The notes under the pieces were generated by a model. It was given only the letters and a program-made list of their open reading frames with translations. It ran no database searches and had not been told where the DNA came from. A program made the position numbers and the translations under genes. DNA of 64,000 nt, taken from NCBI GenBank assembly GCA_963667725.2, contig CAXXHO010000003.1, positions 96,001-160,000 on the forward strand, in the 5' to 3' direction. The stretch comes from Treponemataceae bacterium. GTDB taxonomy: Bacteria; Spirochaetota; Spirochaetia; Treponematales; Rectinemataceae. Below, in pieces: positions 1 to 64,000 of the stretch (its first letter is position 1; each line of letters begins with the position of its first letter).

Positions 1-274
1 AATTAGGGAATACCTGATAGAACTGCCGGAAATTCTTCAAATTGGCGACGGAAAATCCATTGCCCCATTCGTTTTTAAGCTCGATCGAAAGGCTCTTTAT
101 CAAGTACTCCCCATAGCCTGCCCGTTCTCGGCCTTCCTGTTCTTGTTCAACGATGCGCTTGCCAATCTGCCAATAGGCTTCCACCATGGCAAAGTTGACC
201 GCGGTATAGGCTTTCTGGCGGGCCTTGCTCAGGATTTCCCGGATGGAGGAATAGAAATTGTCTAGTTCATTCAT
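1..274 (-). CDS. YhcG/DUF1016-family (PDDEXK-associated) protein, N-terminal part; runs off the window edge
   Basis: Not in the ORF track. ATG at 274 follows an AGGAGG SD. Translation MNELDNFYSSIREILSKARQKAYTAVNFAMVEAYWQIGKRIVEQEQEGRERAGYGEYLIKSLSIELKNEWGNGFSVANLKNFRQFYQVFP has the typical DUF1016 N-terminal motifs (YW.IG..I, YG...I..LS..L, GFS..NL...RQFY). Confidence 0.85.
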   Translation of the reverse strand, partial: MNELDNFYSSIREILSKARQKAYTAVNFAMVEAYWQIGKRIVEQEQEGRERAGYGEYLIKSLSIELKNEWGNGFSVANLKNFRQFYQVFPN

Positions 275-294
275 AATTCTCTTCCTCCTATTTC

Positions 295-1530
295 CTAAAC
301 AAACATTTTTTCCAGGCAGGCTTTTTTTATGTTTTTCAGCTTGTCCAGCTCACGCTGGTGAAGGGAGATAAGATCATCGAGTTCGCTAAAATATTCTCCT
401 ATTTTTTTTTGCTCTTCATCTTCTGGAAAAGGAAGACTCATTTCATTAAATACTCCATTTGTTATTTGATTAATTGTGGCTCCCATATTTTTCTCGATTT
501 CTCTATTGAATTGAGAGGTATTTAATAACGTATTTATAAAGTCAGGGTGCTTATAATGTATGCCCGTCATAAACGCTCCAATAACAGTATTTGGCATACT
601 TTTCTTTATTTGAGCGTGTTTCCCAATTAATGAACGTGAACCATTTCTAACTACAACAATTATATCGCCAATGTGTACATTTATTGAATTAACGACTTCT
701 GATCTAACATACACATTGTCCGCATTGATTATTTCACTGTTTTTTACATTTGAGGAACGAAGTACAAGAGTCTCCCCATCTTTAACAACATCATGTGGCG
801 AATAGGTTAGTCCACTATAGAGTTCAACAGTTTCCCCCAACTTTCTTCTCTCCCACTTTCCGATAAATCCCTTAAAACGAATCTCAGGAACATCGGTGCC
901 CTCTTTGGGAAACATCTTTTCGAGCATGGCCTTTTTTACTATGGAGAGCTTGTTGTACTTGCGTTGATGCAGGGCGATGAGGGCGTCGAGGTTTTGGAAA
1001 AGATTTCCAATCTTTGTTTGTTCTTCTTTTTTTAATGGAATATTTATCGTTTTTGAAAGAAGTTCCTCTTTAGTTATTCCCTTAATCGAAGTCCCTTGTA
1101 CTGCATGAAGTTCACTTTGGATCTTCTTGTGGATTGAGTACACACCATACCAATTATCGATATTTAATTTGCTTAATGATAAAAAATCTTGACTGGTAGC
1201 ATAACAATATGACATAAAAGCTACTTTCCCGACTCCTACACGTGTTACTATCGCAATAGAGTTTTCAGGTATTAGTTTCGTAGCGGAGGCTGTTATTCCT
1301 TTTTTTGTGATAAATTTTCTAGGAATGATGTTAAATAGCTGTTCCTCTGCTACGTCAGAAGATTGAATCCACGCAATATCTCCATTCCAATACTCATCGA
1401 TAGATGTTTTTGGGGTTCCGCCTCCATAAGTTTCTAAAGCCAAATCCCCCAGCTTTTTTTCTTCCCAATCATCCATGAATCCATTAAATCGCAACTCAGG
1501 CGCTTTTTTCGTCTTCGCCATCTCACTCAC
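295..1530 (-). CDS. hsdS: Type I restriction-modification specificity subunit
   Basis: Two repeated conserved segments (PELRFNGF..WEEKKLG / PEIRFKGF..WERRKLG; EEQ.KIG..F..LD.LI.LHQR) flank two variable TRDs. Overlaps the hsdM stop. Confidence 0.95.
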   Translation of the reverse strand: MSEMAKTKKAPELRFNGFMDDWEEKKLGDLALETYGGGTPKTSIDEYWNGDIAWIQSSDVAEEQLFNIIPRKFITKKGITASATKLIPENSIAIVTRVGVGKVAFMSYCYATSQDFLSLSKLNIDNWYGVYSIHKKIQSELHAVQGTSIKGITKEELLSKTINIPLKKEEQTKIGNLFQNLDALIALHQRKYNKLSIVKKAMLEKMFPKEGTDVPEIRFKGFIGKWERRKLGETVELYSGLTYSPHDVVKDGETLVLRSSNVKNSEIINADNVYVRSEVVNSINVHIGDIIVVVRNGSRSLIGKHAQIKKSMPNTVIGAFMTGIHYKHPDFINTLLNTSQFNREIEKNMGATINQITNGVFNEMSLPFPEDEEQKKIGEYFSELDDLISLHQRELDKLKNIKKACLEKMFV

Positions 1531-4117
1531 CCTTCAAGAGCTGCTGGAATTCGGCCAGGCCTTTGAGGTCGTAGTCGCTGCCCGTAAGCTCGTCGATGAG
1601 GGAGGAAAGGCTCGCTTCGGTTTCGCGCATCTCTTCGACCACTTCCTTGTAGGTGGTCGCGTATTTTTCTGCCAGACCTGAGACCACGCTTGAAATGTTC
1701 GCGATAATTTCGTCCGGCAGCTTGTGGAGGGAAGTCACTAAAGGGGCAATCCACTTCTGTTCGAGGAGCTTCTTCACCTGCTCATCGCTTAAAGACTCGA
1801 TGGTCGATTTCGTCTTGAGATGGAGGGCGGCGTCCTGAGCCTTAACCTCTTTTTTCAAGATTTTTTCTTCCCAAACAAGCTCGTCCGCTTTCAGAATTTT
1901 TGCCTCATAGGAATCTTCATCGAAGGCCTCGCCTTCGGCATCGCCCTTCTTCGTGTCTGCCCTGATCTGCTTGGCTTCCTTGGCGAGTTCCGCGAGGACA
2001 AAGCCATCCTTGTTCTCATTGAAAGCATCGCTCTCTTTATCATCATCGGCAAAGGAGTCGAGAAGCTCGGCTAGCTCGCCGTCTATTTCCGTAAGCCGAT
2101 TTTCGCTCTTTTTAAGCTTCTGATAGTCAGTTTTAAGAAGGTTTTGCTGCACGAGTTCGAAGGGTAGTATTCGGCCTACCCATCCTTCCTGAATCTCTTG
2201 CTCCTTGCCCTCTTTTTTCTTCATGACCATATGTGGATCGACTTTCTTCGTCGCCTCGAAACCCTCGCTCTGGATGATTTCCAGATCCACCGCGATCTTC
2301 GTCCACTCATCGTCCAGGATCTGGTAGGCCTCGTATCTATCGATAAGAGGAATGGTCTCGAGGCGCTTGAAAATCCCCTTGCTGAGAGCCGCTTCTTCCT
2401 GCGAGATGTCCAGATCGAGCATCGTGGTGATAAGGTCTTTTTTAAGCGCCCGGTCAAAGCTGGAAAAAGCGGCTTTAAAGGCGCCAATAAAACCCTGCAC
2501 GTTGGCGTGCTCCCTTATAGTGAGCTTGACGTCTTTCACTTTAAGGGCCGCGTAGGGGCCTGGCTTTTTCGAGAATAGGGCGGAGCGCAAGCTCGGAAAG
2601 GCCGTCCAGTAAGCCTCAAGCGCGTCGATTTCCTTTTTCGGCATTCCGCCGAACATGGAGGCGTAGATATCCCAGCTTTCAGCCCCTTCCGAGGAATCAA
2701 CGTAGCGAGGGATGTTGAGGTTGTAGTCGTTGTCCCGAATTTCTTCGCGGCTCACGACGCGAGAAAATTTCGGCGCCATATCCCGAGCGATCACTGTATC
2801 GGCGATGCGCTTTACGTCCGAGGCGCGGAGCTTATTGCTCTTGCCGACCTTGATGAAGCCCTTCGAGGCGTCGACGATGAGGATGTCGGTATTTTCGCGC
2901 TTCTGCTTTAACACCATAACGATGGTCGGAATACCCGTGCCGAAGAATATGTTGGCCGGAAGCCCGATGATCGTGTCGATGTGGTTCCCCTCGATGAGCT
3001 TCTTGCGTATCTCGCCTTCAACTCCGCCGCGGAAAAGGACGCCGTGGGGCAGAACGATGGTCATGATGCCATCGGGCTTCAAGTGAAAAAGCTCGTGGAG
3101 CAAAAAGGCGTAGTCCGCCTTGGACTTGGGCGCGAGACCGAAGCGAGCGTAGCGGGGGTCGGTTTCCTTATTTGATGAGTCCCACTTCTGGGAATAGGGC
3201 GGGTTCGAGACCACCGCGTCCACATAGAGGGGGCTGTAGGTATTGACCGGATCGTTCTCGTCGAAATAAGGCCAATCGGTTTCGAGGGTGTCGGCATTCC
3301 GGGTCACGATGTTGTCGACGAGGATTCCGCGCATCACGAGATTCATGCGGGTAAGATTGTAGGTATTCTGCTTGAGCTCTTGGGCGTAGTACTTGATGTT
3401 CCGGTCATCCTTCATATGCTTGGCAACGCTGCGCCCGATGTTGATGAGGAGGGAGCCCGAGCCGCTCGTGGGGTCGTAGATCGTTATCTCTTTCTTATCC
3501 CGCAGGTGGTGCGCGACGATCTCCGACATCAGGAGGGACACCTCGTAGGGAGTATAGAACTCGCCAGCCTTCTTGCCCGCGTTGGCCGCGAACATGCCGA
3601 TGAGGTACTCATAGATGAAGCCTAGAACGTCGTAGTCCTGCTTCCCGTCCATGGGGATGTCTTTGATCAAGTGCACGAGAGCGCTTATCGCCTTAGTCTG
3701 GGACGCGGCGCTATCGCCCAACTTGCTCAAGCCCGTCTGCAGGGTATCGAAGATGCCGTTGAATACTTTCTTATGCGCGGTATCGATCAATCGGCTGAAC
3801 GCCGAGAGCGCGTCCCGGACATTGGAAACGTCAAACTCATTCCCCTTGTCGATCCATGTCGAAAACAAGTCTTTATAAGCGATGAAATAACCCAGATTGC
3901 TCTTGAAGTATGCCGCGGTCTGGGCGTCCTCCTCGGAAAGAGACTTAATTTCCTTGGCGGACATGCCTTCCTTCTTGGCGAATCTCAATTCATTGTCCGA
4001 AAGGTATTTGTAGAAAATGAAACCTAAAATATAGTCCTTGTATTCATTGGCTTCGATTTTGGACCGCATCTGGTTGGCCGATTCCCAGATTTTCGCCGCT
4101 AACTGCTGTTTGTTCAT
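1523..4117 (-). CDS. hsdM: Type I restriction-modification N6-adenine methyltransferase (long form, 864 aa)
   Basis: GEFYTP, YDPTSGSGSLL (motif I), VSNPPYS (motif IV) and YNLNIPRYV motifs. Confidence 0.97.
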   Translation of the reverse strand: MNKQQLAAKIWESANQMRSKIEANEYKDYILGFIFYKYLSDNELRFAKKEGMSAKEIKSLSEEDAQTAAYFKSNLGYFIAYKDLFSTWIDKGNEFDVSNVRDALSAFSRLIDTAHKKVFNGIFDTLQTGLSKLGDSAASQTKAISALVHLIKDIPMDGKQDYDVLGFIYEYLIGMFAANAGKKAGEFYTPYEVSLLMSEIVAHHLRDKKEITIYDPTSGSGSLLINIGRSVAKHMKDDRNIKYYAQELKQNTYNLTRMNLVMRGILVDNIVTRNADTLETDWPYFDENDPVNTYSPLYVDAVVSNPPYSQKWDSSNKETDPRYARFGLAPKSKADYAFLLHELFHLKPDGIMTIVLPHGVLFRGGVEGEIRKKLIEGNHIDTIIGLPANIFFGTGIPTIVMVLKQKRENTDILIVDASKGFIKVGKSNKLRASDVKRIADTVIARDMAPKFSRVVSREEIRDNDYNLNIPRYVDSSEGAESWDIYASMFGGMPKKEIDALEAYWTAFPSLRSALFSKKPGPYAALKVKDVKLTIREHANVQGFIGAFKAAFSSFDRALKKDLITTMLDLDISQEEAALSKGIFKRLETIPLIDRYEAYQILDDEWTKIAVDLEIIQSEGFEATKKVDPHMVMKKKEGKEQEIQEGWVGRILPFELVQQNLLKTDYQKLKKSENRLTEIDGELAELLDSFADDDKESDAFNENKDGFVLAELAKEAKQIRADTKKGDAEGEAFDEDSYEAKILKADELVWEEKILKKEVKAQDAALHLKTKSTIESLSDEQVKKLLEQKWIAPLVTSLHKLPDEIIANISSVVSGLAEKYATTYKEVVEEMRETEASLSSLIDELTGSDYDLKGLAEFQQLLKGE

Positions 4118-4336
4118 TTCTTCGATACCTTCCTAATGCTTATAGACACCGTTTTTCTATCCTAATAGAAATTATTTTATCATAGTTTTTCACGATTTCC
4201 ATCAGAATAAGCTACACAGAGAAGGATCGATTTCCGAGACGACTGAAGGCCTGTGAATCCTGAAGATCCTGTTATCTTGTCTCGTTTTTTCACCTCTTTC
4301 GCGCGGCGGAAGAGGAAGCCCGCGGCGGAGAAGGCC

Positions 4337-5149
4337 TCAGCCCAGGGCTACGTCCAGTACCATCATGAGGGCAAAGCCCAGCATGGTGCCGATGGTGGCG
4401 AGATGGCCGTTGCCGCTTCGGTTCGCTTCGGGGAGGACTTCCTCGGCGACGACATAGATCATGGCGCCGGCGGCGAAGGCGAGGGCGTAGGGGAGAATCG
4501 GCCGCATGATGCCGACGAGCAGCACACCTATTATGCCCGCTATCGGCTCGACGATGCCCGAAGCCTGGCCATAGAAGAAACTCTTGAACCTTCCCATGCC
4601 GTCCCGGCGTAATGGGATGGAAACCGCCGCGCCCTCGGGGAAGTTCTGAAGCCCGATGCCCAGGGCGAGGGCTATGGCGCCGGCGAGGCTCGCCGAACTG
4701 ATGCCCGCTCCCACGGCGCCGAATCCGACACCCACGGCGAGACCTTCCGGGATGTTGTGCAGAGTTATGGCCAGCACCAGAAGAGTGCTGCGCTGCCAAT
4801 TCGTCTTGATGCCTTCGGCTTCTTCCCGCTTGTACTCAATATGGACATGTGGAAGGAGCATGTCGACGAGGCGAAGGAAAAGGCCGCCGCCCAAGAATCC
4901 TACGAGGGGAGGAAACCACTTGACGATTCCCATGCTTTCGGCCAGGTCGATGGAGGGCGCGAGGAGGGACCAGAAGCTGGCCGCAATCATGACGCCCGCG
5001 GCGAATCCGAGCATGCCGTCCAGCACGCGCCGATCGATACTCTTGAAAAAGAAGACCATTCCGGCGCCCAGGGCGGTTACGCCCCAGGTGAAGAGCGTGG
5101 CGATTAAGGTCTGGACCACAGGAGACATTGAATTAAGCCAATTCAGCAT
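4337..5149 (-). CDS. ZIP-family (GufA/ZupT-like) divalent metal transporter
   Basis: AITLHNIPEGLAVG and GIGLQNFPEG metal-site motifs; multiple TM helices. Confidence 0.92.
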   Translation of the reverse strand: MLNWLNSMSPVVQTLIATLFTWGVTALGAGMVFFFKSIDRRVLDGMLGFAAGVMIAASFWSLLAPSIDLAESMGIVKWFPPLVGFLGGGLFLRLVDMLLPHVHIEYKREEAEGIKTNWQRSTLLVLAITLHNIPEGLAVGVGFGAVGAGISSASLAGAIALALGIGLQNFPEGAAVSIPLRRDGMGRFKSFFYGQASGIVEPIAGIIGVLLVGIMRPILPYALAFAAGAMIYVVAEEVLPEANRSGNGHLATIGTMLGFALMMVLDVALG

Positions 5150-5300
5150 CGACTTTTCCTCCGAGAGAAACTGCTCTCAGTATAACAATGAAAAGGAGAG
5201 CCGGGCAATTATTCGGTACCTGCATAAATAAACTTCATCGATCGAAAGAAAATTCATTGACCTGGATTGTTTCATATTCTAGACTGCAAAAACCTGGGAG

Positions 5301-6554
5301 GTGCCATTGGCTTTACACGACCGTGTCCTTCGTCGATTCGTCGCGGCGACTATCATGCTGTTCCTGGTTTTTGGAATTCTTGCCGATGGACCACGGTCAA
5401 GTTTGGAAGGTTTTCTGCGCCTTCAGGTCAGTCCCACCCGTCTCATGAGCGATTTCACCGCCATGGAAGGGACAGGCGCGGCCTTTGTCAACGCCGCTTG
5501 CGTCGGGTTGCTGGGGTTGCTTGTCCTTAGGTTGAACAGGATATCGCTTTCCGGACCTACCACGGCGGCGCTATTCACCATGATCGGCTTCGCGCTATTC
5601 GGGAAAACCCTGCTCAACTGTATTCCCATAATCATCGGCGTCAGCCTGGCCGCCCTCATCGTCGGGAAGCAGCCCAAAGAATATACCCTGATCGCGATGT
5701 TCGGAACGGCCTTGGGGCCCATCGTCAGCTATGTGGCCTTCGAGATGGGGCTTCCCCTCGCGTTCGCTCTCCCCGCATCGATGCTTATAGGCGTGATGAC
5801 GGGCATCCTGCTTCCCCCGCTAGCCCTTACCATGCTGCATCTCCATCAGGGATACAATCTCTATAACGTCGGGCTGACGGCCGGCTTCATCGGGCTTTTT
5901 GCCGCGTCCATACCGAACGCCGGCGGCCGCGACATTTCGACGATCGCGGAGTGGGGCCTGACTGCCGATCCATGGCTGATACTCATCGTACCTATCCTGA
6001 GCGTTTTCGCCATCGCGGCGGCCTTCGTATGCTGCGGCGGCAAGGCCTGGAAGGAATTCCTGGCCATCCAGAAGCTGCCCGGGCGCCTGCCCTCAGATTT
6101 CTGCGACCTGGAAGGACCGGGAGGAGCCCTGCTGAACGCCGGCATTCTCGGCCTCATGTACAGCGCTTACATAGCCATCATCGGCGCCCCCTTCAATGGT
6201 CCCGTCATCGGCGGGCTCATGACGGTGGTGGGCTTCGGCTTTTTCGGTAAAAATCCCAGGAATGTCTATCCCGTCTTTATCGGCCTTCTTCTCGCGGCCT
6301 TGCTGTTCGGCAAGAACTTAACCGAATCCTGGGTCGTGCTGGCCTTTCTCTTCGGGACGGCGCTGGCGCCTCTCGCGGGAGAATTCGGCCTATTCGTGGG
6401 CATCGCGGCAGGCTTCCTTCATCTTGTGATTGTGGAGCGTTCGGGTACCTGGCATGGCGGCATGAACCTCTACAACAATGGATTCGCGGGCGGCCTCACG
6501 GCCACGTTGATTGTCGCTGTCATCGAGTGGTACAAGACCAATGTCCAGCGATAA
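5301..6554 (+). CDS. DUF1576-family multi-pass membrane protein
   Basis: Internally duplicated hydrophobic protein with repeated motifs GF..FGK, FGTAL.P and GYNLYN.G / GMNLYNNGF. Start may be GTG 5301 or TTG 5307. Confidence 0.8.
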   Translation: MPLALHDRVLRRFVAATIMLFLVFGILADGPRSSLEGFLRLQVSPTRLMSDFTAMEGTGAAFVNAACVGLLGLLVLRLNRISLSGPTTAALFTMIGFALFGKTLLNCIPIIIGVSLAALIVGKQPKEYTLIAMFGTALGPIVSYVAFEMGLPLAFALPASMLIGVMTGILLPPLALTMLHLHQGYNLYNVGLTAGFIGLFAASIPNAGGRDISTIAEWGLTADPWLILIVPILSVFAIAAAFVCCGGKAWKEFLAIQKLPGRLPSDFCDLEGPGGALLNAGILGLMYSAYIAIIGAPFNGPVIGGLMTVVGFGFFGKNPRNVYPVFIGLLLAALLFGKNLTESWVVLAFLFGTALAPLAGEFGLFVGIAAGFLHLVIVERSGTWHGGMNLYNNGFAGGLTATLIVAVIEWYKTNVQR

Positions 6555-6578
6555 AGCGCTTATAAAAGGAAAAGAACA

Positions 6579-6986
6579 GTGAAGCGGAGAGATTTTCTCG
6601 TGCATCTCATCAGCGAAGTGTCGAGCTTCATCCTCCAGGAACAGCCGCGCAAGATGGTCATTTCCCTGCATCAGGAAACCGACGGCATCCATCTCGCGGT
6701 GATAGACGACAGGCAGCGCAGCGACGCGGAAGTCAAGGAAATCGAACGTTCGCTCAACGCCGCTAAAAGGCCGGAACTGGCCGGCTACTATGGGGAGATG
6801 GCGGGCCACGACCTTCTCGGCAGCGCCCGCCTCAATCTTGTCGGCTGGCAGATAAAGCACGCCGACGTGATGAAAACGCCCGAAGGCGGGATCATGCTCA
6901 ACATGTGGATCGGGGGCGAGGGATTCGAATACAAGAAGTTCACGCTGGATTCCGGAAAGGCTGACGGGGGCGGAAAAGGGAAATGA
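6579..6986 (+). CDS. Hypothetical protein, possibly a degenerate GHKL/HATPase-like fold
   Basis: AAGGA SD, 24 bp after the DUF1576 gene. Secondary-structure pattern resembles HATPase_c without the N/G boxes. Confidence 0.6.
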   Translation: MKRRDFLVHLISEVSSFILQEQPRKMVISLHQETDGIHLAVIDDRQRSDAEVKEIERSLNAAKRPELAGYYGEMAGHDLLGSARLNLVGWQIKHADVMKTPEGGIMLNMWIGGEGFEYKKFTLDSGKADGGGKGK

Positions 6987-7029
6987 CGGCGGTGTTGCCT
7001 GCCCGCGGCTAAGTCATTATAGTCAATGC

Positions 7030-8514
7030 ATGGCTGCGAGCATTTTATGGTACGATCTGGAGACCTTCGGCATCGATCCCCGACATGACAGGATAGCGCA
7101 GTTCGCGTGCATCCGAACGGATGAAAACCTCGAGGAAATCGATGAGCCGGTAAAGCTTTACTGCAAGCCATCCCTCGATTACCTGCCTTCTCCGGCGGCG
7201 TGCAAGGTCCACGGCATCACGCCGCAGACTGCTTTCGAACTTGGGTTGAACGAGTACGATCTGTCGCTTCGCCTTCTGGATGAATTTTCCCGTCCGGGCA
7301 CGACGGTGGCGGGCTACAATTCCATCAATTTCGACGATGAATTCATCAGATTCCTCTTCTACAGAAATCTTCTCGACCCTTACGCGCGCGAGTACGCGAA
7401 CGGGAATTCCCGCTGGGACATCATCAACCTGGCGAGGGCCGCCCACGACCTCCGTCCCGACGGCATCGTCTGGCCCAAGGATAAGGACGGAACGCCCCTC
7501 TTCAAGCTGGAGGTGCTGGCTAAGGCCAACGGACTAGTCCACACTTCGGCGCACGACGCGTTGAGCGATATCCGCGCGACGATTTCGCTCGCCAAGCTCG
7601 TCAGGACGAAACAGGAAAAGCTCTATGCCTGGTATTTCTCGCACCGCAGGCGGGAGAGCCTGAAACCGCTCATAAATCTGCCCGCGCGCAGGATGCTTCT
7701 CCATACGTCGGCTGAATATACCTCCGTGAGGGGCTGCACGACGCTGGTGGCCCCGGTGGGCATCGATCCGGCCAACAGGAATCAGGTCATCGCCATTGAT
7801 CTGCGCTTCGATCCCAGCGAACTGGTTTCCCTTTCCGTGGAGGCAATCAGGCAACGCGTCTTCGCGAAAGCGAGCGAGCGCACAGAACCCAGAATTCCTC
7901 TTTCGAGGATCCTCCTCAATCATTGTCCCTTCCTGGCTCCCTCAGGCACGCTTTCAAAGGAAGCGGGCGAAAGCCTGGGGCTGGACAAGGACCTATGCGG
8001 GAAGCGACTCGCCTTCATCAATGACAATCCGGGGCTCGTTCAGAAGCTCACCGCCGTATTCGACGAACCCATGCCCTCTCCCGCCACCGACGATCCTGAC
8101 GTCTGCCTCTATTCGGGCGGCTTCATGCCCAACGTCGACAGGGAAAAGTTGACCAAATTCCATATGATGCTGGCGGTCAAGCGGATCACGCCCGATGGCC
8201 TGAAGGCCGCCAAATCGTCGCTGCTGAAGATGAAGTTCGTCGACGACAGGATACCCCGTCTCGCCCATAGGCTTTTCGCGAGGAATTTTCCCGAAACCTT
8301 GGGCGACGCCGAACGTTTGAAATGGCGAGACTTCTGCGCCGGCAGGATTCAGCTTCCCGCGAGGGAGGGAACGGTGGAACTTGCCGACTATGCCAGGCTC
8401 GTGGAGACCGAGCTGGCGGATCCGGAGCTTTCAGCGCCGAAGCGGGCTATCATCCATGCCCTCCTCGAATGGAAAAAGCATATCGAGGAAGAGGTTCTCT
8501 CCTGGGGGGGCTGA
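7030..8514 (+). CDS. sbcB: Exodeoxyribonuclease I
   Basis: WYDLETFG (ExoI), GYNSINFDDEF (ExoII), AHDALSDI (ExoIII), NSRWDII, LYSGGF and ARNFPETL motifs. Confidence 0.95.
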   Translation: MAASILWYDLETFGIDPRHDRIAQFACIRTDENLEEIDEPVKLYCKPSLDYLPSPAACKVHGITPQTAFELGLNEYDLSLRLLDEFSRPGTTVAGYNSINFDDEFIRFLFYRNLLDPYAREYANGNSRWDIINLARAAHDLRPDGIVWPKDKDGTPLFKLEVLAKANGLVHTSAHDALSDIRATISLAKLVRTKQEKLYAWYFSHRRRESLKPLINLPARRMLLHTSAEYTSVRGCTTLVAPVGIDPANRNQVIAIDLRFDPSELVSLSVEAIRQRVFAKASERTEPRIPLSRILLNHCPFLAPSGTLSKEAGESLGLDKDLCGKRLAFINDNPGLVQKLTAVFDEPMPSPATDDPDVCLYSGGFMPNVDREKLTKFHMMLAVKRITPDGLKAAKSSLLKMKFVDDRIPRLAHRLFARNFPETLGDAERLKWRDFCAGRIQLPAREGTVELADYARLVETELADPELSAPKRAIIHALLEWKKHIEEEVLSWGG

Positions 8515-8596
8515 AAGCGGGAAATCGGCTTCAGCCATATGGTTTTCCGAATTATTGCGCTATTGTTATCGTGGGGTTTTATGCCCCAGGCGGTAT

Positions 8597-9109
8597 ATGA
8601 TGAAGAAACGAGGATTTTCGTTCAGCCTTGCGCTGATTTTATGCTTCTCTCTCGGAGGACTGACGCTTCATGCCGAGGCAGGAGCGGCGGCCCCCGGCGT
8701 GAAGCCCGCCCCCGTAGCCATGACAGTCCAGGTGACCAGAAGCCAGATTCGGGAGTCGCCCTCCGTCATTGCCCCCATACTGGCGACCATCGTCTACAGG
8801 AATAAAGTCGTCATGTACGAGAACAAGGACGGCTGGGCTAAGGTTCAGGTGCCCGGCTCCACGAGGTACGGCTATATGTTCATGTCCGCGCTCACGGAAA
8901 AGACGATAAGCTCGACCGATGCGGGAAGGGCCACATCCGGCATCACCGGCAGCGAAATCGCCCTTGCCGGCAAGGGGTTCAGCGAATCGGTGGAAGAGTC
9001 TTACCGCAAGAGTTCGGGCGCGGATTATTCCTGGGTAGATGCCATGGAAGGGTACGCGTATTCCCCCGAAACCGTGGTCGGCTTTCTGGCGGGCGCGCCG
9101 CAGCGGTGA
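8597..9109 (+). CDS. Secreted SH3b-domain protein
   Basis: Start moved to MMKKRG, which gives a signal peptide. IRESPS...ILATI..GWAKV...GYM..SAL is an SH3b pattern, followed by an IALAGKGF motif. Overlaps the M48 gene start. Confidence 0.75.
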   Translation: MMKKRGFSFSLALILCFSLGGLTLHAEAGAAAPGVKPAPVAMTVQVTRSQIRESPSVIAPILATIVYRNKVVMYENKDGWAKVQVPGSTRYGYMFMSALTEKTISSTDAGRATSGITGSEIALAGKGFSESVEESYRKSSGADYSWVDAMEGYAYSPETVVGFLAGAPQR

Positions 9110-10116
9110 GGTTCATGAAAAGAAGGCCCTGTTCGCTTTTTCCTCATCTCGCGGCAAGCGCCCTGGCTTTCTTGTGCGTTCTATCCTTTAGTTCCTGCCT
9201 GACCCTGGCGGACAGCATGGATCTGCTGGCCTCCCAGGCCGTCAGCCAGGGGCTTTTGAATAATTATCAGGCCACCATGCTCAAGGTGGCGGCTAAAGCC
9301 GCCGCCGAAGCCTCCCGTCGGCTCAGTCCCGAAGAAGAGTACTTTGTGGGAAGGGCCGTGGCGGCCAGCATTTTTTCGACCTATCGTCCCTATGACTGTT
9401 ACGAGCTCAACGCTTATCTCAATAAGCTGGGACAGGGACTTGCCCTGTATTCGTCGCGGCCGGAGATTTACGCCGGGTATCGCTTCATCGTTCTGGACAG
9501 CGGGGAAATCAACGCCTTCGCCTCGCCCGGCGGGCACATCCTCGTAACGAGGGGTCTGCTCGGGAAGGTCCAGAGCGAGGATGAGCTGGCGGCTGTCCTG
9601 GCCCACGAGATCGCCCATATTTCGCTGGGGCACGGCTTGGCGTCGGTACAGGGCGCCAGGATTACGCAGATCGCTTCGGAGTTCGCGATAAGCGCCGGCC
9701 ATGCCTCGGGTGGGGATATCGCGGCATTCACGTCGGCTTTCGGCGATTCCATTTCCGAATTGGCCAAAACCATCGTCATTTCCGGGTATTCGCAGACCTA
9801 TGAATTCCAGGCCGATATCGAGGCCAGGAACATCATTGTCGCGGCCGGATACGATCCGAACGCGTTGTCGCGCCTCATCGGGCATCTGCCCGGACGAGGG
9901 GGCGGGAATGCAGCGGGGTTCGCCGTCACTCATCCTGAACCGCTGTCCCGGCAGGAGGCGCTGCGCGATTCGCCGCTCGAGCCGGGCAAGGCCGCCGCCG
10001 CGAAAAGAGCATGGCCTGTTCCCAGGGAAGAGGATGAAAGCATGAGAGCGGTGAATCTCGTCCGCGCTTCATTCGTGCGCGCCGAACGCTTCGAGACGCT
10101 GAGGGGTTTTTTCTGA
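9106..10116 (+). CDS. M48-family zinc metallopeptidase (probable lipoprotein)
   Basis: INAFASPGG, ELAAVLAHEIAH (HExxH), YSQTYEFQAD and THP motifs; SFSSC lipobox-like sequence. Confidence 0.92.
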   Translation: MRFMKRRPCSLFPHLAASALAFLCVLSFSSCLTLADSMDLLASQAVSQGLLNNYQATMLKVAAKAAAEASRRLSPEEEYFVGRAVAASIFSTYRPYDCYELNAYLNKLGQGLALYSSRPEIYAGYRFIVLDSGEINAFASPGGHILVTRGLLGKVQSEDELAAVLAHEIAHISLGHGLASVQGARITQIASEFAISAGHASGGDIAAFTSAFGDSISELAKTIVISGYSQTYEFQADIEARNIIVAAGYDPNALSRLIGHLPGRGGGNAAGFAVTHPEPLSRQEALRDSPLEPGKAAAAKRAWPVPREEDESMRAVNLVRASFVRAERFETLRGFF

Positions 10117-10193
10117 AAAGCGATAGCTCCGGGGGCAACGCGGGCCAACGTTCCCCCGCCGAGCGCGGCAGTCTTCCCGAAACCAGGCATGAG

Positions 10194-12149
10194 ATGCCCA
10201 GGCGGCTGCGCTTCATTCTGGCGGCTCTCGCGGGGCTGGTTTTTTCGGCGCTGCTTCTGCTCTCCGGCGCCGTCGAGGGAATCGATCAGACGCTTTACGA
10301 CATGACGGCGCGCGAGAGCGCGAGGATCGACCGCCGCGGGGAAGGGAAGGAAAAGCTCGGGAACGGCGGGGACTCCGGGCGCTTCGCTCCGGACGACGGC
10401 GCGGTGGAACTCATCTATATCGACCAATACAGTCTTGGCTGGGTGGAAGAAAACCTGGGGATAGCCTGGCCATGGCCCAGGGAGCTTTACGGCGTCATCG
10501 CGGCCTTCTGCTCGCAGGCGAAGGCTCAGGCTTTCGATATCATTTTCAGCGAGACATCGAATTTCGGTCCCGGCGATGATCTGCGCTGCGCCGCGGCCAT
10601 GGATGAGGCGGGCAACGTCGTCATCGCGGAGGCTCTCGATTCGCGCGGCGGGGGAAGCTTGAGGCCTCTGCCGACCGCCAAAGTGGATTTCGGCCGCGTG
10701 AAGGGGATTGTGGACAGCGATGGCGTCCTGCGCCGATATGACGTCGGGGCTGTTGAGGCTAGCGGCGGCGAGGGTGAGGCTAGCGGCGTCGAGGGTGAGG
10801 CTAGCGGCGTCGAGGGTGAGGCTAGCGGCGCTAGAAGCGGCGCTGGCGGGCGGGGCGCGGCTTCGCTCGGGCTCGCCATTCTGGCCAAGGGCGGCGATGT
10901 CCCGGCCAAGCTTCCTTCCGGCGATGTCTATCTGCGTTTCGGGGGCGCTTCGCCAACCCTGCCGGCGCGCAACGCGGCGGAAATACTCGCGAGCGCCATG
11001 AGTCTTCGGGAAGGACGCGAGCCGCAGGTTAACCCTGATGAATACGCGGGGAAATACGTTTTTATCGGCTTCTCGGCGCCGGGGCTCCTGGACAGGCAGG
11101 CCGTGCCGACGGATCAAGCGATGCCCGGCGCCGAGATTCACGCCACTTTCGTCGACAACGCGTTGCGGGGTCGGCTCCTCGGCACCCTGCCCGCGGCTAT
11201 AGAGCTGCTGCTTGTCTGCCTTTTCGCCCTGGGCGCCGCCTGGGCTTCCAATTACCTCAAAAAGCCCGCCTTCCTCACCGGCGGCGCTGCTCTTTTCGTC
11301 TTCCTTCCCGCGGCTTCAGGATTTGCCCTGTACAGAGCCGGCTATGTCGCCTCGGCGGGACTCGAGCTCTCCGCAGGGGCCTTTTCCTATGCGGCGGGGA
11401 TCATTCTTTCCTATGTCTCGGAGGGCAGGAACAAGGCCTTCCTGCGCCGCAGCTTTTCCCAGTACCTGGCTCCCTCCGTCATAGAAGCGCTCCTGCGGAA
11501 TCCGGGGCTTCTCAAGCTCGGGGGCGAGGAACGCACCCTGAGCGTGTTTTTTTCCGACATTCAGGGCTTCACCGCCTTGTCGGAGTCCATGAAGCCGGAG
11601 AAACTCGCCGCGTTCATGAACAGCTATCTCGCGATCGTCACGGGCGAAATTCTCGCGGAGGGTGGAACGGTGGACAAGTACGTCGGCGACGCTGTCGTCG
11701 CTTTCTGGAACGCCCCCCTGGACCAAGATGACCATGCCCTCAGGGCAGTCAGGGCCGCGCTCCGCTGCCAGAAAGCCCTGGGCGACGCTCGGGAAGTTTT
11801 CGCGGCCCTTGGCGTTCAGGTTCCCGTGACGCGGATCGGGATACATACGGGTAAGGCCATCGTGGGCAACATGGGCTCGCCCTCGCGCTTTAATTACACG
11901 GCGTTGGGCGATGTTGTAAATACGGCCAGCAGGCTGGAAAGCGCGAACAAGGCGACGGGGACGAATATCCTGGTATCGGGTGACACCGCGGCAGCGGCGT
12001 CCGGCGGCAGCCTCGTGTTTCGTCGTCTGGGCGAGATTCTCGTCCATGGAAAGAAAATCCCGATAGAAGTCTGGGAACCGCGCGACGCGGGAGAAAAACC
12101 CGGCGAAGCATCGCCATGGAGCGGCGTCAAGGACTGCGGCGCTGTCTAG
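10194..12149 (+). CDS. CHASE2-domain class III adenylate cyclase
   Basis: WPWPR, FDIIF.E, D.DGVLRR and PGAEIHA (CHASE2), then 3 TMs. Cyclase motifs FSDIQGFT, DKYVGDA and YTALGDVVNTASRLE are intact. Confidence 0.95.
   Translation: MPRRLRFILAALAGLVFSALLLLSGAVEGIDQTLYDMTARESARIDRRGEGKEKLGNGGDSGRFAPDDGAVELIYIDQYSLGWVEENLGIAWPWPRELYGVIAAFCSQAKAQAFDIIFSETSNFGPGDDLRCAAAMDEAGNVVIAEALDSRGGGSLRPLPTAKVDFGRVKGIVDSDGVLRRYDVGAVEASGGEGEASGVEGEASGVEGEASGARSGAGGRGAASLGLAILAKGGDVPAKLPSGDVYLRFGGASPTLPARNAAEILASAMSLREGREPQVNPDEYAGKYVFIGFSAPGLLDRQAVPTDQAMPGAEIHATFVDNALRGRLLGTLPAAIELLLVCLFALGAAWASNYLKKPAFLTGGAALFVFLPAASGFALYRAGYVASAGLELSAGAFSYAAGIILSYVSEGRNKAFLRRSFSQYLAPSVIEALLRNPGLLKLGGEERTLSVFFSDIQGFTALSESMKPEKLAAFMNSYLAIVTGEILAEGGTVDKYVGDAVVAFWNAPLDQDDHALRAVRAALRCQKALGDAREVFAALGVQVPVTRIGIHTGKAIVGNMGSPSRFNYTALGDVVNTASRLESANKATGTNILVSGDTAAAASGGSLVFRRLGEILVHGKKIPIEVWEPRDAGEKPGEASPWSGVKDCGAV
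10754..10830 (+). repeat. In-frame 21-bp tandem repeat (about 3.7 copies) inside the CHASE2 domain
   Basis: TGAGGCTAGCGGCG(G/T)CGAGGG x3 plus a 14-bp partial copy, encoding EASG(G/V)EG. Confidence 0.95.
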
Positions 12150-12184
12150 GCGAGCTTCGGCGCCGCAGCCTCGAACCGCGGCGC

Positions 12185-12207
12185 GGCATTCGGCGACGCC
12201 GAATGCC
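12185..12207. terminator. Inverted repeat between the convergent cyclase and ecfT genes
   Basis: GGCATTCGGCG-A-CGCCGAATGCC is a perfect palindrome; no U-tract. Confidence 0.45.
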
Positions 12208-12962
12208 TAGATACCCAGGCCGGCCAGCAGGAGGAGCAGGGCTCCGGAAGCGGCTAACGCGATGTCCAAACGAGAAAAATTCCGCAGACTGATGGTCCTG
12301 TCTTCCGAATACCCCCGAAGTTCCATCGACCTGGCCGCGGCCAGGGCTCCCTTTATGCTCATGAAGACGAAGGTCTGAAGCATGGGCAGCATCCCCGCCA
12401 GCCTGTTTCGACGGATTCCATACCCACGGAGTTCGGCCGCTTCCTTCACTCTCCTGTAATTTTCAAACACTCGCGGCAAAAACAGGAGGGAGAGCGACAC
12501 CATCATGCCCGGATCGGAGAGGACGATGGACCTGCCTTCGTTTTTTCGGAAAAAACCGGCGATCCCGCGGGCCGCTGCGCTGAGATAATCCCCGAGTTCC
12601 GATGCCTTCGTGCTTACGTAATAGACGCGCGCGAAGACGAATACGGCGGCCAGCCTGGCCGCGTAGAGGCCTGAATCGGGAAGCGTTTCGACGGCGAAAA
12701 CGCGGCCGTCGCCCGGAAAGATGCCGCGCACGATGGCGGAGAACAGCGCGAGATAGCCTATAGCGGCGCCCGCTCTGCCCATCCCTTTAAAGGGAATGCG
12801 CATGGCGGGCATGAGGAGAAGGCCGCCGACGATGAGAAGGACGAGGGGAATCGGGCTAAAGCTCATGGCCGCCGTGGAGACGCATATGAGGAAGATGGCT
12901 TTGGATGCCGCCGAGAGGTTCGCGAGAGGGCTGTCCAGAGGTTCGAAGGCGAAAGGATTCAT
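12207..12962 (-). CDS. ECF transporter transmembrane component T (BioN-like)
   Basis: Start at MNPFAFEPLDSPL overlaps the ATPase stop. Two xRG motifs (ELRGYG, MELRGYS). Confidence 0.85.
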   Translation of the reverse strand: MNPFAFEPLDSPLANLSAASKAIFLICVSTAAMSFSPIPLVLLIVGGLLLMPAMRIPFKGMGRAGAAIGYLALFSAIVRGIFPGDGRVFAVETLPDSGLYAARLAAVFVFARVYYVSTKASELGDYLSAAARGIAGFFRKNEGRSIVLSDPGMMVSLSLLFLPRVFENYRRVKEAAELRGYGIRRNRLAGMLPMLQTFVFMSIKGALAAARSMELRGYSEDRTISLRNFSRLDIALAASGALLLLLAGLGI

Positions 12963-13708
12963 GGCTGGGGGTATGTCCAGGGGAAGTGGCCTTCGAAGGG
13001 GCAGGCGAGGCCGTGCGCGGCGAAAAGCTCGGGTGCGGCGGCTGAAGGTTTGCCGTCGAAACAAATCCCGCCCTTGTCGAGAATGATGAGCCTGTGGGCC
13101 AGGAAAAGAATCTTTTCCAGTTCATGCGTCACGATGATGAGGGTGATGCCGCTCTTTTCGAGCTCGCCGCAAATCCTGACGATATCGTTCACGGATTCCA
13201 GGTCCAGGTTGGCGAAGGGTTCGTCGAGAATGAGGCAGTCGGGCCTCATGGCCAGGACGCCGGCGATGGCCAGCCTGCGTTTTTCTCCTCCCGAAAGGGT
13301 TTCGGGCCGGCGTTCCTCAGCGCCCGACAATTTGGCCTCGGCCAGCGCTTCTTTCGTTCTTGTCATTATTTCGGAAGGGGAAAGCTTCAGGTTGGAGGGA
13401 CCGAAGGCGACGTCCTCGGCTACGGTCTGGCCCAGTATCTGGGAGTCAGTATCCTGGAACACGAAGCCTACCGAGCGGCGAAGGGCTTTGACATCGCCGC
13501 GCAGGTCGGCGCCGCGGAAGATGACCTTTCCCTTCGTCGGGGTCGAAATGCCCACGAGATGACGGGCCAGAAGGGTTTTTCCCGAGCCGTTCCTCCCGGC
13601 GATGACGATGAATTCGCCATCGTTTATCGAAAGATCTATGTTACTGAACGCTTCCGTCCCGTCGCGGAAGCTATGGGAGAGCCCCTCGACGCGAAAAAGC
13701 TCAGACAT
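12959..13708 (-). CDS. ECF transporter ATPase (BioM/CbiO-like)
   Basis: GRNGSGKT, VGFVFQD, LSGGEKRR and LILDEPFANLD motifs. Confidence 0.92.
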   Translation of the reverse strand: MSELFRVEGLSHSFRDGTEAFSNIDLSINDGEFIVIAGRNGSGKTLLARHLVGISTPTKGKVIFRGADLRGDVKALRRSVGFVFQDTDSQILGQTVAEDVAFGPSNLKLSPSEIMTRTKEALAEAKLSGAEERRPETLSGGEKRRLAIAGVLAMRPDCLILDEPFANLDLESVNDIVRICGELEKSGITLIIVTHELEKILFLAHRLIILDKGGICFDGKPSAAAPELFAAHGLACPFEGHFPWTYPQP

Positions 13709-14264
13709 CGGCGTCGCGGCCCGTCAGGATTTCGATCCCGGCGAATAGTCTGGGAGCGAGGAGGGAAGCCAGCGCGATCTTGATGATGTCGCCCAGGATG
13801 AAGGGATAGAGCCCCGCCGCCAAGGCCTTTCCCCACTCGATGTCCAGGACTGACTTCAGCCAGACAATCCCGAAAGCGTACACGATGGTCATGCCGGTCA
13901 GGCAGGCGAAAATGTTGATCGGCACTTTGCGTTTTCCTTTTGTGGCGATGAAGCCCATGACGATGCTGGCCGGAATGTATCCGATAAGATAGCCGCCGGT
14001 GGGGCCGATCAGTTTCGCGATTCCGCCCGCGCCGCCAGAGAAGACAGGCAGCCCGAGAAGGCCGAAAAGCAGGTAGAGGACGGTCGCGAACAGGCCCCAC
14101 TTGGGACCCAGGATGAGGGCCGCCAACATGATGAACATATTCTGCAAGACTATAGGAACGGGGCTTCCGGGCACGGGCAGGGCTATGAAGGCCCCGATGG
14201 AAATCAGCGCCGCGAAAAGGCAGGACAGCACGGCGTTCGTCAGTTCGTTCGATTTGCGATTCAT
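13701..14264 (-). CDS. bioY: Biotin transporter S component
   Basis: VPIVLQN, GLPVFSGGAGG and GPTGGYLIG signature. ATG 14264 is preferred to 14285 because it sits just after a TTGACG-17-TACGTT promoter. Confidence 0.93.
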   Translation of the reverse strand: MNRKSNELTNAVLSCLFAALISIGAFIALPVPGSPVPIVLQNMFIMLAALILGPKWGLFATVLYLLFGLLGLPVFSGGAGGIAKLIGPTGGYLIGYIPASIVMGFIATKGKRKVPINIFACLTGMTIVYAFGIVWLKSVLDIEWGKALAAGLYPFILGDIIKIALASLLAPRLFAGIEILTGRDADV

Positions 14265-14351
14265 TGTTGGCGAACGTACCACCATGGAGAAAACGCGTCA
14301 AGCGGAGGAATGTTGTGGAAACCGGGGGCTCCATGGTAGCCTGTGATTCCG

Positions 14352-15998
14352 ATGAGCGAAAACAATCTCCGCGTGACTTTCGTCAGCCTCAATATAAAGG
14401 AAGACCGCGGCACCCTGCCCCTCGGGGCCGGCTGCGCGGCGACTTCCCTCCTGGCCGCGGGGCTGGCGCGCCGCGAAGATATATTCATCCTGGAAGCCTG
14501 CGTCGACGACGGAGAAGACGATCTTCTGCGCAGGATTGTCGAGAACCGCCCCCAGGTCGTGGGTTTTTCCCTCTACTGCTGGAATTCCACGACCTTCGCG
14601 TCGCTGGCTGAGCGGCTGAAGGCCGATTTTCCGGAAATTCTCCTCATCGCGGGGGGGCCGGACGCCGAACGCTTCGTGCCGGAGCGGCTGAAGGCGGAGG
14701 AGCCGGGGCTCTCATGCCGCTTCGACGCGCTCTTCCTGGGTGAAGCCGAGGCGAGCCTCCCCGCGTGGCTGGCGGCGACTGCGGCGTCCAGCCCCTCCAT
14801 CATTCGCGCCAAGCCCTGCGACGCGTCTTCACTTTCTTCTCCCTGGCTGGAAGGAATTCTGGAGCCCCGGCGCGGAGGGGCCGTGGCATGGGAGCTGACG
14901 AGGGGCTGTCCCTTCCGCTGCACCTACTGCTATGAAGGCAGGGGCTTTTCCGGCCTCAGGCACTTCCCCGCCGAAAGGCTGGAGAAGGAGCTGGAGCTTT
15001 TTACGCGAAGCGGCGTCAAGGAAGTCTTCGTCCTGGACCCCACCTTCAACACGCAGGGCAAACGTGCCATGTCGCTGCTGAAGTTCTTCGCGGAGAAGGG
15101 CGGGGATATAGACTGGTATTTCGAGATCCGCGCCGAGCTTCTCGACAGGGCGCAGGCTGAAGCCTTCGCCGCCATCCCCTGTTCGCTGCAGATCGGGCTC
15201 CAGAGCGTTCGTCCCGAAGTGCTGAAAAATATCGGCAGGCAGATGGACCGAAAAAAATTCGCCTCGAAAATCGGCCTTCTCAATCAGACGGGAGCCGTAT
15301 TCGGCCTGGACCTCATCTATGGACTGCCGGGCGATTCGCTTTCGGGTTTTCGCGAAAGCCTCGATTTTGCCCTTTCCCTGATGCCCAACCATCTCGACAT
15401 CTTTCCCCTTGCCGTCCTGCCCGGTACCACCCTCTACGGACAGAGCCGAGAATTCGTCCTCGAATTCGACAGCCAGCCGCCCTATCTGGTAAAAAGCCAG
15501 CCCGGCTTTTCCTCAGGCGATATGGACGCGGCGGCCAGGCTCGCCCGCGCCTGCGGAACTTTCTATACGAAGGGCAGGGCCGTTCCCTGGTTTCTGTCGA
15601 TCCTGAAGCCCCTGCGCATGTCGCCATCGGCCTTTCTGGCCGGATTCGACACGATGGAGACTCGAGGGAAGACGCGCGGGGAGGGACTGCCGTCGGGGCA
15701 CGCGGCGATCGAAGCCCTTCAGTGCGCGTACATTTCGCGGCTCTATGCGCGGCAGGGGAAAGATGACCTCCTGCCCGCCGCCCTGGATCTGCTGCGCTTC
15801 CACGGGGCATGGTCCAGAGCCTTCGCCGATGGCGAAGCGTCGAGGCTGGAGCTGACCTATCCTCTTCACCTGGTGGAAAGTCCGGAGATGCTGGATATCG
15901 AATATTTCCGCAGGCATAACGACCCTCATCCCTGCCGCGTTGCGATCATGCCGACGAAGGATGGCCCTCGCGCAAGAATTCTATCGAAACATGAATAA
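14352..15998 (+). CDS. B12-binding-domain radical SAM protein
   Basis: N-terminal B12-binding pattern (PLG, VVGFSLYCWN, IAGGP, GEAE) and RGCPFRCTYC (CxxxCxxC), IGLQS, DLIYGLPG. Confidence 0.9.
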   Translation: MSENNLRVTFVSLNIKEDRGTLPLGAGCAATSLLAAGLARREDIFILEACVDDGEDDLLRRIVENRPQVVGFSLYCWNSTTFASLAERLKADFPEILLIAGGPDAERFVPERLKAEEPGLSCRFDALFLGEAEASLPAWLAATAASSPSIIRAKPCDASSLSSPWLEGILEPRRGGAVAWELTRGCPFRCTYCYEGRGFSGLRHFPAERLEKELELFTRSGVKEVFVLDPTFNTQGKRAMSLLKFFAEKGGDIDWYFEIRAELLDRAQAEAFAAIPCSLQIGLQSVRPEVLKNIGRQMDRKKFASKIGLLNQTGAVFGLDLIYGLPGDSLSGFRESLDFALSLMPNHLDIFPLAVLPGTTLYGQSREFVLEFDSQPPYLVKSQPGFSSGDMDAAARLARACGTFYTKGRAVPWFLSILKPLRMSPSAFLAGFDTMETRGKTRGEGLPSGHAAIEALQCAYISRLYARQGKDDLLPAALDLLRFHGAWSRAFADGEASRLELTYPLHLVESPEMLDIEYFRRHNDPHPCRVAIMPTKDGPRARILSKHE

Positions 15999-16004
15999 AT
16001 ATGC

Positions 16005-16033
16005 TTGACATGCCGTCATACTTTCTGTATCGT
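16005..16033 (+). promoter_or_regulatory. Sigma-70-type promoter of the asn leader/asnA transcript
   Basis: TTGACA (16005-16010), 17 bp, TATCGT (16028-16033). Confidence 0.75.
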
Positions 16034-16043
16034 GCCTGTATCT

Positions 16044-16130
16044 ATGAAGCGAAACGTGTTTAACGCCAACTCCAATCTTCTCAATAATAATAACGGAACT
16101 GCCGCAGCGGTGCCGGAGCTGTGCGCATAG
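16044..16130 (+). CDS. Asn-rich leader peptide (28 aa) of a putative asparagine attenuator
   Basis: MKRNVFNANSNLLNNNNGTAAAVPELCA*. Eight Asn codons lie in the first 17, including a run of four. It sits between the promoter and a terminator upstream of asparagine synthetase. Confidence 0.85.
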   Translation: MKRNVFNANSNLLNNNNGTAAAVPELCA

Positions 16131-16150
16131 ATAGATAAAGACTGAAATGG

Positions 16151-16180
16151 GACCGGCCCTTTATGGGGCCGGTTTTTTTT
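16151..16180 (+). terminator. Intrinsic terminator (attenuator)
   Basis: ACCGGCCCT-TTAT-GGGGCCGGT hairpin running into T8. Confidence 0.9.
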
Positions 16181-16381
16181 GGTCCGCGTCATTGGCGAAT
16201 GTCCTGAAAGCTTCTTGAAAGGAGGGCGGAGGATGATATTCAGTTATGGCATCCTCATGGGTAATGCGTTTTTTATCCATGACAGTTACCGGGGAATTTT
16301 ATGCGGATCCGTTTTTCGGAACGCATGCCTGATTCCGGCTGGATTAGGCCGGACAATGTAGGATGAAGAATAGGAATAACC

Positions 16382-17641
16382 ATGAAGACGATTAAAAGCA
16401 CGTATGAATATGCAGTTCCCGAAAAAGCCGAAACCATCGGCGCCGCCCTTGCCGATTGGAGGGATAGCCTGAAGGAAAAGGGAAGCTCCTTCAGCGGACA
16501 CCTGGGCAAGTATTATCTCGAAAAATGGAGCGATCCTCTCCTCGCCGATGTCATGGCCATACGCACGAGTTTCATACTCGCCATGCAGGAATTCCTGGCC
16601 GAGCGGGGATTGTCCAACATCGACAGGGTTTCGCTTTCGCCCATCACCGATCCACTCTGCCATGATGTCGAGCACGTGCCCGTCATTCACTACAAGGATG
16701 TGCCCTACCGGACGACGCATTCCATGATCTACTCGAAATTCCTGGCATGCGTGAACCCCGCGGTAAGGGGCGTGTTCATCGATTCACCCAACATCAGGCT
16801 GGAACTGCCTCATGAGGATGTCACCAAGCGGAAAAAGTACCTGATCGACTTTTCCCAGATGGATATGGAAGCGAAGCGTAGCGTCTATATATCGGATGAC
16901 GATTATTTCGACGATCCCGCGAAGGTTACGCTGCTGCTCGAGAAGGAAAGGGACGAGGCCCTGGATTTTTTCGAGGATCTGATCATTTCCGTGGTCAGGA
17001 AAGTGAAGGCCGCATGTCCCGAATGTCTCGCTTCCTTGGGCGTCGCGCTCGACGTTCCGCAGAAACCATTTCCGCGCTTCTATAAAGACGAATCCGGAGA
17101 CGACGAAGGACTCGAGGCGAGGCTTGGCGCCGCGGCGGGCACGCAGTTTTTCTGGGTGCTGGGACTTCTGAGGGAAAACTACGATCTTGTCTATCCCTTC
17201 CTCAAAAGGGACGGCTCGGTCAGTTCGGCCTCATCCATAAGCTCGCGCCAGGTTTTCAACTATGATCTCTGCGCCGCCGCTAAATATCTGGACGGTTCCT
17301 ATGGGGAGGCTTTCGAGGTGCTGTCGGGAGGCTTGAGGGAATGGTTCTATCCGGCGATCATCGCGCGCCTGCTGCAGAACGGCATTCTGTCGCAGGCGCC
17401 GCGCTTTGACGAACAGGGCGATATCGAGAATATCGAAGCCCTGGAAGGCTATGGCCCCTTCCTCTCCGCGGTGGCGGCCCGGACGCCCGAGGGGGAATCG
17501 CTCTTTCCCCAGACCTTCGGCGGCGGCATCGGCATCGAGAGAACCCTTTTCACGCTGCTGCAGGGACCTAAAATACACAGCATCGACGAGACTACGTTCT
17601 TCGGGAAGAATCCCGATCAACCGGGACCCTTCCTGTTCTAG
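16382..17641 (+). CDS. asnA: Archaeal-type asparagine synthetase A (AspRS/AsnRS catalytic-core paralog)
   Basis: SPITDPL, THSMI, SPNIRLE (motif 2), FSQMDME, EVLSGG.RE and GGGIGIER (motif 3), as in Thermococcales-type AsnA. No OB-fold anticodon domain. Upstream Asn-rich leader. Confidence 0.85.
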   Translation: MKTIKSTYEYAVPEKAETIGAALADWRDSLKEKGSSFSGHLGKYYLEKWSDPLLADVMAIRTSFILAMQEFLAERGLSNIDRVSLSPITDPLCHDVEHVPVIHYKDVPYRTTHSMIYSKFLACVNPAVRGVFIDSPNIRLELPHEDVTKRKKYLIDFSQMDMEAKRSVYISDDDYFDDPAKVTLLLEKERDEALDFFEDLIISVVRKVKAACPECLASLGVALDVPQKPFPRFYKDESGDDEGLEARLGAAAGTQFFWVLGLLRENYDLVYPFLKRDGSVSSASSISSRQVFNYDLCAAAKYLDGSYGEAFEVLSGGLREWFYPAIIARLLQNGILSQAPRFDEQGDIENIEALEGYGPFLSAVAARTPEGESLFPQTFGGGIGIERTLFTLLQGPKIHSIDETTFFGKNPDQPGPFLF

Positions 17642-17661
17642 TCAGTCACTGAATGAGGCTT

Positions 17662-17700
17662 GGAGGATGGGCCGTTTCCGAAGGAAACGGCCCATCCTCC
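17662..17700. terminator. Perfect 18-bp inverted repeat between the convergent asnA and DUF438 genes
   Basis: GGAGGATGGGCCGTTTCC-GAA-GGAAACGGCCCATCCTCC. Confidence 0.7.
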
Positions 17701-17708
17701 CGGCGCAG

Positions 17709-18965
17709 TCATTCCCAGTCCAGGAGACGGCGCTGCCCCTGTAAGGCCCTGAGCTCGGTGAGGTCCTGACTTACCTCGAGGGTTCCCTTATAGCTGCCGG
17801 CAGCGTCGTACAAGGCATAATATTCGATGAGGATGAAGCGGCCGCCCATCTCTATCCAGAATCTGGCCTTGTCTTTTTCCTTGTTCTTGAACGAGGCGAG
17901 AATCTTGTTCACCGTATCGACCGATTTCTGCGGGTGACAGTTCTGGACGGTCCGTCCTATGGCGGCCGGGCTCCGCGGGAAAATCCTGTGCGGAACATCG
18001 GAATAATAGAGCACCCTGTCGTTCTCGTCGACGATGCTGATGTCGACGGGCATCGTCTTGAGGGCTATATCGAGCAGTTCCTTAGAGACGCGGCCGGTGG
18101 AGAGGTCCAGCAGGTCGGACAGCGCCTCGGGCACGGCCGTTGGCGTCGACGTTGTTGTTGGCGCCGCCGCAGACACCGCTGATATCGCTGACGCCTCAGG
18201 CACCGAATTCGCCAGCACCAGGCCGGCATCGTAGAGCGAAGCCGGATGAATCCAGGCGAAGCCTATGGCCTCCTCCCCCTGACGGATCTCGGCCCATTCG
18301 CGGCTGGTAAGGCGTCGTGTCGCTTCGGGGATAAGGATGTTTTCTTCCATGAAGATCATCTTCCTGATTTTTGAGGCGAGGGCCCTGGCCTGCGCGGAGA
18401 ATTCGCCGGGCATCCGGTCCAGGGCTTGCCTGGCATCCTTGAAGAGGGCCCTGATCTCATCGTGCTTGCCCCACATCACGCGGGAAGGGCCGGTGAAGCT
18501 GTGCTTTTCCAGATAGGGGAAGAGCTGATTTTCTTTCCTGGCGTAATGGATGATGATGGCCGAAAGATCGTCTAGCGCCTTCTGCGCCGTATCCCTGCTT
18601 CCGATCCCCCAGGTCCAGGACCTCGCCGCCGCCTTCAGCGCCGCGGCTTTCTTCTTCGCGAGCTTGTTTTCCTCGAGCATCGAATGAACGGGATGGCCGG
18701 CTATGCCGCTCGGCTTGTCGGCTTTGGCGAGCGAATTCTCGAAAACCTGAACATGTACTTCGCAGAGCCTCTGGACTTCTTCGACGGGCATTCCCCCATC
18801 GATGAGGGATTGTTCCATGGCCGCTACCTCGGCGGCGCTCACCCCATGGATGAGCTTCGCGAATTCTTTTTTGACTTCGGAGACAGGGGTCCCTTCATGG
18901 AGCCTGCCTATGATTTTTTTCAGCTGTACCTGTCGCTCTGGATTAATGGTGACGTATTCGCCCAT
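17709..18965 (-). CDS. DUF438 / hemerythrin-like / PAS domain protein
   Basis: EVQRLCEVH (DUF438), GHPVH..EN, HYARKENQLFP, VMWGKHDEIR and MIFMEE (HHE-like). C-terminal PAS_10 (RIFPRSP.IGR.V.NCHP.KS). Confidence 0.88.
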   Translation of the reverse strand: MGEYVTINPERQVQLKKIIGRLHEGTPVSEVKKEFAKLIHGVSAAEVAAMEQSLIDGGMPVEEVQRLCEVHVQVFENSLAKADKPSGIAGHPVHSMLEENKLAKKKAAALKAAARSWTWGIGSRDTAQKALDDLSAIIIHYARKENQLFPYLEKHSFTGPSRVMWGKHDEIRALFKDARQALDRMPGEFSAQARALASKIRKMIFMEENILIPEATRRLTSREWAEIRQGEEAIGFAWIHPASLYDAGLVLANSVPEASAISAVSAAAPTTTSTPTAVPEALSDLLDLSTGRVSKELLDIALKTMPVDISIVDENDRVLYYSDVPHRIFPRSPAAIGRTVQNCHPQKSVDTVNKILASFKNKEKDKARFWIEMGGRFILIEYYALYDAAGSYKGTLEVSQDLTELRALQGQRRLLDWE

Positions 18966-19058
18966 TCTTCCCTCCCGCTATGCAGATAGTATAGACGATG
19001 GCGCGGAAGAAAGCAGTAACAGAGGTTACGGAATGCCGTCAGTTTTCGGAGATGCGGC

Positions 19059-19991
19059 TCAGCCTTTCGAATCGGGTTTCGCGTCGGCCGCGGTGAGCCC
19101 GAACTTTTCATCTTCGACGTTTCCCAGGGGTTCGATATGGACGATGACATCGTAGATGTCGGGAATCGACTCCTTGATGGATTCCTCCACGTCGACCGCT
19201 ATTTTATGGGCATCGCGCACGCTCATGCCGGGTTCCACTTCTATGTCCAGGTCGACGATGAGCATCGAGCCGATGCGCCGCAGCCGCGCCCTGTGGGGGT
19301 TGCCTGCCGCCGGCACCTTGGCTATGGCGGCGAAGAGCTCCTTGTATTGGCCGTGGCTGTTGAGGCCGTCCATAAGTTCGGTGTTGGCTTCCAGGAAGAT
19401 TTCCACGGCGTTTTTGAGAATCCACAGGGATACGAGGGCCGCGAGAATCTTGTCCATGACAGGGATGCCGGTGATATAGGTCAAAATCAATCCGACGAGA
19501 ACGGCCGAGGAAGTCACCACATCGCCCCGCATGTTCTTGCCGTTCGCTATGAGCATGGCCGAACCGCTTTTTTTGCCGTAGTAGAACTGGCTCCACGCGA
19601 GGGCGAGTTTTCCGATTATGGAAGCGACCGTCACCCATATGGCCATCATCGAGGGCATGACGCTTACGGCTCCTCTTGCTATCTGGCCAATCGCGTTTAT
19701 GAGAACCTGGGCGCCCGCGTAGAATACGATGAAGGAGATGAGGGCCGTGGCTATTGTCTCGATTCTTCCGTGGCCATAGGGGTGCTCCCTGTCGCCGGGC
19801 TTAGCCGAAATTTTTCCGGCCACGAGGGTCATGGCGGCGATGAGGACATCGGTAGCCGAGTCGATGCCGTCCGAGAGCACGGCCAGGCTTCCCGAAAAGC
19901 TTCCAATTACGATTTTCAGTATGGCGAGAAGGCTGTTGCCGACGAGGGCTATCCAGCTCGCTTTGCGCAATGAAGCGCTTCTGCTGTTCAT
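19059..19991 (-). CDS. Cation diffusion facilitator (FieF-like) transporter
   Basis: SLAVLSDGIDSATD and EHPYGHGRIE motifs; C-terminal dimerisation domain (AHKIA, VIVHIEP). Confidence 0.93.
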   Translation of the reverse strand: MNSRSASLRKASWIALVGNSLLAILKIVIGSFSGSLAVLSDGIDSATDVLIAAMTLVAGKISAKPGDREHPYGHGRIETIATALISFIVFYAGAQVLINAIGQIARGAVSVMPSMMAIWVTVASIIGKLALAWSQFYYGKKSGSAMLIANGKNMRGDVVTSSAVLVGLILTYITGIPVMDKILAALVSLWILKNAVEIFLEANTELMDGLNSHGQYKELFAAIAKVPAAGNPHRARLRRIGSMLIVDLDIEVEPGMSVRDAHKIAVDVEESIKESIPDIYDVIVHIEPLGNVEDEKFGLTAADAKPDSKG

Positions 19992-20007
19992 GATGACTCC
20001 GCTTGTT

Positions 20008-21306
20008 TTAGAGGGACTCCAGAATCCCGTCGGCCGCGCGCAGGCCTGAAGCCCATGCCGCGGTTATCCCCCTGCTCGTGCCCGCGCCGTCGCCCACGAG
20101 GTAAAGGCCTTCGGCAGCCCTGAAATGGTTGTCGTCGAAGGCGGGCCGATTCGCGTAGAGCTTGATCTCGGGGTAATACATGATGGTGCTCGGGTGGAGG
20201 AGGCCTGGGACTATCGAATCGAGCAGCTTCATCCCGTTCCATAGCGCGTTCAGAATCTTGGCCGGCGCCGAGAGGCCTATGTCGCCGGGGGTGCATGAGG
20301 GCAGGGTGGGCTCGAAATCGTAGAGGTCTCCCGAAAAGGATTCGGCGAATGAACGCTTGCCGAGCCTGAAGTCGCCGATCCTCTGCATTATCGGTCTGCC
20401 GCCGCCGAGGAGGGCGGCCTGCATGCCCAGCATCCTGGCGTAGGCCTGGCCCGAGGCGAGGGGAGCGGTGAGGGTGACCGTCTTCAGGATCGCGAAATTG
20501 GTGAGACCGTTCTCGGGGCGGGACGATGACCAGGCATGGCCGTTCACCGAATACCAGACGCCCGATTCCTGGTCGCCGTATTTTTCCTGCACCACATAGG
20601 CCGACCGCGAATTGGTGCAGAATGTCCTCGTCTTTTTCGGGAAAAGGAACTTGGGATCGTAGTAATCCCTCACGATGGGATAGCGTTCTTCCTTTGTCTC
20701 CACCCGCACGCCGATATCCACGACGTTGTCGCGATAGGATATGCCGGCGCCGTTCATCATCTGCTGGAGGAAGGCGAAGCCTCCGCGCCCCGGCGCGATG
20801 ATGAGGTTTTTGTAGGCTATTTCCCTTTTGTCAGTGGTTACTATCTTTCGCTCGGCGTCGAGGCTCAGCATTTTCTCGCCCAGGGAAATCTCGGCGCCGA
20901 GATTTCCGAGGCGGGCGACGAGCGTCTTTATCAATTCGAGGCCGCCGTCGGTGCCCAGGTGGGACTGTCGGATTTCCAGGAGCTTAACGCCCAGCTTTTC
21001 GGCCCTGTGAAAATAGACGCCGACGTTCTTCTTGTCCATGATGTCGGGAAGGAGGAATTCCTCGACCCTGCGCAGATAGTATTCGGCCAGTTCCCTGTTC
21101 CAGCAGACTTCGGGAAAACCGATGGGCCAGGAGAAGTTCATTTTGCAGTCGTTGCGCAGTCCGCCGGAGGATACTTCGTTTTTGTCCAGGATGAGAAGGG
21201 ATAGGTCGGATTTGCCGACTTTTGGTCCATGATCCTCGAGAAGGCCGAATGCCGCTCCCAGACCGGCGGGACCAGTGCCAATTATCAGTACGTCGACTTT
21301 GTTCAT
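20008..21306 (-). CDS. NAD(P)/FAD-dependent oxidoreductase
   Basis: IIGTGPAG, IAPGRGG, VDIGVRVE, RTFCTN, YYPEIK and GDGAGTSRGI motifs. ATGA overlap with the mglC stop. Confidence 0.85.
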   Translation of the reverse strand: MNKVDVLIIGTGPAGLGAAFGLLEDHGPKVGKSDLSLLILDKNEVSSGGLRNDCKMNFSWPIGFPEVCWNRELAEYYLRRVEEFLLPDIMDKKNVGVYFHRAEKLGVKLLEIRQSHLGTDGGLELIKTLVARLGNLGAEISLGEKMLSLDAERKIVTTDKREIAYKNLIIAPGRGGFAFLQQMMNGAGISYRDNVVDIGVRVETKEERYPIVRDYYDPKFLFPKKTRTFCTNSRSAYVVQEKYGDQESGVWYSVNGHAWSSSRPENGLTNFAILKTVTLTAPLASGQAYARMLGMQAALLGGGRPIMQRIGDFRLGKRSFAESFSGDLYDFEPTLPSCTPGDIGLSAPAKILNALWNGMKLLDSIVPGLLHPSTIMYYPEIKLYANRPAFDDNHFRAAEGLYLVGDGAGTSRGITAAWASGLRAADGILESL

Positions 21307-22358
21307 CGTTTTGCCAGGTATTTCCTTATGTCTACGGCGACAGCCGCTATGATGATAGCGCCTTTGATGATTTGCTGCCAGTAGGGGTTCATGTTGATGA
21401 AGGTGAGTCCATAGGAAATGATGCTGAAGATGAGGACGCCTATGACCATGCCCGGAACCGTGCCGATGCCTCCCGAGGTCGATACGCCGCCGACGACGCA
21501 GGCCGCGATGGCGTCCAGTTCATAGCCGTTGCCGTAGTTGTTCGTGGCGCCGCCCGTTCTGGCGGCTTCCAGCGTGCCCGCGAGGCCGTAGAGGGCTCCC
21601 GCTATTGTATAGACGGCGAGGAGGCTTTTCTGTACGGGAACGCCTGACACCTTGGCTGCGTCGGGGTTGCCGCCGATGGCGTAGATGTTCTTGCCGAACC
21701 TAGTCTTGTTGTGGATGACCCAGACGATAGCGGCGACGACAAGAGCGATGATGACGATGTAGGGTATCGAATAGGTGCCATCGAAGCCGACATAGCCCGA
21801 GCCGAGGGTGGTGAGGTCCTTCCTTAAGCCTCCGATGGGCTGGGCGCCATAGGGCGGCCTGTCGAAGTAGATCGAGGTGACGCCGTACGCCGCTACCATC
21901 ATGCCGAGGGTGGCTATGAAAGGGGGAACCTTGAGATAGGCGACGATCATCCCGTTGAGGAGACCCAGGAGGGCACAGGCCAGGATGGCTATGAGGATGG
22001 GGATCCAGATGGGGAGCTCAGGAATGTTGGGATACATGCGCCTGGGGTAGGACATGAACTGGAGGAGGGAGGCCGAAACGACGGCAGCGAGGCCGACCTG
22101 GCGGCCAGCCGAAAGGTCGGTGCCTCCGGTGATGAGGATGCCGCCTATGCCCATGGCGATGATGATTCGCGTGGCCGACATCGAGAGGATATTTCTCAGG
22201 TTCTGGAGGGAAAGGAAGGCCGGCGCCTTGATGGAAATAGCCACCACGAGGGCGAGAAACACCAGGTAAATGGCGTATTTTATGGAAAAGTCTTTTATCG
22301 CCTTCTGCCGCGTCATTGATCGGGTCTGAAAAACTTCTGTATTCTTGTTTTCTGCCAT
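21303..22358 (-). CDS. mglC: Galactose/methyl-galactoside ABC transporter permease
   Basis: GTDLSAGRQVG, VPPFIATLG, YAIGGNP.AA..SG and YELDAIAACVVGG motifs; start MAENKNT. Confidence 0.92.
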   Translation of the reverse strand: MAENKNTEVFQTRSMTRQKAIKDFSIKYAIYLVFLALVVAISIKAPAFLSLQNLRNILSMSATRIIIAMGIGGILITGGTDLSAGRQVGLAAVVSASLLQFMSYPRRMYPNIPELPIWIPILIAILACALLGLLNGMIVAYLKVPPFIATLGMMVAAYGVTSIYFDRPPYGAQPIGGLRKDLTTLGSGYVGFDGTYSIPYIVIIALVVAAIVWVIHNKTRFGKNIYAIGGNPDAAKVSGVPVQKSLLAVYTIAGALYGLAGTLEAARTGGATNNYGNGYELDAIAACVVGGVSTSGGIGTVPGMVIGVLIFSIISYGLTFINMNPYWQQIIKGAIIIAAVAVDIRKYLAKR

Positions 22359-22369
22359 TTTTTCTCTCC

Positions 22370-23884
22370 TCACATGAACTGTGTTGCAAGCCGCATGATG
22401 GTTTCCTGATCGGCTGTCTTTCCGTCGAGGATGCCGGTGAGCCGGCCATCGCACATGACCATGATCCTGTCCGACATGCCTATCAGCTCGGGCATTTCGG
22501 ATGAAATCATGATGATGCTTTTCCCTTTTGCGGCGAGGTCGGCGATGATGGTATAGATTTCGTACTTTGCGCCCACGTCTATGCCCCGGGTGGGTTCGTC
22601 CAGTATGAGGATCTCGGGTTCGGTGAGAAGCCAGCGGGCGAAGAGCACTTTCTGCTGATTGCCGCCCGAAAGATCTTTGATCCGCGTCTTCGATGAGGGG
22701 GTCTTCACCCTGAGCTGGTCGATGCTCTTGTCGACATCGATGGAGCAGCGCTTTTCGTCGATCAGTCCGCTTCTGCGGATATAGCGCGGCAGGCTGGCGA
22801 GGATCGTGTTCTCGAGGACGGAGAGCATGGGCACGATGCCCGTGGCGCGCCGTTCTTCGGTGAGGAGGGCCATGCGTTTTGTGATGGCGCTTTCGGGAGA
22901 GCTGATGACGACGGCCTTGCCGTTCAGTTCGATGCTGCCCGATTCGATTGGTCTCAGACCAAAGATGGATTCGACGAGTTCCGTGCGCTTGGCGCCGACG
23001 AGGCCGCCGATGCCGAGGATTTCACCGCGGTGTAGATCGAAGGACACATCGCGAAAGGATTTGGTCTCGGCCGATGTGAGGTCGCTCACCTTGAGGATGA
23101 CGTCACCCGGCGTATTGGAGCGTGGCGGGAATCGGTGGGTCAGGTCTCTACCGACCATCTTCGAGATGATCGTCGCCATCGTCAGATCCTTCGCCGCGTA
23201 GGTGCCAACCTGCCTGCCGTCGCGCATGATTGTAACTTCGTCCGAAATCTGAAGGATTTCTTCCATTTTATGGGAGATGTAGATGATCGCCACGCCCTTC
23301 TTCTTCAGCTCGTTGATGATCCTGAAAAGCTGCTCGACCTCGTTGGAGGTGAGCGAGGAGGTGGGCTCGTCCATGATGATAACGCGCGAATTGTTGGAGA
23401 CAGCCTTGGCTATTTCGAGGGACTGGATCTTGGATACCGAAAGGTTGCGAACCCAGATTTTCGGGTCAATGTCCATCCCCAGCTGGGCGAAGAGTGTTTT
23501 TGTCTCCTCAAGCATCTTTTTATTGTCGACAAACTTGAAAGGTCCATAGCGCTTGACGGGAATCCTACCCAGCCAGAGGTTTTCCATCACTGGTCTGAAG
23601 GGAACAGGAAGTAATTCCTGGTGTATCATCGAGATACCCGCGTCGAGGGCTTGTCGCGACGTGGCGAACTTCACCGGCTTTCCGTCGAATTGGACCTCCC
23701 CCTCATCGGGGACATAGATGCCGAAGAGGCATTTCATGAGGGTGGATTTCCCGGCGCCATTCTCGCCCATCAAGGCATGTACGCTTCCAGGTCGGACCTT
23801 GATGCTGACGTCGTCGAGGGCTTTTACCCCGGGGAAACTTTTCGAGATGTGGTTCATCTCCAGGACGTACTCAACGTCGCTCAT
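22370..23884 (-). CDS. mglA: Galactose/methyl-galactoside ABC transporter ATP-binding protein
   Basis: Tandem ABC domains: GENGAGKST, DEPTSSL, LSGGNQQKV, DEPTRGIDVGAK. Start MSDVEY follows a GGAGG SD. Confidence 0.93.
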   Translation of the reverse strand: MSDVEYVLEMNHISKSFPGVKALDDVSIKVRPGSVHALMGENGAGKSTLMKCLFGIYVPDEGEVQFDGKPVKFATSRQALDAGISMIHQELLPVPFRPVMENLWLGRIPVKRYGPFKFVDNKKMLEETKTLFAQLGMDIDPKIWVRNLSVSKIQSLEIAKAVSNNSRVIIMDEPTSSLTSNEVEQLFRIINELKKKGVAIIYISHKMEEILQISDEVTIMRDGRQVGTYAAKDLTMATIISKMVGRDLTHRFPPRSNTPGDVILKVSDLTSAETKSFRDVSFDLHRGEILGIGGLVGAKRTELVESIFGLRPIESGSIELNGKAVVISSPESAITKRMALLTEERRATGIVPMLSVLENTILASLPRYIRRSGLIDEKRCSIDVDKSIDQLRVKTPSSKTRIKDLSGGNQQKVLFARWLLTEPEILILDEPTRGIDVGAKYEIYTIIADLAAKGKSIIMISSEMPELIGMSDRIMVMCDGRLTGILDGKTADQETIMRLATQFM

Positions 23885-23978
23885 GAGATGCCTCCCTTCT
23901 GGCGCAGAATAAAAAAAGAGGGTGCATGTAGTATACATACACCCTTTTTGCCTTCAAAGAAAGCGATACCTGCAGTGC

Positions 23979-24974
23979 TTATTTGAACTGGGTGTAATTT
24001 TCCTTGGTCACCATCTGGTAGGGAACCCAGACATACTTGCCGTCGGTGATTTCCCAGCCGGTCTTGGTGACATCTTCGCCCTTGGCGACGGCGAAGGCGA
24101 GGTCGAAGGTGGCCTTGCCCTGGTTCTTCGCGTCGTTGAGGACGGTGCCCAGGAGGGTGCCTTCCTCGACAGCCTGGAGAGCGGGAGCGGTGGCGTCGAC
24201 GCCGACCACGACGATCTGCTTGGTGCCGGCGAAATAGCCTTCGGACTTGAGGGCTTCGATGGCGCCAAGAGCCATGTCGTCATTGTTGCAGAGCACGACT
24301 TCGATCTTGTCGCCGTTCGCGGCGTAGAAGGCCTTCATCTTCTCGAAAGCCTTGGGGCGGTCCCACATGGCGGTGTCTTCGGCGAGTTTGTCTACGCCGA
24401 TACCAGCGTCGGTGATGGCCTGGATGGAGAACTGGGTGCGGAGTTCCGCGTCCTGGTGTCCCGGCTCGCCCTTGAGCATGATGTACTGGATCTTGCCGTC
24501 CTTGTTCTTGTCGGCAGCGGGGTTGGCCTTCCAGTAGTCGACGACGATCTGGCCCTGCATGGTGCCGGACTGCTCGGCCTTGGCGCCGACATAGTAGACC
24601 TTATCCCAGGACTTCATGTCGTCGGCGAGGGGCTCGCGGTTGAAAAAGACGACAGGGGTCTTCTTGGCCTTGGCCTTCTCGATGATGGCGGCGGCGGCCG
24701 TGCGGTCAACCGGGTTGATGGCGATCGCTTTCATTTTCTTGGAGAGGAACGCGTCTACCTGGTCGTTCTGGGTGGGCTGGGCGTTCTGGCTGTCCACGAC
24801 TTCGACTTCCGCTTTGTCCGTGGCGTTCTCGGTGATGGCGTTGCGGACATAGGACATGAATGTGTCATCGAACTTGTAGATCGCGACACCAATCTTGGGT
24901 TTTCCACTTGCAGAGCCGCCGCAGCTGGCGAGTAAGACTGCAAGTACGGCAAAGGCGACGAGAAGTTTTTTCAT
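23979..24974 (-). CDS. mglB: Galactose/glucose-binding lipoprotein
   Basis: Lipobox LLASC; IYKFDDTFM, Ca-loop DKNKDGKIQ, GEPGHQDA, NNDDMALGA and GTVLND motifs. Confidence 0.93.
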   Translation of the reverse strand: MKKLLVAFAVLAVLLASCGGSASGKPKIGVAIYKFDDTFMSYVRNAITENATDKAEVEVVDSQNAQPTQNDQVDAFLSKKMKAIAINPVDRTAAAAIIEKAKAKKTPVVFFNREPLADDMKSWDKVYYVGAKAEQSGTMQGQIVVDYWKANPAADKNKDGKIQYIMLKGEPGHQDAELRTQFSIQAITDAGIGVDKLAEDTAMWDRPKAFEKMKAFYAANGDKIEVVLCNNDDMALGAIEALKSEGYFAGTKQIVVVGVDATAPALQAVEEGTLLGTVLNDAKNQGKATFDLAFAVAKGEDVTKTGWEITDGKYVWVPYQMVTKENYTQFK

Positions 24975-25103
24975 CTTCTTCCTCCTGTGAACTTTGTGCA
25001 TTTACAAATGCACGCCCAAAAGTTTATCGGTTAACCACTCATATGTCCATATCCCATCCCTGTCAAACTGACCGGAAAGTTGATTCTCCATGGCGGAATA
25101 AAA

Positions 25104-25132
25104 TTGACAGCGCCCTGAACTCGCTCTACTAT
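25104..25132 (+). promoter_or_regulatory. Sigma-70-type promoter of the liv operon
   Basis: TTGACA-17 bp-TACTAT. Confidence 0.7.
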
Positions 25133-25185
25133 CTGAGACGTCCACTCAACATTTGAGAGGGACGAGAGAAATCAGGAGGATTGTA

Positions 25186-26331
25186 ATGAAGCGAATCGGT
25201 ATTGCTGCACTTGCAATCGCGGTACTTGCCCTGCTTTTCGCCTGCGGCCCCGCGGCCCCGAAAACAGTCAAGTTCGGCGTGTTCGAGCCTCTGACCGGCG
25301 CCAATGCCGGCGGCGGCGCGCTGGAAGTCGAAGGCGTCAAGCTAGCCAACGAACTGTATCCCACGGTTAAAGTGGGCGACAAGGAATACAAGATCGAGCT
25401 TGTGATCTCCGACAACAAATCGGACAAGGTCGAAGCCGCCAACGCGGCCCAGCGCCTCGTCGACAAAGATAAGGTCCATGTGGTTCTCGGATCCTGGGGA
25501 TCCTCGCTGTCCATGGCTGCCGGTCCCATCGTGAAACAGGCCAAGACCCCGGCGATCGGACTCTCCTGCACGAACCCCCTTGTCACCAAGGGCAATGAAT
25601 ACTACTTCCGCGTCTGCTTCCTCGATCCCTTCCAGGGCACCGTCATGGCCAACTACGCTTTCAAGGAAGCTAAAGCCAGAAAAGCCGTCATCATTCGCGA
25701 AGTGTCGAACGACTACTCCGTCGGCCTCGCGAAATTCTTCGCCGACGCCTTCGAGCTGCTCACCGGCGACACTTCGTCCATTCTCGCCGAGCTCAACTAC
25801 AACACCGGCGACACGGATTTCTCCGCCGCCCTCACCGAGATCAAGAAATTCAAACCCGACGTCATTTTCGCCCCCGGCAACTTCACCGAGAGCGCCCTCA
25901 TCGTGAAACAGGCCCGTGAGCTGGGTATCACCACTCCCTTCCTCGGCGGCGACACTTGGGAAACCCCCGAGTTCCTCGACGTGGGCAAGGCCGCTGTCGA
26001 AGGCGTCGTCTTCTCGACCTTCTTCGCCACCGAAGTTCCCATCACCGAGACGTCCAAGGTATTCCTCGACGAATATCGCAAGAAGTACAGCAAGGAACCC
26101 GCCGCGGTCACCGCTCTCGGATTCGACGGTTACCTCGTCGCTCGCGCCGCCATCGAAAAAGCCGGCAGTCTCGACAAGACGAAGATCCGCGATGCCATCG
26201 CCGTGACCAAGGATTTCCCCGGCGCGGCCGGCCTGATCACCCTCGACGCCGAAGGCGACGCCGTGAAGAGCGCCGTCATCAAGACGGTCAAAGACGGTAA
26301 GTTCTCATATCTGACGACTGTACAGCCCTAA
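25186..26331 (+). CDS. livK: Branched-chain amino acid ABC transporter substrate-binding lipoprotein
   Basis: AGGAGG SD, lipobox LFAC, PLTG, FRVCF.D..QG and DFSA.L motifs; first gene of the livHMGF cluster. Confidence 0.88.
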   Translation: MKRIGIAALAIAVLALLFACGPAAPKTVKFGVFEPLTGANAGGGALEVEGVKLANELYPTVKVGDKEYKIELVISDNKSDKVEAANAAQRLVDKDKVHVVLGSWGSSLSMAAGPIVKQAKTPAIGLSCTNPLVTKGNEYYFRVCFLDPFQGTVMANYAFKEAKARKAVIIREVSNDYSVGLAKFFADAFELLTGDTSSILAELNYNTGDTDFSAALTEIKKFKPDVIFAPGNFTESALIVKQARELGITTPFLGGDTWETPEFLDVGKAAVEGVVFSTFFATEVPITETSKVFLDEYRKKYSKEPAAVTALGFDGYLVARAAIEKAGSLDKTKIRDAIAVTKDFPGAAGLITLDAEGDAVKSAVIKTVKDGKFSYLTTVQP

Positions 26332-26491
26332 GACTGTTTTTCCGGGATCGGCGGATGGGGCGTGGCCTCGTCCGCTGGTCTAGCTTCATACTTCGACAAA
26401 AGCCAGATTGAAACGCGCTCGGCGAAAGCCGGCAGGAAATGTACGGCGCCCGCCGGATATTCCTTCCGCGTTCAACCGGAATCGAGGACGA

Positions 26492-27385
26492 ATGACCCTC
26501 GCACTATTTCTGCAGCACATCGCCAATGCCCTGTCGCTTGGCAGCCTTTACGCCCTCATCGCCATCGGCTACACGATGGTGTATGGAATTCTGCGTCTCA
26601 TCAATTTCGCCCATGGCGACGTATTCATGCTGGGAGCCTACATAGCCTTTTACGGGACGGCGCTGCTTCACCTTCCCTGGTGGGCTTCCCTCGTTCTGGC
26701 AATTCTCTGCACCTCCCTCTTCGGGATTGGCCTGGAAAAAATCGCCTACAGGCCCCTGCGGGATTCACCGAAAATCTCCATCATGATCAGCGCCATCGGC
26801 GCCTCCTACCTCATCGAAAATCTCGCCGTCCTCCTCTTCGGAGGAAGGCCCAAGGGCGTTGAAGTGCCCGATATCCTGGGAAAGGTCATCTCCTTCGGAT
26901 CGGTGTCCATCGTGACGGTGAGCCTCGTCATCCCCGTGTTCACCTTCGCCCTTCTCGCCATCCTTCTCTGGATCGTCAACAGGACGAAGACGGGCATGGC
27001 CATGCGGGCCGTATCCACCGATGTCGAGGCGGCGCGCCTCATGGCCATCGACGTCAACGGGATCGTTTCCATAACCTTCGGGATTGGTTCTCTCCTCGCA
27101 GCCTTCGGGGGCATCCTCTGGTCCTTCAAGTATCCCCAGCTCAACCCGCTCATGGGCGTGCTGCCGGGCTTGAAATGTTTCATCGCCGCCGTCATCGGCG
27201 GGATAGGAAGCATCAGCGGGGCGGTGCTGGGGGGATTCCTCCTCGGCCTCATCGAGATTATGACGGTCGCTCTCCTGCCCACCCTGTCGGGCTACCGCGA
27301 CGCCTTCGCTTTCGTCCTCCTCATCGTGGTGCTGATCGTGAAGCCCACGGGCTTGCTGGGGAAACGGCAGGCGGAGAAGGTGTAA
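26492..27385 (+). CDS. livH: Branched-chain amino acid ABC transporter permease
   Basis: GSLYALIAIGYTMVYGILRLINFAHG and KPTGLLG motifs. Confidence 0.95.
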   Translation: MTLALFLQHIANALSLGSLYALIAIGYTMVYGILRLINFAHGDVFMLGAYIAFYGTALLHLPWWASLVLAILCTSLFGIGLEKIAYRPLRDSPKISIMISAIGASYLIENLAVLLFGGRPKGVEVPDILGKVISFGSVSIVTVSLVIPVFTFALLAILLWIVNRTKTGMAMRAVSTDVEAARLMAIDVNGIVSITFGIGSLLAAFGGILWSFKYPQLNPLMGVLPGLKCFIAAVIGGIGSISGAVLGGFLLGLIEIMTVALLPTLSGYRDAFAFVLLIVVLIVKPTGLLGKRQAEKV

Positions 27386-27388
27386 ATC

Positions 27389-28489
27389 ATGAAAATGACG
27401 AAAAACTACACGTTCAGCCTGATCGCCATTGCCGTTTTCGCCGTCTTCCTGGTAGTGGCCAATACGTTCTTCGACGCTTTTACCCTGAGAGTCATAAACC
27501 TCTGCGCGATCTACATCATCCTGGCGCTTTCGCTCAACCTTTTAAACGGCTTCACGGGGCTGTTCTCCCTCGGGCATTCGGGGTTCATGGCGGTGGGAGC
27601 CTATGTGTGCGCGCTGCTCACGATGTCGCCCGAACTCAAGGAAATGAACTTCTTTCTCGTGCCCATCATTCCCGTGCTCAAGAACCTGACGCTTCCCTTC
27701 ATTCCGGCGCTGATCTTCGGCGGATTGGCCGCGGCATTCGTGGGGTTCCTGATCGGCGCCCCCGTACTAAGGCTTAAGGACGACTACCTCGCCATCGCGA
27801 CCCTGGGTTTTTCCGAGATCATCAGGGTGCTCATCACGAACGCCCAGACGATCACCAACGGGGCTCAGGGGCTCAAGGGGCTGCCGCGCTACGCTTCGAC
27901 CTACGTCGTATGGATAACCGCCGCTCTTGTCACGCTCTTCATGGCCCTTCTCATGCGTTCGAGCTACGGCCGAGCGATGAAGGCGGTGCGCGACGACGAG
28001 CTGGCAGCCGAGACGATGGGCGTCAACGTGTTCAGGGTGAAGGTGACATCCTTCACGGTTTCGAGCTTTATCGCCGGCGTGGGAGGAGCCCTCCTTGGCC
28101 ACATGATCACAACCATCGACCCCAAGATGTTCACCTTCCTCCTCACCTTCAACATCCTTCTTATCGTGGTTCTGGGCGGCACCGGTTCCATTTCCGGATC
28201 GGTCATCGCTGCCATCGTCGTCACCATCCTTATGGAAGCCCTCCGCTTCCTCGACGAACCGATGAATCTGCTGCTATTCAAGACCCAGGGCCTGCCGGGC
28301 CTGCGCATGGTCGTCTTTTCGGCGATGCTGATGCTCGTCGTCATATTCCGCCAAAGCGGGCTCATGGGAAACAAGGAATTTTCCTGGGGCATGCTCAAAA
28401 ACGCGGGCGCGGTTTTCTCCCATTTGGGAAAGAACAAGGGTTCGCCCGGAGGAGGCCGACGCGGCTCCAGAGGAGGCCGCGATGCCTGA
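27389..28489 (+). CDS. livM: Branched-chain amino acid ABC transporter permease
   Basis: LNLLNGFTGLFSLGH, LRLKDDYLAIATLGF and GRAMKAVRDDE motifs. Confidence 0.95.
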   Translation: MKMTKNYTFSLIAIAVFAVFLVVANTFFDAFTLRVINLCAIYIILALSLNLLNGFTGLFSLGHSGFMAVGAYVCALLTMSPELKEMNFFLVPIIPVLKNLTLPFIPALIFGGLAAAFVGFLIGAPVLRLKDDYLAIATLGFSEIIRVLITNAQTITNGAQGLKGLPRYASTYVVWITAALVTLFMALLMRSSYGRAMKAVRDDELAAETMGVNVFRVKVTSFTVSSFIAGVGGALLGHMITTIDPKMFTFLLTFNILLIVVLGGTGSISGSVIAAIVVTILMEALRFLDEPMNLLLFKTQGLPGLRMVVFSAMLMLVVIFRQSGLMGNKEFSWGMLKNAGAVFSHLGKNKGSPGGGRRGSRGGRDA

Positions 28490-29249
28490 AACCATGCTCT
28501 CCACCGACAAGGTGGTGATGAAATTCGGCGGCCTCACCGCCGTGTCCGATTTCAACATCCAGATCGACAAGAACGAGATCGTCGGGCTCATCGGGCCTAA
28601 CGGCGCCGGCAAAACGACGGCCTTCAATGTCATAACAGGAATGTACACGCCGACGGAGGGCAAGGTCCTCTATAAGTCGCGGAACATCACCGGCTACAAG
28701 CCGCATTCGATCACGGAACTCGGCATAGCGCGAACCTTCCAGAACATTAGGCTTTTCAAGGAAATGAGCGTGCTCGAGAACGTCCTCGTAGGTTGCCATC
28801 TCGGCATCGGCACGGGGATTTTCGGCGCCACCCTCCATCTGCCGGCCTACCGGAAGAGGGAAGCGGAGGCGCGCGAGTTCGCCATGAACCTGCTGGCCCA
28901 GGTGGAACTCGACAAGGCGGCCGGCGAAAAGGCGACGAGTCTTCCCTATGGAAAACAGAGGCGGCTTGAAATCGTGCGCGCCCTCGCCACGAAGCCGACG
29001 ATGCTTCTGCTCGACGAACCCGCCGCGGGCATGAACCCGCAGGAATCCATGGAGCTCATGAGCCTGATTCGCAAGCTTCGCGACGAATTCGACCTGACCA
29101 TTTTCCTTATCGAGCACCATATGCAGGTGGTCATGGGCGTCTGCGACCGCATGTACGTGCTCGACTATGGCCTTACGATAGCCCAAGGCGATCCGGCTTC
29201 GATCCAGAAAAACCCGAAAGTCATCGAAGCTTATCTGGGGGTGGACTGA
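28482..29249 (+). CDS. livG: Branched-chain amino acid ABC transporter ATP-binding protein
   Basis: FGGLTAV, GPNGAGKTT, ARTFQNIRLF, LPYG.QRRLEI and DEPAAGMN motifs. Confidence 0.95.
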   Translation: MPETMLSTDKVVMKFGGLTAVSDFNIQIDKNEIVGLIGPNGAGKTTAFNVITGMYTPTEGKVLYKSRNITGYKPHSITELGIARTFQNIRLFKEMSVLENVLVGCHLGIGTGIFGATLHLPAYRKREAEAREFAMNLLAQVELDKAAGEKATSLPYGKQRRLEIVRALATKPTMLLLDEPAAGMNPQESMELMSLIRKLRDEFDLTIFLIEHHMQVVMGVCDRMYVLDYGLTIAQGDPASIQKNPKVIEAYLGVD

Positions 29250-29959
29250 TGCTCGAGATTCGCAACCTTTCGGTGCACTACGGCGGCATCCACGCGCTCC
29301 AGGGAATAGACATCGACGTGCCGGAAGGAAAGATCGTGACGCTCATCGGAGCCAACGGCGCCGGCAAAAGCACGACGCTTCGGAGCATCGTCGGCCTCGT
29401 CAAATCCTCGGGGGGGAGCGTCGCGTGGAACGGAGAGACCCTGACCGGCCTGCCCACGAAGGATATCGTGTCCAAGGGCGTCGTCCTCGTGCCTGAAGGG
29501 CGGAGAATATTCCCCAATCTGACAGTGGAGGAAAACCTGAAGCTGGGCGCCTATGCCCGAAACGACAAGGCCGGCATCGCGGCCGACGAGGAAAGGATTT
29601 TCTCGCTTTTCCCGAGGCTCAAGGAGCGCATTCGCCAGAAGGGAGGCACCCTTTCGGGCGGCGAGCAGCAGATGCTCGCGGTGGCCAGGGCTCTCATGAC
29701 AAAGCCCAAGCTTCTCATGATGGACGAGCCTTCGCTTGGCCTGGCGCCGCTTTTCGTCAAGATGATTTTCGAGATCATACGGACGATCAACAAGGAAGGG
29801 ACCACCGTGCTGCTCATCGAGCAGAACGCCAAGGCCGCCCTCGAGATAGCCGACTATGGCTATGTCCTGGAGACGGGCAGGATCATCCTCCAGGGCAAGG
29901 GCAGGGAGCTGCTGGCGAACGACGGTGTGAGAAAGGCGTATCTGGGCGAGGGGCAATAG
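29249..29959 (+). CDS. livF: Branched-chain amino acid ABC transporter ATP-binding protein
   Basis: GANGAGKST, VPEGRRIF, LSGGEQQML and DEPSLGLAP motifs. Confidence 0.95.
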   Translation: MLEIRNLSVHYGGIHALQGIDIDVPEGKIVTLIGANGAGKSTTLRSIVGLVKSSGGSVAWNGETLTGLPTKDIVSKGVVLVPEGRRIFPNLTVEENLKLGAYARNDKAGIAADEERIFSLFPRLKERIRQKGGTLSGGEQQMLAVARALMTKPKLLMMDEPSLGLAPLFVKMIFEIIRTINKEGTTVLLIEQNAKAALEIADYGYVLETGRIILQGKGRELLANDGVRKAYLGEGQ

Positions 29960-29996
29960 GGAGACTAAGGCAATAGAGCGGCCGGCAATGGGCGGC

Positions 29997-31511
29997 TCAG
30001 CCGTGTTCCAGGTGATAGAACCATAACAGTCTCGTCACGTTCCTCAAAAAGCCGGCGATCATCGCGATGACGAAGAAGGCCGTTCCTCCTGGTTCCATGG
30101 TCATGAGGTCATGGTATTCGATCGGTCTTCCGATGAAGAGGCTGACGAGGAAGGGAGCGGCAAAGAGCAGCGCCGCCCTTACTATCGTCCCGAACAGCGT
30201 GCGCGACATTATGAAATTCTGGTATAGGTTGCCGCGCCCCGTCTCCCTGCGGTCCCTCAGGGTCTTGGTCCACGAAAGAGCCGTGGCCGTCTGGAGAAGG
30301 AGGCTCATCACATAGACCATGAGCGATATGCCGGCTATGAACATCAACCTGCTCAAGGGGAAGAGTCTCGGGCTGGAACCGGTGAAAAGCAGTTTTTCAG
30401 CCGCCGAAGTCAGGAGGGGCAGCACCACGTTCGACTGAAGCACGCCGCCCTGCGCCGAAAGAATGGCGATGCCGGCATTCCTCTCCGGCCAGATGACCAC
30501 TCTCGAGGAAAAACCCTCCACCGATCCGCCCTGGAATACGAGACGGTTGCCTTCCTCGGCCACGATGCGCCAGCCGAACCCCGTGTCGCCGCCGGGAATA
30601 AGGGGTTGATAGAGACCGGCCACCGCTGAGGAGGGAAGGCTCGCGATGCCCTTCTTGGGAGGCGCGGTGATGTATGAAAGGAACCTGGCGATGTCTTCGG
30701 CCGTTGTCACGATGCCGTCGGCCGGAGCCGCTATGTAGGGAACGCGGGAATCATAGGGAAAGGAGAGGCCGAAAAAGAGGCCGGAACCGATGGCTACATC
30801 CCGGAGGGAATCCGGCCTGGACGTGGTGCCGTGCATCCCCAAGGGAATGAGGATGCGCGTCTGCAGCAGCTCGTCGAAACTCGTTTTTTCGGCGTTTTCC
30901 ATGGCCGTGCCCAATATCCTGTAGGTCAGCCTGCTGCGGGCGAGCGCTCCCGGCTTGAGCCTGGTTCTCAGGAATTTTTCCGGATCGAGCACGCCGGCTT
31001 CCAGACCGGAAATCTTCGATCCGAAATCCTTGAGATCCTGATCGCTGAGGCTTACGGAATGGGAGGCGAGCTGGCGCACGGTGACGAGCTTTTTCTGCTC
31101 CGGGGCAAGTCCGCTGTCCAATGCCGGCGCCGTCTTGATGTTTCTCAGCCCATAGATGGGGATCTCGGGGAGGTAGATGCCGATGTCATCGTCGAGCGAT
31201 ATGCGTTTCTGGAGCGTGAGCGAATAGAGGAGGGCGCCCGAGAGGATTTCAGAACTCGGGCCCAGATACATAGGCGTATCCTTGGCCAATGCATGTCCCA
31301 ATCCGTCATGGCCGAATGATTCCTGGTAGAAAATGGATCCGTTCCTGCAAATGGCTACCGAATAGCCCGCGTTGGCCTGCCTAGAACGCTCGTGCCTGAA
31401 CATCGTGGAAAAATCGTCGTATTTTTCCGGACCGAGGTCGGGCAGATAGACAATGACCGCCATGGAAGCGGCGATGATTATCCAGGGAATAAGTTTTCTT
31501 AGCCAACGCAT
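29997..31511 (-). CDS. Membrane-anchored beta-lactamase/serine-hydrolase-family protein with a degenerate active site
   Basis: Scaffold motifs are present (DTPMYLG, ISLDD.I..YLPE, TVRQLASH, IL.PLGM..T, G..TTAED.ARF, G.GW, GG...GF) but SxxK and YxN are absent. N-terminal TM and about 3 C-terminal TMs. Confidence 0.75.
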   Translation of the reverse strand: MRWLRKLIPWIIIAASMAVIVYLPDLGPEKYDDFSTMFRHERSRQANAGYSVAICRNGSIFYQESFGHDGLGHALAKDTPMYLGPSSEILSGALLYSLTLQKRISLDDDIGIYLPEIPIYGLRNIKTAPALDSGLAPEQKKLVTVRQLASHSVSLSDQDLKDFGSKISGLEAGVLDPEKFLRTRLKPGALARSRLTYRILGTAMENAEKTSFDELLQTRILIPLGMHGTTSRPDSLRDVAIGSGLFFGLSFPYDSRVPYIAAPADGIVTTAEDIARFLSYITAPPKKGIASLPSSAVAGLYQPLIPGGDTGFGWRIVAEEGNRLVFQGGSVEGFSSRVVIWPERNAGIAILSAQGGVLQSNVVLPLLTSAAEKLLFTGSSPRLFPLSRLMFIAGISLMVYVMSLLLQTATALSWTKTLRDRRETGRGNLYQNFIMSRTLFGTIVRAALLFAAPFLVSLFIGRPIEYHDLMTMEPGGTAFFVIAMIAGFLRNVTRLLWFYHLEHG

Positions 31512-31627
31512 TGGGCAAAGTATAGCAGGCTATGGTCTTCTATGCCAGCTTGGGCTGCCGGGCGAAAGAAAAACCGCGCCATGTCGACGGCGCGGTTCTT
31601 TCCTTTGTGGAAGGGTTCGGGGAAGCG

Positions 31628-33793
31628 TCAGAGCGAGTAGAGGAGATCCTCGTAGCTCGGGATGGGCCAGTCGAATTTGGGCATAAGCCTTTCAAGTTCG
31701 TCGCAGACGTTGCGCAGGGAATCCATCCTCGGCACCACCGCGTCGCGATAGGACTGCGCGCTCGCCAGCGGATCCTCGATCCGCTGCGCGTCGCTTAGGG
31801 CGATCTCCAGCCTGTCCGATTCGTCTATGAGATGACCTGTGAGCGAGGCGATGCGGCGGGCCCGCTGCTCCTGAGCCACGCAGGGCGCCCCGACGGCAGC
31901 CAGGCCCGCCGCCTCGCGGGCAAAGGTTTCGGCGCTTTTGGACGCGGCGGGGAAGATGTAGCGTCGCGACATATCCATGGCCACGCCAGCCTCGATATTC
32001 ACCTGCTTGGCGTAGCGCTCGAGGTAGATGGTGCAGCGCGATTCGGCCTCCTCTTTCGAGAGGATGCCGAGCCTAGACAGCATCGCCACGTTGGAGTCCT
32101 CCATGAACTCGGGGATGGCTTCGACGGCCGACCTGAAGAGAGGCAGCTTGCGCAGCGCCGCTTCCTTGATCCACTCGGGCGAATAGCCGTTCCCGTTGAA
32201 CACGATTCTTTTGTGCGCCTTCCACGCCCCTCCGGCGACGCTCAGGGCCGCCTCTATCGGCGTCGCGCCCTTGGTTATCGCCATCTCCAGCTTTTCGGCA
32301 AAGTCGGTGAGGCTTTCGGCGACCGCGGCGTTCAGCACCATCGTGGGCGTCGACGCGGACTGCGATGAAGCCACCATCCTGAACTCGAACTTGTTCCCTG
32401 TGTAAGCAAAGGGGCTAGTCCTGTTCCTGTCCGAGACATCCTTCGGCAGCTTGGGCAGACTCTTGGCCCCCAGTTCCACGAGCCCGGCCGAAAAGCTTTT
32501 TGCTCCCTTGCCGTTCGCGAACGAGTCGAAGAGCTCGGTCAGCGCATCGCCCAAGAAGACCGAAATTATGGAGGGGGGAGCTTCGTGACCACCCAATCTC
32601 CTGTCGTTACCCGCCGTGGAAGCCGAAGCGCGGATAAGGGCGGCCCTCGTGTCCACGGCCTGAATGACCGCCATCGAAAAGAGGATAAAGCGGGCAATGG
32701 CCCTGGAAGTTCCCTCTCCCTCATTGGCGAGCGACTTGGGGGGATCGAGGAGATTGATGCCGGTGTTGGTTCCCATAGACCAGTTGACATGTTTTCCGGA
32801 TCCGTTGACTCCGTCGAAAGGTTTCTCATGCATGAGCGCTGCCATACCGTGACGTTCCGCGACCTTGCGGAGCGTCTCCATGACAAGCTGGTTGGCGTCG
32901 GCCGCGATGTTGGCTTGCGCGAAGAGGACGGCGAGTTCGAACTGGTTGGGGGCGACCTCGTTGTGCTGTGTCTTGGCGGGAACTCCCATGGACCAAAGCA
33001 CGCTGTTCACCTCGTTCATGAAACCGGCCACTTTCTCTTCGATGGCGCCGTAGTAGTGATCCTCCATCTCCTGTCCCTTCGCCGGCATCGATCCGAACAC
33101 GGTCCTGCCCGTCAGCACGAGATCGGGACGCTTCCTGTAAAGCTCGGCGTTGACGAGGAAGTATTCCTGTTCCGGCCCGACGGTGGGCACCACTCTCTCG
33201 ACGTCGCCATCCCCGATGAGGTGGAGGACTTTGACGGCGGCTCTATTGAGCGCTTCCATGGAGCGGAGGAGAGGGACTTTCTTGTCGAGGGCGTAGCCGT
33301 TGTAGGAAACGAAGGCCGTTGGGATGCAGAGCGTCATGCCGTTGGGGTTCGTTTTCAGGAAGGCGGGACTCGTCACGTCCCAGGCCGTATAGCCGCGGGC
33401 CTCGAAGGTGGCGCGCAGGCCGCCAGAGGCAAAACTAGAGGCGTCGGGTTCACCCTTCACCAGCTCCTTTCCTGAAAACTCCATGATGATGCCGCCGTCG
33501 GCGAGCGGAGAGACGAAGGCTTCATGCTTTTCCGCGCTGAGGCCAGAGAGGGGGTGAAACCAATGCGTATAATGTGTGGCGCCGAACTCCGATGCCCATT
33601 CCTTCATAGCCGCGGCGACTACCTCGGCGACTTCGAGGGTGAGCTCCTTTTTTCCTGTCTGAACGAGCATCAGCTCGGAATAGATGGAGTGGGGGAGGCG
33701 TTCTCTCATGATACTATTGGAGAAACAGTGATTTCCGTAAAGTTCCGATAGTTTTTCGGAAGAATGCGCCTTGTCGAGGTCAGGCTTTCCCAT
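31628..33793 (-). CDS. glnN: Glutamine synthetase type III
   Basis: GATHYTHWFHPL, GEPDASSF, TFEARGYTAWD, GPEQEYFLV, HNEVAPNQFE, HEKPFDGVNGSGKH and DRNRTSPFAYTGNKFEFR motifs; 721 aa. Confidence 0.97.
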   Translation of the reverse strand: MGKPDLDKAHSSEKLSELYGNHCFSNSIMRERLPHSIYSELMLVQTGKKELTLEVAEVVAAAMKEWASEFGATHYTHWFHPLSGLSAEKHEAFVSPLADGGIIMEFSGKELVKGEPDASSFASGGLRATFEARGYTAWDVTSPAFLKTNPNGMTLCIPTAFVSYNGYALDKKVPLLRSMEALNRAAVKVLHLIGDGDVERVVPTVGPEQEYFLVNAELYRKRPDLVLTGRTVFGSMPAKGQEMEDHYYGAIEEKVAGFMNEVNSVLWSMGVPAKTQHNEVAPNQFELAVLFAQANIAADANQLVMETLRKVAERHGMAALMHEKPFDGVNGSGKHVNWSMGTNTGINLLDPPKSLANEGEGTSRAIARFILFSMAVIQAVDTRAALIRASASTAGNDRRLGGHEAPPSIISVFLGDALTELFDSFANGKGAKSFSAGLVELGAKSLPKLPKDVSDRNRTSPFAYTGNKFEFRMVASSQSASTPTMVLNAAVAESLTDFAEKLEMAITKGATPIEAALSVAGGAWKAHKRIVFNGNGYSPEWIKEAALRKLPLFRSAVEAIPEFMEDSNVAMLSRLGILSKEEAESRCTIYLERYAKQVNIEAGVAMDMSRRYIFPAASKSAETFAREAAGLAAVGAPCVAQEQRARRIASLTGHLIDESDRLEIALSDAQRIEDPLASAQSYRDAVVPRMDSLRNVCDELERLMPKFDWPIPSYEDLLYSL

Positions 33794-33840
33794 GATTTTC
33801 TCCTTGGAGGTAAGGGGTTGCTGAATATGCCATTAATTAT

Positions 33841-33856
33841 AGCAAGTGCCGTGCCA
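33841..33856 (-). promoter_or_regulatory. Sigma-54 (-24/-12) promoter of GSIII
   Basis: The minus strand reads TGGCAC-GGCAC-TTGCT, an exact match to TGGCAC-N5-TTGCW, about 50 bp upstream of the GSIII ATG. Confidence 0.9.
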
Positions 33857-34014
33857 AATGTATTTTTTATTATGTGAGTTTTTGCTTTTTTTTGTATTTC
33901 CAGATCGAGCAGGGAGCTGCGCGTCGTCTCCCATCCCGCGCTCCTCGTGACGCGAGGGATTTTTTGCTAAAGTCGATTTTTTTGCTACATGTATGTAGTA
34001 ATGTCAGAAAAATA

Positions 34015-35571
34015 TTACAATTTTGTCCGATAGCTACGGTAGTCCAGCTTGTAATGCTGGAGGGCGAAGCGGAATCGCCTTTCGGTTATGCCGAGACGGC
34101 GCGCCGCCGAAGCCGAATTGCCTCGCTCGATCTTCAGCGCTTCCACGAGCATTTCCTTCTCCAGCCTGGCGATGGCGCCGTCGAAGGTAGATATGGGCTC
34201 GGTGCCCGTGGAGGTGGCCGACTGGAGGCTGGGCGGCAGGTTGTAGGAATGGATCACGCCGTCGGTGGAGACGATTCCCGCGCGCGAGATGCAGTTCTCC
34301 AATTCCCTGACGTTGCCGGGCCAATGATAGATCATGAGGAGGTCGAGGGCCGGGCTGGATATCCGCTTGATATGCTTGCCCGAAGCGGCGCCGAATTTCT
34401 CGGCGAAATGGTCGGCGAGGAGGAGAATGTCAGCGCCCCTTTCCCGCAGCGGAGGAAGATGAATGGGAAAAACGTTCAGGCGGAAGTAGAGATCCTGTCG
34501 GAAATTTCCCTTTTTTACTTCTTCCAGGAGGTCTCGGTGGGTGGCCGTGAGTATTCTCGCGTTGGTTTTTATGGGCTTGTTTCCGCCTACGCGCTCAAAA
34601 CTACGTTCTTGTAGGATTCTTAGCAGTTTTACCTGAACGGAGGGCGATAGATCCCCGATTTCGTCTAAAAAAAGCGTTCCGTCCCTGGCCATTTCGAAGC
34701 GGCCCTGTCTCGAGGCGATGGCGCCGGTGAAAGCGCCCTTTTCGTGACCGAAGAGCTCGCTTTCGATGATGCTTTCGGGGAGGGCCGCGCAGTTGACGGC
34801 GACAAAGGGTCCGCCTGCCTTCGCGCCGCAGTCGTGTATGGCTCTCGCCACGAGCTCCTTGCCTGTTCCGCTTTCGCCCAGGATGAGGACGGTGGCATTG
34901 GTGCCCGCCACTTGCTCTATCAGCGTGAAGACTTCCTTCATTCGGTCGGAAGTGCCGATGATACCGTGGAAGGAAACGCCCTGGACGCCTTCCGCGGGGT
35001 CTCTCATGGGTGAATTCTTCTCGGAAAGGTTCTGTTCCGCCTCTTCCCTTTGCGCGTCAAGGTTCGGCTTTTTCGCTTTCTGAAGCAGATTAGCCCTGAG
35101 CCCTAGAGCCTCTTCCACGAGGAAGCAGGTCCATTGCACGAGTTCGGCCGCCAGGGCTCTGCGCGCCGGCGGAAAATCCGCTCCAAGGAGGAGGCTTATG
35201 GCTCCCGCGATCGTTCTTTCGTTCCAGATGGGCGCTTCGACGCAAAATGTTCGTTTGTCCATATCGCAGGCGACCAGCTCTTCCTTTTCAAGCGCTTTTC
35301 CGCAGGGGAAGCTTCCCATTCTTATCAGGGAATGCGCGTAGTGATCCTGAGCCGCGGCGGGCGCCGCGGCGATAATTTCCATGCTTTCGCCGGCTTTCCC
35401 CGAAAAGCCTATGATCGCTTCGCCGGGCGCGCAGGCTTCCGCGAGTTTTTGCGCGCAGAGGGGGAGGGCTGTCGGGATCTCGCCGTGGAGGGAGAGTATT
35501 CTCTGTATGGAGAAGAGGACGGGCAGGTTTTCCGCGCTTGGCTGTTTTCTTAACGAACTTGTCGCTGCCAT
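34015..35571 (-). CDS. Sigma-54-dependent enhancer-binding protein (GAF-like/AAA+/HTH, NifA-like architecture)
   Basis: [38 protein letters not shown] and a C-terminal Fis-type HTH. Start MAATSS follows GGAGG. Confidence 0.93.
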
Positions 35572-35722
35572 GTTTTCCTCCAACCGTAATGATCCATTTT
35601 CCGCGACCTTTGTCAATCGACGGCTCGCGCTCGAGGGAAGCATTGGTTTTCATGAGCCTCGATTCCTTCGATGGAATCTGCATAAAGATCGAAAAATATG
35701 AATATTTCATGGCATTCCCCCC

Positions 35723-35751
35723 TTGAAGTCATTTAAAATGCATGATAGGTT
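35723..35751 (+). promoter_or_regulatory. Promoter of the lysine riboswitch/asd operon
   Basis: TTGAAG-17 bp-TAGGTT with a TGn extended -10, directly before the aptamer. Confidence 0.55.
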
Positions 35752-35757
35752 CGGTTT

Positions 35758-35938
35758 CACCGATGGAGGAGCGATTCCCATCAGTACGGCGGCTGAGGGC
35801 TTGGGTCCCTGTGATGTCGCCCGAAAGGGGAGGATCGCCGAAGGGCAACAAGAGCACCCAAAAGCTTTTGCCTTGGACGACCGGGCTAATACCCGGCGGC
35901 TGTCGCGGGAATCTAAAACCCGCGGAGAGCCAGACGTA
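35758..35938 (+). ncRNA. Lysine riboswitch (L-box) aptamer
   Basis: Conserved elements occur in order: GGAGGAGCG, AGTA, GAAAGG, CGCCGAA, TTGG, AATA loop, GGCTGTC, GGAGAGC. Kissing-loop complement TTGGGT/ACCCAA. Lies upstream of the asd-lysC-dap genes. Confidence 0.92.
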
Positions 35939-36017
35939 CGCCTTCTTCCCCTGATGCGGCATATCCGCAGCTTGTTGAAGAGCTACACATGGGCCTTTCT
36001 TCGGATTGGAGGCACAC

Positions 36018-37253
36018 ATGCGTGGCTTTCGATCCGTGGGGCGGAGCGGTATCCACAACGCCGATTTCCGTATTTCCCCACAGAGCGATGATGAATCTCG
36101 AACAGTATCTCCCACTTCCTCCGGCATCGCCACCAATAGTGACGGCGTCACGAATAGTGACGATGCTATGAGGCCCGAACCCCGGCTGAGAGTGGCTGTG
36201 CTCGGCGCCACCGGCGTGGTCGGACAGCGCTTCGTGCGCAGGCTCGTGAATCACCCCCATTTCGAACTGGTCGCCCTGGCGGCGAGCGAGCGTTCGGTGG
36301 GCAAGGCGTATAAGGACGCGTGCACCTGGCACCTCGACGGCGAGGCCTTCGCCGGCTGCGGCGACCTCATCATCCAGGCCTGCAATCCGGAATCGGTGGA
36401 CGCCGATCTCGTTTTTTCCGCCTTGGATACGGAGCCCGCGCGCGAGATAGAGCCGGCCTTCGCGGCCGCCGGCGCCTTCGTGTTTTCGAACGCCAGCGCC
36501 TTCAGAATGGAAGAGGATGTCCCCCTTTTGATTCCGGAACTCAACGCTTCCCATCTTGGAATCCTGGAACGCCAAAAGGCCAACAGAGGTTGGAAAGGCG
36601 CCATAGTCACCAACCCCAACTGCACGACGGTTGTCCTCGCGAGCGCCCTCGCTCCTCTCGACAGGGCTTTCGGCATCGAAGCCGTCATGATGACGAGCAT
36701 GCAGGCCATCTCAGGCGCGGGCTATCCGGGCGTGAGCGCCATGGATATTTCCGGCAACGTGATTCCCCATATCAGGAACGAAGAGCCCAAGGTCGAAGTC
36801 GAGGCGGACAAGATTCTGGGCTGGCTTCGCGGCAGTGGCCTTGAAGCCAGACAGGAAGCGGCGGCCTTCCCGGTATCCGCCACCTGCACGAGAGTTCCCG
36901 TCATAGAAGGCCATACGATAGCCGTTTCGGTCCGCCTCAAGGGGAATCCCTCGGTCGCTGAGGTGGAGAAAGCCTTCAGGGATTTCGTCCCGGAAACCGC
37001 GGGCTTGAGCTTGCACAGCGCTCCCGAGCGCTTCATAGTGGTAAGCGACAATCCCGACAGGCCTCAGCCCAAGCGGGACGTGGAGGTGGATGGCGGCATG
37101 CGCATCACGATAGGGCGGATACGATCCTGCCCCGTGCTCGGCATCAAGTTCATCGCCCTCGGTCACAACACGGAAAGGGGCGCGGCAGGCGCCTCCGTCC
37201 TGAATGCTGAACTGGCTTACGCCAAGGAGGTGCTGCAATGGGTATCACGGTGA
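36018..37253 (+). CDS. asd: Aspartate-semialdehyde dehydrogenase (archaeal/fungal-type clade)
   Basis: VAVLGATGVVGQRF, AASERSVGK.Y, SNASAFRM, TNPNC, QAISGAGYPG and GHNTERGAAG motifs. ATG 36018 has a GGAGG SD; 36168 is an alternative start. Confidence 0.95.
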   Translation: MRGFRSVGRSGIHNADFRISPQSDDESRTVSPTSSGIATNSDGVTNSDDAMRPEPRLRVAVLGATGVVGQRFVRRLVNHPHFELVALAASERSVGKAYKDACTWHLDGEAFAGCGDLIIQACNPESVDADLVFSALDTEPAREIEPAFAAAGAFVFSNASAFRMEEDVPLLIPELNASHLGILERQKANRGWKGAIVTNPNCTTVVLASALAPLDRAFGIEAVMMTSMQAISGAGYPGVSAMDISGNVIPHIRNEEPKVEVEADKILGWLRGSGLEARQEAAAFPVSATCTRVPVIEGHTIAVSVRLKGNPSVAEVEKAFRDFVPETAGLSLHSAPERFIVVSDNPDRPQPKRDVEVDGGMRITIGRIRSCPVLGIKFIALGHNTERGAAGASVLNAELAYAKEVLQWVSR

Positions 37254-38671
37254 TGAAATTCGGCGGCAACGCCTTAGCCGATCCCGCCGGAATCCGCGGA
37301 ATCGCCGACCGCGTCCGGGAAGGCGTCAGGGCGCCAAAGACCGCCGCCGCTTCTTTGGATCAGAATAGCGTCCTCGTCGTGGCGTCCGCCATGGAGGGGG
37401 TGACCGATTCGCTTTTCCTCGCCGCGAGCGCCGCCAAGGATGCCGATCTTTCGGTAGCCAGACGTGTCTGCGCCACGCTGAAGAGCCGTCATCTGGAAGC
37501 GGCGCGCGAACTGAAACCCGAAGGGAGCGCGGGAGCCGAGGCCGAAATCGAATCCATCATCGTAGCACTTGATTCGCGCCTTCAGGGCGTTCGTCTCGTA
37601 GGCGAGCTCAGCGACAGGAATATGGATGAAATCGCCGCCGTGGGCGAGAGGCTCAGCAGCATACTCGTGGCGCTGGCGCTCGATGCCCCCTGCGTTGACG
37701 CGCGCACGATGCTGCGCACCGATTCCCGCTTCGGGCGCGCGAGGCCCGACGTAGCGGCCACCGCGCGTCTTGTCGCCGAACGCCTCCTCCCTCTGCTGGA
37801 ACCCGGACGCATAGCCGTGACGCAGGGCTATATCGGTTCCGACAGCCTCGGCAGCACCACTACCCTGGGGCGGGGCGGCTCCGATTATTCGGCGAGTCTC
37901 TTCGGGGCGGCTCTCAAGGCCTCGGAAATACATATCTGGACTGATTCGGAAGGCATCCTCACCGGTGATCCCGAGGTTGTGCCCCAGGCCCGCACGGTGG
38001 ACGTGCTCGGCTACGAGGAGGCTTCGGAACTGGTGGCCTTCGGCGCCAGAATCCTCCACCCGGCGACGATACGGCCGGCGCTCGAGGCGGGCATTCCCGT
38101 CACCGTACGCAGCGTGGCCAAACCCCAGGGCCTTTTCTCGACGATCAGACCTGGAACTTCCAGCGGAAAGGCTGTGGTCGCCATAGCGATGCGCCGGAAC
38201 GTGGCGGTGATCAGCGTCCGCCAGGAATTGATGATGGAGCAGGCCGGATTCCTCGCCTGCCTCTTCGCCGCCTTCGGCCGGCTCGGCGTCAGCGTCGATC
38301 TCGTTTCCACGTCCGAAATATGCGTTTCCATCTCCCTCGATATGGATGCCCCCCTCGACAAGATCTCGGCCGAACTCGCCGAACTCGGCACCGTCGATAT
38401 CATGAGGGACAGGGCGGTCATAGCCGTCGTCGGCGACATGCTCAAGGAAACGCCCGCCCTCCTGCGGAAGACCTTCGACGCCCTGGGCGACGTGGACATC
38501 GACATGCTGAGCATGGGCGCCAACGACATAAACCTCAGCCTCGTGCTCAAAGCCGAAGCGGCCGACCAAGCCCTTCGGCGCCTCCATGCCGCCTTTTTCG
38601 AGGGTTCGTCAGTCGGTGGTGCGCCGGACGACGGCGCTTCCGGCAGGAACCCGCCGAGGGAGGGATCATGA
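37238..38671 (+). CDS. lysC: Aspartate kinase
   Basis: VMKFGG, GERLSS, TTTLGRGGSDYSA and GARILHP motifs; two ACT domains. Confidence 0.95.
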   Translation: MGITVMKFGGNALADPAGIRGIADRVREGVRAPKTAAASLDQNSVLVVASAMEGVTDSLFLAASAAKDADLSVARRVCATLKSRHLEAARELKPEGSAGAEAEIESIIVALDSRLQGVRLVGELSDRNMDEIAAVGERLSSILVALALDAPCVDARTMLRTDSRFGRARPDVAATARLVAERLLPLLEPGRIAVTQGYIGSDSLGSTTTLGRGGSDYSASLFGAALKASEIHIWTDSEGILTGDPEVVPQARTVDVLGYEEASELVAFGARILHPATIRPALEAGIPVTVRSVAKPQGLFSTIRPGTSSGKAVVAIAMRRNVAVISVRQELMMEQAGFLACLFAAFGRLGVSVDLVSTSEICVSISLDMDAPLDKISAELAELGTVDIMRDRAVIAVVGDMLKETPALLRKTFDALGDVDIDMLSMGANDINLSLVLKAEAADQALRRLHAAFFEGSSVGGAPDDGASGRNPPREGS

Positions 38672-39411
38672 GATTGGGCGTCTTCGGAAGAGGGCGGCTG
38701 GGCGGAGCCATCGCGACCGAAATAGCGCGGTACACGGCCGCTCCCGACGCTCTCGAATTGGCCTGGACCGAAGGCAGGGATATGGGGCCGAGAACTCGCG
38801 TCGAGGTGGCCGTCGACGCGAGCAACGCCGCCGCCGTGGAGGAACACCTGGAATGGGCGCTCCGGAGCGGAACCGATCTCGTCATCGCCACTACCGGCTG
38901 GAAAATTCCCGATCTGAACGAAAGAGTGGGCGGGCGCATCGGCGTTCTCGTGGCCTCCAACCTCAGCATGGGCGTCGCGCTGATGCGCCGACTCGCCCTC
39001 ATGGTCGGAGCCTACGCGGCGATGGATCAGGATTCGGACATCGGCATCATCGAGCACCATCATAAGATGAAGCAGGACGCGCCATCGGGCACTGCCCTCA
39101 ACCTGGCGCTCGCGATCCAGTCCTCCTGTCCTCGCTATACGGGATGGAACATGGGATCCAACGAAAAAGACAAGATAAACATGGCATCCCTGCGCACGGG
39201 GTACGAAATCGGGAGACACGAACTCACGCTCGACTCCGCTTTCGAGACGCTGACCATTACCCATCGCGCCAAGGACAGGCGGGTCTTCGCCTCAGGGGCG
39301 ATGCGGGGAGCCACATGGATATGGGGACGCAAGGGTGTCTTCACGATGGACGATTTCGCCTCCGAGGAATTCGGGGGAAGGAAGCCGGCGCGAAATCCGG
39401 CGGGAGCGTAA
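38668..39411 (+). CDS. dapB: 4-hydroxy-tetrahydrodipicolinate reductase
   Basis: GRGRLG, VIATTGW, ASNLSMG and EHHHKMKQDAPSGTA motifs; ATGA overlap with lysC. Confidence 0.92.
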   Translation: MRLGVFGRGRLGGAIATEIARYTAAPDALELAWTEGRDMGPRTRVEVAVDASNAAAVEEHLEWALRSGTDLVIATTGWKIPDLNERVGGRIGVLVASNLSMGVALMRRLALMVGAYAAMDQDSDIGIIEHHHKMKQDAPSGTALNLALAIQSSCPRYTGWNMGSNEKDKINMASLRTGYEIGRHELTLDSAFETLTITHRAKDRRVFASGAMRGATWIWGRKGVFTMDDFASEEFGGRKPARNPAGA

Positions 39412-39412
39412 A

Positions 39413-40444
39413 ATGATTGCGAATACTGCTTTACATGGATTGGGTGTCGCCGTGGCGACTCCTTTCGATGCCGACGGCCGCGTGGATTTCCAGGCTTTCG
39501 GCCGGCTCCTGGATTTTTTAGCCGGGACGGGAACGAACTCCGGCGCGGGAGCGGGCGCGCGGGCTGCCTCGCGGGCAAACATGTCGTCGCTTCTGAGCGC
39601 GCCCGCTAGTACCGCGGCTGAATTCCAGGCGGCGGAGTGCGGAGGCTGCGATTTCCTGGTGGTGCTGGGCTCCACGGGGGAAGCCGCGACCGTCGAAGCC
39701 GACGAGCGGCGCGACATCATACGATTCGCGGTCGAGCACGCGCACGGGCTCCCTGTCGTCATCGGGACCGGCTCCAATTCGACCGGAGCCTGCGTCCGCC
39801 TCACCGCGGAGGCCGCTTCCCTCGGGGCCGACGCCGTGCTCGTTGTCACGCCCTTCTACAACAAGCCCACTCCCGACGGTCTCGTGGCGCATTTTTCGGC
39901 CGTAGCCGAGGCGGCCGCCAAGTCCGCGGCCAACGCAGCGGGAAACGTACCCGTTGTCGTTTACAATGTCCCCGGACGCACGGGGCTCAACCTCATTCCT
40001 TCCACGCTCGCGAGACTCTGGAAAATTCCGGGCATTCTCGCGGTGAAAGAGTCCTCGGGCAATCTCGCCCAGATTGGCGAAATCGCCAGGACGCTTCCCG
40101 AGGGCAAGATTCTCCTGTCGGGCGACGACGCTCTCGCGCTGCCCGCTTTGGCCGTAGGCGCCTCCGGGCTCATAAGCGTGGCGGGCAACGTCCTTCCGCG
40201 GCGCGTCAAGGCCATGCTGGACGCGGCGATGGCCGGAAGGCGCGAGGAGTCTATCGCGATACACCAAGCCCTGCTTCCCTTCATGGACGCGCTTTTCCTC
40301 GAATCCAATCCCATCCCCCTCAAAGCAGCCCTCGCGCTCACCGGCCTCGCCGGCGAGGCACTCCGCCTGCCCCTGGCCCCCGCATCGGGCGGGACAAGAT
40401 CGGCGCTCGCCAAGGCTTTGAGCCCATTTCTGGAGGTAAAATGA
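39413..40444 (+). CDS. dapA: 4-hydroxy-tetrahydrodipicolinate synthase
   Basis: TPF, GSTGE, TPFYNKP, YNVPGRTG, VKESSG, SGDD and ESNPIPLK motifs; carries a low-complexity insertion. Confidence 0.93.
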   Translation: MIANTALHGLGVAVATPFDADGRVDFQAFGRLLDFLAGTGTNSGAGAGARAASRANMSSLLSAPASTAAEFQAAECGGCDFLVVLGSTGEAATVEADERRDIIRFAVEHAHGLPVVIGTGSNSTGACVRLTAEAASLGADAVLVVTPFYNKPTPDGLVAHFSAVAEAAAKSAANAAGNVPVVVYNVPGRTGLNLIPSTLARLWKIPGILAVKESSGNLAQIGEIARTLPEGKILLSGDDALALPALAVGASGLISVAGNVLPRRVKAMLDAAMAGRREESIAIHQALLPFMDALFLESNPIPLKAALALTGLAGEALRLPLAPASGGTRSALAKALSPFLEVK

Positions 40445-41247
40445 TGAGCGACGGCATAGCTGCAGCCCTCGAGGCTGCCTTCCAGGAAAAAGGCTCGCTG
40501 GATTCCGGCGGCTGGGAATCCTTCCTCCAGGCCCTGGAATCGGGCGAACTGGCGGCCACCCGCCAGGATGAAAACGGCGAATGGCAGGCGGTCTCCTGGG
40601 TGAAGAAAGCCATACTTTCCGGATTCAAGGCCGGCGGACTGGCCGTCTGGGATTGGCCGGGTGGAGCTTTCGACAGGCCGGCCTTCCCTCCGCGCAGCTT
40701 CAAAGCCGAGGACGGCGTGCGGGTGGTACCCGGCGGCACCTCCTCGCGACGAGGCGCCCACATCGCTTCCGGCGTCGTCATCATGCCTCCATCCTATATC
40801 AATGTGGGCGCCTCTATCGGCTCGGGGACCATGGTGGACAGCCATGTCCTCGTGGGCTCCTGCGCCCGAGTGGGCGAACATGTCCACCTCTCCGCCGGCG
40901 TCCAGGTGGGAGGCGTGCTCGAGCCTCCCCAGGCGAGGCCCGTGGTCATCGAGGATGGAGCCTTCATTGGCGGCCTCTGCGGCATTTTCGAGGGAATCGT
41001 CATCAGGAAGAACGCCGTCCTGGCTCCCGGCACCATTCTTTCGAGGTCGACGCGGATTTTCGACATCGTCAATGGAAGGGAATGGATAGGCGAGGTGCCC
41101 GAATCGGCGGTGGTCGTGCCCGGCGCCCGTCCCGCCAGGGGCGAGTACGCCGCTTCGCAAGGGCTTTCCCTTCAGGCTCCTGTCATCGTAAAGTATCGCG
41201 ATAAAGGCACTGAAGCTTCGGTCGCTCTGGAATCCGCGCTGCGGTGA
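40441..41247 (+). CDS. dapD: Tetrahydrodipicolinate N-succinyltransferase
   Basis: WVKKAIL, RVVPGG, MPPSYINVGA, MVDSH..VGSCA and GGVLEP motifs; hexapeptide repeats. Confidence 0.92.
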   Translation: MMSDGIAAALEAAFQEKGSLDSGGWESFLQALESGELAATRQDENGEWQAVSWVKKAILSGFKAGGLAVWDWPGGAFDRPAFPPRSFKAEDGVRVVPGGTSSRRGAHIASGVVIMPPSYINVGASIGSGTMVDSHVLVGSCARVGEHVHLSAGVQVGGVLEPPQARPVVIEDGAFIGGLCGIFEGIVIRKNAVLAPGTILSRSTRIFDIVNGREWIGEVPESAVVVPGARPARGEYAASQGLSLQAPVIVKYRDKGTEASVALESALR

Positions 41248-41320
41248 CACTCACCCCTGAATCCGGTTCGCGCCGAAAGCCTTCCCGGAACGGGCTTCCC
41301 TGCCTTCATGGAGAAATGCT

Positions 41321-42130
41321 GTGAAATACAAACTTGGGATCATCGGAGCCGGAAAAATCGGCGAAGCGATACTGTCAGGCACCTTCTCGAAAAAGCTTTA
41401 CGCTCCCGGCGAGGTGGTTCTGTCGGTGAGAACCGAATCGCACCGGAAGGATCTGGAAGACCGGCTTGGCGTCGCCGCCACGCTCGACAACCGCCATGTC
41501 GCCGCGAACGCCGATATCATTCTCGTCGCGGTCAAGCCCAAGGCTCTCGTCGATATACTGAATTCCATCGCCGACTGCCTTTCGCCGGGGGTTCTGATAA
41601 TCTCGACGGTGGCGGGCGTTTCCATCGACATGATCGAATCGCGCGTCCCGGCCTTTGTGGGGGTGATCAGGGCTATGCCCAACCTCGCCGTGTCGGTGGG
41701 AGAGGGCATGACGGTGATTTCCTGCGGAAAGAACGCGTCGGAGGCCCAGGTGGGGAAGGCCGAAGAACTTTTCGGATCCGTCGGAAGGGTGCAGAAACTT
41801 GAGGAACAGCATATGGACGCCGTGACGGGGCTTTCCGGTTCCGGTCCGGCCTATATCTATATCGTCATCGAATCGCTCGCGGACGGCGGCGTCAAGATGG
41901 GACTCCCCAGGGATGCGGCCATCCAGATGGCGGCGCAGACGGTGCTCGGCGCGGCCAAGACTGTCCTCGTGACCGGGGAACACCCCGCCAAGCTGAAGGA
42001 TCAGGTGACGACCCCGGCCGGCGTGACCATCGACGGCATCATGGAGCTGGAGGAGGGGGGCTTGCGGGTTACCCTCATCAAAGCCGTGGTGAAAGCGACC
42101 GAGAGGGCTCGACAGCTACTTCACAAGTAA
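41321..42130 (+). CDS. proC: Pyrroline-5-carboxylate reductase
   Basis: IIGAGKIG, VAVKP, IRAMPN, TGLSGSGPAY and LKDQVTTPAGVT motifs. Confidence 0.95.
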   Translation: MKYKLGIIGAGKIGEAILSGTFSKKLYAPGEVVLSVRTESHRKDLEDRLGVAATLDNRHVAANADIILVAVKPKALVDILNSIADCLSPGVLIISTVAGVSIDMIESRVPAFVGVIRAMPNLAVSVGEGMTVISCGKNASEAQVGKAEELFGSVGRVQKLEEQHMDAVTGLSGSGPAYIYIVIESLADGGVKMGLPRDAAIQMAAQTVLGAAKTVLVTGEHPAKLKDQVTTPAGVTIDGIMELEEGGLRVTLIKAVVKATERARQLLHK

Positions 42131-42145
42131 GGCTATATTCCTTGT

Positions 42146-43354
42146 CTATTCCCTGCTGAGGATGGAAGTCAGAAGCTGGCGGAGCTTGGCGGGGAGGGGC
42201 AGGGACTTTCCTAGCGTCTTGTTGCGCGGGGCTATTTCAGACAGAATTTTCTGCGCGAAAATCTGAGCCCGGCGCGTCAGTTCGTTGTTGGAGAGCGGGA
42301 CCGAATTCTCGAGGGCGTCCAGGATTTTCTTGCTTTTGCTCGAGGCTATGCAGGAGAAAAGCCTGTCGTGGGCGATCGGCTCCATGGCCTGTATCAGCGA
42401 GGCGGCCAGTTTCGGATTCATGGCCGAAACCACCGATTTCAGGACATGTTCATCCAGTTCGAGGATGAGATTGCTGATGTCCGACACGAGCCCTTCATCG
42501 ACATCCATCAGCCATTCTTCGGCCTCGCTTCCCATGTCGGGGTTGGGCTCGGTTCTAAATGACGTCAGCAATTCGATAAAGGCATTCTGCGCGTCGGTCA
42601 ATTCTTCCGAGGAAAATTTGCTTCTCGCGTTCCTGATATCCCAATCGATGAGGATCTGTCCGAGCGGCGTATAGGCGAGCGACTTTATGTACTCTATCGT
42701 CTGCCCGGGACAGCCGGCGAGGGTCGCCGCCATCAGCTGTGGGCCGGCAAGGCGGACGGCTTGGCTGATGGAACCCGGAGAAGTGTTCTTGCCCGGCACG
42801 ATATCGGGCAAGTCGCCCGGGATTATCAATTCCTCATCCTCATTCTTGTCGGAATTGAAGTTTTCGATGAGCCATTTCTCGACGAGGTCGAAAACGGAAA
42901 AGCCGAGGAAGGCAGTCATCGTGCGCATGATCACGATAGGGTGAGCGTTTTTTAGCGCCAGTTCGGTCCCCGCTATGATCATCTCCGCTTCGAAATCTTC
43001 CTGGGGCGGCGTGTTTCCGCAGAGACCAGCCGCGACGAAGGCCTGTCTGACAGAGTCGGACGGCGAAGCCGAAGCGATGAGGGAATAGGCGAATTTGTGG
43101 AGCTTTTTCTTTTCATCGTGCGAGACCGCGAGGAGCTGATCCTTTCCCGCGATCTGGAATTGGTTCATGACAAGCGTGAAGCGTTTAGCGGACTCGATGA
43201 GAGTATTTGTCCGCCGCGGACTGAGTCCGTAAACCGTCCGCCAGCTGTCCCGCGAATCGTCGGGAGTCGGTTGGCTCTCGATTTTCTCGGGCAGGGTTAT
43301 CCCTTCGCGATGATAGAACGTCTGCTGGGCTCTGCATAATGAGTTGATGATCAT
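42146..43354 (-). CDS. Hypothetical protein: MotA-cytoplasmic-like domain fused to two degenerate FliG C-terminal-like repeats
   Basis: Start at ATG 43354 overlaps the upstream stop (ATGA). ELDEHVLKSVVSAMNPKLAASLIQAMEPIAHDRLFSCIASSKSKKILDALENSVPLSNNELTRRAQ and GSISQAVRLAGPQLMAATLAGCP...EELTDAQNAFI follow the FliG_C pattern. Confidence 0.6.
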   Translation of the reverse strand: MIINSLCRAQQTFYHREGITLPEKIESQPTPDDSRDSWRTVYGLSPRRTNTLIESAKRFTLVMNQFQIAGKDQLLAVSHDEKKKLHKFAYSLIASASPSDSVRQAFVAAGLCGNTPPQEDFEAEMIIAGTELALKNAHPIVIMRTMTAFLGFSVFDLVEKWLIENFNSDKNEDEELIIPGDLPDIVPGKNTSPGSISQAVRLAGPQLMAATLAGCPGQTIEYIKSLAYTPLGQILIDWDIRNARSKFSSEELTDAQNAFIELLTSFRTEPNPDMGSEAEEWLMDVDEGLVSDISNLILELDEHVLKSVVSAMNPKLAASLIQAMEPIAHDRLFSCIASSKSKKILDALENSVPLSNNELTRRAQIFAQKILSEIAPRNKTLGKSLPLPAKLRQLLTSILSRE

Positions 43355-43812
43355 AATGCCTTGGGGTTGTTTTCGGCGTCCAGGGCCTTGAGGAGCGAGT
43401 AGGCTTTTTCGGCGCCGCAATAAGGGACCAGTTTTCTAAGGAGCAGTTCGCGGGAATCTCCGGCGGCTATCGAAAGCAGCGCTTCGACGTACATGCATTG
43501 TTTGAGAAACTCGAAACCGCTGTACGCGCTTGTCGAAAGGTAGATCGCCAGAATTCCCTCGAGGGCTTCCGTCGACAAACCTTCGGCGATGAGGCGGAAT
43601 CCATAATACAGCATAGGCGATTGATCGATTTTTGACCGATCGGGCTTCGACTGATCGGCTAAAGGCAGATCCGCCGAAGCGAGGGGCAAGATTCCCTCAT
43701 TTCTGGTCTTGTCCGAAATCGCGAGCAGTTCCTGGACAATAGCGGGGAGGGCGGCCTTCTCCTTGTCGGAACAGGCAAGTCTTTTTGTCAGTTCGGCGTT
43801 CCAAAGTATCAT
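43351..43812 (-). CDS. Hypothetical soluble protein resembling the MotA cytoplasmic domain without TM helices
   Basis: ISDKTRNEGILPL, MLYYGFRLIAEGLSTEALEGIL and YVEALLSIAAGDSRELLLRKL parallel MotA ARREGLLALE, FL..GL.L..DG....I..IL and EG.LSIQ.GENP..I..KL. GGAG SD. Confidence 0.6.
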   Translation of the reverse strand: MILWNAELTKRLACSDKEKAALPAIVQELLAISDKTRNEGILPLASADLPLADQSKPDRSKIDQSPMLYYGFRLIAEGLSTEALEGILAIYLSTSAYSGFEFLKQCMYVEALLSIAAGDSRELLLRKLVPYCGAEKAYSLLKALDAENNPKAL

Positions 43813-43878
43813 CCAAAACTCCAGGATCCCGCGATATGATCGTACTATTATGTAGCCAATATATTGGACTTGCCTATA

Positions 43879-44463
43879 CTATAAAGCTTGTTTTCCGTCC
43901 TGGCAATGCCGGAATATTTCGCCGCTGAGGGTCTCGAGCATAGGGGCGAGGGGAGCTTCCCCGATCTTAAAACGCTTTATGGAAAAAATGCCTGAGGCCG
44001 TCTTGAGCCTGTCGGCAAAGGCCTGTTCAAGACTCGGTCTGACGGTCACTAAAAGCGGATAGTCTCCGTTCCTCGCGAGCCACGAGGCGATCTCGAAAAA
44101 GCCGCCTCCCTCGTTGGCTTCCAGCGGACCCATCTCGTCCAGGATGACGGGGCCGCAGCCCTTCCGGACAGCTTCCCTGACTCTGGATTCAGCCCAGAGA
44201 AAAGCTTTCGAAGAAAAACTGAAGGGAGGATAGGGCTTGGACGCATCGGAACGGGAGGACTGCCGGACGGCGAGAGGGATTTCGTCTCCCTGGGCTAGAT
44301 CGCGCAGAAGTAGGGTCAAAGGAATTCCTTGGGGGTCTCTCAGGTTTTCTTCGACGATGGCGAAGGGGAAGGGGGATTCGGTCTTCAGCGTCTGGAAGAG
44401 AGCCTTGCAGAACGATGTTTTTCCGGCACGCATCGAACCGGTAAGGAGGATAAGCTCGCGCAT
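43879..44463 (-). CDS. P-loop NTPase (THEP1/DUF2478-like)
   Basis: LLTGSMRAGKTS (Walker A), VILDEMGPLE (Walker B) and LLVTVR. Confidence 0.8.
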   Translation of the reverse strand: MRELILLTGSMRAGKTSFCKALFQTLKTESPFPFAIVEENLRDPQGIPLTLLLRDLAQGDEIPLAVRQSSRSDASKPYPPFSFSSKAFLWAESRVREAVRKGCGPVILDEMGPLEANEGGGFFEIASWLARNGDYPLLVTVRPSLEQAFADRLKTASGIFSIKRFKIGEAPLAPMLETLSGEIFRHCQDGKQAL

Positions 44464-44557
44464 GAGTCATTCTCCCCTGTCCGCGAGGCCTTGTCCAGTA
44501 ATGAAGTACTGATTGCGGTAAATTCAACAATTTTCGTAAAAACGTGACCACATTCAC

Positions 44558-44587
44558 TTGACACGAACATGCGGCTCTTGTTATGTT
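44558..44587 (+). promoter_or_regulatory. Sigma-70-type promoter upstream of the candidate sRNA
   Basis: TTGACA (44558-44563) and TGn-TATGTT (44582-44587). Confidence 0.6.
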
Positions 44588-44593
44588 TCTAAT

Positions 44594-44706
44594 TGAAATA
44601 ACGGTTTGGCAACGACGGCGAAACGCTGCCAGATCATTTTTAGGACAGCCTTGCTGTCACGAGCTTCTCGGGGTCAGCCTCCTTCCCCGAGAAGCTCTTT
44701 TATTTT
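44594..44706 (+). ncRNA. Candidate small RNA (three stem-loops, intrinsic terminator with an anti-SD loop)
   Basis: Promoter, hairpins at 44603-44635 and 44644-44658, and a perfect 13-bp terminator stem at 44661-44697 with a U-rich tail. No SD-led ORF inside. No known family recognised. Confidence 0.5.
44661..44706 (+). terminator. Intrinsic terminator
   Basis: GAGCTTCTCGGGG-TCAGCCTCCTT-CCCCGAGAAGCTC-TTTTATTTT. Confidence 0.85.
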
Positions 44707-44718
44707 ATACTCCCTCTC

Positions 44719-45480
44719 ATGGATATTGGAGAATTCGACGGCTGGTGCCGTTCCCTCTTGCAGATAGAAGCGCTCAAGGACATCGATGACTCGCTCAACG
44801 GAATCCAGGTGGGAAGATCCTCGGGGCAGATCCGGAAAGTGGCCTTCGCCGTCGACGCATGCGCCGAATCCATGCGCCGCGCGAAAGAGGCTGGCGCCGA
44901 TGTACTCTTCGTGCATCACGGATTGTTCTGGGGCAAACCGCTGCGGATCGAAGGCTGTCTCCTCGAGAGGATCAATCTTCTTCTCTCCTCCGACATGGCG
45001 CTCTACGCCTGCCATCTCCCCCTCGACATGCATCCCGAAGTCGGGAATAACGCCGTGCTGGCCAATCTCCTCTCCCTTCGCGACAGGAGCCCTTTCGGCG
45101 TCTACCATGGCATAGCGATCGGCGTTTCGGGAAGGCTGGAAAAGCCACTCGCCATCCAGGAGGTTCTTCCCCTCATCCTGCCCGACAGAACCGAACCCAG
45201 GGCGATCATCGCCTCGGGCAAAGAGAAAATCTCCACGGTCGCCATCGTTTCCGGCGGCGCTCCCTTCGAGGCTTTCCAAGCCTTCGGCAAGGATATCGAT
45301 CTGTATATAACGGGAGAGCCTTCTCATTCCGTCTACCACCAGATTGTCGAGAACAAGCTCAATTTCATCGCGGCCGGGCATTACGCCACGGAAGTCTGGG
45401 GCGTGAAGGCCGTGGCCGAAAGACTGGCGAGTGAAAAGAGCGTGGAAACATTATTCATAGATATCCCGACGGGGCTTTGA
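44719..45480 (+). CDS. Nif3-like (DUF34) dinuclear metal-centre hexameric protein
   Basis: NGIQV, AFAVDA, FVHHGLFW, YACHLPLD.HPEVGNN, YITGE and AGHYATE motifs. Confidence 0.95.
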   Translation: MDIGEFDGWCRSLLQIEALKDIDDSLNGIQVGRSSGQIRKVAFAVDACAESMRRAKEAGADVLFVHHGLFWGKPLRIEGCLLERINLLLSSDMALYACHLPLDMHPEVGNNAVLANLLSLRDRSPFGVYHGIAIGVSGRLEKPLAIQEVLPLILPDRTEPRAIIASGKEKISTVAIVSGGAPFEAFQAFGKDIDLYITGEPSHSVYHQIVENKLNFIAAGHYATEVWGVKAVAERLASEKSVETLFIDIPTGL

Positions 45481-45536
45481 TCCTTGCCGGCAAAAAAAAG
45501 CGATCGGACGTCCGAACGCTCCAGGGAACATTCCAG

Positions 45537-46097
45537 ATGGAACAGAATATCATGACGAGAAACAGGAAGAAGGGACGGCTCGCTATGATGCTGATCTCAT
45601 CCGTGCCGATCGCGATCGTCCTGGTTGACCAGTTTGCCAAGGCATGGATAGAGGGAAATATCCCCACCAACACGATAGGTTTTCGCTATATGAAGGATTT
45701 CCTCTGGATCGTGCATACGCGCAACCTGGGAATTGCCTTTTCCATCGGCGACTCCGTTTCGCGACTGCTGAGAACAGCGCTCTTCATTATCCTGCCCGCC
45801 TGTTTCATGACGGGAGCAAGCGTCTATTGCTTCGTATCGAAAAAGCTTTCTCTCATTCAGCGCTACGCCATCGCCATCATCGTAGGCGGGGGCGCGGGCA
45901 ATCTCATAGACAGGATCTTCCGTCCGGAAGGCGTCGTGGATTTCATTTCCTTTTCCCTTTTTGGAATTTTCGGCCTGGACCGCTTCCCGACCTTCAATAT
46001 CGCCGACATGTCGATAACTATCGGCGCGGCGATCCTGCTGATCAGCGGATTTCTAATGGAAGAAAAAGAATTGAGTGAAAAAGGAAACGAACCATGA
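45537..46097 (+). CDS. lspA: Lipoprotein signal peptidase II
   Basis: DQFAK, RNLGIAFS, GGGAGNLIDR, GVVDFI and FNIAD motifs. Start uncertain (45477, 45537 or 45552). Confidence 0.93.
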   Translation: MEQNIMTRNRKKGRLAMMLISSVPIAIVLVDQFAKAWIEGNIPTNTIGFRYMKDFLWIVHTRNLGIAFSIGDSVSRLLRTALFIILPACFMTGASVYCFVSKKLSLIQRYAIAIIVGGGAGNLIDRIFRPEGVVDFISFSLFGIFGLDRFPTFNIADMSITIGAAILLISGFLMEEKELSEKGNEP

Positions 46098-46369
46098 GCA
46101 AAGGCGCCAAGGCAGCGATCTTCGTGATCGTGGCATCGCTGCTGAATATCCTACTGACCGGGCTGCTGTTCGTCGCCTGCCTGGGTATCTATTCCCTTAC
46201 GCTCGGCAAGCTTCTGCCTCAGACGGCCGTGATGTGGGCCGTTGTCGCGAGCTTCGTAATCAGCATGGCCGGGACCTTCCTGATCTACAGGAAAGCCCTT
46301 GCCTTTGCCCAGAAAAAATTCAATCTCGAAGAAAAGCTGGGCTTATATCCCAAGAAACGTAATTACTGA
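46094..46369 (+). CDS. Small two-TM membrane protein, coupled to lspA
   Basis: AAGGA SD, ATGA overlap with lspA, two hydrophobic helices and a basic tail. Confidence 0.7.
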   Translation: MSKGAKAAIFVIVASLLNILLTGLLFVACLGIYSLTLGKLLPQTAVMWAVVASFVISMAGTFLIYRKALAFAQKKFNLEEKLGLYPKKRNY

Positions 46370-46381
46370 AAGGAGCATCGC

Positions 46382-47740
46382 ATGTCAGCAGCGCGGGAAG
46401 AATTCCGGAAACTCGGCGTACATGTGCCCGAAATTTACCTCCCTTCGGAAAAGCTGGATCATCAAGCCTGGGCCGTCGTCGCCTGCGATCAGTATTCATC
46501 CGAGAGGGAATACTGGGGGAAAGTGGCCGAAACCGTCGGCGCGAAGCCTTCCACCTTGAACATGATCTTCCCGGAATGCTATCTGGAGGACAAGGACAAG
46601 AATGAGAGGATCGCCCGGATCCAGCGTTCTATGGCCGACTATATTTCCAAAGGCTATCTCGAGACGCCAGGAGAAGGTTTTATCCTCGTGGAGCGGAGGA
46701 CGCCCTATGAACAGAAGCCTAGGATCGGGCTCGTCATATCGGTGGATCTCGAGAAGTATCAATACGGCAAGGATTCCAGGAGCCTCATACGTCCCACCGA
46801 GGGCACGATCGTCGAAAGACTTCCCCCGCGCATGGCAATCAGACGCGGCGCTCCCCTGGAGCTGCCCCATATCATGATACTGATGGACGATCCGGGGCGT
46901 ACCGTTATCGAGCCACTCTACGGCAAGCGACTCTATTTCAAGAGACTCTACGATTTCGATCTCATGGCCGGCTCAGGCCATGTCCGAGGCTGGCTCGTCA
47001 AAGACCAGGGCACTATGGAAGGAATCGCCTCTGCCCTGGCGCGGCTTGCCGATCCCGAGGCTTTCAAGGATAGGCACGGCAAGGACGATGTCCTTCTTTT
47101 CGCGGTCGGCGACGGGAATCATTCCCTGGCCACCGCCAAGGCGACCTGGGAAGAGGTGAAAACCTCCTACGCCGGCAAGCCTGGGGCTGAGGAAATCCTG
47201 GCCAAGCATCCGGCGCGCTATGCCCTCGTTGAACTCCTCAATATCTATGACGAAGGTCTCCCTTTCCATCCCATCCACCGCGTCCTCTTCAACGTGGATG
47301 AAAAGGATTTCTTCTCCGTCCTCAAGGAAGCCGGCGCGAAAATTTCCACGATGCCCGGCGCGAAGGAGGCTTTCGCTGCCTGCGACGCTCCCGAACCTGA
47401 AGGCGCGCACCGTATCGCCTGGACGAACGGCCGGGCCTCGGGGCTGATCGTCTTCGACAAACCCGCCGAAAAACTCGCGGCGGGCAGCCTGCAGGCGATT
47501 CTCGACCCCTATCTCAAGACACATCCAGCGACGACGATCGACTATATTCACGGCTCGGGAAGTCTGGAAACCCTGGCTTCCAAGGCGGGCAACCTGGGTC
47601 TCTATCTGCCCCCTGTCGACAAGGCATCTTTCTTCGCCACCATAGTCCAGAACGGCGTTATGCCGCGGAAGACCTTCTCCATGGGAGAGGCGCCGGAGAA
47701 ACGCTTCTATATAGAGGCGCGGAAGATAATTATCGGGTGA
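46382..47740 (+). CDS. DUF1015-family protein
   Basis: WAVVACDQY, IRPTEGT, ELPHIMIL, AVGDGNHSLATAK, HPIHR and MPRKTFS motifs; adjacent to serA/serC. Confidence 0.85.
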   Translation: MSAAREEFRKLGVHVPEIYLPSEKLDHQAWAVVACDQYSSEREYWGKVAETVGAKPSTLNMIFPECYLEDKDKNERIARIQRSMADYISKGYLETPGEGFILVERRTPYEQKPRIGLVISVDLEKYQYGKDSRSLIRPTEGTIVERLPPRMAIRRGAPLELPHIMILMDDPGRTVIEPLYGKRLYFKRLYDFDLMAGSGHVRGWLVKDQGTMEGIASALARLADPEAFKDRHGKDDVLLFAVGDGNHSLATAKATWEEVKTSYAGKPGAEEILAKHPARYALVELLNIYDEGLPFHPIHRVLFNVDEKDFFSVLKEAGAKISTMPGAKEAFAACDAPEPEGAHRIAWTNGRASGLIVFDKPAEKLAAGSLQAILDPYLKTHPATTIDYIHGSGSLETLASKAGNLGLYLPPVDKASFFATIVQNGVMPRKTFSMGEAPEKRFYIEARKIIIG

Positions 47741-47742
47741 AC

Positions 47743-47770
47743 TTGACAGGCAGGGCCATCATGCTACTAT
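47743..47770 (+). promoter_or_regulatory. Promoter of serA-serC
   Basis: TTGACA-16 bp-TACTAT with TGn. Confidence 0.65.
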
Positions 47771-47842
47771 AAAAAAGTATCGGATTTTATGCCCGACGCC
47801 CTCGATCGGGCTTTCTTGTAAGATCAGCTTTAGGAGGATTCC

Positions 47843-48715
47843 ATGGTTATTCTGTTGGCCGACGCCTTTGCCGCCGACCTTCCCAAGCGGCTATCGGCTT
47901 TCGGTGAAGTCGTCAGCGATATGAAACGTCTCGCCGATGCGGAGATCGTCATCGTCCGCTCCAAGACCAAGGTGGACAAGACGATGATCGACGCTGCCCC
48001 GAAGCTGAAATTCATCATCAGGGGCGGCGTGGGCGTCGACACCATCGATGTGGATTACGCCAAGGCCAAGGGAATTCTCGTGGATAACACTCCCGAGGCT
48101 TCCAGCCTGGCGGTGGCCGAACTCACCTTTGCCCTCATGCTCGCCCTGCCCAACCATCTGGTGAAAGCCGACGTTTCCATGAAGGAAGGCAAGTGGCTCA
48201 AGAAGGAACTGGAACGAACGGAACTCGGCGGAAAAACCCTGGGCCTCGTGGGCATCGGCCGCATCGCGAGGGAAGTGGCTTCCCGGGCTAAGGCCTTCGG
48301 TATGAAGGTCGTCGCCTTCGACAAGTACGTCGCCGTTTCCGACGCCGCCGAGATGATGAGTCTGGACGAAGTATTCGCGAAAGCGGACTATATCAGCCTT
48401 CACACCCCCCTCACCGACGAAACGCGCGGCATGATCAACGCCGCCAGCATCGCGAAGATGAAGGACGGAGTCCGCCTCGTCAACACCTGCCGCGGCCAGG
48501 TCATCGTGGAAGCCGACGTGGTCGCTGCCCTCGCGTCGGGCAAGATGGCGGGCTACGCCACCGATGTCTTCTATAAAGAACCGCCTGAAGCTTCGCCTCT
48601 GCTGACGGCGCCCAATGTCCTTCTGACCCCTCACCTGGGCGCTTCCACCGAAGAGAACCTTCTCAGGCTCGGCGACAGCATCGAAAGCCGCGTCGCGAAA
48701 TATGTTTCCAAATAA
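47843..48715 (+). CDS. serA: D-3-phosphoglycerate dehydrogenase (short form, no ACT domain)
   Basis: RGGVGVDTID, NTP, AVAE, GIGRIA, LHTPLT and TPHLGAST motifs; followed by serC. Confidence 0.8.
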   Translation: MVILLADAFAADLPKRLSAFGEVVSDMKRLADAEIVIVRSKTKVDKTMIDAAPKLKFIIRGGVGVDTIDVDYAKAKGILVDNTPEASSLAVAELTFALMLALPNHLVKADVSMKEGKWLKKELERTELGGKTLGLVGIGRIAREVASRAKAFGMKVVAFDKYVAVSDAAEMMSLDEVFAKADYISLHTPLTDETRGMINAASIAKMKDGVRLVNTCRGQVIVEADVVAALASGKMAGYATDVFYKEPPEASPLLTAPNVLLTPHLGASTEENLLRLGDSIESRVAKYVSK

Positions 48716-48729
48716 ACGGGAGTAAAACC

Positions 48730-49824
48730 ATGAAAAGAGTGATAAATTTCAATGCAGGCCCCGCCGCTATCCCCCTCGACGTGCTGAAACAGGCCCAGGA
48801 AGAAATGCTGGACTGGAACGGCACCGGCATGTCGGTGATGGAAGTCTCGCACCGCTCGAAAGAGTACGAGGCCATGCACAACGAGGCGAAGGACCTTTTC
48901 AGGAAACTGGCCGGGATGGGCCCTGAGTGGAAGATCCTCTTCCTCACCGGCGGCGCCTCCAGCCAATTCTTCCAGGTCCCCATGAATTTCCTTTTCGACG
49001 GCAGGAAGGCTTCCTACCTCGTCACCGGCACCTGGGGCAAGAAAGCCCTCAAGGAAGCCAAACGCTTCGGTCCCTGCGACGCCATGAGCACCGAGAACGC
49101 CGACGGCACCTTCACGAGGGTTCTCACGCCGGCCGAAATCAAGATCGATCCGGCTTCGACCTATGTCCACATGACCAGCAACAACACGCTCTTCGGATCC
49201 CAGTGGCATGATTGGCCCGAAACGGGCAAGGTTCCCCTCGTCTGCGACATGTCGAGCGACATCTTCTCCCGCCCCTTCCCGGCCGACAAGTTCGCGCTGA
49301 TCTACGCGGGCGCGCAGAAGAACCTCGGCCCCTCCGGCCTCACCATCGTGGCCGTCAAGGACAGCTTCTTCCAGCTTTGCCAGGAACAGGCCAAGCTGCC
49401 GACCATGCTTTCCTACAGGACCCATGAGGAAGAGAATTCTCTCTACAACACGCCGCCCTGTTTCTCCATCTACATGCTCAGCCTTACGCTCAAATGGCTG
49501 GACAGTCATGGCGGTCTGGACGCCATGGCGAAAGTCAACGAAGAGAAGGGCAGGATCATCTACGGGGCGATCGACGCCTCGAACGGCTACTATCGCGGTC
49601 CGGTCCAGAAGGATTCCCGCTCCCTCATGAACGTGGTCTTCAGACTCAAGGACGAGGCCTCCGAGGAGCTTTTCGTGAAGGAAGCGAAGGCGGCGGGCAT
49701 CGTGGGCGTAAAAGGCCACCGCTCGACGGGCGGAATCCGTTTCTCGATGTACAACGCCAACCTCGTGGACAACGTCAAGGTCGCGGCCGCCTTCATGGAA
49801 GATTTCAGGAAGAGGCACGGCTGA
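48730..49824 (+). CDS. serC: Phosphoserine aminotransferase
   Basis: NFNAGPA, MEVSHRS, GGAS.QF, DMSS, YAGAQKNLGP, YNTPP and GHRSTGG.R motifs. Confidence 0.97.
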   Translation: MKRVINFNAGPAAIPLDVLKQAQEEMLDWNGTGMSVMEVSHRSKEYEAMHNEAKDLFRKLAGMGPEWKILFLTGGASSQFFQVPMNFLFDGRKASYLVTGTWGKKALKEAKRFGPCDAMSTENADGTFTRVLTPAEIKIDPASTYVHMTSNNTLFGSQWHDWPETGKVPLVCDMSSDIFSRPFPADKFALIYAGAQKNLGPSGLTIVAVKDSFFQLCQEQAKLPTMLSYRTHEEENSLYNTPPCFSIYMLSLTLKWLDSHGGLDAMAKVNEEKGRIIYGAIDASNGYYRGPVQKDSRSLMNVVFRLKDEASEELFVKEAKAAGIVGVKGHRSTGGIRFSMYNANLVDNVKVAAAFMEDFRKRHG

Positions 49825-49857
49825 AACATTGTTTCAACATAGCTTCAACATTGTTTC
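49825..49857. repeat. Three 11-bp direct repeats
   Basis: AACATTGTTTC AACATAGCTTC AACATTGTTTC immediately after the serC stop. Confidence 0.85.
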
Positions 49858-49891
49858 GGCGCGGCCGAAGCAGTGTCTGCGGAATGGAACG

Positions 49892-49923
49892 AAAAAGCCC
49901 GGGCGAATAGCCCGGGCTTTTTT
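49892..49923. terminator. Bidirectional intrinsic terminator
   Basis: AAAAAGCCCGGGC-GAATA-GCCCGGGCTTTTTT between the convergent serC and Ldh_2 genes. Confidence 0.9.
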
Positions 49924-49977
49924 ATGCCGATAGTCGCGCCATCCAGATCATGGGAAATCCTGCGGCGCGGCGCTAGG

Positions 49978-51084
49978 TCAGAAAGGAAGGTCGATCTTCA
50001 GGTTGCAGCGTTCTTTCACGGCCTTGAAAGAGGCCTTGAGCGAAGCGTTGAAGGGAACTCCCTTGTCCTTGCGGAAAAGGGAAATCTCATATTCCTTTTC
50101 GCCCGGCGTCCAGATGCGCGTGGCGCCCGGAGCCTTCTTGGAGGCGCGAATCTGGCGGCAGATTTCTCCCACCTGATGCTTGAAGGCATCGAGATCGCAG
50201 AAGGCGTCGATCCTGATAGCGAGGAAGGAGTGGCCAAGTTCGATGGAAGAGGGCTTGCCGTCTTTTCCCACGCCCGTCAGCGCCTTCAGGAAATTCGCTT
50301 GCGAGAGGGCGGAAGACAGGAGCTCGACGACCATGGAGTTGCCGTAACCCTTGTAACCGCCCAGGTCTTCCCCAAGCCCGCCCACTGGCGTGAGGGCTGC
50401 CTTGTCCTTCGTGAGATCGATCAGGACCTGGTGAGTGTCGTGCCTGTAATGGCCGTCCTCGCCGATGACCCAGCCGTCGGGAAGGTCCTTGCCGATGCGG
50501 TCGTAGAGTTCGATCTTGCCTCGCTGGGTTACGGAGGTGGCATAGTCGGGCATGAAGGGGAAAGGTTCGTCCGAGGGCATGCCCCAGGTCATGGGGTTCG
50601 TGCCGATCATGGGCTCGACGCCCCAGGTCGGCGCTATGGAGGGCCTGGCCGATGTCGTGGTCATGCCGATCATGCCTTTCTGGACGGCCATGTTGGGATA
50701 ATAGAAAGCGGCGCCGTAGTGCGTGGAATTGCGGACGACGGTCATTCCGAGGCCGTTCTTCTCGGCCTTCTCAATGGCCATTTCCATGGCGCGCTTGGCG
50801 ATGTAATGCCCCATGCCATTGTGTCCATCGATGACCGCGGTGGTCGGTGTCTCCCTGACTACTTCGAAATTGGTCTTGGGAAGCTGCGTGCCGGCCCAGA
50901 TCCTGTCCAGATATATCGGTTTGAAACGTCCAACGCCATGCGAATCGACGCCGCGCTTATCGGCGGCCACGAGAACGTTGGCGCAGACCGTCGCTTCCTC
51001 GGGGGGAACGCCGACTGCCTCGAAACCGGCTCGCATGAACGCTTCGACTTCGTCGAATTTCCACCAGGTGATGCTCTCATCCAT
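49978..51084 (-). CDS. Ldh_2-family (ComC/AllD/malate-L-lactate type 2) oxidoreductase
   Basis: ADKRGVDSHG, DGHNGMG, RNSTHYG, GTNP, GGYKGYG and PGEKE motifs. Confidence 0.92.
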   Translation of the reverse strand: MDESITWWKFDEVEAFMRAGFEAVGVPPEEATVCANVLVAADKRGVDSHGVGRFKPIYLDRIWAGTQLPKTNFEVVRETPTTAVIDGHNGMGHYIAKRAMEMAIEKAEKNGLGMTVVRNSTHYGAAFYYPNMAVQKGMIGMTTTSARPSIAPTWGVEPMIGTNPMTWGMPSDEPFPFMPDYATSVTQRGKIELYDRIGKDLPDGWVIGEDGHYRHDTHQVLIDLTKDKAALTPVGGLGEDLGGYKGYGNSMVVELLSSALSQANFLKALTGVGKDGKPSSIELGHSFLAIRIDAFCDLDAFKHQVGEICRQIRASKKAPGATRIWTPGEKEYEISLFRKDKGVPFNASLKASFKAVKERCNLKIDLPF

Positions 51085-51247
51085 ATAATACTCCTTAGGT
51101 TGCAGGGCGTCCTAATCCATGAACGTCCCGTATGGGAAACATGCAGAGGTAGTATAGACCTTTTTTGCACCATGGCAAAGGGGAAATATGGAAGAGTTCT
51201 GCGGGGCGGCGATAGGCAGCCCCGCATGATCGACCGGTGAAAGAGCT

Positions 51248-51607
51248 CTAGAGGGCCACGCCCAGGACATCCTTGATGGCAGTCTGGAAAGTGCCTTTGG
51301 GCAGGGCGCCGGCGGCCATCTGGGGAGGAGCGCCCACGGGGATGAAGAGGATGGAGGGTATGCTCTGGATTCCGAAAGCCGCGGAGATTTCGGGTTCGGC
51401 GTCGGTATTGACCTTATAGATTTTCAGCTTGCCTTCGTATTCCTTGGAGAGGGACTCCATGATGGGGGCGACCATCTTGCACGGACCGCACCAGTCGGCA
51501 TAGAAGTCGATGATGGCGGGGCTTTCACCCTTGTAGTCCCATTCTTTTTTCGTTTCGAAATCGAATATTTTTTCTATGAAGCTGTCCTTGGTCAACTGTT
51601 CTGTCAT
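51248..51607 (-). CDS. trxA: Thioredoxin
   Basis: DFYADWCGPCK and GIQSIP motifs. Confidence 0.95.
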   Translation of the reverse strand: MTEQLTKDSFIEKIFDFETKKEWDYKGESPAIIDFYADWCGPCKMVAPIMESLSKEYEGKLKIYKVNTDAEPEISAAFGIQSIPSILFIPVGAPPQMAAGALPKGTFQTAIKDVLGVAL

Positions 51608-51758
51608 TGAAATCTCCTTATATTAGAAAATACTAATATAACAATGTTTTGACAAGGGGGAAGCCCGCAGCCCTTGCCTTCCGGATAAAATTTCTCAGCC
51701 ATAGTCCGGAAAGTAAAGTATAATGTTTCCTAGGAATTCGTCGAGAGAGGAGTTTTCA

Positions 51759-53762
51759 ATGGACTGTAAGGACTCGATCAAGATAAGCCTGGATATGGAT
51801 GAGCTGCCGCCGGCTCCGGTTTTCGAGAAAGGTATCAGGCGCGCTCCCCGAAGGGAAACCAACCTGAGTCCAGCCCAGAAAAAGCTTGCGCTGCGCAACG
51901 CGCTCCGCTACATCCCTCCACGATGGCATGAAACGCTGGCTCCCGAATTCCTGGCCGAACTCAAGGAACAGGGCAGAATTTACGGGTATCGCTTCAGGCC
52001 GGCTGGGCCCCTGCGCGGGCTGCCTATCGAAGAATATCCAGGCCGCTGCGTCGAGGGGAAGGCTTTCCGGGTGATGATAGACAATAACCTCGACTTCAAT
52101 GTGGCCCTGTACCCCTATGAGCTCGTCACCTATGGCGAAACCGGCCAAGTCTGCCAAAACTGGATGCAATACAGGCTCATCTGTAAATATCTGGAAATTC
52201 TGGACGAGAACGGAACCCTCGTCCTCGAGTCTGGCCATCCCTTGGGCATTTTTGCCAGCCACCCCATGGCGCCGCGCGTCATCATCACGAACGGTCTCAT
52301 GGTCGGAATGTTCGACAATCAGAAAGATTTCAACCTGGCGGCGGCCCTGGGCGTCGCGAACTACGGGCAGATGACAGCCGGCGGATGGATGTATATCGGA
52401 CCCCAGGGCATCGTGCATGGCACTTTCAACACTTTGATGAACGCTGGCCGCCTCAAGCTCGGGATTCCCCACGGCAAGGACCTGGCGGGGAAGCTCTTCG
52501 TATCCTCGGGCCTGGGCGGCATGTCGGGCGCCCAGGGCAAGGCCGCCGTGATAGCGGGCGCCGCTTCCATCATCGCGGAAGTGGACATGTCTCGGGTGGA
52601 AACGAGATATTCCCAGGGCTGGGTTTCCTGCGTCACGGATTCGATGGAAGAGGCCTTCGGGCTGGCTAGGGTGGCCATGACGGAAAAACGCCCCATAGCC
52701 GTCGCCTATCACGGCAATGTCGTCGACCTCCTTGAGTTCGCGGCGGAAAAGAAGATTCATATCGACCTTCTCTCCGACCAGACCAGCTGCCACGTGCCCT
52801 ATGACGGCGGCTATTGTCCCGTGGGCATAAGCTTCGCCGAAAGGACCCGCCTCCTGACGGAGGACAGGGCGGCCTTCAGGATTCTCGTGAACGCCTCCCT
52901 CAAACGCCACTTCGAAGTCATCAAGCGGCTCGTCGCCTCGGGCACCTACTTCTTCGACTACGGGAACGCCTTCCTGAAATCCGTGTTCGACGCGGGTATA
53001 GGCGAGATCTCGAAAAACGGCCTGGACGAGAAGGACGGCTTCATTTTTCCGAGCTATGTCGAGGATATTCTCGGTCCCGAACTTTTCGACTACGGCTACG
53101 GACCCTTCAGGTGGGTCTGCCTTTCCGGCAAACCCGAAGACCTGCGCAGGACCGACAAGGCCGCCATGGACTGCATCGACCCGGACAGACGCAGCCAGGA
53201 CATGGACAATTGGCTCTGGATCAGGGATGCCGAGAAAAATGCGCTCGTGGTGGGAACGCAAGCCCGCATCCTCTACCAGGACGCCCTCGGCAGGATGAAG
53301 ATCGCGCTGAGATTCAACGAACTGGTCAGAAAGGGCGAAATCGGACCCGTCATGCTGGGCAGGGATCACCACGATACGGGCGGCACCGACAGCCCGTTCC
53401 GGGAAACGAGCAATATCAAGGATGGCTCGAACATGATGGCCGATATGGCGACGCAGTGTTTCGCCGGAAACGCGGCGCGCGGCATGAGCCTCGTGGCGCT
53501 GCACAACGGCGGCGGCGTGGGCGTCGGCAAGGCCATAAACGGAGGCTTCGGCCTCGTCCTGGACGGCTCGGAACGCGTCGACGCCGTCATAAGGATGGCC
53601 ATGCCCTGGGATGTCATGGGCGGCGTCGCGCGCCGCGCGTGGGCATGCAATCCGCACGCGCTGGAAGTCTGCGCCGAATACAACAGCGAGCACGCGGATC
53701 TGGGCATCATAACGCTTCCCTACGAAGTGGATCCTTCAATCCTGGAAAAGGCCCTGCGTTGA
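51759..53762 (+). CDS. hutU: Urocanate hydratase (long form with N-terminal extension)
   Basis: ELVTYG, YGQMTAGGWMYIGPQGIVHGT, GLGGMSGAQ, SDQTS.H, FDYGNAF, GPFRW, GRDHHD and HNGGGVG motifs; GAGGAG SD. Confidence 0.96.
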   Translation: MDCKDSIKISLDMDELPPAPVFEKGIRRAPRRETNLSPAQKKLALRNALRYIPPRWHETLAPEFLAELKEQGRIYGYRFRPAGPLRGLPIEEYPGRCVEGKAFRVMIDNNLDFNVALYPYELVTYGETGQVCQNWMQYRLICKYLEILDENGTLVLESGHPLGIFASHPMAPRVIITNGLMVGMFDNQKDFNLAAALGVANYGQMTAGGWMYIGPQGIVHGTFNTLMNAGRLKLGIPHGKDLAGKLFVSSGLGGMSGAQGKAAVIAGAASIIAEVDMSRVETRYSQGWVSCVTDSMEEAFGLARVAMTEKRPIAVAYHGNVVDLLEFAAEKKIHIDLLSDQTSCHVPYDGGYCPVGISFAERTRLLTEDRAAFRILVNASLKRHFEVIKRLVASGTYFFDYGNAFLKSVFDAGIGEISKNGLDEKDGFIFPSYVEDILGPELFDYGYGPFRWVCLSGKPEDLRRTDKAAMDCIDPDRRSQDMDNWLWIRDAEKNALVVGTQARILYQDALGRMKIALRFNELVRKGEIGPVMLGRDHHDTGGTDSPFRETSNIKDGSNMMADMATQCFAGNAARGMSLVALHNGGGVGVGKAINGGFGLVLDGSERVDAVIRMAMPWDVMGGVARRAWACNPHALEVCAEYNSEHADLGIITLPYEVDPSILEKALR

Positions 53763-53798
53763 GCGCAAAGCCCCGCGCTCGGCGCAAAGCCCCGCGCT
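53763..53798. repeat. 17-bp direct repeat (2 copies) after hutU
   Basis: GCGCAAAGCCCCGCGCT at 53763 and 53782. Confidence 0.7.
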
Positions 53799-53848
53799 GA
53801 ACGCGTCGGGCGGGGTGGGGCGCTAACGCCCCCCCGCGGCCGGTCGCG

Positions 53849-56107
53849 CTAGAGCCCCGCGGCCAGCCGCGCCAGGTCGCGTCTCAAGGCCTCGACTTCC
53901 TCCCTTGTCTTTTTCACGAAGGAGTTCTCCGTCGGGCGTCCCAGAACGGCCGTCATCTCCGCCTCCGACCGGTAGGTAGCTTTCCTGAAAGGATTGCTCC
54001 AATCTTTTGCCCTGGAATCGAAAACCCCCTCGGCCACGGATGCCGAGAGCGCATCCAAGTCCTTGAAGGCAGCCAGAAGCCCTTCCAATGAAGGACCTGT
54101 TCCGACCTCGCCCTCTTTCTCCCGTGAAGCCTGGGGGTAGAGGTTTCCTAGCAGCGACCAGGCATAGCGCAGCTTGTCTCTGGGGTAGATTTCCGACAAT
54201 GTCTGATATTCGGCATGGAATTCGCGCCAGGTGGGGTATTCCCCCGCGCCTGCCTTCGCGAGAATTTTTTCGAGGCGAAGCTTGGATGCCAGGAGTCCGC
54301 CCAAGTTTTCCCATTCGACGCCAACCCGACAGTTTTCGTCAGGCTTGAGCGCTATTTCGACGTCGTTCCAGCTTGAGGTCTGGGGATTTTCCGTCATGAA
54401 ATGGACAATTTCCCGTCCCGCGAACCAGAGGAGCATCTCCCTGTACGCATGCCAGGCCTGCGCCGGTTTCCTTATGATGCATTCCCTCGCCGAATGCTCG
54501 ACACGATCCGCCACGACATCGAAGGGAAGCGCTCCATCGCTTTCGCTCAGGATCGCCCGCCCGAGCTTTCTCGGCGATTCCGGCGAGGCGGTTTCCGGAT
54601 CGTCTTTGCGGTACTTGACGAAAGCCCTGCCCGTCATCTCTTCGAGAAGGGCGATGGCCGACAGGATTTCCTCGGCCGTATCCGGAGCGAAGGGCGAATA
54701 TTCCAGGCGAAGACGCTTGTCGCTCCTGGCGTCGCGCGAGTGGAATTTCCCCTCGTTGCGCATCAGCGCATACTTGTTGCTGATCCACCAGAAAGCGGGC
54801 AGGAGAACGAGGCGGTCTCGCTTGTAGTCGTTGTCGACGAGGCAGAAGGGAAAGGGAATGTCGAGCTCGAAACGATAGTCGCCCTTGGCCAGGAGACAAA
54901 ACGACGCGAATCGCGACGAGTGTTTCACCGAGGTGCATAGCCCCGGCCAGAAACCGCGTCCCGCCTCGATCTCCCCGTCCGGAGCCCTGGAGTTGTGGTT
55001 GGAACCTATCGTGGCTCCCGCCGCCATGTTGGATTGGCCCTTGACGAGACTGGCGATGAGGAAGCTCGTGTTGTGATGCTGTTCGTGGGCCGGAAAAATG
55101 AGATTATTGAGGATTTCGCAGCAGGAAACGGTGGAATTTTCGCCCAGGACAGAATGGATGAGCCTCGCCCCATATTTCAGCGATGACGCGTCGCAGAGCA
55201 CGAAACGCACGGCCTTGCAGCCGTAGAAAACCTTGCAGCCGTAGCCGATGATGCCGTTGACGAGTTCCACGCCTTCGCCTATCTGCGTTCTCGCGTCTTC
55301 CTTCGACTTGATGGTCAGGTTCTTGAGCTTGTTGGCGCCCTTGACGTACGCGCTTTCCCCTATCGCCACGTCCTTGATCACGCCGTTCGATTTCAGCACC
55401 GAACAATTCCCGATGGTGCCATAACGCCCTCTGCGGGCATCGAACATGACATCGGTCATCCTTCCGAATTCCTTCATGAGCTCGCCCCGGTCGCGATTAC
55501 GGGCCCAGAGGTAGGCATCGGCGCACGTCATGTCGACGAAGGGGTACACCCATCGCCCGCCGCCCTCGTTCATGACATCGATCGTGATGCGGACTTCCTC
55601 GCCTTCGCCTTCCACCACATTGCCGTTGCCGAATTTCGAATGATTCGATACGTGGACCTCGGCGTTGTCGATCAGGATGCAGTTGTCCCCGATGATATAA
55701 TGAGCGATATAGGCGCAATTGCTTATCACGCAGTTATTTCCTATATCGCAGGCGATTATCTGGGAATTGGAGATTCCGGCGAAGAGATGAAGATCGTGAT
55801 GTTCCAGGGTGATTTCCTCGAGACAGCCTATTCTCACCAGGCCCGCGAACGAGGTGTTATAGATAAGCTCGGGAGTGAAGGGATCGGCGACGAAGATCTG
55901 CGACCAATCGCTGCAGGTATTGTTCTGCCTGATAAGCGTCTCGAGTTCGAAAGGCTTCAGCTTCCTGTAATCGGCGGGGTTCTTGCCGGCCGCGAGGAAC
56001 TGCTCGTTCCTTATCCTGTATTCGTCTTCCTCGGGGCCGAGATATTGAGCCGGGATGAAACCCGTACCGACATTGAGGTCAAAGCTGACTTTGATATCGT
56101 TATTCAT
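53849..56107 (-). CDS. DUF4954-family protein (beta-helix-like repeats)
   Basis: KFGNG, NEGGGR.V, GEGVELVNG, SCCEILNNL, HEQHHNTSFLIA and SNMAAGATIGSNHNSR motifs; start MNNDIK. Confidence 0.75.
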   Translation of the reverse strand: MNNDIKVSFDLNVGTGFIPAQYLGPEEDEYRIRNEQFLAAGKNPADYRKLKPFELETLIRQNNTCSDWSQIFVADPFTPELIYNTSFAGLVRIGCLEEITLEHHDLHLFAGISNSQIIACDIGNNCVISNCAYIAHYIIGDNCILIDNAEVHVSNHSKFGNGNVVEGEGEEVRITIDVMNEGGGRWVYPFVDMTCADAYLWARNRDRGELMKEFGRMTDVMFDARRGRYGTIGNCSVLKSNGVIKDVAIGESAYVKGANKLKNLTIKSKEDARTQIGEGVELVNGIIGYGCKVFYGCKAVRFVLCDASSLKYGARLIHSVLGENSTVSCCEILNNLIFPAHEQHHNTSFLIASLVKGQSNMAAGATIGSNHNSRAPDGEIEAGRGFWPGLCTSVKHSSRFASFCLLAKGDYRFELDIPFPFCLVDNDYKRDRLVLLPAFWWISNKYALMRNEGKFHSRDARSDKRLRLEYSPFAPDTAEEILSAIALLEEMTGRAFVKYRKDDPETASPESPRKLGRAILSESDGALPFDVVADRVEHSARECIIRKPAQAWHAYREMLLWFAGREIVHFMTENPQTSSWNDVEIALKPDENCRVGVEWENLGGLLASKLRLEKILAKAGAGEYPTWREFHAEYQTLSEIYPRDKLRYAWSLLGNLYPQASREKEGEVGTGPSLEGLLAAFKDLDALSASVAEGVFDSRAKDWSNPFRKATYRSEAEMTAVLGRPTENSFVKKTREEVEALRRDLARLAAGL

Positions 56108-56261
56108 GGAAAAAATTATCAGGCATTTTCCGGAAGCGCGCAAGGCTCGATGCGGGGAGACTGCGCGATACTCCTATGCTTAGGGTCGACATTTTTCTCG
56201 TAAAGAAAAGACGGTTTTTAACCCCTTGACCAAAAGGGGCGCTTTTCGACATCGTACAGCT

Positions 56262-56846
56262 ATGGATCATGCTGAAACTTCAATGTTGGATACCTATCTC
56301 ACGGATTCTGAGAAAAGGACACTGGAGTTGTTTCATGCCCTCGTCACCGAAAAGAGCTCTATGCGTGAATCCTATGCGATCCGGCTGGCTGACGTCCTCG
56401 GCAATCCCGGGGAATTCTCCTTCTATATCCACTGTACGGAAGACCAGCAGCTGATTCGGACCTTCCACCTCCTCCGTGTTTTCCGCGAAAACGTGGAACT
56501 CCTCGTCCACAAGACTTGGGTCAACGAAGCCGACGAAAAACCCAAGCAGATTCTCTTTGAAGATCTCAAGGTCTTTATAGAGGACTACAGGACGGAGAGA
56601 ATGGGGTCGGCCTTCAGACGGTTCGTGAGCATCGCCCGCGCCATTCCTTCCCTGCTCTTCGGATCTGCGGGAAGAGCTCCCGATTTCCTCGAATACGCGT
56701 TCCGCATAGATCCCAAGTTCGGCCTTTTCTTCTGGTATGTCGGCGAGCTGGAAAAACAGATGCGCTCCAATGTTGAAATCGTCGATAAGGACGATCTCTA
56801 CAGGATCGAGACGCTCCTGGGCGCTTACATCCTTTCCTGTTTCTGA
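56262..56846 (+). CDS. Hypothetical helical protein
   Basis: Good codon usage; F.ENVELL..KTW and DFLEYAFRIDPKFGLFFWY segments; divergent from DUF4954. Confidence 0.75.
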   Translation: MDHAETSMLDTYLTDSEKRTLELFHALVTEKSSMRESYAIRLADVLGNPGEFSFYIHCTEDQQLIRTFHLLRVFRENVELLVHKTWVNEADEKPKQILFEDLKVFIEDYRTERMGSAFRRFVSIARAIPSLLFGSAGRAPDFLEYAFRIDPKFGLFFWYVGELEKQMRSNVEIVDKDDLYRIETLLGAYILSCF

Positions 56847-57006
56847 GTCTCCTGCCGCCGTCCTTCTTCATCGCGCGATGGAGATGATTGCCTCCCCCCA
56901 TTCGCTGTCTCCCCGCATTAATTGATTTTAACGTTATTCGCTTGACATAATGTCCGGCCGGTGGCGTAAATGATGTCTGCATAGAGTAACGATCTTCGGG
57001 GATTCC

Positions 57007-58140
57007 ATGAAAAAACGCGATTTTTATAAAAAGACCTTGAACGCATTCCTTTTACTGGCGCTACTATTTTTATTGCCCGCGAAACTTTGCGCGCAGTTGA
57101 GGCTGTTCGGCGGAGGACTGGCCTTCAACCTCATCGACGCCGATTCGCTCTATCCCGAGTATCTCGCCGATCCCTACGCCCTCACGTCAGGCTTCAAGTA
57201 TTTCCAGGTAACCGATTACTCCGGCGTTCCCCAAACCATCCTCGCTTCCAACGGAACCGAATATGTGGAGATCCCCTTCGCTCACTACAGCGAGAGTGAA
57301 TTCTCGAGCCGCAACAGCTTCTACCAGATTAAGGGCTTCATCAATCTCAGCTTCGCGAGACTGGAGCTCTGGGACTTTCTCAAGGCGGAAGTGACGACGA
57401 ACGGCGGGATCAACACCGTCTTCCAGGCTTTCGGCGGAACGGACACACTCGGGTTCGACGGAATATGGCGGCTCGCCGGAACCCTGCGCCTCTTCGACGC
57501 GATTTCGCTCCGCTACGGCTGGCACCATTTCTCCGGCCATTGGGGGGACGAGACGATCGCTGACCTGCCCCAGCCAGGAGACGCCGATTACATTCCCTAT
57601 ACGCATTTGGAAGAATATACGCGAGCCAGCTCCCACGTATTCGGGGTGTCGGCCAACCCCGAGCCCTGGGCGCGTCTCTACTTCGAGGCCGAACTGCCGA
57701 TGCTCGAATCCTGGATTCGCCCGGGCATCCATATTCCCGCCGGATTCCTCTCACCGACCGGTGACGACCTGGCCTATCACATCCTCAATCAGGAAGGGCT
57801 TGTCGAGGAAGTGGGAAGTCTGCCCGCTTCATACAAGGCATGGAGGCTGCAGGCGGGAGCGGAACTGCGATGTCTTCTTGGCGATTGGGGCTCGCTTTTC
57901 CTCGCCGGCGATTTCCAGCTCCACCAGGATGGCCAGACCCTTCACCAGGTCGGAGGCTATGACCCCGAAAATCCCTGGGAATTCGAATATACCGTCGGGG
58001 GAGGGCTGGAGTATGAAAAAGGCTTCATGGGCCGGAAAATCCGGGTGGAAGCCTTTTATCATGCGGGGCGTTTTCCCCTCACCAACTATTTCTTCCTGAG
58101 GAGCGACTATATCTCGGTAGGTCTGGCGATCAACAACTGA
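57007..58140 (+). CDS. Secreted/outer-membrane protein, DUF1207-like
   Basis: Signal peptide, Y.ADP near the N-terminus, HHFSGHWGDE resembling the DUF1207 H.S.H.GDE motif, and alternating amphipathic beta-strands. Confidence 0.6.
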   Translation: MKKRDFYKKTLNAFLLLALLFLLPAKLCAQLRLFGGGLAFNLIDADSLYPEYLADPYALTSGFKYFQVTDYSGVPQTILASNGTEYVEIPFAHYSESEFSSRNSFYQIKGFINLSFARLELWDFLKAEVTTNGGINTVFQAFGGTDTLGFDGIWRLAGTLRLFDAISLRYGWHHFSGHWGDETIADLPQPGDADYIPYTHLEEYTRASSHVFGVSANPEPWARLYFEAELPMLESWIRPGIHIPAGFLSPTGDDLAYHILNQEGLVEEVGSLPASYKAWRLQAGAELRCLLGDWGSLFLAGDFQLHQDGQTLHQVGGYDPENPWEFEYTVGGGLEYEKGFMGRKIRVEAFYHAGRFPLTNYFFLRSDYISVGLAINN

Positions 58141-58159
58141 TTTTTGCGGCGCCTGGCGA

Positions 58160-60187
58160 TTACCTGTTGGACTTAGGCTGGAAGTGGCTGAATTCCATCG
58201 AGAAGGAAGCCCTGCCCTGACTCACCGAACGCAGGGAAGTCGTGAAGCCGAACATGGTGGAGAGCGGGGCTTCCACATGCACGACTTCTATCAGCGCCTT
58301 CGAATCCGAACCGTGGATCAGGCCGCCTCGCTGGGATACGAGGCTCATCACCTCTCCCACGAAATCCTTCGGCGTGGAAATATCCACTTTCATGATGGGC
58401 TCGAGGAGGACGGGGCTCGCGGTACGGCATGCCGAATCGTAGGCCATGTTGGCGCAGGCCTCGAAAGCGAACACGCTGGACGTGAGTTCGTCGTAGTGGA
58501 TGTCCACGAGGTTTATGCCGATGTCGACGGCCGGGTAACCGAACTGGATGCCCGAAGCGAAGGCCGACGTGATGCCGCGTTCGATAGCGTCGAATATTTC
58601 CTCGGGCACCTGCGGCGCGCGTACTGCTTTTTTGTAGACATTGCCGGTGCCGCGGGGGAGGGGAATCGCCTCGATCGTGAGCTTGGCGGTATTTTCCTTC
58701 CCGGCGAGAACTCGGTTGAATTCCTCGGTATGCCGCACTTCCTTCGTGATGGATTCGCGGTAGGTCACCTGTGGATTTCCCACCCGCGCCTGAACCTTGA
58801 AATCGCGAAGCATGCGCGTCACGAGAACATCGATGTGAAGTTCGCCCATGCCCGAGATGACGAGCTGCCCTGTCTCTTCGTTGTCCCTCGTGGTAAAGGT
58901 GGGGTCTTCGCGCGACAGGATGTCGAGGGTTTCCTTCAGTTTCTCCCTGTCCGAGAGGGTCTTGGGCTCGATGGACACCGATATGACCGGTTCGGGGAAA
59001 TGCATGCGCTCCAGCAGCACAGGCCAGCCCTCGGTGCCTATCGTATCCCCGGTCTGGGCCGTCTTGAGCCCCACGATGACCGCGATGTCGCCCGCGCCGG
59101 CTGTCTCCAAAGGTTCGCTCTTGTTGGCGTGCATCCTGAGGAGGCGGGTGATGCGTTCCCGCTTTTTCTTTGAGACATTGTAGACGACGCTGGCGTTATG
59201 GATGCTTCCGGAATACATGCGCACATAGCAGAGCGGGCCCGCTTCCCTGTCCCATTGCACCTTGAACACGAGGCCGAGGGGATAGCCCGACAGCTTGCAG
59301 GGCACCTCTATCTCTTCTTCTTTCTTCACGTGGATGGCCTTGACGGGCTCCACTTCATCGGGCGCGGGAAGAAAATCGACAACGGCGTCGAGAAGAGGCT
59401 GTACGCCGATATCCCGCCGCGAAGCTCCGCAGAGCACGGGCACGAGGATTCTGGCGATGCATGCCTTTCGCAATTCGGACCTTATGAGTTCGGCGGGGAT
59501 GTCCTCGCCGTTGAGGTACAGTTCGGTGATCGCGTCGGAATGCGAGGAGAGAGCGTCGAGGAGAGCGTCCCTGCGCGCCAAGGCGTCGGCCTTCCTTCCG
59601 TCGGCGATTGGGGTCGCCGTCATTTCGTTGCCGTCGCCGCTCCAGCGGATTTCCCGCATGGCGATGAGGTCGATGACGCCTTCGAAACTGCCCGAAGCGC
59701 CGATAGGGACGTTGACGGCGACGGGCGAGGCGCCTAGCTTCGCTTTCATATCCGCGACGACGGCGTCGAAGTCGGCGCCGAGTCTGTCCATTTTGTTGAC
59801 GTAGGCGATGCGGGGGACTTTATACTTGTCGGCTTGATGCCATACGGTTTCAGACTGGGGTTCGACGCCGCCTACCGCGCAGAAGACAGCCACTGCTCCG
59901 TCCAGCACGCGGAGTGAGCGTTCCACTTCGGCCGTGAAATCCACGTGTCCCGGCGTATCGATGATATTGATCTGATGCTCCCGCCAGAAGGTGGTCGTGG
60001 CGGCGCTCTGTATCGTTATGCCGCGTTCCTGTTCCTGATCCATCCAGTCCATCGTGGCTTCGCCGTCGTCCACCTCGCCAATCTTATAGGTCTTTCCTGA
60101 ATAGTAGAGTATGCGTTCCGTCGTCGTGGTTTTGCCGGCATCAATATGAGCCATGATCCCTATATTTCGTATTGTTCGAAGTTCCAT
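58160..60187 (-). CDS. fusA: Elongation factor G paralog (EF-G2-like)
   Basis: [38 protein letters not shown] and GMGELH motifs. Domain IV tip is divergent and the gene is not in an rpsL-rpsG-tuf operon. Confidence 0.93.
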
Positions 60188-60338
60188 CGAATGCTCCGAG
60201 GCGCAGGATAGTATCAAATGACAATATATACAAAAACGGCAACGGTTTTCAACCCGAGAAGGGGGCTGGCGCGCTATGCAGCTGATATATTCCGCAGCCA
60301 TCTTGAAATAGAAGGTCTTTACATCCTATAACATTATT

Positions 60339-62420
60339 GTGAAAAGAGTAGAATTACTTGCGCCAGCCGGTTCGCCGGAAGCGCTTAATGCGGCCCTCGG
60401 CGAGGGCGCGGACGCGGTGTACCTTGGCCTTCGCTCATTCAATGCCAGAATGCGCTCGGCAAACTTCGCCTTCAATCAGTTCGAGGCGAGCGTGCAGACC
60501 ATCCATGAGCATGGCAAAAAGGTATATGTAACAGTCAATACGGTCTTCGAGGAGAGGGAAACTGACCGAGTGTATCAGTTGCTTCAATTCCTCAACAGAC
60601 TCAAACCCGACGGCATAATCGTCCAGGACCTGGGCGTGCTCAAGATGGCGAGGGACAACTTCCCTTCGCTGGACCTCCATGCCTCCACGCAGATGAACGT
60701 GGCCTCCTCGCGCGGCTGTCACTTCCTCTCGCGTCAGGGCTTCAAGCGCGCTGTCCTCGCCAGGGAACTCACGCTCGAGGAAATCCGGACGGTCAGGCAG
60801 AGCACCCCTCTCGAGCTGGAAGTCTTCGTGCATGGCGCGCTCTGCGTTTCGGCGTCGGGCGTCTGCCTCTTTTCATCCTATCTGGGGGGGAAGAGCGCCA
60901 ACAGGGGGGCCTGCACCCAGGCCTGCAGGCGGCTCTACGAGTCCGAGACGAAGAAAGCCTTTTTCTTCTCGCCCGACGATCTTCAGCTCATTGATTATGT
61001 GCCTGACCTGATCGACATGGGCATAGACTCCTTCAAGATCGAAGGCAGGATGAAATCCGCCGAATATGTCGGCACCGTAGTCGCGGCCTACCGACACCTC
61101 ATCGACAACTGCCAGACCGATCGCGAAAGGGCCCTCGCCAAGGCCAAAGCCATGCTTCAGGCTGATTTCGCGCGCAGGAAGACTACGTTCTTCGTCGGCA
61201 GCGACAATCCCGACTTCATCCATCCCGACCAGGCCGGCGGAACCGGCATCCATCTCGGCAAGGTAAAGGACATAAGGGCTGTCGACGAGGAACATTGGGC
61301 TGTGATGAGCAGCTTCGACGGGCTCGCTGAAGGCGACTCCGTCCGAATCCACCGAGCCGACGATTCTGGCAGGATCACGGCCAAAATCAGGGGCGTGAGG
61401 AGCCAGGTAAACGGCATGCTTCTCAAGATCGACGGCGATTGGCGCCAGAATGACGATATCTACCTCATTCAGACCGCTTCGATGGCCAGAAGGTACAAGA
61501 ACGTCCTGCCCCATAGCCTGGACCGATACAGAGCCTTCCCCTCGAGGGATGAGGCTCCCCGGCCTCAGTTCGCCATGCCTCCGAAGAAAGACGCTTCCTC
61601 GCTTCCTGCCGGATATTACGCGCTGGTGGGCAAGGTAGCCGACCTGCACGCTGTGCTGGCCGCCGCGCCGCAGAAGGCCATGATCGTCTTCGACAAACTC
61701 AACGCCGAATCAATGCGCAAGAACGAATCCACCATTCCCTACAAGAGGGACAGGCTGGTCCTCTGGCTCGACCCTTATTACCCCGAGAGCGATGTGGCCT
61801 GGCTGGAGCCAGAACTCGACTATTGGATTTCCAAGGGCGTTCGCTATATCGTGGCCAATAACCTCGGCCACTTGGGCTATCTCCGCGGGAAAGACCTGGA
61901 TGTCATCGCTGGACCCTGGCTCTATGCCTTCAATCTTTGGGCAGCGGGATTCCTCTTCGACCAGGGCGTCCGCTACCTGATTCCGCCGATGGAAATCTCC
62001 AAACAGAATTTCATGCGAATCGCCGAGAGCATTCCGCCTTCGGCGATGATGCCCATCACCTTCTCCTATCCTCAGCTTTTCAGGATTAGAGGGGATCTCA
62101 GCGTGAAATACGACTCTTCCCACTTCATCGACAGGGACGGCGCTTCATATACGATGAACGGCCGCAGGGATTACACGGTCGTAGTGCCTGACAGGCCCTT
62201 CTCCATCATCGACAGGACAGCCTTCCTCCGAAAAGAGCATATCGACAAATTCATTCTCGATCTTTCGAACGCGAATCCCGCGCGCGGCATGTTCAGGGAT
62301 ATCGCGAAGGCAGCCGCCGAGGGCAAAGTTCTTCCCGACGCATCCCGCTTTAACTGGAAGGATGGGTTCTACAACGAGGATGAGACGCCGCAAGGCAAAT
62401 CGCCGCAGGAGAAAGCCTGA
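60339..62420 (+). CDS. Peptidase U32-family protein (RlhA/TrhP-like RNA hydroxylation protein)
   Basis: ELLAPAG, GADAVYLG, HASTQ, LAREL, EVFVHGALC.S.SG.C, NRG.C.Q.CR and KIEGR motifs. Confidence 0.9.
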   Translation: MKRVELLAPAGSPEALNAALGEGADAVYLGLRSFNARMRSANFAFNQFEASVQTIHEHGKKVYVTVNTVFEERETDRVYQLLQFLNRLKPDGIIVQDLGVLKMARDNFPSLDLHASTQMNVASSRGCHFLSRQGFKRAVLARELTLEEIRTVRQSTPLELEVFVHGALCVSASGVCLFSSYLGGKSANRGACTQACRRLYESETKKAFFFSPDDLQLIDYVPDLIDMGIDSFKIEGRMKSAEYVGTVVAAYRHLIDNCQTDRERALAKAKAMLQADFARRKTTFFVGSDNPDFIHPDQAGGTGIHLGKVKDIRAVDEEHWAVMSSFDGLAEGDSVRIHRADDSGRITAKIRGVRSQVNGMLLKIDGDWRQNDDIYLIQTASMARRYKNVLPHSLDRYRAFPSRDEAPRPQFAMPPKKDASSLPAGYYALVGKVADLHAVLAAAPQKAMIVFDKLNAESMRKNESTIPYKRDRLVLWLDPYYPESDVAWLEPELDYWISKGVRYIVANNLGHLGYLRGKDLDVIAGPWLYAFNLWAAGFLFDQGVRYLIPPMEISKQNFMRIAESIPPSAMMPITFSYPQLFRIRGDLSVKYDSSHFIDRDGASYTMNGRRDYTVVVPDRPFSIIDRTAFLRKEHIDKFILDLSNANPARGMFRDIAKAAAEGKVLPDASRFNWKDGFYNEDETPQGKSPQEKA

Positions 62421-62480
62421 TCGAGAATATCGGCATAAATTTCCGCTTGACGCCGATGCTACAGCGCTATATTCTTACTC

Positions 62481-62507
62481 AAATAATGAAACGCTGTTTT
62501 ATTATTT
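62481..62507. promoter_or_regulatory. Palindromic operator at the iclR-family promoter (probable autoregulatory site)
   Basis: AAATAATGAAAC-GCT-GTTTTATTATTT (11/12 symmetric), just downstream of TTGACG-17-TATTCT. Confidence 0.65.
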
Positions 62508-62536
62508 GGTTTTGACTGAAAGGACGTACAAAGACC

Positions 62537-63337
62537 ATGAGTGAATCGGCTGGTAAAGCGCTGGACATTCTCTTCTACCTTGCCAAGGTCGGCGGGGAAG
62601 TGAGTCTCGCACGCATGTCGAAGGAAACGGGGATGAACAAGGCCACGGCCCTGCGCTACCTCTCCGTCCTGGAATCTCGCGGCGTCGTTGAAAGACGGCC
62701 TGGCGGCTGGTCGCTCGGTCTATCTCTCTTTGAATTAGGCAGCAAGGTTCCCGTAAGGGCTCTCGTCGTTGAAAAAGTCCGTCCCATCATCGAACGCCTG
62801 GCCAGGGAATCGGGCGAATCGGTCAATCTCGCCTGCCTTGCAGGCGACAGCGCCATCTATCTGGACAGAGCGGAAGCGAATCGCAGCCTCCGCATGCGTT
62901 CGGCTCCCGGGGATAGGCTGCCGCTCTATTGTACCGGCGTGGGCAAGGCGATATTGTCCCAGCTTTCCGAGGATCGTATCCGCGCCCTGCTGGGATCCAT
63001 GCCGCTTCCCAAGATCAACGATACGACCCTCACCGAACCCGAGGACGTAATACGGGAAGCGCAGAGAGCCCATGAGCAAGGCTATGGCGTGGACCGAGAG
63101 GAATATGAGATCGGACTTACCTGCTACGCGATGCCCCTTCGCCTGCCCGGCTCGGATTTCGCCGGAGCAGTAAGCATTTCCGGCCCATCGGCCCGCATGA
63201 GAAGCCCCGAATCCAGGGAGCACTTCCTGGAGCTGCTGAAAGCCGCGACCCAGGAAGCGCTTCAGGCGATAAGCCCCTACAATCTTGTTCAGAATACGAC
63301 AACCCTTGTGGAATCCTCCACCTCTTCGGCTTCCTGA
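62537..63337 (+). CDS. IclR-family transcriptional regulator
   Basis: N-terminal HTH (KALDIL...MNKATALRYL); ESVNLA, PLYCTGVGKA, GYGVDREE and AVSISGP motifs. Confidence 0.95.
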   Translation: MSESAGKALDILFYLAKVGGEVSLARMSKETGMNKATALRYLSVLESRGVVERRPGGWSLGLSLFELGSKVPVRALVVEKVRPIIERLARESGESVNLACLAGDSAIYLDRAEANRSLRMRSAPGDRLPLYCTGVGKAILSQLSEDRIRALLGSMPLPKINDTTLTEPEDVIREAQRAHEQGYGVDREEYEIGLTCYAMPLRLPGSDFAGAVSISGPSARMRSPESREHFLELLKAATQEALQAISPYNLVQNTTTLVESSTSSAS

Positions 63338-63705
63338 GCCTGGGGAGGCATTGGCCCATCGTTTTTGTTCTCCGGCTTTATGGTTTTGAACTCCACGTGC
63401 TCGGCGACGATTTTGACCTTCGCCCGCTGTTTTCCCTCGGGATCCACCCAGCGATCCTGCTTCAGCCTGCCCACTACCCGCACGCCCCTGCCTTTCTTCA
63501 GATTCTGGGCGCAAGCCGTGCCGAGGCGGGACCAGGCTTCGATGTCGAAGTACGACACTTCCTTTTCGAATCCCTCCTCGCCGTTTTTATAGAAGCGATT
63601 GGTGGCGAGCGTGAAATCGCAGACCTGGCTGCCTGAAGGAAGCGTTTTCGTGTTCGGATCCTTGACGAGATTGCCTTCAACCAAAATGCTATTGAGTGAA
63701 TTCAT
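63289..63705 (-). CDS. ssb: Single-stranded DNA-binding protein
   Basis: LN...L.GNL..DP, F.LATNR, LKKG..V.V.GRL...W and VAE.V.F motifs; acidic C-terminus ending in F; AAGGAGG SD. Confidence 0.92.
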   Translation of the reverse strand: MNSLNSILVEGNLVKDPNTKTLPSGSQVCDFTLATNRFYKNGEEGFEKEVSYFDIEAWSRLGTACAQNLKKGRGVRVVGRLKQDRWVDPEGKQRAKVKIVAEHVEFKTIKPENKNDGPMPPQAQEAEEVEDSTRVVVF

Positions 63706-63848
63706 GAACCCTCCTTATTATCCTTGGAGCAAGACCGCACCGCGGCTGCGGTTGAACCCCCTTGCATAAATGAGACGTCCAAGGCCGCCGTTTTCGATTC
63801 AAGAATTCGAGTATTTGCAGTAATTCCCAATTCTGCTATAGTCAGGCA

Positions 63849-64000
63849 ATGACAGACTATTCCGGATATCTTTCACCCTTTTCCTGGCGCTACGGGACGG
63901 CCGAAATGCGTCGCCTCTGGAGCGAAGTGCACAAACGCGAACTCTGGCGCGGCATTTGGGTAAGCCTCGCGAAGGTGGAATCGGACTACGGGCTGACGAC
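63849..64000 (+). CDS. purB: Adenylosuccinate lyase, N-terminal fragment; runs off the window edge
   Basis: Not in the ORF track. MTDYSGYLSPFSWRYGTAEMRRLWSEVHKRELWRGIWVSLAKVESDYGL matches the Y.SP...RY...EM...WS......WR..W..LA..E...GL start of PurB. Confidence 0.75.
   Translation, partial: MTDYSGYLSPFSWRYGTAEMRRLWSEVHKRELWRGIWVSLAKVESDYGLT

Follow-up and report, generated by a model that had tools for sequence, protein, structure and literature searches.

A predicted asparagine-sensing leader-peptide attenuator before a relative of archaeal asparagine synthetase A in a spirochaete

In a Treponemataceae bacterium, the gene for a relative of archaeal asparagine synthetase A is preceded by a conserved Asn-rich leader, which we predict with high confidence to be part of a transcription attenuator in which a translating ribosome senses the supply of charged tRNA-Asn. 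The locus lies in a 64,000-nt stretch of the genome (the window, to which coordinates refer unless a contig is named), and the prediction builds on its parts, on how well these are conserved, how they are spaced and how they could pair, and on a link between such leaders and genes of asparagine supply. The mechanism is a known one, here applied to asparagine and in spirochaetes. If the prediction is true, asparagine becomes a further amino acid to which leader-peptide attenuation responds, and this form of control reaches the spirochaetes, in which we also see leaders rich in His and in Ile/Val; moreover, one sensor would be re-used before alternative Asn-tRNA pathways, and the comparison has brought to light a second conserved element after the terminator. 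The parts of the locus are:

16005–16033, plus strand: Sigma70-type promoter, TTGACA-17-TATCGT (promoter-pattern search)
about 16040–16041, plus strand: predicted transcription start (from promoter geometry)
16044–16130, plus strand: near-leaderless, Asn-rich leader ORF of 28 aa, without a Shine-Dalgarno sequence (ORF reading)
16083–16094, plus strand: putative control codons AAT AAT AAT AAC, codons 14–17 (sequence; most conserved part of alignment A1)
16094–16115, plus strand: protector (1:2) hairpin, predicted to hide the antiterminator strand when no ribosome is present (free-RNA fold, -10.6 kcal/mol)
16109–16116, plus strand: candidate antiterminator strand (segment 2), pairing with 16153–16160 (pairing across 27 leaders)
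about 16149–16180, plus strand: intrinsic terminator, the 3:4 hairpin (stem 16149–16176) with T8 (16173–16180) (terminator search, alignment)
16221–16265, plus strand: second unit, with GGAGG at 16221–16225, an ATG (16233–16235) in a 7-bp hairpin and Gly-Asn codons at 16260–16265 (locus comparison)
16382–17641, plus strand: putatively regulated gene, encoding a 419-aa relative of archaeal asparagine synthetase A, the AsnRS-derived, ammonia-dependent type (profile, PDB and structure-model matches)

A sequence-only reading of the window had proposed the promoter, the near-leaderless Asn-rich ORF without Shine-Dalgarno sequence and the GC hairpin with its T8 tract, and all of these hold. The promoter, at 10/12, is the best of three promoter-like sites found in 3 kb, where shuffled sequences give 1.3, and the ORF opens a few bases after the predicted start. 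Its translation is MKRNVFNANSNLLNNNNGTAAAVPELCA, with eight Asn codons (four AAT and four AAC) within codons 4–17, in agreement with the count of eight in the first 17 that had been claimed. Such density is rare: among 112,935 short-ORF starts in the 4.2-Mb genome, two distinct short ORFs have at least eight Asn in 17 codons, and the other one sits in AT-rich sequence. Across 28 leaders from this and related genomes Asn makes up 22.8% of residues, as against 2.8% in the long ORFs of this genome.

If the reading is right, related genomes should carry an Asn-rich ORF and a terminator at the same place, and they do. A search of 121 relatives gave 31 genomes with a match to the synthetase and returned 30 loci, 28 of which have the TTGAC box, the Asn ORF and the terminator; in the other two, which are cut off, only 68 and 1 nt of sequence precede the gene. 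With a covariance model the leader was afterwards recovered in G432 and in G409 (another contig end), which leaves one of the 31 matching genomes without a leader shown. The Asn leader is thus confirmed as a conserved feature, occurring in 11 genera of two families, although these relatives are not independent, which bears on the conservation and covariation statistics given here. The leader ORFs are all open, 25–29 aa long, and have 3–9 Asn residues, encoded over the whole set by 123 AAT and 51 AAC codons; at least three Asn were demanded by the rule that defined a leader. The same rule placed the box 33–42 nt before the ORF start, and within that range it was found at 35–40 nt in all 28 leaders. 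From standard promoter geometry we infer that at a distance of 35–37 nt the start codon coincides with the predicted start of transcription and that at 38–40 nt it is preceded by 2–5 bases; among the long ORFs of this genome, too, ATG codons peak slightly at 35–37 nt from boxes of this kind (17 of about 107). Spacing is also kept at the other end of the leader, where a CCGG follows the last Asn codon by 18–24 nt (27 leaders) and, in 26 of the 27, precedes the stop codon by 15 nt.

Searched in metagenomes, a leader-only DNA pattern gave 19 matches, 18 of them followed by this synthetase and one a chance match in an Asn-rich ORF; the pattern was built from known leaders and is biased to this lineage. 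The closest named records, at 97% and 87% protein identity, are from genomes labelled Treponemataceae and Rectinemataceae. Outside this group the leader was absent at 29 of 29 distant Spirochaetota orthologue loci (from 32 matching genomes besides this one) and at six further distant synthetase loci (L015–L019, L022). Weak covariance-model matches at L104, L109–L111 and L136–L139 proved to be plain terminators and were dropped.

The gene that follows had been taken for asnA. It does encode a relative of asparagine synthetase, but not classical AsnA: the 419-aa protein matches the PRK06462 models of NCBIfam with an E value of 4.5e-32 and below their cut-offs (111 bits against 309, and 59 against 368), and it has no Pfam family, nor has the leader peptide. 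Archaeal AS-A of Pyrococcus (PDB 3p8t, 3reu, 1nnh) is its best match in both sequence (1nnh/3p8t) and structure, and the motifs SPITDP, THSM, SPNIRLE, SQxDxE, SGGxRE and GxGxER are invariant or aligned with the archaeal enzymes. It differs from them in length (419 vs 294 aa), in an identity of about 25% and in falling below the family cut-offs. An AlphaFold model (pLDDT 89.4) suggests the catalytic core of a class II aminoacyl-tRNA synthetase without the anticodon-binding domain and with AS-A as the closest structures; in a Foldseek search the first five places go to archaeal AS-A (four entries) and to the related 1nnh from Pyrococcus furiosus, with AspRS and AsnRS ranking lower. We predict that the protein makes asparagine from Asp, NH3 and ATP. 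This would give a testable function to a widespread family of 410-aa proteins: there are 952 matches to the 419-aa protein, and the best 120 of these 952 are mostly unnamed or labelled hypothetical or AsnRS. The types of AS-A are treated in the accessible part of PMC4714757. At L019 and L030, distant homologues stand directly behind glutamine synthetase-like genes (by eye), neighbours that would fit a role in ammonia assimilation.

The distribution of the gene within the family, seen in genomes that are related and often incomplete, bears on such an activity indirectly and is no more than suggestive. This synthetase occurs in 30 of 69 family genomes and classical AsnA in 23, with both in four, so that 26 of the 30 have no classical AsnA match; GatB occurs in 6/69, and in 0/30 of those with this synthetase. 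The present genome is among those that have both. Its classical AsnA (PF03590; G000:C5:1035290–1035997, minus strand; L082) has no leader, and this counts against an active switch, as a second, classical asnA could keep Asn high and idle it. The leader was also absent before this genome's asnS and two asnB-like genes, and at 24 classical asnA loci, one of them truncated.

Alignment of 27 leaders (A1, from which L080 was left out) bears on the pairing. For the terminator, 97.8% of 270 cells are paired, with compensatory changes in 6/10 pairs, and none of 500 shuffles did as well on the percentage paired. The sequence-only reading had further paired 16109–16116 (GGTGCCGG) with the terminator 5' arm CCGGCCC at 16153–16159, with one bulge. 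Both strands are as described and the pairing is conserved: 92% of 213 cells are paired, which 2/500 shuffles equal and slid registers (at most 57%) do not, with compensatory changes in 2/8 pairs, and the CCGG able to pair with the terminator arm is kept in 25/27 leaders while the protein sequence of the tail varies. The bulged register is tenable, and so is an in-line register of 16109–16116 with 16153–16160. What did not stand is the duplex in this genome taken by itself: its seven base pairs do not exceed chance, for 5.3% of random 30-mers pair as well and the shuffle p is 0.27, so the support for the antiterminator comes from conservation. The duplex beats shuffles (p ≤0.1) in 14/27 leaders, mostly of one genus and this genome not among them; in genus g169 it reaches 8–11 bp and is above shuffles. 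The protector hairpin is an addition to the first description of the locus; a local hairpin of this type occurs in 27/27 leaders (-2.5 to -19.5 kcal/mol), with no single conserved register.

In the mechanism that we infer, transcription would begin a few bases before the leader AUG, and a ribosome would load without a Shine-Dalgarno sequence. With Asn-tRNA plentiful, the ribosome would reach the UAG at 16128 and cover the CCGG at 16113–16116; with segment 2 covered, the 3:4 hairpin would form and RNA polymerase would stop at T8. With Asn-tRNA scarce, the ribosome would stall in the Asn run, melt the protector and free 16109–16116, which could then capture the terminator 5' arm before the 3' arm has emerged from the polymerase, and RNA synthesis would continue into the synthetase gene. 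In untranslated RNA the protector and the terminator would both fold and transcription would end. The geometry fits this model, in that a stalled ribosome frees and a terminating ribosome masks the antiterminator strand, given an assumed footprint size.

Constrained folding, which the sequence-only reading had put forward as a check, bore it out in part. When the RNA before the ribosome was masked and the terminator lacked its 3' arm, the antiterminator had a probability here of 0.98 for a ribosome stalled at the last Asn vs 0.00 for free RNA; its zero at the stop-codon position of the ribosome is so by construction. In the same masked fold, any pairing of the ORF above 0.5 was seen in 26/27 leaders when stalled vs 9/27 as free RNA. 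Any pairing at all, scored in 27/27, stands against a high null, since 16.9/27 would be expected from shuffled leader tails. On the full transcript, by contrast, the terminator prevails wherever the ribosome is placed (median probability 1.0), and the antiterminator never appears in equilibrium folds of the full leader. When RNA upstream of the ribosome was left foldable (28-nt mask), the antiterminator exceeded 0.5 in just 11/27 leaders and stayed at or below 0.06 here. Since the antiterminator is outcompeted by the terminator at equilibrium and, in this genome, does not surpass shuffled sequences, the switch, if real, must act kinetically.

Between the terminator and the synthetase lies the second unit, likewise absent from the first description of the locus. 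Its hairpin pairs 16229–16235 with 16250–16256, and the ORF that starts within it has Gly-Asn as codons 10–11 and stops at 16361 here. The unit is present in 20 of 28 genome loci under a search rule that included the Asn codon and not the Gly, and in 17/18 metagenome loci without the Asn-codon rule, two of these having a loop shorter by 3 nt with the frame kept. Spacing from the Shine-Dalgarno sequence is fixed, Gly-Asn is in frame with synonymous variants, and the hairpin is 96.4% paired, one pair being changed on both sides, probably in a single event; the ORF itself varies in length, stopping after 15 to 68 codons, and eight of the 28 loci are without the unit. The unit could be a second checkpoint, what remains of a decayed tandem attenuator, or a hairpin that stabilises the RNA. 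Folding gave no support to a translational switch worked by the unit, as in folds of 20 loci a ribosome on its Asn codon leaves access to the synthetase Shine-Dalgarno sequence unchanged (median 0.46 vs 0.46). A T-box-like reading (UGGN) was rejected, the motif not being kept in g1, g156 and g168. A CCGGC/GCCGG hairpin without a U-tract lies before the synthetase Shine-Dalgarno sequence, at window positions 16334–16353; relatives have similar hairpins, and this one may be what is left of a second terminator.

Similar leaders stand before other genes of Asn-tRNA supply. The covariance model found them before gatA-gatB operons in all four g158 genomes (L092–L095, L182, L183), in which the long synthetase gene was not matched. 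The order there is leader, a short GatC-like ORF (by eye; no HMM match), gatA (slightly under cut-off) and gatB, with a non-discriminating aspS after gatB in the one g158 genome checked. Asn leaders also precede asnS in six genomes of two families, and were absent at the gatCAB loci of two other genera. Four loci have tandem attenuators, L079 and L096 before the synthetase and L108 and L132 before asnS, in which a leaderless Asn leader and its terminator are followed by an Asn leader with a Shine-Dalgarno sequence and a second terminator; at L098 a similar second terminator is present, and the Asn run there is not in frame with the ATG. When the present genome was scanned for a promoter followed by a short ORF and a terminator, 17 rows were returned with three cognate pairs: Asn with the synthetase, His with hisG, and Ile/Val with acetolactate synthase. 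The latter two serve as controls from within the genome and speak for the attenuator reading. The His-rich leader (G000:C3:1496139; L192) is near-leaderless and followed by a terminator before hisG, and His-rich leaders precede hisG in eight relatives (three of the genes scanned); the Ile/Val-rich leader, also near-leaderless, has a strong terminator before the gene of the acetolactate synthase large subunit, ilvB (G000:C5:1110621; L193).

Several other explanations of the locus have to be weighed. A chance AAT microsatellite in an AT-rich intergenic region is scarcely credible: such repeats do expand easily, and L001 has one extra AAT in the run, but AAT is interspersed with AAC, indels leave the frame intact, the genome has just the two ORFs of this kind and the leader recurs in 11 genera of two families, so that conservation at 28/30 loci and the codon and spacing statistics refute it. 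The hairpin could instead terminate the upstream radical-SAM gene (14343–15998), which ends 7 nt before the -35 box with no terminator called between, or could belong to a small RNA or peptide gene, the synthetase then having its own promoter. We regard this as very improbable, given that the stretch from 16180 to 16382 has no called promoter-like site, that the upstream neighbour differs among genera (in g169 a divergent bioY, by eye) while the leader persists, and that the Asn codons and the leaders before gatCAB and asnS would be left unexplained. The weakness of the antiterminator in this genus and the conservation of a tail motif (Ala-rich, Pro-Glu-Pro) speak for an Asn-responsive attenuation that dispenses with a classical antiterminator and works solely by the position of the ribosome or its coupling to RNA polymerase, or by arrest through the tail peptide. 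This too seems improbable, since a ribosome at the stop codon cannot reach the terminator, whose U-tract starts 34–52 nt further on, since CCGG is kept where tail protein sequence is not, and since the antiterminator duplex of g169 beats shuffles.

The ribosome-mediated attenuator, which we prefer, is compatible with a two-tier control in which the second unit is a separate switch, for example a translational checkpoint with a single Asn codon acting on read-through RNA. The fixed Shine-Dalgarno spacing, the in-frame Gly-Asn, the frame-keeping 3-nt deletion and the conserved hairpin all point that way, as does the full second Asn leader with terminator that L079, L096, L108 and L132 have at the position of the unit; the unchanged access to the synthetase Shine-Dalgarno sequence, the variable stop and the loci without the unit point the other way, and on balance we think it possible but rather unlikely. 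More speculatively, and in our view unlikely, one portable leaderless sensor of Asn-tRNA may have moved among all the Asn-tRNA routes of Treponematales (long AS-A as a new subfamily, GatCAB-AspS and AsnRS), with a second switch of an undescribed type, made of a start-codon hairpin and Gly-Asn, adding a second tier in most carriers.

Asparagine and Asn-tRNA supply are also the targets of Asn T-box riboswitches and of AsnC control of E. coli asnA; the physiological target is the same, whereas at the spirochaete locus sensing would be by a translating ribosome. The classical leader attenuators (trpL, hisL, thrL, leuL, ilvL, pheL; Rfam Thr_leader RF00506) have the same succession of cognate-codon ORF, protector, antiterminator, terminator and biosynthetic gene. 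Unlike them, the present locus has Asn as its amino acid, belongs to Spirochaetota and is near-leaderless without a Shine-Dalgarno sequence. None of the Rfam Trp, His, Thr, Leu and Phe leader families, nor T-box, reached the gathering threshold at the locus, the best leader family being Thr_leader at 17.4 vs 55 bits, and neither six sister loci nor the loci with His and Ile/Val leaders had an Rfam family at cut-off; the Asn leader is therefore an analogue of these families and not a sequence member. We know of no Asn case in the older comparative surveys of attenuators. Control of aminoacyl-tRNA synthetase genes by attenuation has its example in the pheST (pheM) type. To this type, and to the leaders of hisS and cysS in the available text of PMC2965389 and PMC8632094, the Asn leaders before asnS and gatCAB-aspS may be likened as control of charging genes, in another amino acid and another lineage.

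Leader-peptide attenuation as a mechanism is described in the accessible text of PMC1183508 and 10.1101/834739. The latter, as far as available, deals with mycobacterial polycysteine attenuators, leaderless short ORFs in which several loci share one amino-acid sensor; there, as predicted for the Asn leader, the sensor ORF is translated from the start of the RNA, and the mycobacterial locus studied senses Cys and controls translation through sequestration of a Shine-Dalgarno sequence, whereas the Asn leader has an intrinsic terminator. According to the available text of PMC2965389, leader peptides were then known from Proteobacteria and Actinobacteria, and His leaders were found in bacilli, including before hisS; the main text has neither the word asparagine nor a spirochaete term. 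For cysS, a Cys uORF is reported in the accessible part of PMC8632094, and the main texts of that paper and of PMC11109978, both concerned with uORF candidates, are without "asn", as is one supplement. A literature search, within a reach that ended short of comparative surveys in subscription journals, found no published Asn leader-peptide attenuator.

Some further observations were made in the window and the genome. A gene for a B12-binding radical SAM protein lies just upstream of the locus (window 14343–15998), and divergent bioY and ECF-type transporter genes lie at 12207–14285, of which bioY was the one scanned. An archaeal-type GatE gene is above cut-off at G000:C5:129400–131409 (L194); the estimated contamination of the genome, 6.26%, leaves the origin of this gene uncertain. 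Upstream of thrS there is a T-box-like RNA (G000:C3:1421384–1421652, minus strand; L090, L195), which at 64.8 bits falls short of the Rfam cut-off of 93, with an E value of 1.4e-13.
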